DNA from: Vezdaea acicularis
Lineage: Eukaryota
DNA length: 64,000 nucleotides
Assembly: GCA_026025075.1 (NCBI GenBank)
Contig: JAPEUI010000003.1
Location: 248,001 to 312,000 of the forward strand
Reading direction: 5' to 3'
Part shown: one piece after another, positions 1 through 64,000 of the stretch
Position numbering within the stretch: position 1 is the first letter of the stretch
How the letters are laid out: every line of letters starts with the position of its first letter
The notes under the pieces: model-generated
Told to the model about the DNA's origin: nothing
Seen by the model: only the letters and a program-made list of their open reading frames with translations
Databases searched by the model: none
Program-made: the position numbers and the translations under genes

Positions 1-786
1 GAGGAAATCCAAGGTGACCTGCCAAAAGACACACCCCTCATCGAAGAAGCTTTCAGGGACGCCGAGCATGAAGGCTACAGTAAGAAGTGGTGTATTACAG
101 ACAACAATGCAGATGCAGTCGAGCATGTTGGGTGGCACACGACAGGCGCCAGTTCAGATGCTTCGAAGCACACAGGGACCTACAAGTTCGTCAGCACCGC
201 CGGATCCTTTTTCCAGAACAACAACTCAATACTTCCTCTCTTCACCCAGTACATACGGGATCACATTTCTTCTGTTCAGTGGAATTGGGAAGCATCTGAC
301 GTAAAATATCTAATTGATGCCTATTCAGGCTCTGGTCTCTTCACGATTACGCTATCGGGTAACTTCAAGTCCAGCACTGGGATAGATATTTCTTCTGCAT
401 CTATTGAATCCGCTCTCAAAAATGCCAAGCTTAACCGCCTAGATCCAGAGCGTGTCAAATTCATCGCCGCAGATGCTATAGCTTTGTTCGAAAGCGTGGA
501 CTATCCTCCGGACCAGACTGCTGTTGTGCTAGATCCACCACGGAAGGGCTGTGATGAGAGCTTCTTAAAACAGCTGTTGAAGTTCGGGCCAAAGCGAATT
601 GTCTACGTCAGTTGCAATGTGCACACACAAGCAAGAGACGTAGGCGTGTTAGTCGGGGGCTCACAGGAAGGCATCGCATATGAGATAAAGAGTTTACAAG
701 GCTTCGACTTCTTTCCCCAAACGGGCCACGTGGAAGGGGTTGCAATATTGGAAAAGAAGGGTCCCAAAGCGGCAGAAGTAACTTGA
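1..786 (+). CDS. TRM2: tRNA (uracil-54 C5)-methyltransferase, 3' part (gene starts before window)
   Basis: Frame 1 is open from base 1: GSFFQNN, LIDAYSGSGLF (SAM motif), VVLDPPRKGC, IVYVSCN, FDFFPQTGHVE (TrmA/RlmD family motifs); stop TGA 784-786. Confidence 0.92.
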   Translation, partial: EEIQGDLPKDTPLIEEAFRDAEHEGYSKKWCITDNNADAVEHVGWHTTGASSDASKHTGTYKFVSTAGSFFQNNNSILPLFTQYIRDHISSVQWNWEASDVKYLIDAYSGSGLFTITLSGNFKSSTGIDISSASIESALKNAKLNRLDPERVKFIAADAIALFESVDYPPDQTAVVLDPPRKGCDESFLKQLLKFGPKRIVYVSCNVHTQARDVGVLVGGSQEGIAYEIKSLQGFDFFPQTGHVEGVAILEKKGPKAAEVT

Positions 787-937
787 ATAGATTCAGTCGT
801 GCCCTTGTATTCAGATCTTACCCCTATAAGCAGCGCTAGCTCACCATGCGTGCTACAAAGGGGTTGCCAGATGTCGAGCTCGCGTAAACCCAGTGGGCCG
901 TTCACATCAAGGCAAAGCAAGATAGTGTTAGGCGCCA

Positions 938-2552
938 TCACGTGCTCCCAGGCCCTCCTAACAAAGCAAACCTCCTCACAATACTTGGCCCAATCTCATC
1001 GTACTCCGCTTTCGTGTGGCAATAGCTCCTGAACTCAGGCGTCCGGCCCAGAAGACTACCACCGAACCATGGTCCATGCCTTTGTCGCTTATGCGTAATA
1101 ACTTGTACTTCTAAACCACCCGATTTAGCACCGCCGCTTTTCAGCTCAGAAGCCCGAATACGAGCATCAACAAGATGTTTGATGTCTCTCTGCAACCGCC
1201 GTCCAAAATCTTTATATAAAGTTGAGCCGCCGGATAGGACAATGTTCTTGTAGAGACCTCTCCTTACATCGATTGGCGATGATTGTATGACACCGTCCAC
1301 AATAGTCGGGAGAGGGGTTAGGAAATCGGAGGAATAAATCTCTGGGTTGAAAAAGATCTCTGGTGCGAGAAAACGCTCATAGCCAACATCGACATTGACG
1401 GTACGCCCATTAGGATATTTTACTTCACATTTGCTGAAACGCTCGGGCTCTCGGTCGAACCGTCGGAATTCGGACACCATGTCAGGGCAAACATAGCAGT
1501 ACTCTTCTTTAATACGCTGAGCAGTTGCCAAACTGCTATCTGGCTCCCCTCTGTCTCGAAGTAATGACTGAACGAACTGGGTGATGTTCCGGCCTGCAAT
1601 TGGAATTGATTTTATTGATGACCCGATAACGTAGCCCTCTGCTACTGGTATGACGTGAGTGACACCATCACCAGAGTCAATGACAGTCCCTGTTAGTGAT
1701 CGGTCTAATACTTTCGAAGATGTCCATGAAGCAGCGAGAGCAAGCACAGCTTGAACCGCTATATAAAGACCTGCGCAATTGAAAGATTCAAACATAATTT
1801 CTGCGGTGTTTTCACGATTTTCGGGTGGATTAAGAGGCTAGAATGTGTCAGTAAGTGTGCAAAAACGTAGGCGGTGTAGCATACTGGCTCTGTCAGAAGA
1901 AAGTAGTGATTTTCTGGCTCGACACGCAGATACTTAAAGATGGAATTTGACCAAAATCGTTCCATTTGGTCCTAACAGAGTCAGCCCAAGGCATCATCAA
2001 TTAATATTGATCCATACCCAGTTTTCAATGTTGCCATGTCGTATAGGATAATTGATACCGTAGCCTACATCCTTTCAGTAAAGTTCAAGAAAAGCGCACA
2101 GATCATAACTAAAGACATCCATTGGTGGATATGCAAGTAAAACATACCAGGCCCTTCTGCTGCAACCATTGCCTCATCTCCGATATAAAAATCCAGATCT
2201 TCCGTGCCCCTCTTTGCCGATAATTGTCCTGATGGGCCGGCTCCCCCTGTCAAGAATGACGGTTTGTTTGCAACAGCGGGTCGCCCAGAACCAGAGCCAC
2301 CGCTTCCACCGGCAGAGCCTTTTGTTGCTATAGCCGTTGGAAAGACGAATGATGGGGAATCGTTGCCAGCAAAGCCTTAAAGTGTCATGAATTTAGCTAA
2401 TGGCCCTTCCCCACAATGTCCGAGACATACCCAATTTGGAGAAGCCAGTCCCGCTAGAATGAAATAGTGGTCAGTTTCTCCTTGAAGACTGGATTATACA
2501 TAGCCAGGCAAACTTACTTGTCCATGACAACGGCTGGTGTTTGAGAGGCCAT
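938..2552 (-). CDS. ARP3: Actin-related protein 3 (Arp2/3 complex), 6 exons
   Basis: [27 protein letters not shown]..., [39 protein letters not shown]-terminal [10 protein letters not shown]; five GT-AG introns reconstructed. Confidence 0.97.
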
Positions 2553-3772
2553 GGCTACCTAATTACCCGGAACCTTAGGTGGCTTTAAGAACTCAATCAG
2601 TGCACCGCCAATATTCCATGGGCATCACGAGAGCAGCATGGATGCGAGAGTTTTGCAAGACTTCCAATGACTTGACATAAGAAATGTACCATGTTGCGCA
2701 ACCTTCCAGAGCTAGCGTCCTGCGCGAGCCCCGCCATAACTGCCGCCGCTTTACCACGAGGCAAATACGATTAATCGAGCCTCCTCGTCATGCCTCCTGC
2801 TAGATATTACAATGAAGAAATCCGGAGGAAGGCACATGAGCTGGATAATCTCTGCCCGTTGTATGTATATGTAATGACGCTAGTTTAGAGCCTGTATGAT
2901 CGGTCTTGCTTGATACCCAAATCAAGAATGTTCCATCAATCTCTGCCTTCCCTATGTTGATAGGACGAACAATGATCATGAGTCTCCAGGGGTTGGGACT
3001 TCATGAGCATAGTCACCTATTTTTTTCTTCTTCAATTGTGTCTTAATCCTATCCTTGACGGCTGCACGCTCTTTCGGCGATACTCAACCTTCGCCCCAAA
3101 GCCAACCCGAATTTGGATTGTGTCCAGGAAAATCTCTAGAGCTGGAGGTCACTCAACACCTTGGCGATTATCCCTTACCAGCTTCACTCCTTTAACGCGA
3201 AACGGGTTACCTAAAACTCCTGTGCACAGTATTCTGTGGTCAATCCTGCTAGAGTTTCGGCTGCAATACGGCTCTTCGGTTCTTTAGAGGATCAAATTAT
3301 CCACCATTACACATGTTTCCTTCAACGACGGCCATAGGTAAAAGTTTCCAAAGCTTCCACGAGCATATTAGAGTCTGATGGGCATCAAATATATCCTCTA
3401 GTCCTATAAACTATCCTCCAAGATCTTCCCAAGTCTCTACTGGCAATCTGGAAACCGCGGTGGCTCGATCATCCAGGCTAGTCAAGAGCTATTGTCCCGC
3501 CCTGCAACACCTCCCCAGAACGCTTCTTACAGGTAATACACGCTGCACCACTCCTCATGTTCAAGTGAGCTGGCAGAATTAGAAGTGAAGCGGATTCCTA
3601 GCTGGCCCCTACGAACGTGAGCTTACAGACCTCATGTTTCTCTAAGTCCCGGACTCCTCTAAAGTCTCAAGTCTTATTAAGAGAATTACTTTCAGATAGA
3701 GCTTCACAAAGTTCTCTCGAAGAACTTTCTCTTCACCAGAAGCAACCCTGCGCAGAGCTGACTCAAGGCAAG

Positions 3773-5693
3773 ATGCTGAAGAATTCTCCGAAGCGACGAG
3801 GTGGAGATATCTGTGCTATCTTTGTTCACGCTGGAGCAGGATATCACAGTATTCAAAATGAAAAGATTCATCTTGAAGCTTGTCAACAGTATGTTCCAAT
3901 CTTTCACTCACTCAACTCCTCTTACACTGGAAGCTGTTGTGACTGGTTTGCGAATCGGTTCACTGAAAAATATCTAAAACAGGGCGGCTAGAGCAGCAAT
4001 GAGGGTTCTTCGAAATGGAGGTTCTGCCACAGATGCAGTGGAGATTGCGATTATCACTCTAGAAGATCGAGAGATTACTAACGCTGGATATGGGAGCAAC
4101 CTCGCCATGGATGGTGCAGTTGAAGGTGATGCCACTATTGTCGACCACTTTGGACGGAGTGGTGCTGTGGGCGCCGTATCACGTCAGTATTCGAGAAGTC
4201 TATTCAGACATTATTTGTTCATCGCTAACTCTATTCTACGATACAGAGATCCGAAATCCGATATCTCTAGCTCGCATGGTCCTTGACTTTTCACAAACAC
4301 CGCTCTCTCTACGACGGGTTCCACCAAACTTGTTGGTTGCGCAAGGTGCCACTGATTTTGCGGCTGAAATAGGAATCCCTATACTCTCGCCGGAGGCTCT
4401 CGTATCACCAGGCGCTCGCGAGAGGTGGATCAGATGGAGGCATGAATTACAAAACGCAGAAATAGAAGAACAGCGGCGGGTGGAAGTCACAAACGCAGAT
4501 GCGCCTGATCTCAAAATTCACCCTCATCATGATAAAAGCATCTCTCAGCAGCGGCGCGATCACTACACAAATGAGTCGATGACTCAACAACAACCCTTTT
4601 CAGATGAAAGGCACGTCTCTACACAGTCTTCACGAGTGTCATCGCTGGCTCAACCCACCGCCAATACACCACCAATACCTGAGTCGGACGCTGAGACCGG
4701 AGAAGATTACAACCCATCGTCGAGCAAGACTAGTGAGACCCTCAAGGGTCTCCTAGGGGAAAGCATGGGCAGCACGGATCCACTTATAATCTGCCCTCCT
4801 CCAACGATGGACTACGAGCACCAGGGTCTCATGTCAGTTTGCTCCGTGAATGATGGTGAAAATGAAGTAGCTATGAAAGATGCTGGAAATCTTTTTGAAG
4901 GAGCTCCATCAGGAGAGCAGCATATCAGTTCGTCTGACATGTCACCGAAATCTGGATTGGATGGCTCGTCGATGTTTCTCCCACAGCTACCAAGCCCTCC
5001 ACTACTCTCCGGCCTCAGAGTATCCGAGCCTTCACAACCAATTCCTTGTACACAGACTCCTCTATGTCGCGAAGACAGCATCACCGACACGGTTGGAGCT
5101 ATTGCCGTAGACTCAGAGGGCCGCATTGCAGCCGGCTCCTCTTCGGGTGGTATCGGGATGAAGCATCGCGGGCGCATCGGTCCAGCAGCTTTAGTAGGTG
5201 TAGGAACTGCGGTAATTCCACGTCATCCCAAAGATCGAACAAAAACTTGCACAGCGGCGGTAACTAGTGGCACGGGCGAACATATGGCTACTACCTTAGC
5301 TGCGGGAGTGTGTGCTGAGAGAATACACAGTGGCGTCAAACAGGGTTATGCTGGCAAACTGGAACGCTGCATAGAAGAAGTGGCGATGCAAAGCTTCATT
5401 GATGACGACTTCATGGGCCATCCTAGTGTCAGATTTAGCCAGTCTCATGGTGCGATTGGGGTTCTGGCTTTAAAGAAGACTAAAGAGGGTATATTTTTTT
5501 GGTTTGGTCACAATACTGACTCCTTCGTAAGTCGAGTAGGTTTATACCTCATCAGCACCTTCTAATTCATATTCAGGCTGTGGCTTCGATGTCCTCAGAG
5601 GATCACAGCCCATACTTGACAATGTCTCGCAACAAAGGAAATAATGATGTCGCTATCGGCGGAAGATGTGCACGATGGCGAGGGAATAGGTAG
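3773..5693 (+). CDS. Threonine aspartase (taspase-1-like, type-2 asparaginase/Ntn hydrolase), 4 exons
   Basis: IFVHAGAG, LEDREITNAGYGSNL, RNPISLAR, autocleavage site D/TVGAIAVD, SSGGIGMKHRGRIGPAA, TSGTGE; last exon 5577-5693. Confidence 0.9.
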
Positions 5694-6120
5694 AGCTAGG
5701 CTCTGTTGCTAGAGCTATCATACCATCCTTTTTCGGCCTGCTTCTCATTATTTGCAAATTCTTTGCATTAGCGAGGGTTTATGTTGGCTGTTTGACAAAG
5801 TTTCAACCAAGCTGAGGGTCTCTCTCAACATCTGTACCCGCGACAGAATCAGCATGAGCGAGGGAGATGGGAAGTGCAGGCCAGGCAAATAGTGAGGCGC
5901 AGGATTCTTTTAGATAGACATTTGCTCATCAGGATGTGTTCCACAAGCTCATGAAATGTTAGGATGCTCAAACCGATAACTGTCCTCCATTCCGAGTAGT
6001 GGTACAATGCATGAAGCGCCATCCAATGATATCCTTTGCGCCTAAGCCCCTTTAGAAGATCATCAGTCCAGAAAGCTCCACGCTCCCCCGCTAATGCATC
6101 CCAAACGTAAAGCAAACCTA

Positions 6121-7471
6121 TTATGGCTGCGGCGTCGCAAGCCTAGATCCTGTGTTGGAACCTATAGCTTTCTTCTTTTTCTTCTTCTTCTGTTTTGGTA
6201 CAACGGCAGGCTTAGCACCATAGTTGCCGAGAGCCAGGTGCGTTCCGCACGTAAGGCAAATCGCCCCCTCTGGAGGTTCACAAAATACTACATTTTGTCA
6301 GTTTAGTTCGTCCCAAGGGCTGAATAGAGTTTGGTGCTTACTACTCAGGCAGATCGAGCACACAAACCCTACATCCACGACGTTCTTGTGGCAGAAGCAG
6401 GCTGCCCTAAAGTCGACGCTTGATTGCGTTGGACTGATCAGGTGTTGACGAGACGTCTGGTCTGGTAGAAATGCTACCATGAGGTACTGAAGAAGGGCGC
6501 TGGGAGCTTCAGGGGCAAGGTAGATCCCAGACGTTGCGTCAGATGCTTGTTGGAGGAATGTACTAGACGCATGCAATTTCAGTACGTCTATGAGAATCCG
6601 CTTTCTTTGAGCAGCGAAGATGCTGTTCATTATCGGGATATATTGATCGGCGGAATCTGAAGATACGCTTATTACTAGTACTCTTGATTGTAGAGTCCGA
6701 GATGTCTGTTTAGAGGAGGCTCCAGAGTCACTATTCTGAACTGTATCTGATATTCCAGTTTGCTCGGACAATAGCTGAGTAGCCCTAGATATATACGCTA
6801 GCGCCATAGATAATGCACCGGCAAGAAGCGTCGTATGTGAGCTTAAATGAGTAGGTTCTGTTCGCGCTATGAGGTCACGAAGAGAGTCCATTACAATATC
6901 CTCAATCTCACGGAATGGCCTATACTTGTTGGCATCTGGAGGAGGTAGCCTGGGCTCAGGAGTGTCTTTGACAATGTCATCTCGCGAGGCGCTCTTGTCT
7001 GCATCAGTCTTTAGACCCTTAAGCTTCAGCCTCAAGTCTAATTTGGAATCTGAAGGTACTATTACCATATCCGTATCCCCCTTAGACGCCTTGCCATTTG
7101 CTTCTCCGTGTGTCTCATAGCTTCGCGATACAGGCTCTGGGGTTGCCGGGTATAGCCAGCGAGCCTGGCCACTATGGCTGGCAACAAGGGCAATTTGATT
7201 TGTATTGTTGAAGGCTAAATGCGCATTTATGAAAACGAGTATTGTACATATAGCTTTGGAAATTGTCAGGGTCGGGGAGAGAAGTGTCCAGGCATGCGGA
7301 TTGGTGTCCAGCACGATGGTGAGGAGCGCTGGCGGCGGCTCTATGATCGAAGACTTAGCATCACGATACCAGCAGGCTCATGGCTTAAAGCTGAGTCTTT
7401 AAGCCTACCATGGCAGACAGCTTACCGTTGAATTCACGTTCATAATGATCCGAGCCATCAACAGCATTCAT
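6121..7471 (-). CDS. TFB4: TFIIH subunit Tfb4/p34, 3 exons
   Basis: vWA-like LTIVLDTNPHAW, ILVFINAHL, YIPIMNSIFAAQR, VDFRAACFCH..GFVCSICLS|IFCEPP..CLTC zinc finger; basic C-terminal tail. Confidence 0.95.
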
Positions 7472-7781
7472 GGTCGTCGCTGGACAGCTATTCCCATATG
7501 TTAGACTGTATCACGGTCCCCACCTTATACCCACTAAGATGCGAATGGTATGTTGATTCCCTTCTCTACAGCGTAGAGCTCGAGCCCGCCTAAGAAGTTT
7601 TACGCGAGCGCCACAGAGGAATTTAAAGGCTCGCCTTAAACGCGTCTGGCTGTTTGCGGGGTCAAGCGCGCTTAGGTGTTTACATGTTTAAGCGCGATCC
7701 CGCACTATTCGATGAAGGGAGCGTCTTTACGCAGGGCCAGATTCAAGTTTATTTTGGGCCATATCTGAACTGGCCTAGAGT

Positions 7782-10354
7782 ATGGGCTCTTCTGGAACTG
7801 GAGAGAGGGCTGATTCACTTGTCGACGAAGCTTTGCTCCTTGTCAAAACGGACAAAGCAAGGGTAAGTGTGATTGCATTGAAAGCTACGAAGATAAAAGG
7901 TCTAATGCAGTATGCAAGTAGGCAGTCAAGCTGCTGCGCGAAGCTACATCTATTTCCCCTGACAACCTAAAGGCTAAATCTGCCATTTCGAAAGTCCTCG
8001 AAGAGGAGAAAGGTCCATCTCTGACAGAGCTCTGTCGTCAATGTGTAGAGAATGACGATACTACGGCAGCTGAGGCGGCCCTCAAGCTCGTCAATAGCAC
8101 GGGCTTTTTCGGCGGCGCGGACGCGGGCGGCGAATGTGCAAATTTACTTTTAGAGCGACGGTTGACCCCACTGACTTTGCCCTTGAAAGACGCGCTTCTT
8201 TCAAGTATTCTAATGCGAAGTCCATTGGCCCAAACATACACCGGGACCCGTTTTTTAGCTGATTCTTCAGAAGTATTCGATGCAGTCTGGGCGTTTGGCG
8301 ACAGATCAGTTCTTGCACTTACTCACATCTTTACCCCTAGCTCTCCCTGGAAAGATGACAGTGCTGGCAAAGGAACTGGCGAGCGGGCTGTCCTCCAGTT
8401 GTTACTTGCAAAACTCATGGAGCCGGGCCAAAATCATAAGTATCGTTCTTTGATTGCACTGGCACACCTACTAGCTTCTGACTCAGCGACCTTATCTAGC
8501 CTTATCGATCAGGAGTACTTTGATGCCATTGTCTTATGCCTTGATACTCGAGTACCTGAGATGAGTCGAGAGCAAGCAACTTCTGCTTGCGCGTCATATC
8601 TCAGAGCCACTGGGGAGAGAGGCCAGCAGCAGTTTGCCCAATTCGTCATCTCACGGGTTGCGAATGCGACAAACGAAGACTTGATCTATGCCTTCTCTGC
8701 CGCATCTGCAATATTTCCTATAGTCCCATCAATCGCAGCGACTCTTTTCCTAGCCGAGGGTTTTGTGGAATCACTTGTACCGCTAATGTCAAGAAGAAGC
8801 ACAGATGAGGACACTCATATAGCTGCGCTTGAGATGTTGAGCGCAGCATGTATTGACAACGCGTGCCGGGGAGCCGTGACAAAGCATTGTGTTCCTTGGC
8901 TTCGAGAAGCCCTTAAAGGGAGTTCGCAAAAGAAGGCTTTGCTCGCAGGCGTGACTTTGGCAAAGATCAAGGGCGTGAACTGGAGAGCAAACCAAAAACC
9001 GGAGGAAAAGAGCTTATTACAGAGCCTTGTAAAGGAATTTATGGCAGCACTTGAGCCGGAAAATGAAGGTGGAGAGCTAGATATCAAGTATCGGATTGAG
9101 GGACTGGCCTATACTTCTCTCGTTCCTTATATCAAAGATGATATAACCTCCGATAAAAAATTCCTACTCAAGCTCATCAAGGTTATCCGTACTGGATCAA
9201 AGCAGTCATCACGCACTTTTGGAGGTTTAAGTATTCTTGAACACCTAACTGCCTATATACCTCCTCTCTCAGAAGAGCAGAAGAGACTATCTCAGCTAAA
9301 GGCGTACGCTAATGCTTCAAAATCCTTTGAACCTGATGCGCTCGAATTAAACGACGCTGTTGACCGCCGGTGCAGCTATATCTTCTCTGCTGGAACTGTA
9401 TCTCTCTTAGTAGATATATACAAGGACCTCTCCCCTACTTCCAGACGCTTGGCTCTCACCATCATGCTATCGCTAGCCAAAACGCAGAAGTTCCGAGGCG
9501 AAATTGCTCAACAGGGCGGGATCAAGCTAGCCATCGCCACTTATACCCTACTTACCGTGGACCAGCCAGCGTCATCAGAAACCATGAAGGATGTCAGGCT
9601 CGCTGTGCATGTACTAGCCAGAATACTAGTCAGCGTTGACCCGAATCTATACTTTGGTGGTACAAACGCACCTGCCGTATATCCAGCAATCACTATGCTT
9701 ATAACTCTCCTTACCGACAATGAATCCGACTCCGAATATACCGATTATCTCCCAACCTACGAAGCGCTTCTATCTCTGACCAATCTAGCTTCCCTCAGTC
9801 CAGGGATCCGCGATCACATTGCAGCAAAGCTGCTAGGACCAGAGAAGCCAATCCTCGATGACTTTGCTCTCTCTCACATCGTCGCCATATCGCGTTCTGC
9901 TGTAGAGCTTACTTGCAATCTCGCTGCCTCGCCCGCAGCGGAACTAGCTTTCGGCAGTGGCCTTCCTGACGCGGCTCGAAGGCTTACGATCCTCGTTGCT
10001 CAGGTCGATAGTCCAGACATGAAAACAAGAAGTGCGGCTGGAGCGACTTTGTCTCAGCTAGCCCCCTACGGCAATGTGCGCGACGCGATCCTAGATCGCA
10101 AGAGAGCTTTAGCCCTTGTAGTAGAGCTTGCGTGCGAAGAAGCCGCTGCTCTTGCTGAACGGGGCCTAGTCTGCCTAATCAACATTTTGGAACCTGCAGG
10201 CTCGCCCAAGGATCCTTCTGGCGATGTCATGAAGAAGCGGCTGAGAGAGGAAAAGGCGGTCGAACGTCTGACAGAAATGAAAAATCGTGGCGGCGCAGAT
10301 TACGCGGTCTTGATGGAGCTTGTGACAGCCTGTTTAGAATTGCTGTGTCCTTAA
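7782..10354 (+). CDS. SHE4: UCS-domain myosin chaperone (CRO1/She4/UNC-45 family), 2 exons
   Basis: EGLAYTSL, LSEEQKRLSQLKAYANA, RGEIAQQGGIK, YEALLSLTNLAS, RSAVELTCNL; intron 7863-7921 joins ATG 7782 in frame. Confidence 0.88.
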
Positions 10355-10979
10355 GAGGCAGATCCTTGTAGTACGCCGCTCCTGAGCATAGGCGCGACAT
10401 GAGGAAGCTGTGACTAAGAGTTTCCAGTGTCAACAAATGGAACATCCCGGGTTCTTGAGAGTCTTTATATCTACTTGAGTTTAGTCATCAGAATCTGGGC
10501 TTGGGGACGCTTTGGCTCAATTGGTCATGGCAGACAAGGAGTTACGATCACTCGTATTGTGGGGAAGCGGGAAGTATGGGGGACAGATACCTACTAGGAA
10601 CCTCCAAATGAATGCAGGTGCTCAGAAAACTTTCTCAACTCTGAAAGTCCCGCGCGGAGCACTTAGGCGTGGTGTTTGACTCAAAACAATCCCTTTTTTG
10701 ATAATTTGGTAGGGGCAGTTTGGTCATAAAAGATGATTTGGATCTTTTCACGACAGCCTCAAGTCCGAGTTGAGCATACACAACCCCAGATGAGCTGCGA
10801 ATGATGACAGCCTACATGCCAGATTTATGCGCTGATAGGTAGTGGAACGTGAACAAACGATAGCTTAGTCTTCGTGGTTACTAAGTGGTCTTTGAGCTTA
10901 TTCTATTCATATCCTATAGCTACCTAAAGAAGCAGTCCACGAATGCAGGATTTGTGGACGGGCATAACAGAAGAGGGTA

Positions 10980-13579
10980 TCACATTAAACAACCAGTTTT
11001 CCGGCAAGAATGTAGCTCCGAACATGCCACTCTAACACGCCTATTATCCTTGGGACCCACGACAAGGAACGCCTCAACCAGCCACTCGTACCAGACCATA
11101 CGGTCATCCGTCTGTCTCCATACGCTGATCGCTACTTCTGAATGGTCAGGGAAATATAGAGGTGTCTACAAGAGTGGTCAGTGCTATGGTTGGGCTTATG
11201 TTCGAAACCGAGAACAAGACTAACCTTCAGAGGGAAAAACATCGGAAACCAGCTAATCATATCCTTGCTCTTACGTGCCATCGTTATCGGATTGGTACTT
11301 AGCTCAACTAATTCACTTCCCTTGCCACCATCATAGAGCACGGTCTCGAAATATCCAGCAAATCCATTCATAGAGCCACGGTACGTGCATGGAAAGAGTG
11401 TCCGAGAATAGCGCGCGTTATGTTCATTCACCCCCTCCCCTCCTGCAAGCCCTCCGCCAGAGATAGCTCCAGACTCACGTGTAGCACCAAGCAGCAGCAA
11501 GCTCTCCCTAGCTGGGTGAGAGAAAGACCATGTCTGTTTCACCATGGGCTCATCTGGCTTCTGTGGATTTGTAGACAGGTAGTCCAACGCATGTAGCATA
11601 ACAACGTAGGGGGTCTGAGAAGCTTCTGGTTCGGTCGCTGTACGAAGGAGGATGTCTGAATGAAGCTTAGGTGTTGATATTGGGGTAATGTGGGCAGTGT
11701 ATGAAGCTGGTATGGAGATACCATCGGGAGATAAGACGTGGCTGATACCATCAAGGCATTCTGGGCTGAGCTCGTTATCTCCAAATGAGCCAAGCAATTC
11801 GGATATAAGGATATCAACTTTGCCAGACTCGCCTAGACGGTCGTGAAGGGTAGGTCCTTTCCAGGATCGCATATCGGATTTGACAATTGAGACGCGGTTG
11901 TCCCAATCCTCCGCGTTGTGTCGTTGCAGGAGCACGTAGGCGCTAGGATTCTTCTCGACTGCCCACATGTCGATTTCAGTGCCTACGGTATCTGCTGCTC
12001 TCAGGGCACGGGTGATTAGTGGCCCACGACCTGCTCCAGCAACAGCCACAACCACGCGACCATTGGGGCCAGAGACAGGCTTTTCAAGCTCTGTCCAGTC
12101 AACGAGCGCGGCTGCGATCGCCCTCTCGTACCAATCATACTTGATAGGGTCTTTTTCGAAGACTTCGTATGTTACACTTTCCAGATTATCTGTGAGCGGC
12201 TGTAGCGGTGATTGCAGAAAATCCTGATAGCCAGAGCCAAAAAGCTCTATCGTTGTTCTGGGAGGCTGGTTTTGCTCAAGATGGCGCATATAGCTGAGCT
12301 GGGCTGGTGCATCATTGGACTGTTTGCGTCCAGTATGGGGACGTGGTCCAGGTTGCCCTTCGGGCGACACAGAAATCACTGAGTCCCTTGCATCTGCCAC
12401 TATGCTTGGGCTTAGATGACCGTCCAGAGTCGGCTCGTCGAGGACTGGCTCCAAATTTGGTATTGGTCCAACATCAGAAAGTAAGATCCATGGCACGGTG
12501 CGAAGGCGCATATATTTCGTAAGAAGCTGTTGGTGGGTCTTCCCTAGGACGGGGTAACCCTTTTTGTTCCGAAGAAAAGTTGTTGCTGGAAATATCAGAA
12601 GACGGAGCGGCTCTGCATACCATCTACTCTGCACAGGCTCTGGGGGCAAATGACGGGGTATGGATAGGGCTAAAAGCAGTACCTGTCAGTTTTGATCGCT
12701 CTTGGATTGCTCGCAGCCACTATAATCACATAAAAGTACCTCGAAAGAAAAAATGAGCGTGAAAGTATAGATTCTGTTTCAGGGTTATCGTCATGACGGT
12801 CCACTTTCTTACCTATGGAAAGTCTTGGCGAGTATTTACATGTTGTCCTAATAACGTTCCACGCGTCCCACGTTCCAAACATATCCGCTCTTCTTGCCTC
12901 TCCAAGGCTTTGCTTGTCTATTTCTCCTCCAGAAAGCCGAGCAAACGGTGCTAAGGCGCCCATCTGGTCTTCTGCATCGGAGTCAGGGTGATCTGTCATT
13001 GGAAGATGTATTTGAAGAGACGTGTACGTTCCCGAGTTTAGTGCCTCTTGAATTGCTCGTGCGTACTGCGCCAAACCGTCTCCGTGCACTGCTCCATGGT
13101 GCAGCTTCGGCCCGGGTATGATGATATTACCAATGCCACAAAAAGCAGCATAGGCGACCTCAAGCTTAAGGACTTGCCGTGAAAGATTAGAGATCAATTG
13201 GTCTGGAGAGCAAATATCAGTCCACGCGCTAGCAATACCAACAAGTTGGCTAATCATTTCGCCTGGTGTTAGGGGAGTATCCACAGCTTCTAAAGCTGGT
13301 ATGATTGGAGGTAGGCTTTCATCAGATAGTGGAGCATAAAGGTGCTTCGACAATAGTGCTAGGACTCGATTATGGAAATAAGGGGTCGTTATTGGGGTAG
13401 TAAGCATATCGTACTAAGCACTAGTTAGGGGACATTCTAGTCGGAGATCTTAATTTGCTTACTCCACACTCTTGAGCCGAGTTCAAAGTTTGATCTGTGA
13501 CTGGCAAAGCACGCTTTGATTCATGCTGGCCAATATAGAATCTTGGAGCATGTTGATCAATAATTTCGGTATTCTCCAT
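10980..13579 (-). CDS. HSL7: Protein arginine N-methyltransferase 5 (Hsl7/Skb1/PRMT5), 4 exons
   Basis: YQDFLQSPLQPLTDNLESVTYEVFEKDPIKY, VAGAGRGPL, AVEKNP, ISELLGSFGDNELSPECLDG, SWFPMFFPLK; starts MENTEIIDQHAPRFYIGQH, ends HSCRKTGCLM*. Confidence 0.95.
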
Positions 13580-14052
13580 CTTCAATACAGTTTGTACGGT
13601 ACATTAGATCTAGTTCTGCAAAACCTGATAGACTGTAAACCCCAGAATCTTTTTCTTTTCCTCTTAGTATCACCACACCTTGAGGAGGCGTGGTTGCACC
13701 TTGAGTGAAGCTCGCGAGAATATATTAACCTAACGGGGTCCAGTCAACGAAAAGGTCGATATCTGAAAGTGCAGAACTTGGAGTTTTTGTGGACATCGTC
13801 GATTCCCATGAAGAATGGACAGGAGTGACCATTAGATCAACGGGGGTGTGAGCCAGATGCCAAATGTCCTGCATTTGTGCGACCTTGGCTCTCCCTTCGG
13901 AGGGAACAATTTCTGCACTACTCTGCTCTACTGCAACCGTGAAAAGTGCGGCACAAGTGTTCTAGCTTCGAACACCCCTGTAACAAAAAGTTGACGCCCT
14001 TCTCCGGCCGTCTGAGTGTTTTCAATTTTACTCGTGACATACAGTCAAAGCT

Positions 14053-16503
<2,451 letters not shown>

Positions 16504-17391
16504 CGCCTTGCTCTTGGCGGTACTGTGGAGACTCATATGAACTTGCCTCTTGCGGGGCTAGCTCGCTCAAGCAATCGAGTCAATTGCGCAGTTGAAGCTA
16601 ATGTAGTGGTGTATCATCACAATCATATCCCAAAGGTGTCTATTCCCTCGGTATAAATAGTATCATGCTCCACAACATTGTGTATTAAACATATACGCGG
16701 CTCCGGCTATGCTTCCCAGACATAGCGCTGTTCCTGCTAGTATGCGAGAACTTGCTGGGCCGCTGGGTTAGGGTTATGGACATGATCTAAAACCAAAGCC
16801 CAAAATTGCTCATATCAGAGCAACTGAATCTGGGAAGCCTTATCACGAATGCTTTCAATGATGTGGTCAGAAATAAAGAAAGATTCAACAGGTAATATAC
16901 ACGTATTCCTCAAGGGACCATGAGCTGTTGTGTATGCTTGAGTGCGATGATAGATTATCCTTTAGAATGCCAAAGTTTTCAGCGGGAGTTACCGCGTACC
17001 TTTGCGCAGAGAACTTCAAATATTAGCCTTGTGCAGTTCTTCCCAAACTTGCGATGCTCTATCCTTGATTCTACAGATTGGAGTCAATTATTGAAGATGA
17101 AGTGACTGAGAAATTACAAGAGTTCCCTGCACTTTCTGACGTTAGCGTTGACGATTCGTAGGAGCTGGAGCAGTTTGCGGAAGAGTTCCGCGCATGCTGC
17201 CGCGCATTCTGCCGTGCGCCGCGATATGAATGTCAGACGCGATTCTCTCTCCCTTTGAAGAACACAAACCCCTGTAGACTGTTTTGACTTCCTTATACAA
17301 CGCCACGTGCATGGACTGCACGGAGAAGGACGGTTCCAATGCGACTTTCACCCTCAAGACAGAGTTCTCTGAAGAACTTTAAGCATCCACG

Positions 17392-20300
17392 ATGGGTCAA
17401 GGCTACTCGACCACGGCATTGCCTACAGGCGGCCCTGGTATTGACGTCGCGGAGCTCTCAGACCTCACGCCGGAAAAGATTTTGGGTAATGGAAGGTTCA
17501 TGAAATCAATACGAGCTCGTCACCAGGATGGTATCGTCTTCGTTAAATATGTTGCGAAGCCATATGCCAATATGAAGCTTGACAAGTATGTCAAAGCCAT
17601 TCTTAGTACGGACATGCCTAACACTACGATGGACTTGATATCTGATTCACAGAACAGATGAGAGAAAGCTTCTTTCCAATATACCGAATGCGCTTGGGTA
17701 TAAAAGAGTGTTGGAAACTCCTACGAGTGGTTACTTGGTTAGACAGTACCACTATAGCTCCTTATACGACCGAATGAGGTACGTTCATCTGTCCAAGTTA
17801 TGGATCACTGGCTAAGAGTATAGCACTCGCCCTTTCCTAGAGGATGTGGAAAAGAAATGGCTCTCGTTCCAACTCCTATGCGCTGTCAGGGACTGTCATG
17901 CTTTGGATGTCTATCATGGCGATATCAAGACGGAGAATACCCTTGTTACATCTTGGAACTGGCTCTATCTCTCGGATTTCTCCTCCTCTTTTAAACCGAC
18001 ATACCTTCCTGAAGACAATCCTGCAGATTTCTCGTACTTCTTCGATACTTCCGGTCGCCGAACATGCTATTTAGCCCCTGAGCGTTTCCTGGGGCCGGGG
18101 GAAAGGGCTGAGGGAGATGCTAAGCTTACTTGGGCTATGGATATCTTTAGCGTTGGTTGTGTCATTGCAGAACTGTTCACTGAGTCGTCCATCTTCTCTC
18201 TAAGTCAACTCTTCAAATATCGGAAGCGCGAATATGATCCAGCGCATTCTCATCTGAGTCGAATCGAAGATCCAGAGATTCGGGCCATGGTATCACATAT
18301 GATTCAGGTTCAACCCGACTCGAGATACTCAGCTGATGAATATCTGAAGTTTTGGCGAAGGAAAGCATTCCCGGATTATTTCTATAGCTTTTTACACGAT
18401 TACTTAGGCCTTATCACAGATCCGTCATCTGGCCGAGCTCCGGTTACGGCAGGGACCACCAATTACGGAGAGGCTGATGACCGGATAGATCGAGTTTTCT
18501 TTGATTTTGACAAGATATCTTATTTCCTGGGCTATGAGAATGAACCTCCATCTGAGGGGGGAAAACTTCCGCAAAGCACTTATACTATGGAGTCTCTTCC
18601 AGTGTGCCTTGATATCCCGAACAATAGACATCAAGCTTCGCTGGTGGGTCGAAAGCCCGCAGATGATGGAACACTGATTTTCTTGACACTTGTTGTATCC
18701 TCTCTGAGGCATACTGCAAGGGCAACGGCAAGGGTTAGGGGGTGCGATCTCCTCCTCGCTTTTTCGGAACGGCTTAATGATGAAGCGAAACTCGATCGTG
18801 TCTTGCCATACGTTCTCTCTCTGTTGAATGATCGATCCGACGTTGTCAAGATGGCTGCGATCAGGACCTTGACCCAGCTTGTAAGTTGATACCGTAGCGC
18901 CAAAGCATGACTTTCTAATAAGTTTACAGATGTCGCTTGTTACCGTCGTATCACCCATTAATGCATACATATTTCCGGAGTACATCTTACGAAGACTTGA
19001 GCCCTTGATTCCAAGTAAGGACAACAACCCTAGTCCCACTGTCCGTGCTACCTACGCTTCCTGTATCGCTACCCTAGCGGAAACGGCCGCTAGATTCCTA
19101 GATATGGTACAGTCTTTGAAGACAGACGGCTCATTGCCAACTACCGACCCTGATATGGATGATGGCATAACATCCGAAGGTGCCTATCAGGCTCTTTATG
19201 ATTCAGCCTATAACGCTCTTATGGACCATTTTGAAACACACACGAAAGCTCTTTTAACTGATTCTGATTCCTCAGTTCGTAGGGCGTTCCTTGGGTCCGT
19301 CTCGAGGCTATGTGTATTCTTCGGGACTAACAGGGCCAATGATGTTATTTTGACCCATTTGAATACCTATCTAAACGACAAAGACTGGATGCTCAAATGC
19401 GCGTTCTTTGAGACGATAGTAGGTGTTGCAACTTTTGTCGGTGGTACGAGTCTCGAGGAATTTATCTTACCGTTAATGGTCCAAGCTTTAACGGACCCAG
19501 AAGAATTCGTGGTTGAGAAAGTTATTCGGTCTTTTGCAAGTATGGCAGAGCTCGGCTTATTTCAACGATCCAAGACTTGGGAGCTTTTCGATGTCGTTGG
19601 ACGTTTTACAATGCATCCAAACATCTGGATAAGAGAAGCTAGTGCTTGCTTCTTATCATCTTCGACGATATATCTATCTAAAGCAGACATACATTGCATC
19701 ATAAGCCCATTAATGCGACCTTACCTGAAGACCCCAAGTTCCACGTACACAAGCCTCGCTTTGCTTAGCACATTGAAACCTCCTCTACCTCGAATCGTCT
19801 TCGACATGGCGGCGTCTTGGGCGAATAAGGTGGATCGCGGAATCTTCTGGAAACTAGCAAAACAGCAGCGTACATTTTCGTTCGGCTCCTCGAATGATTC
19901 AATACCAACAATTTTAGCAACGGAGTTAGGCGACAAGGTCCTCCACAAAGTGCCCAGAAACGATGAGGACGAGCAGTGGCTCAGTCGCTTGCGGAATATG
20001 GGTATGACGCCAGACGATGAGTGGAAGTTGTTAGCGTTGCGAGAGTACATATGGCGGATGGCAAAGTCGAGACCTAAAGATGGTCCTGGAAATAGTACCA
20101 CTCATTTAAATGCCGTCATCACTTTAAAACAGCTTGACATTACTCCACAAACCATTTTCTTCGAGGATAAAAAGGCCTTCGACGATGAGCTTCCTCTTGG
20201 AGCTGAAGAACCACCTCATACTATTGCTGATGCTTTATTGGATGCTTCTACGAGCATTGACGATCCGATAGCTCGTCGAAAAAGGTCTATAGCAAATAGA

Positions 20301-22235
20301 AAGAAGGCAAGGGATGGAGCACGGTCATCTTCAGTACCATTACGGCCAGACTTAGCAGGGATTCATCGGAACACGTCTCAATCGCCCTCTCCTTTGGCTT
20401 CAACGCCAGAAGGTTTCCCAGGCTCGCCTGATGTTTCCGCGCTACAGTCAGACATAGACGGAACGGATACAGGGATAGACATACAGGCCCCCAGTTTAGC
20501 ATTGGGTGAAAGACCTACGGTAGGTGACGGTTCAAGTGGTACGACATCCAAACAACCCATACGACATAAACCTAGCGCTATCAATCTTTTGAATCGCACA
20601 GACACTTCGAAGGCTGTAGCAGCTACAAGCACTACCTCCACGAATGCCGTTGGAAAGGTTGATGGAAGCTTTGGGAGGAACGGAACCCAAGCACATGTGT
20701 ATCACGAACCAAACATGAATGGAAAACACGAAGAATCAACGCGCATTCGCGCAACCCACTCTTATGAGGGTAATGACCCCAATATCTTGAAACTGCTAGA
20801 GAGCCTTTACCTCGAGCACTACCCTAGCGATGTTGCCGACTTTGGACCTATCGTTACTCCAGTTGGTCGAGGCCAGTCGATCAAAGCTGGTCCAGGCCAG
20901 GCGACTGATCGACCTTGGCGCCCGGAAGGTAGCCTAGTTGCGATGCTCGGGGAGCACACCGGTCCAATCAACCGTGTTGTGGTAGCTCCAGATCATGCGT
21001 TCTTCATCACTGCCTCTGATGACGGGACAGTGAAAGTCTGGGAGACCGGAAAGCTTGAGTCAAATGGCTTGCAGCGTCCACGATACATCCATAGGCATGA
21101 TTCAGGCACCAAAGTCAAAAGCATCTGCTTCATCGAGAATACACATTGTTTCGTCAGCACCGCCACAGATGGCAGCGTCCACATCATGAAAGTGGAACGG
21201 CATCGTGGCACCGCAGCGAAAAGGTATAGCAAGCTTCGGCTGATGCGTCAATATCAGCTGCCTCCAGGAGAGCACGCGGTATGGTGTGAACATTTTCGAC
21301 ATGAGAATGCCTCTACCCTTCTTCTCGCCACGGATAAAGCACGCGTCATGGCAATCGACCTTCGCTCGATGAAAATCCTGTACACGCTATCTAACCCAGT
21401 TCATCACGGTAACCTGACCACGTTCTGTGTCGACAAAAGACATACATGGCTACTATTAGGTACGTCTCATGGGATTCTTGACCTATGGGATCTCCGCTTC
21501 GGGTTTCGCCTCAAAGCTTGGGGCCTTCCTGGTGCTACACCTATCCACCGCATTGATCTGCATCCTTTGAAAGGTCGAGGTCGCTGGGTTTGCATTGCTG
21601 GAGGCTGTGCCAATGGAGAGATCACTGTCTGGGACCTAGACAAAGTCCAATGCCGTGAAGTCTATCGCAATGCAAACGGTACACATCCTAGCTTTCGAAC
21701 TTACGAACCATGGAAGGTGGACGATGAAAAGCCGGAGGGTATGCTTGACCGGTTCGCTGAAGCATTAGAGACTAATAGTAGTTTGGGGGGTGGAGAGCGC
21801 GGTATTAGGGCTATGGCGGTAGGGATGGATGTATTCGAAGATGGACGAGAGTCAAGGTCAGGCTTTATACTGTCAGCGGGCGGCGATCGCAAGATTCGGT
21901 TCTGGGACCTAGGACGAATTGAATCGTCGATGGTAGTCAGCGGCCTCGATGCGGAGGAAACTCGACCTACATTTACCACCTCCCATGCCACGCCAGGCCT
22001 GACCGTCAACACGGAGCGTGCGCCAGTGCCAGGTCCAACGGCGCCAAATGCAGGAACTGGCGGTAAGACGAGCTCAAAGAAAAGTCGTCAGCCAAGATCA
22101 ACTGTCATTAGTATGCAGCAACAGCAGCTGCTTCGTAGCCACCTGGACTCGATTAATGATATCGCTGTTCTGGAGAACCCATACGGCATGACAGTCAGTG
22201 TGGACCGGAGTGGCATTATATATGTATTCCAATAG
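17392..22235 (+). CDS. VPS15: PI3-kinase regulatory subunit Vps15 (kinase-like + HEAT + WD40), 4 exons
   Basis: Myristoylation start MGQGYS, HGDIKTEN, DTSGRRTCYLAPERF, HEAT repeats, WD40 region EHTGPINRV..SDDGTVKVW. Confidence 0.96.
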
Positions 22236-22525
22236 AGCATATCAACTTGGCGTCAAAGGGTAAGGGAGCGGGATGAATGGACCAGCACTTTGGGATAAGA
22301 TAGAGTCGTAAAGAAAGGACAATGTGTAGATAGACTTCTTGAACCATTGACAGCATGTCTTGCTATGAGCCCAACGCCACCAATGCCTACAGTCAACAGT
22401 TGAGACATTAACCAGTAATTCTAGCTCTCCAAGCTTTCTCAATTTGGCTTTATAGCTTTACTAGCTTCAGTGACCTGTCTGGATCATCTGGCTTCTTTGA
22501 CTTTTCCTATCGCCAACTCCAAACG

Positions 22526-23463
22526 CTATTCCTCCATCGCATCAGCCAATGCCCCACCCGGTATCCTCCCCTCATTCAGCTCCTTCTCTAGCTTTGTGAT
22601 CTCTTGCAAACTCTTCGCATTCCGTATCATCTCCTCCACGCGCTTCTTCTCCCTCTCCGTAAGCTTGACCCGGTACTGCTTGCCGCCGTTGAGTGCACTA
22701 TCCGTTGTGCTCGGAACATCGAACGTCCTTGACTTTATGCCCATGATTTTCGATGCAAGAGCGGACGGCTCGTCAATGGTACCGAAGAGCTCTATAGCCT
22801 TCTTGCGCTCGACATCTTTTACTTTTTGGTAGTCGAGGAAGCGTACGGTGGGGCACCGCCAGATTACCCAATAGCGATAGTTCTGGCCGTACTCGTCAGA
22901 AATACGTGAGAGCTTCGCGCTGGCGGCTTACGTACCTCTCTCCTCGTTACCGGGTTCTCCATCAGTATTAGGTGTGTCAACTTCGGGAAGCCACTCAAAG
23001 GATCTAGGTCCGCCAGCTCAGCTATACTGTTCGCAGTCAAGACTAGTGTTGTTAGGTTCGGTATTGCATTTGGCAAAGACTGCTGTATGCTAGAGACACG
23101 ATTCCTTGCTAGCAGTAATGTCCGTAGTCGTGGAGAAAGTGGGAAATTTGACAGGGCGGTAATATCATTGTCTGTGAAGTCGATCGCATCGTGATCCTAA
23201 TTTGCGCTCAAGTCTTTCAGCCTGTGTCCTTGTCGATGGCTCCGCTTGAGGGAAACGCACCTTTGCAACACCCAGATTCTCAATTGCTGGTATCTTATGC
23301 CCTATGTAGCGCCACCGAGGGCGCCGTATCAGTGAAGCTCGTTGTGCAAATGTAGTATCTGCTCTTTTCAAAATGGACACGAACCTCGTAAGTCTAGTTC
23401 GCGCTCCTTGAGGGGATTGAGGTAGGATAGAGCGGACTGGATGAGTTCCGCCGTTAACCGCAT
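22526..23463 (-). CDS. LEA1: U2 snRNP protein A' (LRR), 4 exons; introns 23302-23384, 23197-23260, 22883-22935
   Basis: MRLTAELIQSALSYLNPLKERELDLR|GHKIPAIENLGVAK|DHDAIDFTDND..., ENPVTRRE|NYRYWVIWRCPTVRFLDYQKVK, EMIRNAKSLQEI. Confidence 0.96.
23347..23370 (-). promoter_or_regulatory. Intronic element complementary to U2 snRNA branch-recognition region (putative splicing-regulatory element in LEA1 intron 1)
   Basis: Plus strand CAAATGTAGTATCTGCTCTTTTCA versus recalled fungal U2 CAAGUGUAGUAUCUGUUCUUUUCA: 22/24 identical; function inferred. Confidence 0.6.
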
Positions 23464-23684
23464 AGCTACAGGGTGTTATGTGGTGGGATTGGTGGAATAA
23501 TTTACTGGTTCCTTCTCATGCAGATATCTCGTGAAGATCGCGTGAGGTGATTCGCGAACTACACCACCGGGTTCTAGAGCTCTATACAGCCCTTACATGG
23601 GTTGAAGCGAAATACAGGGAACATAATAGCATCGGCATACTTTCACAAATAATTCATAGTTTTAATATCGCTCTTAGAACAAAA

Positions 23685-25046
23685 ATGAGCGGTAGTAATG
23701 CCGTTTTATGGGTACCGTTAGACAGGACCGAGAAAGTCAAAAAGCAGTTACACGACTCCAGGTATTGGAACCGCGACTGCAGGCTACACAAGCAAGACGA
23801 TGGCATCTCATTCTCTATCCTGTGCTACATTCTCCCGGACGATTCTCCCGATCTTATCAACCGTCTTCAGAGAGATATCTTGGTGGATCTTGGCATCCCG
23901 GAGTTATATTCTCCCGGCGCATTGCGCCGTCAGGCATCAAATTATCATCCTCTGCAGACCCGGACCGTCTTTTCTCCAAGAGAGCTTGCGTTGAAGGATT
24001 GCTTTCCTGGTGGCGTTCCCGAAAATGTCGCAAAATTTAGTGGACGGATGAAGGAAAAGATCTACCCTCCGCTACTTATCCTATCGGGGGAGTTGCCTGC
24101 GCTGTCCCCGGAGCTTCAGGCGCGGTTTTACGAGCGTCTCGCTACCCATTATGCACTCAAGGACGTTACTCATATTGCGATTGAAGCCCCTATTCCTGAA
24201 TCCGGCGATGGAGGTCCAAATTATCTCCGCCTACCTGGTGGCTTTCGGCCCGTCTACGGAGATTTTGGCAAACGGGTTGAAGGGGACCCAAATCCCCAGG
24301 ATCTGAAGGAGGCTCTCTTCGTGTCGTGTATGCAGAACGGGATCAGACAGACATGGGCACCATTGTATACCATGTTCTCTAGAGGCAACGTTACTGAAAA
24401 ATTGAGGATTCTTAAACTTCCAACCCTCCAACCGCCCATAATAGATCCGACACAAACCACGGCGGTTGATCTCTTTGCGGGGATTGGTTATTTTGCATTC
24501 TCATACGCGAAAGCTGGGGTGTCGAAAGTCCTGTGCTGGGAGCTCAATCCCTGGAGTGTAGAGGGTCTTTTAAGAGGGGCTGAATTGAACGGATGGAATG
24601 CGACGAAAGTGTCAGAAGATGCTCTTTTAGATAGTGTGGACTCAAAAAAGCTGCTTGTGTTCCAAGAGAATAATTCGAAAGCGCTAAAGAGGATACGAGC
24701 TATGAGGCATGTGCTACCACCTGTCAGACATGTTAATTGCGGGCTTCTGCCTACATCGTCGGAGGTTTGGGCTGATGCAGCGCGGGTGTTGGATCCTGAA
24801 GTAGGTGGCTACATTCACGTACATGAAAATGTGAAAGTTTTGGAGCCTTTCGATCTAGTCAAAAAGCAATTGGAGATCGTCAAGGAATTTGAGGCGTTTA
24901 TCGAGGGCAGCAACAAGGTCGTTGAATGTGAGCATGCCGAACGCGTTAAGAGTTATGCACCAAAGATGTGGCATTACGTATTTGATATTCATATACTTTC
25001 AAAAGTGTCGACAGCGCCTCTACAATCTGAGAGTACCAGCTCTTGA
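23685..25046 (+). CDS. TYW2: tRNA wybutosine-synthesizing protein 2 (aminocarboxypropyltransferase), intronless
   Basis: QNGIRQTWAPLYTMFSRGNVTEKLR, VDLFAGIGYF, WELNPWSVEGL, HVNCGLLPTS, IHVHEN, RVKSYAP; first ATG at 23685. Confidence 0.92.
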   Translation: MSGSNAVLWVPLDRTEKVKKQLHDSRYWNRDCRLHKQDDGISFSILCYILPDDSPDLINRLQRDILVDLGIPELYSPGALRRQASNYHPLQTRTVFSPRELALKDCFPGGVPENVAKFSGRMKEKIYPPLLILSGELPALSPELQARFYERLATHYALKDVTHIAIEAPIPESGDGGPNYLRLPGGFRPVYGDFGKRVEGDPNPQDLKEALFVSCMQNGIRQTWAPLYTMFSRGNVTEKLRILKLPTLQPPIIDPTQTTAVDLFAGIGYFAFSYAKAGVSKVLCWELNPWSVEGLLRGAELNGWNATKVSEDALLDSVDSKKLLVFQENNSKALKRIRAMRHVLPPVRHVNCGLLPTSSEVWADAARVLDPEVGGYIHVHENVKVLEPFDLVKKQLEIVKEFEAFIEGSNKVVECEHAERVKSYAPKMWHYVFDIHILSKVSTAPLQSESTSS

Positions 25047-25084
25047 TTGAGGCTCTAAACTCATACTTCAAGAAGTAGTGGCTC

Positions 25085-25908
25085 TTAGCCAGATCTTCGA
25101 AATTTCAGAGGAATATTATGTTCGACAATTGGCATCTTATCTAGCTCGGTCTGGCGATCTTCTGCGTCGGCTTCCTCTTCATGCTTCTTGAAGTGAGCGA
25201 TATCTTCTGGGTGGATGAGATCCTCCTCCCTAGTGTCTATCAATCTGTCAGCTACTATTGGCGTTAAGAAGCATGAGTTAGCCTACTCTCGTCATGATAT
25301 CTACATCTTCATGTTAGCGGCTATACCAGGGTCAATACTTCATAGGCGTTTTACTCACTTCTCATAATGGTGAATCTCATACTCATACTCATCGTCGCCA
25401 TGGTGTCCTGGGCCCAGCTTCAATGTCTTAGCATACATCTTTAAGGTTTTCGCGAGGAATCAGATCCTTACCCCAAAATCCGGCAACTTCCCACCACGCT
25501 TATTGAAGTCCATCCACTCTTGCTGGCTTATGATTGAATCCCCATTCGCATCGATTAGCAATAGAACCTCGCGCTTGACTTCCTCTTTCTTCGCTTCAGT
25601 TGTATCCTTCAAGCTCTCGTCCTCCAGACCATATGTTCGCAGGACCTCATCCGTGGTCCATACGCCATTGGAATCATAGTCATGCAGCGAGAAAAAAGAA
25701 GCGGCATCGTAATTGCCTATGTGATGTTCTTCTGCAAACGTAGCTGTGTCAGCTTCCTTCTGAGGCAGCGACACAGTGTGTACTTACCTGCCATATGCCT
25801 CGTAGCCCAGTCGTCCTCCTGCAAGGCCTCTTGCTCATGGTTCCCATGTGCAGCCACAGACACAGCCAAAGCCAAGGCTATAATAGAACTTTTTAGGAGC
25901 AAGTTCAT
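25085..25908 (-). CDS. SSP120: Secretory-pathway EF-hand protein Ssp120 (nucleobindin-like), 5 exons including a 14-nt microexon (25287-25300)
   Basis: Signal peptide, DWATRHMA|EEHHI, SFFSLHDYDSNG, DANGDSIISQQEW, GPGHHGDDEYEYEIHHYEK|YHDE, HPEDIAHFKKHE, NIPLKF. Confidence 0.92.
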
Positions 25909-26764
25909 GGCTATGTGAATGAATCTTGAGACGGCAAGTTGTTGATTTCCATTTATTCGTAATCGAGGCCCAGGATAAGCGCGTCAGGGGCTCGCGAATT
26001 ACGTTGATCTAATTGGTCTAGCTTGATTTGCTCTAACTATAGCGATGCAAAACTCAAACGTCCTTAGCTTCCGCAACTTAATTCATAGCTAGGGCTTCTT
26101 AGACTCCCTGCCTAGGACGCTTCAATTAGCGAAGTACACATCGGTCCCCGTTGCATGACTTTGGCTCCTGAAACCTGGGAATTTGCTGTCGCTCGGACCC
26201 GGAAGCCACATCAGAGAAGCGTTCATAACTTTCGCGCATCCCGGTAGCCACAACCTTGTGGTTATCAGAATACATCCAAGAAATGAACTCTGTAATGCAA
26301 GAGCTGAACAGCATAGTTGAAATACCAACTATCGAATATTCAACGCAGCGGGGCTCTTGATTGATATTCAGTCCGCATATCTATTCACCCAGCTGGGGAG
26401 TGGCTAACATAAATGGCGCAATTTATGGTAAGCTTCCATTGCTACATTGCAGGAGTTGTCATGGGAGACAAATCAACTATGAGTTATATGCCCTAATATG
26501 CTACTCGGGTTGGCTATTGCCTCTATCAGTCGTTACAGATATACAGAAGTATCAACATGCGTTACGACATCTTCAACTGAGTTATCCCGTGCTGAGATGG
26601 TCCAGATTAAATATGAGATTGTAAGTACGGCTCTCTTGCCTGAAAACTTGTACCCCCGATCATAAACCACGAAAGGATAGATGTCGACGCTCTACATACC
26701 GCTTGCCCCATCACGGACAGGTATCGTTCTCTTCATCTTTACCCTCTCCTTATGTTTCCCTCAG

Positions 26765-27751
26765 CTACACTCTTAGCAGTCTACGCTTCCTCAAGCCATC
26801 ACGCCCCGGCTTCTTGAAAGCCTTCGCGAGCATAGCTCTACAAGTCCCCATTATTCTTCTCCATCCTTTCTTGGACCTTCCGGACCTTCCGTACCTTCCC
26901 TCGGCTAAGGAGCATTGCACGGCACCCGTTTCAGTCCGATCTTCGCTTTCATCGCCTGCTTGACACGGCTGGACGAACTCGTTCATGGCAATTCGCTCGC
27001 ATTCTGCAAGAGTCGACCCAGTCCGCGCGTGGACTGTACTCGCTCCAGTCCTGGGCCTTCTCTCACTTCCACTTCCGCTTAAATCCATGAGCTCAGAGAG
27101 AGGTATCAGCACACTCCCAAGCTCATATATTGGGTGACTGCTGATACGTGCCATACTCCTTCCCTCACCTGTCTCTTGCGCCTGATTGAACCCTTCAATA
27201 CTGACATCCGATGAATCTGGCCACGTGTCTGAACCACTAGACCCCTGCGCGGGCTCGAATCTATAATCAGGTCTTGACCTCGGTCTTTGCGGGACGGGAA
27301 GTGGATCAGGTCGCTCAACATTTAGTCGACCGCCTATTTGTGGCGGGTCTGGCTGTTGTTTGCGGTAGCACTTGCAGTTCTCCTCGCAGTAGATGACCAG
27401 GTCATTGTTTCGCGATGTCATGGATCTGGACATGCTCCCTGAAATGCATAGCACGGTGGCCCCTTGCACTGGCTGGTTTTCTTGCTCCTCTGTCGGCTGG
27501 TTGCTACTAGGCTTATCCGGGGATTCGAACGGGTTCAAGGAATGGCAAACGCAATTTAGATTGCCGAACTGGTTATCGCTGCGAGCTGAGCAGAGCGAAG
27601 TAAGAGAGGGGTACTCGAATGGCGAGAGGCCCCGAGGCCATCCTTGAGTGGGCAGGTCTTTGGGGCAGAACACAAAATAGTCTGATGCATGAATTGTGTA
27701 AAGTGAGGTAAGCCAGAGGAAGAGGACCGGCAAAGCTGGTATGCGTATCAT
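26765..27751 (-). CDS. Putative secreted Cys-rich orphan protein with basic C-terminal tail
   Basis: Open frame of 328 codons from ATG 27751; signal-peptide-like MIRIPALPVLFLWLTSLYTIHA; 8-Cys N-terminal domain shared with the gene at 58272. Confidence 0.7.
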   Translation of the reverse strand: MIRIPALPVLFLWLTSLYTIHASDYFVFCPKDLPTQGWPRGLSPFEYPSLTSLCSARSDNQFGNLNCVCHSLNPFESPDKPSSNQPTEEQENQPVQGATVLCISGSMSRSMTSRNNDLVIYCEENCKCYRKQQPDPPQIGGRLNVERPDPLPVPQRPRSRPDYRFEPAQGSSGSDTWPDSSDVSIEGFNQAQETGEGRSMARISSHPIYELGSVLIPLSELMDLSGSGSERRPRTGASTVHARTGSTLAECERIAMNEFVQPCQAGDESEDRTETGAVQCSLAEGRYGRSGRSKKGWRRIMGTCRAMLAKAFKKPGRDGLRKRRLLRV

Positions 27752-28421
27752 GATGCATATCATGATGCTTATCCGGATGAGGAAAAGACAGCTGTTGCGA
27801 AAATATCTGGAGCAGCAGCGCAGTACTTGAAGCACACTTCAAGGCATGCTAAGAACTGTACCTTTGGTATGGGCGCGAAAATCTGATGATCCCACGAGCA
27901 CGGTGTGAGCTACCAGAAGAGGACTGGGTCCGGTTCCTCTGAAAGTCGAGAGGGATGCTAATCTTATGGGGCTACGCTTGAGGCGGTGCTCAGACTGTTC
28001 GATGAACAGGGCAACAGGCGATTTTGTGAATTTTGATCATATCACGGACCAAGATAACATGAAACCGACAAAAAGCTAAAATGGAAGCTCCTCATAATCC
28101 TCTCGCTTCTATGCGAGTGATAAGTCCATGGAATGATGCACTCGAAACTACCGGATTGGTCAAGACATTCAGGCACTAAGGACCAATATGCCGCAACGCA
28201 TAAGAATGGACAAAGAAAAAGCGTAGTCACTGCACGCAAAGCTGTATTGTGGAGCATCGTAGCGAAAGACCCATTAGCAGGCTGATTCCAAATGCTGCAA
28301 CCCCGTTAATGCTGGTCCCAAGCGCCCTACCCATGCACTCGAGCGTCTCGTGGCCATAAATCATGTATCGTAAACATCATACAGCGCCATTGCAATGCAC
28401 GCTCCCAAGCAACCTGTGAGA

Positions 28422-31400
28422 TTACCCTGCCCTTATCTGTGCCTTTAATCCGAGGTTTTCTCTCTTCAACCTCACATTTTCCTTCTTGTATTTGAGAAGC
28501 TCATCTTGAGCCTCTTTCAATTTCTGTACAAGCTCTTTTTCCTTGTCTCCTAGCTTCATGGCGTTCATCATCTTTTGTAGCTCACCATTAAATCGATCAT
28601 ACAACATTTCATTCTCGGTGTTGGCCTCACGATAAAGTTCATCAAGTTTCTTTACCTTTCCTTCGGTCATCTTGAGAGAGGAGGCGAGGTCATCTTCGGT
28701 AGCCTTACAGCTGGTGGCCAGATTCTCGATCATGGCTGGCACATCTGTTTCAAGTTTCTTGACGCGGTTAGAAAGCTCTTGAAGTTCATTCCCAGAACGA
28801 GACGAGCCTCCAAGGCTTATCCTGGACATCTCTTGGCCTATTTTTGAGATCTCTGCTTGGAGATCGCCGCCGACATCACTAATGGCCTTCTGCTCGCTCT
28901 GTAGACGTTCTCGTAACTTTTGTGGGCTTTGTAGGCGTAGCTTTTGTGGCGAGCCAGGCACTACTTTCGGTTGCGCGTATTCGGGGTTATTTAGAGCTTG
29001 TCGCTCGTCAAGCCCTATCTTCATTGTCGGTATACCAGATAGAGTACCGTGTCCCTTCTTGCTTGACCTGAGCTCAGTAATTACTACTCCGTCTTTAGAC
29101 TGGATGTTGTGAGGTCGCTCGGCGAGTGAAGGGGGAGTGAAATGCGGCGAGTTCTCCTTGAGTTTACGAGAGTCGACTTTATAGCTTTGGTGGTACAACG
29201 GAGCCTTGACGGGTGAGGGTGTGCGTGGAGACGAGTTGATAAGAGAAGGTGGGAAGTTCGACCTTGAAGGGACGATAGCAGAAAAGGAGGGTACAGTTCG
29301 ACCGGCTTGCTGTAAGTCCGTCAAGTCAGACAGGGAACTTCTTCGTTTCTTTCTCAGAGTTGGACGAATAGATCCAGGAGTAGTATTGGGAGACCCCGCA
29401 ATAGAGGGCAGCGGAGTATTCGCTTGTGAGCTGCCAGGGCGGGTTGACTTTTCGAATGAAAAAGCTCCGAGGACAGTAGGCCGATCTTGAGAGAGAGGCC
29501 GCCTTGGTGTGACTGGTCGGGAATCCGCGTCGGACTTAGACCGCGTCAGAGAAGCATTGGATAAAACAGCCAGCCCGTTTGGTGCATTGTTACCACTGTT
29601 TGTGGCCTTACCTAAGGTTCTAAGGATCGCTCCCACCTTTGAGTCTGGATCTGCTTTGCTACTCTCTCGATTCAAGACTCCAAACCCAAAGCGCTTGCGT
29701 AATGATGATGCGTTTGAACTTAGTGATGATGCGTTGATCGAGCGAGTCTTTGTAGATGAGGACAGAGATCCAAATGCTGGCGTCATAATACCGCTGGTGG
29801 TCGCGGAGTTCACACTATCAAAAAGGTGGTCAAAATCTTCCACAAGACGGTCTAATAGTGATACGAATTGATGAGCGTTCCCGTCGTCGACTAGGAGTTC
29901 TGCAAAGGTAATGGTCAAGGCGCCCCGATCGCCGTCGTTGCCAGAGGCTTCAAGGAGATCCGAAAGGAGCTTGATGAGGGACTCGAAGGCTCTCCGATTT
30001 TGCGGGGCCATCTCCAATAAGATGGCTTTGAACGACTGTTCAAAAGCCTGTGGAAGCATTGTTCCTGATACATCTTGAATATATGACAAGGTTTGCATTC
30101 CGATGACTGGTCCCATTTGTTCTTTCCAAGCGATCTTGAGAAACTTCTCGAACGATGCCACAATGACATCGACTGAGTTCTCCGCGACAACTTGGTATCG
30201 GGACGGGTCCTCGAGCAACGCATTGTAGACTTCATTGACGCAAAGCTCATCAGCTGCTGCGCGCGATCGAAGAGTTCTCCCTACCATGTTTCCCTTCCTT
30301 GTATGCATCGAAAGCACATAAGTCCCAAAGGTCTCCTCGAGCCGTTGGAGGGTGCTGTGGGACGAGTCTACAGATTCTCCAACAATGTTCGAATCCTGCG
30401 TGGGCTCACTGACGGGCAGCCTTGTTGGGCTATCCGTTCTTAATCGTTCATTAGATGGTGGAGTGATGATAGGGGCCTCTTTCAGGACACGGCCCTTCGA
30501 TTTCACCATATTCGACTTCTCTCTGAGCGAGCCGCTGCTCGAAAGAAAATTAGAAAGGAGCTTGACAGGCGATGGCGGTCTGAACGCGCGGTGTTTCGAG
30601 TCGTCTTCTCCAGAGGAGAAGGTCAGAGACCGGAGAACCTTTCGATTGAAGGACAGGACCGCGTGAGTTAGGGACGGGTTGTCGACCTGTTCCTGCGCTT
30701 GGAATAACTTTCCGACTAATATATGTGAGTAATTTTTGGACGCCTTAGACCGAGAAACTTACTTCGATTTATCAACACAGGAAACAGGTTCTCTGGAGCG
30801 ACTGCATCACTAGAGGGGCACCCGAATATGCTTTCTGTCTCGATTATTATAAGTCCTTCCATGTCGAGCGAGATTGAAATGACGGCCTCAACTCCTTCAT
30901 GGCCAACGTTGATCACTTTTGTCCCTTTGGACTTGTCAACGACGATCTGCAGTCGCGCTGGCTTTCCCCGGGCGAGGGTCATATCGTCGACCCCTTCCTC
31001 AAAGACAGCCAAATATGCATTTAAACCTTCACTGTTATTTATCCGTCGGACAGCCCAAGAGTCTCCTTCTCGCTCCTTCTCCGAGAAGCGACCTTGTATT
31101 CTAGCTTTTGCTACTTCCTCAGTCCATCGGCCTACTTTACCCTCGTATGGCCCTTGCAGGGTGAATGCTCGGATGCAAGCCCCTTGATCGGAAGAGTAGC
31201 GTTCACGTTGAATCGTGGAGTCTGCTAGTCCGTGTGATAAAGTCACCCAGAGAGTATTTCGGTCCAAGCTTTCCGCGAACCAGATATCTTCGAGACCAAT
31301 CCAGCCACCAAATGTCAGCTCTGCAGCAGTTGACTGCCCAGGACCACCTGCTACAAAGGAGTTCACCATCTCTGCATTATTCGGACGTTCGACTTCAGCT

Positions 31401-33016
31401 AAGAGTCCTCTAGAAGTTATTGTACTATTTGTCTTTTTTCTCAATAGAATTAGATGATTCGCAAAGATCAGGAACAAACCGGCCCCCCAATCCCCTACTA
31501 CTCGGCCATCGCAATATGGAGGTGCCAGCTCCAGGAAATCGGCAGCTGCGGTGATCCGACCTGGAAATCGGAGAGATGTAGGCCAGGCAGAAACCAGCTG
31601 CTTTAGCCGGTCCACAGTACGAGTCTCCTCAGCAACAGCGGAGAGGTCTAGAGAGCAGATATCTGTGATGATATCGCGACTTCGGAGCAGCGGCTGGACC
31701 GCGGGGTGAGAACTTGGCAATAGATTAACCATGTTATCGATGTAGAGACTATATCTTGGTAATCTTTGAACTGGCTCTATCAGCATCGACTTGAGACGCT
31801 GCTCGCCAGTCTGTTGAACTCGCTGTGTAAAGCTAGAGCCGGGGCTCTTCATGAAATCCGCGAGAAATCCTGGAAATTCGTTGCTGGCACGCATGTAGTC
31901 TTGATAGGACTGAGAGAACCGTGGGAACCAATTCGTCAAAGCATTTGAGAATGCTTGGATCCCGACACCATCGAATTGAGCTGCTACTGTTCTGCCAATC
32001 CGGACCCCATTTGCAAGCTCCGTATCAATTTGCACGTCTTTACTAGCTTCGCTCTCGGTCTCGTCCATGATTTGCATCATCGTGGCCAAAAATTGGGAGT
32101 TCACTCGAAGGATACTGTCCAAACTTGGCGGGAAAAGTCTAGCAAGACCTTTAGCTGTGGGGCTAGAACTTCCCGGTCCCCGAGAGTCGGCCTTGTGACG
32201 GAAGTCTGCCGCAATGTTGTTCACCAGCTCACGAAGTTTATTGACATAGCGCTCTTCGGTTTGGACGAACTCTGACATCTCTCGCCTTAATGATACCTTT
32301 TGATTCCGGAGAAACGACTTGCTTCGATTTAGACTGCTAGGTTTGGAAGGCGCGCGCCGAAGCTTTGATGTCGGGAGAAAAGCCGGGGCGCCCAGAAGTC
32401 CTATGAGAGAAGCGTAATATCCATATATTTCTAGTGGATCTTCAACACCATCTGGGAGTCGAATAAGTTTCTTGGCTATAGACCCGGTCGGAAGCACAAC
32501 ATCTACATCGATAACAGATATGCACTTTTGGCTAAGAGCAGTATTCAGGTCGCGTATAACGTCGCACATGTTGTCAATTCTGATCATTTTGCTAATAAGT
32601 TCGGCCGCGTGCGCTTCATTAAACAAAGCTGAAGCCGGACTGCCAGGCCTTCGTTGATCTTGGGCAGCACCTTTTGCTAAGGCATCCCTGATGTGCTCCT
32701 TGGTATCCAGAAAATGTTTGTATAGGCCGACAGCAAGACCACGGCGTACTTCATCCCCTTGCTGGTTGTGAGGTAAATAGTTGACGACATTGTAGAGGGG
32801 AGAAGTCGGCGCAACTGTAATGCGTGGGAAAGATTGAAAACCCGCTGCGGAATAGATATGTATCTGAATACGAGAACTGCTCAGAGATGAATTAGTTGTG
32901 GTTGAAGCCCCATGAAAGATGATGACTGGGGAGTTGGCCAGCAGAGGGTCCGTGGTGTAGTAAAGAGCAAGGATGTCCTGTGACAGCACTGGGGCAGGCT
33001 GTCCAATCGGTATCAT
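28422..33016 (-). CDS. Rho guanine nucleotide exchange factor (DH domain, Gef2-like) with C-terminal coiled coil; intron 30716-30762
   Basis: DH motifs EFVQTEERYVNKL and LKSMLIEPVQRLPRYSL; the 766-aa and 695-aa ORFs are joined by a 47-nt GT-AG intron; heptad-rich C terminus. Confidence 0.88.
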
Positions 33017-33519
33017 TTTGATCGGATGGACGCCAGAGGAAACAGTGCTTTCAGGACAACGAGTGCTTCAATTGAGAATCTCCATTTCTTTACAGATGGA
33101 AAGGTTCCGTGGATATGGATTCGACTGGTTGAACGCGGTCGTACTGCAAGTCCACGAGCGTAAACAAACCAAAGCAACGCGAAGCAGAAGTCAATTGCAG
33201 TCGCGAGCTTCGCGCAAATGCCTTGAAGATGTTAAACAGGAGGTTATGTCGAAGTAAGACTTAATTACGTAATTGAGCGACCCGATTGAATGGACATGCC
33301 TCCATATGAAGTATCCGGAAGAGTTTGATGGATAATGGCTATCTGCGAGGGGGTTCAGAGGACGAGCCTAGCCAATCGGAGTGTTGTATCGGCCCGGGAG
33401 ATCCTCCGAGATCTCGGCTTGTCGCGTCTAACCATGACGCACCTCGCTTCCCAGGATCAATTTTCCCTTGCGGGCGAGTCCAACAAAAAGAAGATTCTAA
33501 GTTTTCGAATGAAGGGGTC

Positions 33520-34774
33520 ATGGCCACTCAAGGTAGTAACGAAATCGATATCCAGTTCTCACACTCTCAGCAAGGCTTCCGTCTTCTGGAGTTGCCTGCG
33601 AGCTTGCTCAAGGTTGTTCGCTCCGGTACCTGTGTAAGGTAAAGGGTCAAGTCAACCCAAGTATTTTCGAAGTTTCTGACGACCCACATCGATAGTTTAG
33701 ATATTAAGTCTGCTTCCAACCTCTCAACGCGAAATGCTAGCCCCTCAATGCCACATCATGCCGTCCTGTGCACGGAAAGCCAAACATTTGAGATTCGCCA
33801 GGTCCAATCGTCAAACTCTCTTTTCTTAGTCGAATCACCACAAGTGGATTTAAATTCAGAGTTCAAGGACACTCCTCCCAATGTCTCAATAATAGGTTCG
33901 TCAAGGGCCACCCTTGAACTCCTCCCCACAGCCCCACCATCAAATGTTTTGCTTAGAAGCGCCACTACAACCTGGGAGCGGGCGGTCAGTGATCGAGAGG
34001 ATCAATCTGGAGTCCTATCGTCTTCACCTCCGGGATTCGACAAGAGAAGCAAATCTGAGACCTTTGAGAGTATTCCTATTTCTCGAGGAGAATTCGACCA
34101 AGCTTGGAGTGAGTGTGGCGCGTTCGAGGAAGAGGGCGTGGCATATTTACCATCAGCGGAGGCTTTACTGGGCACTTGGAAGGCTGTCTTATCTACGGCA
34201 ATCACTCAGGGTGTTGACCTAGATTCCAGGATCGGTGTTGAAGAACTATGGGCTGATATGTCTGATGATGGCTACCCTAGGGCGCTGGTTGATGCAGTCA
34301 TCGCTCGACTAAGTGTAGCTACGAATGGGAAACCAAATAGCAGTATGCAAACTTGTCATCTTACTCCTCTCTCAATTGAGACGCAAAGCTGAGTGCTTCA
34401 ATTAGGTCCATCAATTGACAAAATGATGTGTATAGCCTGGGTAGGCGGGCTTGTCCTACAGACGCCAAAGGTCCAAACAGAACCTTGGTCCATATCAGGT
34501 TTCTTAGAAAAGTGGCGGGACTCCTTACCAGAGCCATGGACATCCCAGATTTCTTTAGATTTGCTCAAAGTATGACTATTTGAGTTCTCCTTTGATCGAC
34601 ACTGACCTTATGGACTTGTAGGTCCCTTGGGCGCAGCCAAAGAAAGACTACATTCAGTACCTGGAGTATCTGCCGGGTATCGCGTTGACTGATCAGCGCC
34701 CTAACGTAACTGTCAACAAGAGTACATCAAGCTCGCGAAAATGGCATGACAGGTTCCGTACCGCCGGAAAGTAA
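33520..34774 (+). CDS. DCC1: Sister chromatid cohesion protein Dcc1 (Ctf18-RFC), 4 exons
   Basis: FRLLELPASLL, AVLCTESQTFEIRQVQSSNSL, FLEKWRDSLPEPW, C-terminal RKWHDRF. Confidence 0.9.
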
Positions 34775-34849
34775 TATGACTAAGCCACCAGGTACGCCTC
34801 CTATTTATCACTATATCAATCAACTTCCACGCTACTTCAATGTGAGCTC

Positions 34850-36182
34850 TCAACACCAGCAATATTTCTCATTGGCCACCCATTCGATGTCACACCAGGT
34901 CGTACTTTTTGGAGAAGCATCAGATGCAGTAGGATACCACATTAGGCTTGTGATGCTTTCCTCTTCGCGCTCGACAAATTGAACTCGCGCTGTGCTTGAA
35001 CCAGACGAGGAGGAACGCAGAATGCGCTGACCGGCGCTCTGAACGACCTGAGTGGGGTTCCAAATTTGGACGTCATGCATGTGCCATTTGGAAGCTTCAG
35101 CCTCCGCTGCCAAGAGCAAAGCCAATACCTTCGAGGTTTGCTCCTCGAAGAGAAGCTTGCTCTGTGCTGTCGTCGCAGCGCCAGGAGCTTCTCCAAACTC
35201 TATGCCATCTTCCACCACAAGGCGGAGAATGTACAGCGTATTCTTTTGAGACTTTTCCATATGCTTCTGGGATCCAGTACTCAACCATACACGAGTCCAG
35301 ATACACCATGCTCTCCTACCAGGTACTTCGCCGATAATCGCTCCTTTAATCTCGGGCTTTCGACCAAATAATTCCTGTCCAAGCAGTTCTTCTCGACTGT
35401 GGTGCCAGTCCATAATCGCTCCATCAGGTACAATTGCTACGTCTATTTTCTTGGCCGGTTTTACAGCTAAATGTTCTCTTACGAGCTTCGCATCACTTGC
35501 GCATAGCTCATGCAAAAACTGGCTTGTAAGAGGCTTGGTTTCGGGTGACTCCTTCGCATATGCGCTGTCGCCCATCACTTGTATGGACATGTGGCTCGAT
35601 GGAAACGGGTGCCAGCCATGTTTTGCATAAAAGATCTAAATTATCAGCACCCCAATTGTCTCTCTATCGTCTTCTACATATGCATACCTTGCCGATATCA
35701 CTAAAGAGGACACTAAACTTGCAGATCTCATCAATTTCGTCAGTATTGAGCTGCCAGTGTTCTAATATCTTCCCCAGTTCATTCAGCATGCGACTTGCAT
35801 ACCCACGTTTCCGCACTGCTGGTGGGCAGAAGACGCTCCCAATGCGATGTGTCACTACTTCTTGCACTGTTCTCCCAGAGGATGTGTCATAAGCTATCAG
35901 CGCCTTGTTCTTCACTGACTCACATGCCGCCAATAGAGGGCGATCGCCTGGCTTTGAACCGGACGAAGTCAAGATCCAAAAAGTCAAACTCGTTTTAGCG
36001 AGGGGAGTGCTGGCCAGCGTTCTCTCTCGTCGAAGGTAGGCTGGTAAATCTAGAGGCCCCTTCCATTCAGGAGCATTAAGTCGCCAAATCTGCTCTTTCT
36101 CACTGTCGGTGGGTTGAGTAAGGATCAGATCAGAAGATTGTGAGGACGGAAGATTAGAGGTTTCGATAGAGGTAGAAGTCAT
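34850..36182 (-). CDS. GNAT-family acetyltransferase (LYC1-like lysine acetyltransferase), 2 exons
   Basis: WKGPLDLPAYLRRE, IGSVFCPPAVRKRGYASRML (acetyl-CoA motif), SVLFSDIGK|IFYAKHGW, ends WVANEKYCWC. Confidence 0.85.
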
Positions 36183-37244
36183 CGCGAATTACCCTATAGG
36201 TGAAGCTGCACAATACCACTTGTGGTTATATCAGGTCTTTATCTTAAAGGCTGGTGGAGACGTATCAACGCTTCCATCTGTAAGGAAATATATGTGAATG
36301 GCTTGCGAGAAAAGCTACCCGGAGAAGCCAAACTATTATTCAAATACTCTGTAACCGTGCAGTCGCAAACGTAGTTGCAAGCAATTACTATTGGCAATTT
36401 GGTCCATCATGTGCTCTTTCAGAGCGTTAACCCATGACTTCTACATTTCGTAGTGGGGGATCAACGATTCGCCGATGGTAAGCGTGCCGAGGCCACTATC
36501 TTCAGCCTTCCGGCTAGTGTAGCCTATCCGTTATCCTTGTCGGCGCTACTGTCGTCTAAAGCTCCCGATGCAGGAATGCGAGTTTTTAGCATCAGCCTCA
36601 TCTTCGGCAGAGAGATGGGGAGAAGGCCCGTGAGCATCGTGAACGACCGGACGAGATTTGTGTTCACCATGGCTAACGCCTTTCTTCCTCTGCTCAGCCT
36701 CTTTCTTCTTGTCCCCCATAAGTGCAGAGTTTGACTTGATGGTGTTGCCCAAGACATTTGGACTTTTGCCCTTTGTAAGGCTGTCGACACACTCATGCTT
36801 CGCAACCGTCTTTTCAGATACCCAATTGAGCACCACATTGGACCGTGTGTGGATTGGATACTCATCACATCCAGCGCTGCCTTGGATACTTTCAAGTCTA
36901 TCACTTCTTCGTCGGAGTTGCTTTGTTTTTCTTTAACGTGTGTTGTGTGTTGTTCAATCACTGTCCTTTGATCCCGCAGAAGCCTTCAGTGCTTTGACCA
37001 CCGGCCAGCTGAACAGAAAGTGCTGGGCTCCATAGGCTCAAGCAGTGAAACACACCCTCTGCACCTCAACTCAACTATTTCGCCGACGCGGTTGAATTCA
37101 TTTCTGTCTTGCAGATTTTGATTTCAAATCCATACTTCCAAACTGTAGACCTATTTCGAAAGCTACATAAATCCCAACCAGTGATCGAATCATGTTTTAG
37201 AATTCCAGTCTTCGAATTTCTCATCTCCAATACCTGGCACCGCA

Positions 37245-40200
37245 ATGGCTCAGGAATGGAAAAATAATGGTCCTGTGCCGCCTAATGGCACATTTGGCTA
37301 TAATTTTGAGAATGGCGAACAAGCCCTAAATGCATTCGCTATGGACGATGCTGTATTTGATGAATTCCTTCGAGAGGGTTTTGACGATGATCTGGAGATT
37401 CTACCAAATGCTCTTGGCGGCGCCCGTGGAGCCTTGGAAGCCATAGTCGGTGAGTCGTTATCAGCGGGGCCAGTAGAGCCTAAGGGTCAAGATGAGGTCA
37501 TCGTCATTCCCGATGATGACAATGAGGAAAGCCCCTTCCTAGGCGAGCAAAGGTTTGCTGTTTCAGCTTATGGTACACATTTCCTTCCAGACCAGTTGCT
37601 TCGTGACAAGGCGCAGCATCCCATACATCTGGAGCAACTCTGTCTAAACAAGGTGCTGGAAATATTTCCAGATATTTGCAGAGAATACGCAAAGGATCTT
37701 CTAAAAGCTCATGGGGTCAATCAAGACTATTCTCAGAAGGTGATCGACACGATTCTAGACCATGGGAAATATCCGAAAGAACGGGACACAAAGAAAGATC
37801 TAAAACGCAAGCGAGAAGAGCGGGAGAACACGATGTCCTGCCTTGCTACAGCAAAGAATGCTAAACTGGATGAAGAAGATGGTGCTATGTGTGAATGGTA
37901 AGTAAACACCGTTTCATTTAATATCCGCTTCCAGAACGTTTCTTCAAGAGCGACGATAACTAGAGATCTCTTATGATACAACAAACAACTGCTTACCTGA
38001 AATATTGCTGCAATACTTGCTCCATATTTGAACAAAATATTTCAATCCTCAACAAAGATCCCGCGAAAAAGGGGGGTCTTGGCGATTTATCGATCTTCAT
38101 GTTAAACTCGATGTGCCTGTATGTCGCTAACTAGTTTCACAGCAAGTGCTGCTATTCAGAGTATAAATTCAGTGAAGTCACTCATTGCGGAGGAGAAGTG
38201 ATTCACTTCTTTTGCCTTGATTGCGCTCGAAGATATGCGGAAAACGAGATGGGGTTGTCGCGATGGAGGTTGACTTGCATCGACCCAAGTGGATGCAAGG
38301 CGCCCTTTGAAAGGAGTGAGATAAACCGCTTTCTTTCTCGAAAGAGCACACAGATACTTGACCGTCTTCAGCAACAGGAGGAGCTAAGTGCCGCTGGACT
38401 TGAAGGTCTCACCAGTTGTCCCTTTTGTGACTTCTCCGGCATATGCGAGTCTGTGGATATTGATAAGGAGTTTCGTTGCATGAATCCTGAATGCGAGAAA
38501 ATCAGTTGTCGCCTGTGCTTGAAGGAGACTCATGTCCCTTTAACTTGCGACCAACACGAGAAGGATTCGAAGTTGGATGTTCGGCACGCGGTCGAAGAAG
38601 CAATGAGTGAAGCACTTTTTAGGAAATGCAGGTAAGTCAACATATGCACAATGCTTTGGAAATCACTCATACCTTACTTAGCAAATGCGGGAAGAAATAT
38701 ATCAAAGAGCATGGATGCAATAAAATGACATGTCCTAGCTGCAGGACGGTTCAATGGTGTGGACCCCTATCCTCTTGTAGCTCTGTTGCCTGCTTACAAT
38801 AGCATCCATAGTTATATCTGCTCTGCAGTTCTTGATCCCGTAGCCGGGTACAATCACTTCAATGATACCACTCGGGGAGGGAAAAAGGATGGCTGTGCTC
38901 TATTCGACGATAGCGAAAAGCGCCATAATGAAAATGTGGCAGCAGCTGAGAAGGCCGCCATCGCCAAAATACAAACTGACAATCCTGAATTGAGCGAAGA
39001 AGAGCTGAGAGTCAAGCTCTCGAAGAGAGTTGCGGATGATGAGGCTAAAAGACTCAAGGAGTCGGCCAAGACCAACGCCCGTATGGGTATAGGTCGTGCC
39101 CTTCCTGGGGGGGTGAATGGAGAAGTAGCGCGGCGTAGGGTCTTAGAAGAGCGGCATAGGGCTGTAGCGGCCCCTGCGTATCCACATCCCGTACAATGGG
39201 TTTACGAACAACCTGCTCCTCCTCTTCCGGTTATGGAAGAAGCAAAAAACCCAGATGGCCAATTCGCCCTCGACCATTTTATGGGTATGGCGGATGCAAA
39301 CCTTGACTACCTGCTCGGTCTCGATCTGGACCAAGAAGTCCCCGCTATCCCTGTAGCCATGCCCGTCGGTCTGAATGCCATGCGCCAAGCCGCTGAGCTA
39401 GAGGGCCAAGTTCCGCTCCATATTCGTCAACAGGGTCAACAGCAAATAGGAGCACTGATAGATCCATTACCCCGAATGGACGCTCAGCAGCAGCTGGACT
39501 TCCAAACCCGCTTCGAGCGACTAGCCGCGCTTCGTGTTGAACATGAGGCAAAGCAATTACTTGAGAGAAAACATACTGTGCAGCGAGCCAGAGGCAGAGC
39601 CAATCAGCGTCCAGGTGAGATTATTGACTACAAGAAGCATGGATTCAATACTCCTGGAGAACGAGAAGCTAGACTCCAAGCGACGAAAGATCGAATCGAC
39701 GGATACAAGCCACCAAACGACCAGGCACATGCCGACAACTTGGGCGAAGTCCGAGCACTTTTAGCACCAACTAGAGACAAAAAGCAGCGACAGGTTGACC
39801 GTCGAGCTCCAGACCAAGCCTCACGATTCAAACCAGCTCGAATGCTTGCAAATCTTCAACAACTAGTCCACCATCCAGGCCAAGGACAGGTCAATGGTCC
39901 AGATCCACAACAAGCCTCTCGCGCTCAGGCACCAGTCGATCAGCAATTAGTTCCCCCCGCCGGAAGGGCTGGATATAACGTCTACAACGAACCAATGCCC
40001 CAACCTGATGGACGCCTGCCTCATCTACCTGCTACACTCAATCTATCCCCAGACGCCCGTGCTCGTTACATAGCGCACCCGTCCTCGTTTCCCCCAGTTC
40101 CGGCTCTAAACACCGCTTCAGCCACAAGTGTCCACGCAGGCGCGGGTGCTGTTCTCGGTCCAGGTGTAGCCATCGGGCCGGGCGTCAATTTTGGTGAAAT

Positions 40201-40333
40201 CCCCCATCTTCAGCGTCAGGCTTCGCAGCAGCAGCGAGAACGGCTCTACGAACACATGGGCATGATGCGACCGTCGATGAACGAGCGCTTGCATATTCCT
40301 GGACGGCGGGGAGAGGGTCCAGCGGGACCTTAG
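37245..40333 (+). CDS. RBR (RING-IBR-RING) E3 ubiquitin ligase, RNF216/TRIAD3-like; start could be 37192 or 37245
   Basis: Spliced RING1 CEC|KCCYSE..HC..HFFCLDC, IBR CPFC..CMNPEC..CRLC..HVPLTC, RING2 KC..IKEHGCNKMTCPSC..CYIC; introns 37898-38142, ~38632-38681, ~38757-38810. Confidence 0.88.
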
Positions 40334-41735
40334 CTAATTGACATGGTCGAATACGTCGGTTTGATCTTCGTATGATGGCATGGTGGGTACGGATTGGTAT
40401 ATTGCATGTTTAGGTATCATGATACCCTTCGACTTGGCAACACTTATATTGGGAGGAAAGTGGATGGAAATGGTATGGAGTCAGCGACAGGCTTGCTTCT
40501 GGCGGTTTGCACTGGTGATTGGCAGGCGTCCTTTCGGCGTTTTGCTTTCCTGGACAACAGCCACAATAGGCGGCGAAAGATGGCGAAAGGCAAGGGCAGT
40601 CCAACAAAATGTGCAATGGTGCTGGATAGATGGGAATAGAAAGGCTTTTCATGATCTTCCTGTGCTAGAAGTGACGTGATATATTATATGTGTGTTACTA
40701 TGCTAGGTCTAAGACGGCCGCCGCACCAGTACAACACATCGTTGTGACGGATAAGTCATGGCCAATAATTCAATATTAGACGGGAGATCACGCCCTTCGG
40801 TATCTCATGGCGATTCTATGGAATGCATCTGTCCAGTACAAGACTAGGTGCGTATGAACTCTTGGCTGGATTGGCGTTTCAACGTCCAAAACTTCATCCA
40901 ATGAGCCAGACGAAGCTAGGACTTGGAGCTGTAGAACGCTGCGCCAACCCGGCACAACGTGATTCACTATGAACATTATCGCGGGGAAGCGCTGCGGCAA
41001 CAATCCCCAGTATTCAATGGGATATAGACATCTATTGAAAAATATGAATATCTGTACCTTGAGCCTGGAAGAGATTTGGTGATGACTTTCCTCGAAGGTG
41101 TAGACGCAGCAGCCGCTAAGCGCGGTGATGAACATTGAGTGGCCTGAGTAACGACTGACGCGTATCTAACGTCCCACATCGGACTACCGACGACATCGAG
41201 TCCTTGATGAACGGGCAATTAAACGACAACACTGCAAACTTGGTCTTGAACTGCGCGGCTTCTTTTTTTCATTAAGTGTGCATGAAATTCGATACGATCT
41301 TCATTCGCCCTTTGATTGTGCATAAAGAAGGATAGAGCTTTGCGCCACGTACGCCTTTTTGACGGTGATGTTCAACCTTACCGCATGATCTTGATGAACG
41401 TAAGCTGACTGTGACTGTAGGTGGGCTCAGACTACGATCTGAGGGCATCAGTAGCCTCAGCTTTGGTAGCATTTGAAGAGATCGAAGGGCAGTGTCATAA
41501 GGTTGAACGTTCGAGGTACAGGGATTTGGGTTAAAGCGAGTGGTGATTTATTTAGGAGAACTTGGGTGAAGAAGACATATTAGTGCGCTCGAAAAGCATC
41601 AAGTGCGGCGAGTCAGGAATTGAGTCGACCTGCGGACGCTGGCGGACTCGAAGGTCCGAGGAATACGGGCTGTTATCGACGGCAGCGACCTCCAATAGAT
41701 AAGAACCCTCAGCCAAAAACGACGAGGTGCTCGAG

Positions 41736-42690
41736 ATGTCGAATCCCGCTCAGCTGTTCCTACTGGCCGACCACCTGAAACTCTCTTTGCTAGAAAGACA
41801 GCGGGCAATCACACTCGACCTCGAGCCCAATACCCAGGATGCGCAGATCGAAAGATCTCTCGCTGCGTTCAAAAATGGGCTCGAGAAGCTGAAGCACGAG
41901 CGGGAGCTGCTGGAAGAATCCCAAGACCCGTGAGTAATCGCTGACTGCCCTCCGCGTTTCACACTGTCTTCAGAGCATGGGTTTCAGCTAATCTTTGGCT
42001 GTGTGAGCGAAAAGAACGGCGACGGATTTATTAGAGCAGGAAAAGGCCTTGTATAAGCAGTATTCCCAGCTCGCTGCAAAGTTCCACGGCGAGCTGGGTT
42101 CCGAGGACAGGCCCATCCCCTCGAACACCCCCTCTCTAGCAGCCGACTTCGCCGCCGCTTCCGGCCACGCCCCACGGCCGAATATCCCCTCAAACTCGTC
42201 CTTCAAAGGCGCCAAACAGGGAACCGTCGGATCCAACAGTCCCAAATCGGTACGATTCTCCGACAACGCGCCCCGGGGCCCAACGCACGCAGGCGAGCTC
42301 CCCGACCCAAACCGAACCGCATTATTCCCGTACAAGGACGATCCGGCAGAGGAAGAGGACGCGGTGCCCGACCAGCGCGAGCTCAGCGAAGGCCAGATCC
42401 ACCAGTATCACCAACAGGTCATGGCCGAGCAGGACGAGCAGCTCGACCGGCTTGGCGAGAGTATCGGCCGGCAGAGGGAGCTCAGCATCCAGATCGGCGA
42501 CGAGTTGGACAGTCATGCCCAGCTTTTGGACGAGGTCGATGAACATGTCGATCGTCATCAGTCCCGCCTAGACGGCGCGAGGAAGAGACTGGGCACGGTG
42601 GCGCGGAAGGCGAAGGATAATAAACAGCTGACGATTATACTGGTGCTGATTGTTGTGCTGGTCTTGTTGATTATTCTGCTCAAGGGGTGA
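41736..42690 (+). CDS. SYN8: Qc-SNARE syntaxin-8 / Syn8, 2 exons
   Basis: LFLLADHLKLSLLERQRA, SNARE motif EQDEQLDRLGESIGRQRELSIQIGDELD, C-terminal TM helix. Confidence 0.88.
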
Positions 42691-45600
42691 GCGACGGGAT
42701 GGGGTGGGCTGGGAATGCGCTTGGTTTTCGTCAGTCTCATGTTTTTTGGTTCTTCTTCATCTCTATTCCTCGAGTATAACCGTCGGCATCCGTTTAGTGT
42801 AAGCTAACCATCTGTACGCGTAGGTGGTGAGGGCATTGGCGTTTGTTTTGGGATTACAATAACTTTGCTTTTGAGGCGCGGGGAGTTCTTGCCTCTTATC
42901 CGACCTAGCATAACACTATATCTCTCCTATCTACGCGGTGCATCATCGTACTCTCCTGCGATTTGGCATCAGTAACGTGCTCGATTTTCTCGCTCCAAGT
43001 CTTTGTCATATAAGTACCCACCCGCCTGCCCGAGTCCTTTCCCTACCTTCCTAGCCCTGCCGAATCCCTGCTATCATAGACACTATCCCATCCCACCCCA
43101 TTCAAACAAATAACCCCCGCACCCACCTCCCTTCCTCCCATAAAGCGCATCACACCTAACATTCCCCCAAACAGCCGAGATACTCCCTGTTATGTGCTTA
43201 CGTTCAGATAGAAATCATCACTAGTCACTCCTTCTCCGTTTCCTTTCCATCACCATCACCTTCTCCTTCCCCGGTCCCTCACCCTCCTGGTCCAAAAATC
43301 TAAGACTTACGAACACGCTATCCAACCCCAAACCCCACCTCCCCCATGCGCATGTAGGAGAGGTAGAGGTCGAGGTCGAGGTACCAGCTCGTCCCCCACT
43401 TCCATCCCTTTCTCGACATTGTTCCTCAGGTCCTGAGACTAGAGGGCTGTAGAATGTGGGATGGGAATGAGGGGAAGGGAATGAGGGGAAAAGGGGGATA
43501 GGGGTGGTCTGGTGGGTAGGAGGCTATAGGAGATGGAAATACGGAAGTCACACCCGCTGCGTCGGGACGCCCCACGTCTCCTTTTTCTAGAGTTAATGGG
43601 GGTCTCGGGGGGCGGCAGGGAAAGGGAAGGGAAGGGCGGGCTAGGGAGGTAAGTGTGAAGGGAAGTGAGATTGATGGTTTGAGCTTTATATACAAGATCT
43701 CCCCCTATACTTCGCATGTGCTCTTATGCGTGGTCCCTGTTATCCACCATTTTTCCATTTACTGGTGAAGACCCTCCTCTCGTGTATCCCTCTCCCACCA
43801 CCACCGCCACCATCACCACGATGCAATGTAAAAGGGAGAGAGAGAAGACCTCACCACCCAAACCACTGTCCAGCCTTTTCTCCCCCCCCTTCCACGCAGG
43901 ATAGACCCCCTCAACAGTGCAATTAGATGTGATCACGCTCCCACATCTCCAGCGCGCGCGCAGGGCACATACTCTACGATTTCCCCGCGGTAGTATCCTT
44001 CTGCAAATCCTGAATATCCTGTTTCGTGCTCTTGGAGGGGTCCTGCTATTGCGTATGGCATATCATCAGCCGGACAATCCCCACATCCTCAGGGAAGACA
44101 GGGATGAAGGCAACGACTTACATGTCCCCGGTCCGCATGAACAGAGGCCTCGCTATCACTCGCCAACTCCTCTTTCCGCTTCCCCTGGCCGTGCTCTTTG
44201 GCGTGTTGCAATTGGTCCTGTTTGTGGGATTCGTAGTGGGCTGCTGCGTCTTCTCTATCTGTTTCCTCCCTCGAATGTATTGGTTAGCGCATCAGCCTTC
44301 TTTACCCCTGCTGGTTTCTGCAAAGGGGGAGGGGGGAGATGGAAAGTTGGGAAGATGAAGTGAAGTAAGGGAATCCCCGAGGGGAGAAAAGTAAGGGGGT
44401 CGACTAGCAGAGGTTTGAGTTGCTACTCTGCTAGCCGCTGGGTTGATGGATGATAAAACAGCTGGACAGGGCATCCCTCACCTCGATCCGACTCCTTCAA
44501 TTGCAGCGTCCTCGCGCCACTGAAGGGTCTTCTGTCACCACTACCACCATTCCTACACCCCAACCCCGCCCTCCCAATCGTACATCCCAGTCTAACCGGC
44601 TGCCTCAAACGGAGGAGGGATGTCATGGTTGGTTGGTCGCCTTGTACGACAGTTTGTTTGGATGCGGTGGATGTGTTGAGGTGGTCGATACAATCGATGC
44701 AATCGACACAATCGAAGCTTACGGAGGTAACTTTATTAATTGTGGTGCGTTAACAATAGTTGATTTGATCAGAGGTGAGGGTTTATAAAGAATCCCATCA
44801 AGACCGTCATGGCGGATTTCCTGGGGAGGCGGTAATACCCGAGGGATGGTTGCGTCATTGTCCGCATCTCGCCATTTTTTATTTCCTCTCCGGCAACGGG
44901 GAGCTGGTAATAGCAGCAATTTAAAATGAAATCAAAAAATCCCCGGGTTTAGCTGGATTTATTCTCATTTTACCAATGCGCTCGATCGGTTGATACGGTC
45001 TTTGTAGTGTTAACAGGGATTTTCGAGCAGGAATCCAGTTTCCACTCCTGAGATGCGACTCGAAGCACGTCGTTAACGAGCCAACTTAGCTCCCATGCTG
45101 TAGTAAAAGCGTGGAGTTCCTTTAGTGAAAACACATTCCGCTACATCTTTAACTACAGTATAAGCTAGCTTTGAGGCGTTTGACTACTTCATTCATCTAT
45201 AGGTTTGGTTCTTCTATCCGAACCCTCTTCATTGCCGCCTACAGTAATCCCGCCTAATCTCGAACCTGCTACCTCTGCGGTGTCGCGGCGTTTGGAAAGT
45301 ATGGAAGCGAAAGCGAGAGCGAAAGCGAGGACAACGCCGTGATCGTGCAGGCGCTTGCGTATCTTAGAAGGGGCTCAAATCATGAATACAAATACGAATC
45401 CAAATGTGGAGACAGGTCACGAGCTCAGACTCAGCGTTCACAGTTCACGGTTTTCACAGTTTCACGAAGAGGAGCAGTAAGAAGTAGCGAGCAGGTAGGA
45501 TGGAGGAGCAGAAGAATGAACGAAGAAGCTAGAATTCACGACCCCCTACGCTCGTAGGAGAGGGAAGAGGGACAGGGGATATAGACATGAAAGAATATAT

Positions 45601-46123
45601 ACTCGAGCTGGAGCAACAAGACAAAAGGTAGAGTAGTAGCGCCGCATGAGAGAGAGAGAGAGAAGGTTTCATCCAAGCCCAGAGGTGATAGATAGCAATA
45701 TGTAGAGAAGATATGCTTTGCTTTGCAACACACCGCAAGCCCAGAAGAAGCAATTCCCGTTCCTTAATGCCCCCATACGTAGCCATTCATCGCTCCGTCC
45801 AAACCCCGCCAGAGCCAGCCTTGACATTGAAAGCGCGCCGAACGCAAAAGGGTGTAAAAACCCAAACAGAGCAAGTCAAACATGTACAGCCCAGTCCCGA
45901 ACGATGTAAAACCGCAGAACGATGAGGATGCAAGCAATTCAGTGGCAGTAAAGAAATGTAAGGCCCCATCCGAGAGTGTCATGGCAACCTTGTTTCCTTT
46001 CTTTTTCTTTTCCAGATCTCAAATCATTCGCCGCACCGACCGAATTTGGATTTTTCTTTCGCCTTGGACCCCCCCTGCTTAGAAGATGGTATATACCCAA
46101 ACTGCCTCGCGCCCCCACATAGA

Positions 46124-46198
46124 CGCACACACACACACGCACGGAACACCGCCTGACAAAAGAGATCTTTACCTTGCTGGATGGATGGATGGATGGAT
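46124..46198. repeat. Microsatellites (CA)n and (GGAT)5
   Basis: cgcacacacacacacgcac at ~46124-46142; ggatggatggatggatggat at 46179-46198. Confidence 0.8.
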
Positions 46199-46383
46199 GT
46201 AGTAGACGACATAGATGTGTAGGGGAGGCGTAAAAAGTAAAGCATCGCTTGGAAATCAGAGTTTCGCTTTCTATATGAATTCATGACCGCAGAGCTGGCT
46301 CCTGGTGTGTAGAAACATTATCGAGGGATCCAAACCGGAAGAGAGAGAGAGAATGCGTCAATGAAGTGGCCAGAAGCGACTGG

Positions 46384-46917
46384 CTAAAACGCTCGCATGG
46401 TCGCCGGGTTGACGATGGGGATCTTGGCGTTGCGAGGGCGGATAGCGGCGGGCTGGTGGATCTTCATCTGGCTCGAGGAGTTTGCGTAGCCGGGAGGGCT
46501 GTACGTATTATTGTGAGTGGGGAGGGCAAAGGCCGGTGTGACTTGAGGCGACGGCTGGATCTGGTGTTGGAGGGGAGAGGAGTCAGGCGAGCCGCTCGAC
46601 AGCGATGACCGATCGGACGAAGATGAGTGGATTGAATGCAGGTCATCGTCGGTCAGGAGACCGGGACAGAACTCGAGATCGTCGTCCAGATCAAAAGACC
46701 GGCTCGCCTCGAAGCGGGCTCGGAAAGCGGTCACCGCGGGCGGTTCGGTCAGCTCCTTCATGCTTCGCACGCCGCGAAAGGGCTTGTGGGAGTTCTGCGA
46801 AGACGAGAGCCGTGGAGTCCGTCTCGATCGGCCGCCATGGTGGTTATTGTACGAGGCTGGCGACCGGGAGCTTGCCGACGGCGGATGCTGCGCGGCGGAG
46901 GAGTAATAATAGGCCAT
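46384..46917 (-). CDS. Conserved Ser-rich fungal hypothetical protein (3' end may be spliced)
   Basis: 177-aa ORF with strong codon bias; motifs FRGVRSMKEL, FRARFEASRSFDLDDDLEFCP, KIHQPAA..IPIVNP recalled from Pezizomycotina hypothetical proteins. Confidence 0.78.
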   Translation of the reverse strand: MAYYYSSAAQHPPSASSRSPASYNNHHGGRSRRTPRLSSSQNSHKPFRGVRSMKELTEPPAVTAFRARFEASRSFDLDDDLEFCPGLLTDDDLHSIHSSSSDRSSLSSGSPDSSPLQHQIQPSPQVTPAFALPTHNNTYSPPGYANSSSQMKIHQPAAIRPRNAKIPIVNPATMRAF

Positions 46918-48674
46918 GAGCGATGTTGATTATGGATAAACGTGCGTTATGAGATGGTTGACATTCGTTGCATCAGTCTTGCTGATGATGGAAAGGCGAC
47001 GTTGCGGGTGTGAAGCAGAACGGCGAGATTGGACGAAAGGGCAGCGAGGAGGCGAAGTCAGCCGACCGGCGAGATGCGACAGAACAACAAACAACGAAAG
47101 GCAGGAAAGGGGGAGTCGAGCCTGGTCGAGTGTCGAGAAAGGATGCGATGGTATTACAGATAGAAATGTTAAGGTGGCGGTGGTTTAATAGAAGAGTCCG
47201 ATAGATCTGGTAGTGAATTGGGGAACGACGAAGGAACGAGGTTGTAATGAGAGAGTGAGGGAGAGGAAGTAGTCGAGAGTGGTGGGAGGCGGGGGGCCAG
47301 CTTGGTTTTAGGCTGGGGAGCGCCAGAGCATTTCGCAATTGGACCAGCTGCCCACACCCCCAGCGAGCGCGAGCTCATCTGAAGCAGCAGGCCGCTCGCA
47401 GCGAAAGGGCACCCGGGGGGGCGCTGGGGAGGGCACTGGCCGGGCGCCCGCCAAGATTGGCCACCCCCATCGTTCCTGCTATTCGCGGATTGGGCGCTAG
47501 ACGCATGCAGCTAGCGAGGACCAGGGTATCCGGTCGGCGGACGCGCGATGATTGGACGGCGCCGGCTTAGCGGCCTCGCTCGGCTGGCGTGTGCGAGAAA
47601 AAGGCGCAACCGTTCGCACCCCCCGGCGCCAGTGGGGGGATGATCAGGACGGTCGGGTGAGAGGGCGAGGACTGCGCTGCGGTGCCCGCGGACTGCTGGC
47701 TGCCCTGGCTGCTCTGGCTGCTTGCGTTTCGAACGGGCGCCCTCCACTTTAGCCAGCGTCTCGATGGCCGAGCCGCGGTGACGTGACGCTTCGAGAAGCT
47801 CGGTCCATGGGGAAGAAGTCGCGAGAGGAACAAAAGACCACCTCGTCACCTTCGTCTTCACCGTCCGAGTCTCCATCTGACCACCGTGACCACTGCGCGC
47901 TCTCCCTCCGATCGTCCAAGCGAAATCATCCATCGCAGAGCCGAAGCGCGCAAGCCCCACCAGCGAGCCACCACGTTCCATGCAGCGACAGGCCTCCACC
48001 CAGCCCTGATCCCGGCCGCGCTCCCCCAGGCACCAAACGACGGCAAATCGGCGGCCACCGCAGCAGCTGCTCTGAGGGTCGGCCTGGTCTGGAGTCGGTC
48101 GGGCGTCGGATGTGAGTGGATGACGGCGAGCGTGGGCGGAAGAGAGTACGGCCGATCCGGGCTGGGTCGGGGGCACTGTCGCGCGTCGTCGCACGACCGC
48201 CGCTGCTAGGGGCCAGCACCTGCAGCGCGCTTGGGCCGAGCGGGGCCACCCCAGTGACGCTCTGGGCCTGGTGCCCCTCTCCCTTTGTCCTGCATCGCCC
48301 CTCCCATTCGGCCGGCCTGACGAGGGAGAGGGAAAGGGAAAGAGCCACCGTGCCCTGCCTGCGCGCGGGCTGCAGAACCAGCCCAGTCTCCTTCCCAACG
48401 CAACTCCCTCGGCAACATCGGCGCACACCGCCTCGCCGCCGCGCCCTCTGCCCCACCTCTCCCTCCCCTCTGACTCGACCGTGGATCCCACGCCGATCCC
48501 GCATCGAGCTTATTGCACCTCGTGGAGCGCAGGAGCAGTCTCCTTCGTCCCTTCCCTCTTCGGCTGTCCTGACCGCCTGCATTGCCCATGTCCGGCGTAG
48601 TCATGGCAAAAATGCTCGATTCGATGATCGCTTCGATGGTCTTTTTTCGTCCAATAGAGGACATGGCCGGTCCG

Positions 48675-49703
48675 TCAAATCACCTGGGCAATCCCTCGGT
48701 TCTTGACGTATCGGGAGATCTGGTCCTTGCAGACCTTGTCGTTGTACTGCTCCAGAGCCTCATACAGCGAGATGATCTCCTGCATGCTGTCGATGACCGC
48801 CTCCATGTCGATGTTCGTCTGCGCCAGCCAGGTCACCATCTGCTGAGCTCTTGTTGGCGGGACCGCGCTCGGCTTGGCTCCGCTGCCATGGCTGACTGGA
48901 GCCGTGGCGGCACTAGCCGCCGCTGCAGACGTCGGAGGAAAGTGGTTCTGCTGGTTCGGCTTCAGGACGACCGCGAGAAAGGCTGCCGTGACGGCGATGA
49001 TGTGTGGCGGGTAGAGGAGGGGAAGATCGGTGAGGTAGTGGTCGTTGATGATGAACGAAGCAGTCGCTGCCTCTTCCGTCGTCATCGACAATATCTCCTT
49101 GATCTCGGCCAGAGTTCGGTACGGTTGGTGGACGATGAGCTGAGAATTCATCTCGGATATCAAACTGAACTCGCATTCCCCAAGCTTCGCAGCATCCGCA
49201 GCGTAGAGGCAGTCTGTCACACGTTCAAGATGAGCATGACATGTATGATGATGGGGCCGAAGCTGGGACATACCCGTCCAGACCTGCCGTGCTTCCGACG
49301 CAATAAATCGGATGTGTTGTGGGCATTCCTCCATCTTGCAGGCGAGATACAGTGCTGTCGCCATCACCAGATATGGATTCGTCTGCCGGATCTCGACTTT
49401 GGTGTAGAAGCGTCGAACGTAGACCTGGGCTGTCGCAATGGCCTGCTGTCGAGTCGGGATGGTCAATCTTTTCCCAAGGCGGATGATCTCTACTTGGGCC
49501 TACATATTAGTGAAAAATTCGAATATGATGAACGCTGGAGGACCTTTGTTGAAATACATGCTCAAGAGCCGACGCTCTGGGAGCGGAAACTGCTGAATAA
49601 ACTGTTTGTCTTCATCCTCGAGCTTCTGGCGGATCTCCGCCAGCTTTTCCCGTGTGAACTGCCAATGTAGGCGTTGTGTCGAGACCCAGTAGTTCGCGGC
49701 CAT
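48675..49703 (-). CDS. SSN8: Cyclin C (Mediator kinase module Ssn8/Srb11), 3 exons; introns 49490-49543 and 49214-49273
   Basis: [66 protein letters not shown]. Confidence 0.96.
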
Positions 49704-50117
49704 CGTGCAACTCTGAGAGTTTCCTGAGAGCAGTACTACATCGGGATTGAACCCTTGGCTTTTCAATGGAAGAACACCAAAGTTTTAGATTCAGGTGATT
49801 CTGCTCATGTACGAGAGAGAAGACATGTGGTGGGCCATGTTAGATCCTGCCCCACATACGAAAGTAGTTTGGCGCGCTTTTTCCCGAGCTTTCGACGTCG
49901 GTAGCGCCAAGAACGGATCAGAACCCTTAAGCTCGAATCACAGTTGCGGAGCCTCCAAGTCCCAAGCATCGCGTCCTATCTTTAGCCCAATGTCAATCTT
50001 GAATACATTGGCAATTATCACGCCTGGCTTCGAGCAAGGCATCTCTCAATCTTTTCACAACCCTCAAAATCGCCAATCATGAATTAGGATAGAGCCTGCG
50101 CTTCGCTCACGGACAAG

Positions 50118-52270
50118 ATGGAGAGCGAATCGCAGAATGCCCGTGATGCACGGGTGGAACGGCTGTGGCGGATCTTGGATACGAAGAGTGAAGGAGCGTT
50201 GGATCTGAATGGGTTGAAGAGGGGTCTAAAGAAAATGGACCATCGTAAGCCAACCTGTACCCAGTCCAGACCAGGGCTGACCGCGCTTGTGATAGCTCTC
50301 AAGAATGCCGATCCGCTACTGCGAGACATCTTGAAGGTCGTTGATACGAACGGCGATGGTAGGATCCAATATGAAGGTACCCAATCTACCACGAACAGAT
50401 GGCTCTTTAGCATCTTTCATCCCTCGCGTATAGAGGGACTCATACAAATCTAATGTGCCGTAGAGTTCCGAGTCTTCGTTGAAGAGACAGAAAAGGAGCT
50501 TCTTACCTTATTCAACAGCATAGATCGTGACAACAACGGCAAATTGGACAAGGAAGAGCTGCAGACAGCGTTCTCTAGAGCAGGTCTAAGCGTACCGAAT
50601 TCGAAACTCGATCAATTCTTCGACGAAGTCGATACCAATCACGATGGAGTGATCAGCTTCGACGAGTGGCGGTAAGTCCTTTCCATCTCTGCGATCATAG
50701 CCTCAAGATAGCGCCAATTAATTATGGTATTTTAGAAACTTCCTACTGTTCATCCCCTCCCACACGCCTGGCCTAAAAGCGGTCATGTCCTACTACTCAT
50801 CGACAGTCACTTTGAATCCAGAAGGGGATGTCGCAATCAGCGACGAAAGGCTTCGTGGACTAGGTAGAATCCCAAAGTCTCCTACAACGTTTATTGGCGT
50901 CCTTATGGGTATGGGGTCGAATCGACGTGCGCTGTCAGTCCCAACGAGCAAACGCAAGCGCTCTGTCACGTATTCAGAGCAACCAGTCCCGTTCGAGACT
51001 CACCCACAGCCCGGACACGAGATAGATGACCCAACCAAAGCGCCCTGGCCCGAAGAGCCGCCAGACTCCGACATGACTGACGTCGCTCCCTTTATACGCG
51101 CCATTGAGACTATGGATGAATCTGATGCCAACGAAGCAGAGCTGACTCTTGTGGTGAGTCCAGGCTACTTTCTGGCCGGTGGTATAGCGGGAGTCATATC
51201 TCGCACGGCCACGGCGCCCCTCGACCGACTGAAAGTATACTTGATCGCCCAAACGGGCGTACCGACCTCGGAATCCCTCCTACGTGCTGCGAAAAGCGGT
51301 ACCGCTACAGTCGTCGCAAAGGAAGTCGGTCGGCCGTTGATAGAAGCAACGAAAGCGCTATGGAGGGCCGGCGGCATTCGGAGTATGTTCGCAGGTATGC
51401 ATAACTGTCACAGTTGATCCCCTCCTGTTTGGGTACTAACCCTCTAGGCAACGGCCTCAACGTAATAAAAGTGATGCCCGAGTCCGCCATCAAGTTCGGC
51501 TCCTTCGAGGCGTCCAAACGGCTCCTCGCTAAGCTAGAAGGCCACAACGACCCCAAAGTCATCCATCCGACGTCGAAGTTCCTTGCCGGCGGCGTCGGTG
51601 GCATCGTCGCCCAGTTCTGCGTCTACCCGCTCGACACGCTCAAATTCCGCATGCAGTGCGAGACCATCGAGGGCGGCGCACACGGCAACGCCCTCATCAA
51701 ACAGACCTTCGCCAAGATGTGGTCCGCCCAGGGCATCCGCTCCTTCTACCGCGGCCTGCCCATGGGCCTCGTCGGCATGTTTCCCTACTCCGCCATCGAC
51801 CTCGGCACCTTCGAATACCTCAAGCGCGCCGTCGCCAGCCGCAACGCGAAGAAGATGGGCTGTCACGAGCAAGATGCCATGCCCGGCAACTTCATGACGG
51901 CCATGATTGGCGGCGTCAGCGGCAGTGTCGGCGCTAGTATGGTTTATCCCCTCAACCTCCTCCGGACGCGCTTGCAGAGCCAGGGCACGGCGATCCATCC
52001 GCCGACGTATACGGGTATGTGGGACGTGACTACTAGGACGATCACGAATGAAGGCTTTCAAGGCCTGTTTCGCGGCCTCACCCCAAACCTACTCAAGGTT
52101 GCTCCCGCCATGAGTATCGTGAGTTGATCCTCCCTCCCTCCCTCCTCCCTCCCTCCCTTCTCCTCCATTGCCTCCACACCCCTCATCTGGGCTTCCAGAC
52201 AAATGCTAACTCGTGCCCAAAGTCCTACGTCGTCTACGAAAACTCGAAAAAGCTATTTGGCCTCAAGTAA
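50118..52270 (+). CDS. SAL1: Ca2+-binding mitochondrial ATP-Mg/Pi carrier (EF-hands + SLC25 domain), multi-exon
   Basis: EF-hands DTNGDGRIQYEE, DRDNNGKLDKEE, DTNHDGVISFDE; carrier signatures PLDRLKV, PLDTLKF, PLNLLRT; ends SYVVYENSKKLFGLK*. Confidence 0.94.
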
Positions 52271-52990
52271 TCCGGGCGGAGCCGAGAAGTGATTAGCGCT
52301 GATCTAATTACCCCCCTTTCCCTGAGACTTCTGGGTTTTCTCTTCGCTGTACATATGCCTGCGTTTCTTGCATGGGGACACTCAGACGGAGCATCGGCGC
52401 TATGGGATATGGCGTTTTCGCGTCTTGATGGGACATATCCGGGATCGGTCTTGTTTTCTTAAAGCGATAAACAATGGAAAAAGGACTTCATGATTCAAAT
52501 TGGCGGTGCGTTTTTTCGCACTACTGTGTAGTAAGCTCCATACCCCTAGAACTCGTTCATCGTGCTCTTTTTGGTGATAAGTGGATTTGCGTGATGGCAC
52601 AGCTTGAGATGTTTGGTGTTGACGCTTTTTGGAACAAGCGTCCAACGTCTGCGCCGCCACGGCGGGAGAAAGGACTGAGAAACGGCGCTGTGATCTGAGA
52701 TAAGGATCTTCGATTCTACGTGGCGAAATGGGACAGTCTTGATGCAACCAGAAATCACGTGGTAGGGAGGAGCATTCGACTGAAGTTCCTTGCTACAGTG
52801 CGACCACAAGAGAAGGCGCCATATATTCACAACCATCCCCCCCCCCTGACTTTCCTTACCAGCGTCCTATGTTCGTAACCATCACACACGCTCAATACAC
52901 CGACTCACGAGACGGCTCTAAACACGTCACTGTCAATAGATCACAGCTTCCGCACGTATAGACACCCGAGCAGCTTCACAGAAAGCAAGT

Positions 52991-55900
52991 TTACTGCCCA
53001 CCGACCATCCTTAACTTGGCCCTCTCATCATCCGTCAGCGCATCATACAGCTCCGCAAAGCCGCCCACATTCTTCTCGCTGACCTCGCGGAACCAAGCGG
53101 CGAGGTACTCGCCCGTCTCGTCGTCTCGCTGCCGCTGCAGAAAGCTGCTCGTGCCATCGCCAAAGGCCATGAGATCCGCTTTCGTGCCGGGCAGGCCGAG
53201 GTCGAGGATATTGCTGGGGACGTCCTCCCAGTCGCCGTCGTCGCTGGCGTCGTCGTCGAGGCCGGCCACGTCGGAAGGGTTGAGGTGCTGGGCGACGCCG
53301 CTGGCGGAGGCGAGGTCTTCGATGAGGACTTTGATGATTTTGAGCGGGACGGGGATGATGGTGTATTGGTCGGGTGTGATGCGCGTTTTCGAGCGTGTCA
53401 TGATGCGGTCACTGGTTGGGATGATGAGTTCGCCCTGGACCATCGTTCGGGCGAGGCGCGGGTCTTCGAGGCTGTAGAGTTTGGAAAGGGCGATGACGCT
53501 GGAATGGATTAGACGATTGTATCAGAGGAGAAATGTGGGGGGGATACTAACTTCTGTCTTATCTCATCGTAGCCGACGAACTCGATTGAGTTCTGGAGCC
53601 ACTTTGCCATTACGACCTGGAGGCCACTCTCGTTGTTCACTTGGACTTGGGCGAGGAAGTCAACCACGTCTTTAGCGCTGACAAGTGACAGCCTTGTGAA
53701 GACCAAAATAAGGCTCTGGATGAACGCAGACTTTTTCGCCGTGGCAAGCCGGACTGCCACTGCTCTCAGGAGCTGAAGGAGATATGGTCCCAGGCGTTCG
53801 CTACCTGCCTTCTCGACAAGTTCTGCTGCAAGCCCTCCGACTTCTGCGACCGCATGATCGTCCATGCCTTCGCCAAGGAGTCGATCGATGATGACAAGGC
53901 AGACCTCAAGTCCTGACTTGTTGGTCTCATCACGCCAATCGAAGACCTGATTCGCATCATGCGCTAGCATATGCTTTACGGCCTCTGTACCTGGACGCAA
54001 GAGCTCGCCGTCGACAGAGGTGAGAAGAAGTCGATTCAGCTTTGGCATGGTGGCAGCGACAAATCCGTTCGGGAGTGGTGAAGATCCATGTTGCGCAAGG
54101 ATTGAAAGGAGGTCCGCAGCCAAGTTTGCGAGCGAGTTTTCTTCTGTAAGATTCGCGACATCGAAAGCACCTGTGAGTGATGGTAAGACTTTCTCGCATA
54201 GCTGAATATAGGCCTCTGGTCCTCGTGCGGCCATAGACCCAGATATCTCTTCAAACGCCTCATCTACTAGCATCGTGACTTGGAATTTGCTTGCGCCGTG
54301 ACTCGCGAGGGTAAAGAGTAGGTCCAGTGCTCCCGACCCTGGGGCAATGCAGATAGCCGTATCAAGTAGAATAACATCTCTTAAAGTCTCCACAAGCGTG
54401 ACCATAAGATCGTCACTGTCCCGAAGCTCGTTGAGATCTTGAGATGACATGTAGTCCGATATTGATTGGAGGATCCTTCCCTGCATCGGCTGGGTTATTG
54501 TACGCGGTAACGACGACATGTAGTCTTGAAGCACACGTATACAAGCAACTTTGACGAGATCCGACCCATCTTCGTTGATAGCCGTTAACGACTGCTCCAT
54601 CAGAGAAGCGGCAAGCTGCTGCAAGGTTTCACCAGACGTACGTGTCAGCAGACCAACAGTGAGGAAACCTCGGGCCCGGAGGAAAATGTCTGCTTGTTGT
54701 ACAGCAAACTTGCCGTATTCTGCAAATCCAGTGGCGAATTCTGGACTAATGCCACGATCGATGTCGAGGAAGTCTCCTAAGAGTCTGCCGAGAATGAACA
54801 GCGCCGCCTCCTTTGCCTTCCAATTTGTCGAAGTCGAGTAGACGATTTTAGTGTAATTTAACAGAGACTGGAGAGTCTCGGTATTGAGCCACTCGCATAG
54901 TTTGATGACGAGATCGCCGCATGCGCTGCGAGCAGTATAATTTGCTGTTACACTGGTCTCTTCCGACAGGAAGATATCGACATCTATGTCCCATAAGCCT
55001 TCTTCCTCGACAGTAATCTGTCCATAGGCAATGGCAAGCTTCATTACTTCGGTAACCCATGTGTCTTGGGCGACGCCGTTGACACCAGCTTTCGCAGCTT
55101 GCAACTGTGCCTCAAGCTCTTTTCTAACGGGTGGTGCTCGTAAGCATGATTGCATGAAATCTAGATCTTCGAGCACTAGGAAATCCAATGTATATGGCAA
55201 ACCGTCGACGTCTTCTAATCTCCCTTGCCGTTCATCATTAATGTACAAGTTATGATATTGATCTTGAAGGGTCGAGAGCTCTGCCCAGGTGGCGCTGAAA
55301 AGTACAGGACTCTGGGGTGCAAGAAGCGAGGGAAACACTTCTCTAATTTTCATGAGTGTCTGATACAGAGGTATCAGCAATCAACTCGGTAAGGAGTAAG
55401 CTGTGCTTGATCGTCAATTACTCACCTTCACGACCTGAAGCTTCAAAGTGATAATGCCTCGCCACTCCTCTCCCACTCCACCCTCGGCAGTTTCCTCTTC
55501 CTCTTTTGGTGCGGCAGGTACGGACTTCTTCATGATCTCAACGAAGAAAGGCGACCAAGCGTTTAGGATCTCATCGCCGAAGGCCTTTACAGCTGCTCCA
55601 TGATCGCCTTTGACCATTTCAAGCGTATCAAAACAGCCGCGAAAGACGGATACTGCTAGAGCTCTTAGTGTAAGCTTTTTCGTTCCATTGGTAGCAACGT
55701 CGTGTAAGACATTGACTAAATCCCGGGCGACTTTAAAGAATTGCTCCTCGTCCAGGCCTTCTTCCACCATATCCGAGAGTACTTTGAGGACTCCATGTAG
55801 TTGAGAGTCACTAGCCGTAGGTATTAAACTTAAAAGGGTTGGTAGAAGTGTAGGCCATTGATCTGGGAAGTCGGAGCTTGCGATCTTGCTGACCACGTAG

Positions 55901-56343
55901 CTTGATACGCTTTTGACCTTTCGGTCAGCATCTGAGCTGGTTGCTAGCTCTAACAAGGCAGCCCGAATCTGTTCCTTGTTGCCATCGCTGACAAGAACTT
56001 GACCCTTGAATTCATCAAACTGTGGAGACCAACTAGTGAGAACGAATTGCTTCAACACTAGCAGAGCAGACTGGCGAAGATTGAGTGGTACGGATGAATG
56101 TGATGCGATTGAGATAAGGCCACTTGGGAAAGCTATTTGCCATTGCGTTAGTATACCACTGAGAGCCCACAATCTTAAGGGGGCTTGCCCTCATTGGAGT
56201 AAAGCCCTTGCAGCTGCAACTCTGCTTGTTTTCGGGGCCCTTCAGACGCCGACTGCGTCTCTGAAAGTAAGTTGAGTAGCCTTTTCTTATTTTAGTGACC
56301 CAATTCGAAATCATTGCTTTGGACGCACTTACTGTTGTTCCAT
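52991..56343 (-). CDS. KAP114: Importin-9 / Kap114 karyopherin, 5 exons
   Basis: MEQQ|LLNLLSETQ..RKQAELQL, LRQSALLVLK..W, KIASSDFPDQWPTLL, FLSEETSVTANYTARSAC, RIMTRSK..PDQYTIIP..KIIKVLI; acidic C terminus. Confidence 0.9.
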
Positions 56344-56605
56344 TTCACGCTTTCTAGAGTAAGATTCAACGCTAATATTCCCGATCCCTCCACTGAACCC
56401 GCCTGGCGGGTGGGCGGACCACACAAAAAGGTTATTCGAAACTATAGGCACAAATTCGTAGCGTTTATGCGATATACGAGACTAGAAAATTGGGATCTTT
56501 TGTTCAAGTAGTAAACATGGAGGGTCCGAGACCTATCAACACGAAATCCTGTGATCACGTCGATTCGCTCGTGAAAGTCAGCGTTAGAAATGATAATCAC
56601 GTTCT

Positions 56606-56623
56606 CGCGTGTTCGCAACGCGT
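56606..56623. promoter_or_regulatory. MCB-like elements in the divergent KAP114/REV7 promoter
   Basis: CGCGT and ACGCGT ~100 nt upstream of the REV7 ATG; similar CGCG clusters lie upstream of DCC1 (33130-33215) and between TFB4 and SHE4 (7600-7700). Confidence 0.35.
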
Positions 56624-56722
56624 TCTGTGCTTCGTTCTGTGCTTCGATCCATATGCAGGGTGGACCCCCTCCAACATCGACCGCTTCAAGAATCTGTCCA
56701 TTCATGCCTGTCATACACGCCA

Positions 56723-57559
56723 ATGGCAAATCGCCAGGAAACACTTAAGCTGGATACGTATCAGGCCTTGGTCTCTACTTTCAGCGACTTCCTCATCGTT
56801 GCCATACACACAATTCTCTACGAACGGGATATCTACCCTCAGACGACGTTTATCAGTACGCGCAAGTACAACTGCCCCGTGCGGCAGAACCGCCATCCCA
56901 AGGTCTGCAAATGGATCACAGATGCCGTGGCTGCGGTTGAGCTCGAGCTATCAAAGGTTTGATCCACTCGTCTTGCATCTCGAGTGAAACGCTGAACCTC
57001 AAAGGGTGCTGTTGCTCGGGTTGCCGTCATCATATATTCAAGGGACTCACAACCCTTGGAGAGGTTTATGTTCGACGTTTCCAAATTTCCATCTGTTCCA
57101 GTGGCCGAAATAACCACGCCTTTTGAACCATTGGAGGATGCAGATGCTAAAGCGGGCCATACTTCGCCGTTAGACGTGTCACTAGTCGATATCGAAGAGC
57201 AGTTCCGCGCCGTGATGACGAAACTCTCAGTGTGCGGTTCGTCGTTAGAAAAGCTGCCTGATGGCTGTTCGTTCACTGTGTGCATTGAGTTGAGGGATCA
57301 AGCTAAGCCGCCGCTTGGAGTGAGTATCTTTGCTGTGCCGCTGGGTAGTTCAAACGCTGACTCTCTACAGCATCCTCAGCCATGGATACCAACTCAACCA
57401 TCATTGCAAGCGTCATCAAGGACTAGTAAGCACATGGGAAGCGACTTGGGTGGCGCAAGGACCACTCCTCTTCGCGCGGTTGATGCTGGGGAGTTCCGCT
57501 TTGAATGTTGGATTGAAGAAGGGAAGTCTAAGGTCCGGCCTGAAGAGTCACCCTTGTGA
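56723..57559 (+). CDS. REV7: DNA polymerase zeta subunit Rev7 (HORMA domain), 3 exons
   Basis: FSDFLIVAIHTILYERDIYPQTTFISTRKYNCPVRQNRHPKVCKWI, LERFMFDVS, CSFTVCIEL, HPQPWIP. Confidence 0.93.
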
Positions 57560-58271
57560 TCTCGTTCACCGAATCCAAAGTCCAGAAGTAGCATGCACGG
57601 GTAGTACGAGGAGCTAGACTACCGACGAAAGAATATCGTAACGCCCAATAGATCAACCGCGAACATTATGGCTCTACGTTTACTAGCGTTCCTGATCTTC
57701 TGGGAACTAGGATCAGGGCACCTAGGAGTGTCCACGTTGCAGATCTTAGGGATTTATTTCACGCACCAAAGTGGAACGCTAGCGAAACGCGGCAGTGTCC
57801 GGCAATCCTTCCGTCTGGGGAAAAACTCGCATCCTTCTCGGAAAGGGAGACACTAAGAATATGACGGGGAACTTTGTTTCATGAAAAGCTGACACTCAAT
57901 GACCCTGTAGGATCTTTTACATTCCTATGATTTTGGAAGATGGTCTGTTGATCACCTCATAAACCCTGGAAACATGGCAACATGAGCTCAGAGCCCTACT
58001 CTATTTCTCGTATTACGCGCACCTTTGTATCAGCACTGCACCCAGAAGCAGAGCTAAGGATACTAGAATGACGTGCCATGGTAACTACTGGGATGCACAG
58101 AGCTTGTATAAAGCTACTGAACTGGACGCAAATTCCTTTATGTTATGTCGTTGGGTTGTGGTCTCTGCCACAATGCTTCAGGGGCGTTGCTTAAATGAGG
58201 TCACCTCCACAGAACGTGTGGATTGACGGGTCACTGATTCGTGTTCTGGGGATTTGCAAGGGACCTTCTCG

Positions 58272-59186
58272 ATGAAGTTCGTTCGGTCTTTTAGGACACC
58301 AATTCTCTCCTCGTTCATTCTGTGCTTTGTAGCACCTGCAACTGCTACTCTCACCACCGGCCCACCAAACACCATTGGAGGTGGGTTCAATACGATACAC
58401 TGCGTTGGTAGCCTACCTCCAGCCGACTACGCAGGTTGGCCTGCGGGTCGAGGTCCTTGGGAATTTCCTGGCGGCATCAACGATTTCTGTCCTTACGTCT
58501 ACATCGACCGCAGAACCCTAGGTTGCGTATGCTACTCCCTCATTGGTGGACAGCATAGTTGTGAATATGATTTGGCAGACCCACAGCTATGGTTGGAACG
58601 CTCGCTACTCTCGTGGTGTGTTCATCGGTGTGCGTGCCCTGGGAACACGCCTAGAGTACTGGAAGCCCCCGTGAAGGACATTGATACTGAGAGTGTTGGG
58701 AGCTGCGACGAGTTCGGGAGCTGCGAGCCGGGTAAGGTTGAGTCTCACAACGATGACGCGCAAAGCGAAATAGAGGACGCGGGAGCTATGTCATATCACC
58801 GACGAACCCGCTGGGGCGGATCTTGGTCACACCAAAGAAAAAGAAAGGATTTGATATCAGTTCTTTCTGTTGGCTATCCTCTTCCACGATCGGCCTTTGG
58901 TTAGCAATCAAGCGAGCAAAAATGCCTTGGATCTTGTGATGGATATACTTGTACAAATGGCTGTCAATGCCTGGCTACTTCTGTGAGCAAAGGCTTGTTC
59001 ATGGAGCTCGGCTGCGGATCGTTGTCTCTTGGGCTGGGAAGGAGAGGTCTTGGAGGATATACTAAGGGGAGCTGGGCATGTCCCTGTAATAGTACTTACG
59101 TTAGCCAGGCGTGTTGTAATGCCCCTGACCAGATGGTGTGGGAGCCGTTAGACCTACAACTAGGTAGAATGGTTGATAGCCCTTGA
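58272..59186 (+). CDS. Putative secreted Cys-rich protein; single frame interrupted by one TAG at 58902-58904 (readthrough, unrecognised intron or nonsense allele)
   Basis: Signal peptide MKFVRSFRTPILSSFILCFVAPATA; 8-Cys domain; the same frame continues 93 codons after TAG with 10 Cys, ending ACPCNSTYVSQACC..MVWEP; TATA-like TATAAA near 58106. Confidence 0.72.
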
Positions 59187-59310
59187 GTAGCTTTAACATA
59201 CAAGATATCAATATCTGGGGCATAAGCTGAAAGATTTTGAGACTGCTTATCATTTTTCGATCTTATCCAAGCACTAGCGTACACGGAACGTGATCCAATG
59301 CCCCCTTATA

Positions 59311-59548
59311 CAGTGGGGGGTCGTAAGTGTTGTACATTCGCGAAATTGTGCCTCCCCCATCAATCATGCCCAAAGCACAGCAGTTAACGAATCCATTCGG
59401 AAGAAACCTAGCTCACAGATTACCTGGGGAGGTCTTCAATATATCAATTGAATAAATGCCTCATGGAGTGCAGGCAGTTCTTGATTCCCGGGAGTTATAC
59501 CATATATTAGCGGTCTCGTAAATGTACAACACTTACGACCCCCCACTG
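59311..59548. mobile_element. 238-bp MITE of Tc1/mariner type (impala/mimp-like termini)
   Basis: Perfect 28-bp terminal inverted repeats CAGTGGGGGGTCGTAAGTGTTGTACATT (59311-59338; complement 59521-59548) flanked by TA on both sides; no internal coding capacity. Confidence 0.93.
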
Positions 59549-59570
59549 TAGGTTTCTAAGGACAAACTGC

Positions 59571-60698
59571 CTATTCCTTATGTGGAGCGATAGGCTTCTG
59601 ATGATCTACATAGTCAAAATGCCCAATGGATTTCAACATGAAAGCGTCCGCAGGATTGCCATCGCCTAGCATGTTCATCGGAAACCCAAAATCAAACGGC
59701 GTCGCCTTTTCAATCTCTACAATATCCTGCTCACTCAGCTCCACACTCAACGCCTCAATATTTCCCTTCAGATGCTCAATCTTCCTTCCGCCTACGACCG
59801 GCACCACATATGGGACCTTCGCCATAACGTACGCCAGCGCAATGCTCGTGATAGCCGTCTTCTTGTCCTTGGCGAGCTTGTCCAGCACGATCGAGACTGC
59901 CTTCTTCTGTGGCGTGTTGTTCATGTCGAGCTGCCGCCCGGCTTTGTCGCTGGCTTTGAGTTGCTCTTCCGTTTTGAAGTAGCCGCTGCCTAAAGCCCCC
60001 CAAGGCGCGAGACCCATCCCTTCTTCGCGAGCCATAGGTATGATGTCGCGCTCGAAGTCCCGTTCAGCGGCCGACCACTTGCCCTGGTAGAGGCAGAACT
60101 GGCGCATGCCGTGATTGCGGGCGTACTCATTCGCTTTACTCACAACCCACGCTGGTGTGTCGGAGATGGCGAGATAGAGCACCTTACCAGCCAGGACGAG
60201 CTGGTTAAGGGATTGCATGACTTCGGGGATAGATGTGCTAAAGTCCCACCAGTGAACATACAAGATATCGATATAGTTCGTCTTGAGTTTCTTCAGACTC
60301 GCCTCGACGCTATTCCGCAAGCTCTTGGTGCTGTTTCCCACAAATGAGCTTTGTTGCTTGCTGCTATCGTAGCCCTTGAAACCGAAAGTGTACTTTGTGG
60401 CAAGCACCATCTCATCGCGCACCCCTCGCTCGGCCATCCATTCTCCAACCCATGTCTCGGACTCTTCGGATTGGTAATTGTTCGCAGTGTCGATGAAGTT
60501 GCCCCCCTGTTCGTAGAAGTAGTCAAGAACTTCGAAACTGGTTTTCTTGTTGCATTCACCCATGAATTGTTTCCAGGCATCGCCAAAGTTCATGGCCCCA
60601 AGACACAGGGGAGAGACTCGGACAGAGGCCGTTGGGGAGAGGATACGATGGCGGCCGAGAGCGCTCTTGGGGGGGGGAGCCGGTTCGAAGATGGACAT
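59571..60698 (-). CDS. Aldo-keto reductase, aryl-alcohol dehydrogenase / norsolorinic acid reductase-like, intronless
   Basis: VRVSPLCLGAMNFG, NFIDTANNYQ, VLATKY, YIDILYVHWWD, GKVLYLAISDTPAWVV, RDFERDIIPM. Confidence 0.93.
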   Translation of the reverse strand: MSIFEPAPPPKSALGRHRILSPTASVRVSPLCLGAMNFGDAWKQFMGECNKKTSFEVLDYFYEQGGNFIDTANNYQSEESETWVGEWMAERGVRDEMVLATKYTFGFKGYDSSKQQSSFVGNSTKSLRNSVEASLKKLKTNYIDILYVHWWDFSTSIPEVMQSLNQLVLAGKVLYLAISDTPAWVVSKANEYARNHGMRQFCLYQGKWSAAERDFERDIIPMAREEGMGLAPWGALGSGYFKTEEQLKASDKAGRQLDMNNTPQKKAVSIVLDKLAKDKKTAITSIALAYVMAKVPYVVPVVGGRKIEHLKGNIEALSVELSEQDIVEIEKATPFDFGFPMNMLGDGNPADAFMLKSIGHFDYVDHQKPIAPHKE

Positions 60699-61541
60699 GA
60701 TTGCAATTGAGAGGGTACCAGTGTATATTAAGGTTCGTAATCGAACTTGTTATTATGAATGAGTCAAGAACTTCAAGGAAAATCTTGATTGAACAGTCTT
60801 GGTTCAATTGAGTCGTGACGAAGAGCAAGCTTGCGGTAGGAACTGCAAATGCTCGTGAATTGGAAAGACTAGAGGAAAGAAGATTGAATCCGCTGTGGTC
60901 AATTGAGCACCAAGAAGACTTTGAAGGGATAGCAGACAGATGCAGACGTATTTATAACCTTCTCCTTTGCCCCCTCCTAGGTGTTTAGATTCCATGCGCA
61001 TGGCCGCTTATCTCCGGATAGACGCTGTAACAACAGCAACTAGGAGTAGCTGCCTTCCCCTGCAGTCTCGGCTCAATCCAATGATAGGAACTGCGGTGAA
61101 GAATACGCATCTACAATTCCCGAGGCTTTCCATGGTCTCTGTGATTGGAGCGCGGAGAGTTTCAAGGTTTCGAAGTTTCACTATGACGTTAAGGATCCCG
61201 GGCCTTGCGGACTTTAGTTTTAGCGATGAGACCCAACTGTACTCCGGACGAAATTTTGTCCGGGGGTGGACCAATTTGGTCCGTGAGTGATCGGGCCGTT
61301 TGTTCATGACATGAACTGATTGATATTTATCGGCCTTTACGGAGATGAAATCCTCTCTGCCTACCGCATTGGCTCTTCGCCACCGTGGAAAGACCCGGTC
61401 AGAACACATCCTAAAATCTAGATTCAATGGGATGATCAAGGAGCCACGTTCGTAGAAGGAGTTATCTAATTGCATAAATGTCAACTCTATCCAATGCGCC
61501 CTTTCTCTAATCTATAAGCAGCGTCTACAGGACTCAATAAG

Positions 61542-62715
61542 TCAACGTAGTTTTGGCATTTCCTCATCGGCAGGAACACCGCTATCGTCTTCAGCAGGCT
61601 TAATATTGAGACCCTTCTTCACAGCTTCGACACCCTCTTCGGATACTTTCTGGACCGTCGTTTTGCCCTGCCTATGACATTGTCAACAAGGCTTCAGGAA
61701 ATGTCCATCAACATTACTCACACGATATCTTTAGTGGTCTCAAAAATGGATTCCCAACTCTTGAAAAGTGTGAAAGGAATGCCCTCTTCTAAACAATGGG
61801 TGACGAGATCTTCTTGCTCAGCTCGGCAAACAAACAACAGATGGTGAAAGCTCACCATATCCGGACTTTGCAAAGAGAAGATCTGTTTCGCGGGCAGCCG
61901 AGACGTCAGAGACACCATCCCCAGCGTAGAACATCGTAGGACGCTCAATTTCTGGAAGTGCGCGGTAGGGTCGTAGAGTCAACGATTTGTCGTGGCCGAA
62001 GTCACTTCATAGCTATTAGGGGCCACCCACTTTCAAGAAGGCTAGGAGTCCGACGCACCTGTCATCATGAAAGTCGATCTCCCAGCCGTTTACCTCGTCG
62101 ATCGTGTGACCTGGCTTAGCCTTAACGTCATTGGCCACGATTTGGATATCCTTGGCTTCAGGACCGATCAGGTTCTCAAGGACCGCCCGGATGATTGGAA
62201 CCATGCCTGACGAAAGAACAACGACGGGAATATTGTGCTCGCGAGTCCAGAAGTAGAACTGCTTGAAATACGGATCGAGCGTGATGCTGGCAACTAACTT
62301 CTCCTTGCACTCAGGGAAGGATACCTTCGCGCTCACGCTGTCGAGCATGTCCTTGAATGCATCTCTGGAGTACAAGAGCTCCGCTTAGCAGCGCGAAGAG
62401 GTTGTAGGTTGTCTATATGTTTACTTACCTGAACGTTGCCTGCTTTCTCAACACCTTGAGGTTCCCCTCTCGGCGCTTGGCGGGACCGTATCCAATATTG
62501 TCTGTCTGTTAAATCGATTAGTCAATGAGTTCAGTGAGAGAAGGGAATTCAATACAAGAAAATCGTTGCCTGAAGATGCCCGTCAATCAAAGAGATCATT
62601 GATATGGACTGACGAGTGAAGACCCACTGTCCTTTTGCGTAATTGTTCCATCAAAATCAGTGAAGAATATGAAAGTTGGCTTTGTTTTCATTGCCGGAAG
62701 CGCGAAAGATGCCAT
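61542..62715 (-). CDS. HAD-superfamily phosphatase (MtnX / yeast YNL010W-like), 7 exons including a 14-nt microexon (62556-62569)
   Basis: FFTDFDGTITQKD|SNDFL|TDNIGYG, VVLSSGM, DFGHDKS, YAGDGVSDVSAARETDLLFAK. Confidence 0.9.
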
Positions 62716-63325
62716 ATTTGATGAGTATAGGCTAGCCGATCAAAGAGCGGATATCACAGTCAATTCTCAGATGCAAGAAGCTTTCAAGATCTACTTGAAG
62801 AGGAACGAAATTAGCACTAAAAAACGCCGTCTATCTCTATATGAGTTGAATGAAAGGTACAGAGAATTTGTAGTCTCATAAATTAGGTTTGAATCGGCGG
62901 TGGTGCCCTGGTCAGTGCACTGGGTGGGGTGGTAAGACAGGAGTTGTGCTGTAGAAACTCGCTCGCATAAATTATTTCAGTGTCAAATTCACATCACTTT
63001 GCTCGGCAGATCAAGCTCTAGATTCAGGGCGTTGGGAGATTTCGATTTCAATTACAACGCTTTTGTTGCTACTGAAAACACTCATGCCCATTGGTAGCAT
63101 AGTGAAGAGCCCACGTGGAGACCTTAGGCCTGCGGGCCGTTTGCTCGAATGACCATACGTTGAGCCCCTTCTCAAATGCCGCCCACGCCCCTCTTCCAAT
63201 GCAACCTTGAGTATAGACAAACCTACTCCCGATGCAAAAAGAGTTTAAAGGGAAGAGAGAGCTACATTCTAAAGGACGAGAGAAAGCGGATATCAATACA
63301 ATCTATCAGAGGATATCTGAAATCT

Positions 63326-64000
63326 CTAGTTAGCTGCTTTCAGAACCTCTACTATCTTGCGGTCAATATCTTCCGTCTCTTCTACCGGCTCTTCTCCTTC
63401 TTCTTCTTGATTGTGGCCCTCGTCGATGGTGTCGCTGGAGCCTTCGCGAGCGGCTTGAGCAAGAATGTTGACACCCTCGATATGAGCGCGGTCTTCGTCG
63501 TTCAGAACCTTTGCGAGTTCTTTCGCCTCGTGCTTAGCAGCCTGACCAGGAGCCCTTGTTTTGAGCTCTCCTGTGACAAATTGGAGGTAGTAAGGAACCT
63601 CGATCCCACTCTTGAGAAAGAAGAGCTTCAGGTTACGCGCTTTATCTTTGAGCTGGACCTGATTACGATCCTTTAGGGACTCATTGATGGTACCACCGGG
63701 GCCAAACATTGCGAGTATTTGACTCCAGTGAGGTCCTTTTACTCTATCAAGGCCAGCCATCAGTGCATTCTCTTCTTCCGTAGTCCAAGGACGGCGCTGA
63801 CTGGGGAGTCCAGCACGGCGGTTATTCGGCGAAGCCTTAGCGGTAGCAGCGAGTCGAGCACGCTCATACAAAACCTGCGTTGGAGCGCTCTGAGTGTGGT
63901 ATGGGATATCTGGGACACCACCATACGATTGAGAAACGTAGCTTGCTTGTGTTTCACCTCCGTTTGCTTTGGAAGATTCCTCTTCGCTGCTTTGTTGACG
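63326..64000 (-). CDS. TBF1: Telobox Myb-domain TTAGGG-binding protein Tbf1-like, 3' part
   Basis: [50 protein letters not shown]; frame continues beyond window end. Confidence 0.88.

Follow-up and report, generated by a model that had tools for sequence, protein, structure and literature searches.

Why should a gene that encodes a core protein of the U2 snRNP carry, in its first intron, a long stretch that is antisense to U2 snRNA itself? The question is raised by a four-exon gene of about 245 codons on the minus strand (22526..23463) of the 64,000-nucleotide stretch of DNA analysed here (the window), in whose intron 1 lies the U2-antisense element TTGAAAAGAGCAGATACTACATTTG (23347..23371, minus strand). 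An answer has to establish what the host gene is, whether the complementarity is more than chance, whether it has been kept in evolution, and what a U2 particle caught at this place would do to the transcript.

The host gene starts with an ATG at 23463 and consists of the exons 23463-23385, 23301-23261, 23196-22936 and 22882-22526, the last including the stop codon, separated by introns of 83, 64 and 53 nt. When the exons were scanned one by one, exon 3 matched the Pfam family LRR_9 with an E value of 7e-28, exon 4 gave a match as well, and exon 3 also matched the U2A' chains of fungal, fission-yeast and human spliceosomes in the PDB (best E 1.7e-34). Because exon 3 matches both LRR_9 and solved U2A' chains, the gene is, on the strength of these matches, U2A'/LEA1, which agrees with its earlier assignment to a core U2 snRNP protein. 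Ascomycota is the commonest phylum in the protein cluster nearest to the U2A' protein of the window. The junction between exons 1 and 2 (...LDLRG/HKIPAIENLG) is read without interruption in two relatives that have no intron at this place, L024 and L066. Intron 1 itself (23302..23384, minus strand) is an 83-nt, phase 1 intron of the GT..AG type that reads GUUCGU...AUAG; its sequence and its coordinates (23384->23302) are exactly those given in the first-pass annotation, which had also pointed out that retention of the 83 nt would shift the frame. It does so, and it brings an in-frame UGA into the message 14 nt into the intron, within the element. Intron 2 (23197..23260, minus strand, 64 nt) carries no U2 complement and serves as an internal control.

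The complementarity was assessed base by base against the printed U2 of S. cerevisiae. This sequence is available for nt 1-51 in PMC3177201 and for nt 31-126 in PMC4712673, with the numbering set by the G53A, U50 and A52 mutants, and it bears out the U2 sequence on which the first-pass annotation had relied; an S. pombe anti-U2(35-55) oligonucleotide printed in PMC1865046 spans the same core. From the S. cerevisiae and S. pombe sequences, together with the consensus of the element, we infer that the U2 of these fungi probably equals that of yeast in the target region. Aligned by eye with S. cerevisiae U2 nt 29-53, the element forms 25 contiguous pairs, 22 of them Watson-Crick and 3 G-U, where 24 had been counted before. 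The G-U pairs fall at G53, U44 and G32 of U2, and the duplex is bounded by a mismatch on each flank. Besides the GUAGUA branch-recognition sequence, the targeted part of U2 takes in what remains of the branchpoint-interacting stem-loop region and, of stem IIa, the 5' strand. GUAGUA (nt 34-39) is paired to the core UACUAC with no adenosine left to bulge, so that the branch adenosine whose lack was remarked on earlier is indeed missing from the predicted duplex, and the partner of the element's 5' third is nt 47-53, in the 5' strand of stem IIa. For the intron 1 of the window, RNAduplex returned -33.2 kcal/mol against a 24-nt U2 stand-in, an energy that ignores U2's own structure and proteins, as do all duplex energies given below. 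The stand-in is the reverse complement of positions 2769-2792 of the related locus L001 (L001:2769-2792) and corresponds by eye to yeast U2 nt 30-53.

A match of this length is not a common property of the surrounding DNA. With three mismatches allowed, TTGAAAAGAGCAGATACTACATTTG is single-copy in the window, and shuffled sequences gave 0 matches in 100. As a background we took 33,487 windows of 60 nt from both strands of the 64-kb window and of all distinct related loci (293,436 bases), with the region from exon 1 to intron 2 excluded by its coordinates. None of the 33,487 reached -25 kcal/mol; their mean was -10.2 (sd 2.9) and their minimum -24.2. Intron 2 of the same genes, represented by 40 distinct sequences, reached -19.9 at best and -11.7 kcal/mol on average, so that neither the 293 kb of window and flanking fungal DNA nor the 40 control introns hold a comparable match. 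The likeness to U2 is also sharply limited: it ends at 25 nt, and by eye the flanks do not extend the U2 sequence. The U2 covariance model (RF00004) found no match on either strand of window positions 23000-23700 at E values up to 10. An Rfam scan of the 64-kb window for a U2 snRNA gene gave no match at the gathering score, an Rfam scan of 20 of the related loci gave none either, and a U2 gene pattern gave 0 matches in genome contigs and 0 in viral contigs. Rfam 15 holds no family that corresponds to the element.

The relatives were collected by scanning metagenomes with exon 3, which yielded at least 66 loci whose exon 3 is 50-84% identical to that of the window. At 8 of them the contig ends before intron 1, and exons 1 and 2 could be placed in 58. 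An intron stands at the identical phase 1 site in 56 of these 58 loci with both flanking exons and is absent from L024 and L066. As metagenome loci are in part near-duplicates of one another, counts are given on distinct sequences, of which there are 47 for intron 1 including the window. The element is kept, at a threshold of -25 kcal/mol or lower in RNAduplex, in 41 of the 47, with predicted energies of about -25 to -37.4 kcal/mol and structures that are unbroken in most orthologues; the remaining six gave -23.2, -23.2, -20.8, -19.9, -13.9 and -13.2 kcal/mol. Exon-3 identity to the window ranges from 84% down to 56% among the hosts of element-bearing introns. Taken over 46 distinct introns, the majority consensus of the element columns agrees base for base with the reverse complement of U2 nt 30-52. 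Over 1,035 pairs, mean pairwise identity is 0.757 in the 23 element columns as against 0.426 at the fourfold-degenerate third positions of exons 1 and 2; at 43% identity, these sites of the flanking exons are near saturation. Outside the element, intron 1 can hardly be aligned at all, except for a second conserved block described below.

A maximum-likelihood tree of exons 1-3 with 59 rows, rooted at its midpoint with no outgroup defined, shows how the element is distributed. A strong element is present in 48 of the 59 rows, spanning every major ingroup clade, and a weak one in 9 rows at four places of the tree, namely the L044/46/49/52 clade, L027/29/30, L053 and L064. The long-branched rows L064 and L066, the latter lacking an intron at this site, are separated at the midpoint root, and the intron has been lost in one ingroup row. 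The ingroup is probably Pezizomycotina, as gene structure and intron size suggest. Because the element has been kept across the tree despite such large divergence, it is, by the comparative evidence, old and under purifying selection. A neutral captured fragment of U2, or a decaying insert, is ruled out by conservation that extends past the saturation of synonymous sites.

What, then, is conserved: a fold of the intron or a linear sequence? RNAalifold, run on 34 of the 46 introns (of 40-200 nt; 12 divergent or degenerate ones, L004, L008, L010, L027, L029, L033, L037, L040, L044, L046, L054 and L055, were left out), predicted 0 conserved pairs, and the intron 1 of the window folds no better than its shuffles (z -1.04). 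Since there is no conserved cis fold, no Rfam family and a likeness to U2 of only 25 nt, the constraint appears to lie on the linear sequence, as would be expected for pairing in trans.

The pattern of substitutions adds to this in a more modest way. In 24 columns and 46 sequences, the inferred partner is faced by 921 Watson-Crick pairs, 78 G-U pairs, 92 mismatches and 13 gaps, several of the 92 mismatches being due to one-base insertions in some lineages, which a count by columns scores as mismatches. By parsimony on the tree there were 51 A<->G events in 11 columns and 4 C<->U events in 4 columns, 12 U<->C events in 5 columns and 5 G<->A events in 3 columns, along with 28 transversions in 23 columns. 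Transitions that keep the pair thus number 55 in 15 columns (about 3.7 per column), against 17 in 8 columns (about 2.1) for those that break it, with a chi-square of about 3.9. The bias is driven by the columns opposite U45, U44 and U38, each of which has switched between A and G 10-11 times. Hardly any change is seen in the four C columns, which face G43, G37, G34 and G32, though a change from C to U would retain the pairing. The first-pass annotation had taken the wobbles of the single intron to be what selection for pairing predicts: a bias toward keeping the pair does run through the relatives, but it is only about twofold and statistically borderline. The excess of A<->G changes hence lends support, and not proof, to pairing of the intron-sense strand with U2 uridines, and the main evidence for a U2 partner is still the conserved exact complementarity. 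In view of this strand asymmetry of changes, and as the U2 model found no match in the region, we rejected the idea that the plus strand holds a U2-like gene.

Otherwise the introns are short and share a common plan. Introns that bear the element are 64-133 nt long, and in 30 of 46 distinct introns the donor is GUGCGU. The duplex starts 6-36 nt into the intron (median 12), immediately after the donor hexamer in the shortest introns (64-68 nt). Since the spacing between 5' splice site and element ranges over these 6-36 nt, what has been conserved is not a clash with U1 at a set distance. At the place of the separate branch site proposed earlier, downstream of the element, the window has the motif CUGAU (23328..23332, minus strand), a probable branch site on the evidence of its motif, whose branch adenosine, at 23329, lies 27 nt before the 3' splice site. 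In 37 of 46 introns the element is followed by a yURAy motif whose A falls 8-50 nt from the 3' end, and in 34 of 46 this motif is UUGAU, whose adenosine mostly lies 21-27 nt from the acceptor; the spacing between element and branch site is 10-21 nt. Set by eye against GUAGUA, GUUG[A]UAU forms a continuous helix that consists mostly of wobbles. The yUGAU motif is the probable real branch site, and it seems to have been kept weak. Were intron 1 retained, the reading frame would meet a stop in 45 of the 46 distinct introns; the intron length is a multiple of three in 11 of the 46.

The branch site is part of the second conserved block, GAGCU-N3-yUGAUAUC (GAGCU-N3-UUGAUAUC across the relatives), which starts 2-21 nt past the element and whose first half, GAGCU, lies at 23336..23340 on the minus strand in the window. 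Of 46 distinct introns, 35 have GAGC past the element and 29 have GAGCT. When GAGCU-N3-UUGAUAUC was searched by eye for pairing with the element, the 5' splice site or yeast U2, no convincing pairing emerged; there was just that of UUGAU with U2 nt 27-31, over 5 nt. A loop motif of the U2B''/U1A type (AUUGCAC-like) was considered for AUUUGCAC of the window and for the second block, and was dropped as it is not conserved in the alignment.

One clade departs from this plan in an instructive manner. In the L044/L046 clade the intron has a length of 52-53 nt and lacks the downstream block, and a one-base insertion has turned GCUACAC into GCUUACAC, which could bulge an adenosine 11 nt from the acceptor in a site of the CUUAC type. 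It is the only clade with an inserted base that is able to bulge an A. In L044, L046, L049 and L052 the element thus appears to have been converted into the sole branch site, a conversion that would fit an origin in the promotion of splicing as well as it fits a decoy.

These features bear on what the element may do. That it has been selected to pair with U2 we regard as very probable; that the pairing makes it an inhibitory U2 decoy, giving negative feedback on U2A', is the reading we favour, and we consider it modestly probable. According to this reading, intron 1 of the U2A' gene would be a conserved antisense trap of 21-25 nt for U2 snRNA, pairing with U2 nt ~29-53. The duplex with the element would unzip stem IIa, as the predicted duplex takes up U2 nt 47-53 and the two are mutually exclusive, and GUAGUA would be locked in a helix that has no bulge. 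Stem IIa is described in PMC4712673 as promoting branch-site association and prespliceosome formation, and stem IIc as opposing them. A U2 particle caught on the element would be unable to branch because there is no bulged adenosine, the 5' splice site is near and stem IIa is unzipped. Trapped 10-21 nt upstream of a weak branch site in a very short intron, it would block or delay productive assembly. The unspliced RNA would encode a stub of 30-50 residues; owing to the early in-frame stop it would yield no U2A' and would probably be degraded. A rise in accessible U2 would therefore lower the output of U2A', which amounts to negative feedback on a core protein of the U2 snRNP. The binding of U2 in vivo, its inhibitory effect, the form of U2 to which the trap responds and what becomes of unspliced transcripts are steps that we infer.

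Two points complicate the decoy reading. In the functional U2 snRNP, the region in question is folded as the branchpoint-interacting stem-loop and is covered by SF3b and associated factors, which makes access to a 25-nt target within it uncertain. The logic of the feedback is not self-evident either, since productive splicing of intron 1 also needs U2. We speculate that the trap may preferentially catch open or incompletely assembled U2 particles, in which case the state sensed would be an open one, with the branch-recognition loop and the stem IIa strand unpaired. The fullest version of the idea, which we put forward tentatively and are a little readier to doubt than to believe, is that a U2 trap ancestral to a large group of filamentous ascomycetes reads open, assembly-incompetent U2, for example particles short of SF3a/SF3b, and throttles the synthesis of U2A' in response, with decoy and branch site interconvertible by one inserted base.

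The alternative that survives best turns the sign of the effect around. The element might be an enhancer that recruits U2, capturing the snRNP and handing it over to the UUGAU 10-21 nt downstream, so as to promote U2A' production or efficient constitutive splicing. A downstream branch site that is mostly wobble-paired and is conserved in this weak form (UUGAU in 34 of 46 introns) may well need such help, and the spacing between element and branch site (10-21 nt) is tighter than that between 5' splice site and element. The L044/L046 clade, in which the element became a CUUAC-type site while the downstream site was lost, likewise suggests that the element sits where U2 can act productively. However, a helix of at least 21 pairs that uses the strand of stem IIa would have to be fully unwound for the transfer, and the long-lasting weakness of the branch site goes unexplained unless weakness itself is useful. 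To our knowledge no such hand-off of U2 has been described, and we think this explanation unlikely.

Bound U2 might instead make the element the branch region of an unproductive alternative splice, activating a nearby downstream AG, for instance that in GAGCU, and so producing a frameshifted mRNA. GAGC does supply a conserved AG in 35 of 46 introns, 2-20 nt past the element, and in the window the resulting mini-intron would be about 47 nt long, a size common among introns of filamentous fungi. Yet the predicted duplex offers no bulged adenosine, the conserved AG is invariably GAG, the poorest context for a 3' splice site, and in the shortest introns only about 25-30 nt would separate the 5' splice site from the supposed branch. 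The chance that this is what the element does seems small to us.

A third possibility shifts the action to the excised intron, which as a lariat or linear molecule could serve in trans as a sponge or chaperone for U2, titrating or escorting it with each round of U2A' expression. The element would stay whole in the excised intron, it is conserved as an RNA sequence with no cis fold, and very high stability is predicted for the duplex (-26 to -37 kcal/mol). On the other hand, U2 far outnumbers one short intron of one moderately expressed gene, and a trans-acting intron would leave the conserved weak branch site unexplained, for which reasons we consider it quite improbable. Least probable by our estimate, and barely credible, is that the element has nothing to do with U2: it would then bind a protein, act at the level of DNA or belong to a transcript of the other strand (a U2-like fragment or pseudogene), and its antisense likeness would be coincidence or neutral capture. 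The near-invariant C columns do hint at further constraints where C to U would be safe for pairing, and the GAGCU of the second block lacks a U2 explanation. Against this, an element that occurs once in 293 kb and whose 23-nt consensus equals U2 nt 30-52 in reverse complement cannot be put down to chance, a neutral insert would not outlast the saturation of synonymous sites, the likeness stops at 25 nt and the Rfam U2 model finds nothing on either strand, and the surplus of A<->G changes relative to U<->C points to the intron-sense strand as the functional one.

If the inhibitory decoy is the right reading, how does it relate to known systems? The closest parallel is the USSE of animals and plants, which mimics tandem U12-type 5' splice sites, binds the 5'-splice-site recognition sequence of U11 and activates an alternative 3' splice site. 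The binding of the U11 snRNP to a conserved element in the mRNAs for U11-48K and U11/U12-65K leads to unproductive isoforms, as described in PMC5473595. By its sequence, the U2A' element resembles the USSE: both are conserved complements of an snRNA, and the pre-mRNA in which each lies encodes a protein specific to that snRNP. For the USSE, the binding of the snRNP leads to unproductive mRNA and homeostatic feedback; for the U2A' element, known from its sequence, this is a proposal. It differs from the USSE in its form, a single 25-nt stretch antisense to U2 that has no tandem repeats resembling 5' splice sites and no complementarity to U11, and in its setting, the major spliceosome of ascomycete fungi, with intron retention as the proposed outcome.

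Compared with a canonical branch site of the UACUAAC type, the element shares the core, UACUAC, that pairs with U2 nt 34-39. Unlike such a site, it leaves no adenosine bulged, forms 25 pairs instead of about 6-7 and invades the 5' strand of stem IIa; it also lies too near the 5' splice site in the shortest introns and is followed by a separate weak branch site. A further relative in principle is the autoregulation of U1A, in which a polyadenylation-inhibition element in the protein's own 3' UTR mimics a hairpin of the snRNA and binds the protein. As with U1A, a gene for an snRNP protein would hold an snRNA-related sequence for feedback; in contrast to it, the U2A' pre-mRNA complements the snRNA, and its partner would be RNA rather than protein. 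Decoy exons or splice sites that cause intron retention are known as well, SF3B1 intron 4 being an example treated in PMC6097662. Here too, non-productive engagement of the spliceosome within an intron of a U2 snRNP gene restrains splicing, as we propose for U2A', but there the decoys are cryptic exons, bounded by ordinary splice sites, within long introns of mammals, whereas the U2A' element is an extended complement of an snRNA. Finally, the same nucleotides of U2 are the target of laboratory antisense oligonucleotides that serve to detect or block U2, such as the cU2(35-55) of PMC1865046; unlike these tools, the element is encoded in the genome, has been conserved and stands in cis within the U2A' pre-mRNA.

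The first-pass annotation knew of no description of such an element, and a literature search that left most subscription journals outside its reach found no account of a U2-complementary element in an intron of U2A'/LEA1/SNRPA1, nor of a feedback of this kind on the U2 snRNP. That an snRNP can be kept in balance by a complement of its snRNA, carried by the pre-mRNA of one of its own proteins, is a known principle. What would be new is its occurrence with U2 and the major spliceosome, in filamentous ascomycetes, in the shape of a single bulge-less "super-branch" of 25 nt that extends into stem IIa and is coupled to a conserved weak branch site, and with intron retention as the proposed result.

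How the balance of the major spliceosomal snRNPs is kept is largely an open question, and the clearest known RNA-based loop belongs to the minor spliceosome (U11 and the USSE). If the proposed mechanism is true, the U2A' intron would be the first decoy feedback from an snRNA to a pre-mRNA known for the major spliceosome, and would provide a testable homeostatic circuit for the U2 snRNP. It would also be a natural probe of the accessibility in vivo of the branch-recognition and stem IIa region of U2, and would show how evolution can set a decoy and a real branch site one base apart. The same logic may be sought elsewhere, in the form of long snRNA complements in the introns of other genes for snRNP proteins.

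The element, a stretch antisense to U2 snRNA proposed to act as a bulge-less U2 decoy, opens with a UGA (window 23371-23369, minus strand) that is the first in-frame stop upon retention of intron 1, and likewise in L001 and L023, two of the metagenome loci encoding U2A' relatives, the first stop in the retained intron is a UGA at the element start, 14 nt into intron 1. Further downstream, at 2-21 nt from the element, the loci alignment shows a second block of conservation, GAGCU-N3-(U/C)UGAUAUC (window 23340-23326, minus strand), whose UGAU part is likely the branch site of intron 1. The GAGC is found in 35 of the 46 distinct introns among the matches listed. The two halves of the block are themselves nearly palindromic (GAGCUC and GAUAUC, respectively).

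The strongest background duplex with U2 in the window (17786-17860, minus strand; -23.3 kcal/mol) falls in a G-U-rich stretch, GGAAAGGGCGAGUGCUAUACUCUU, and looks like a chance match. The distant relative L064 (53% identity) carries a same-site intron of 318 nt (L064:1026-1346) containing AAAAAGAACAAGGAUUACUAAU, in which a brief stretch complementary to U2 nt 43-51 precedes a branch-like UACUAAU motif; this U2 likeness may be due to chance, because the duplex reaches only -13.2 kcal/mol.

Intron 1 is only 52-53 nt long in the clade of L044 (593-644) and L046 (2838-2890; L049 and L052 have the identical intron), and it lacks the downstream branch block. Here one inserted base changes the element's GCUACAC to GCUUACAC (in L044, GCUAACAC), which could leave an A bulged 11 nt from the acceptor, so that the branch site of this clade apparently derives from the putative decoy. 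L027 (2231-2337) and L029/L030 (2856-2959) have a degenerate element, AAAAG-ACCAGAUACCUCACUGAC, with duplex energies of -20 to -23 kcal/mol. The 3' portion of this element now reads CACUGAC, a good branch-site-like motif, and may represent a second, independent conversion.

Intron 1 is absent in L024 (98-214) and L066 (61-171), where the frame is continuous across ...LDLRG-H/Y.... The tree places L024 within an element-bearing clade, as a case of precise intron loss; L066 is one of two long-branched rows split off at the midpoint root. In 16 loci among the matches listed (for example, L027-L030, L033, L041, L054-L057 and L060-L063), the U2A' gene lacks intron 2, exon 2 directly joining exon 3, and those with upstream DNA present all possess intron 1 except L024 and L066. 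Among the matches listed, intron 1 is more faithfully retained than intron 2 in the U2A' gene.
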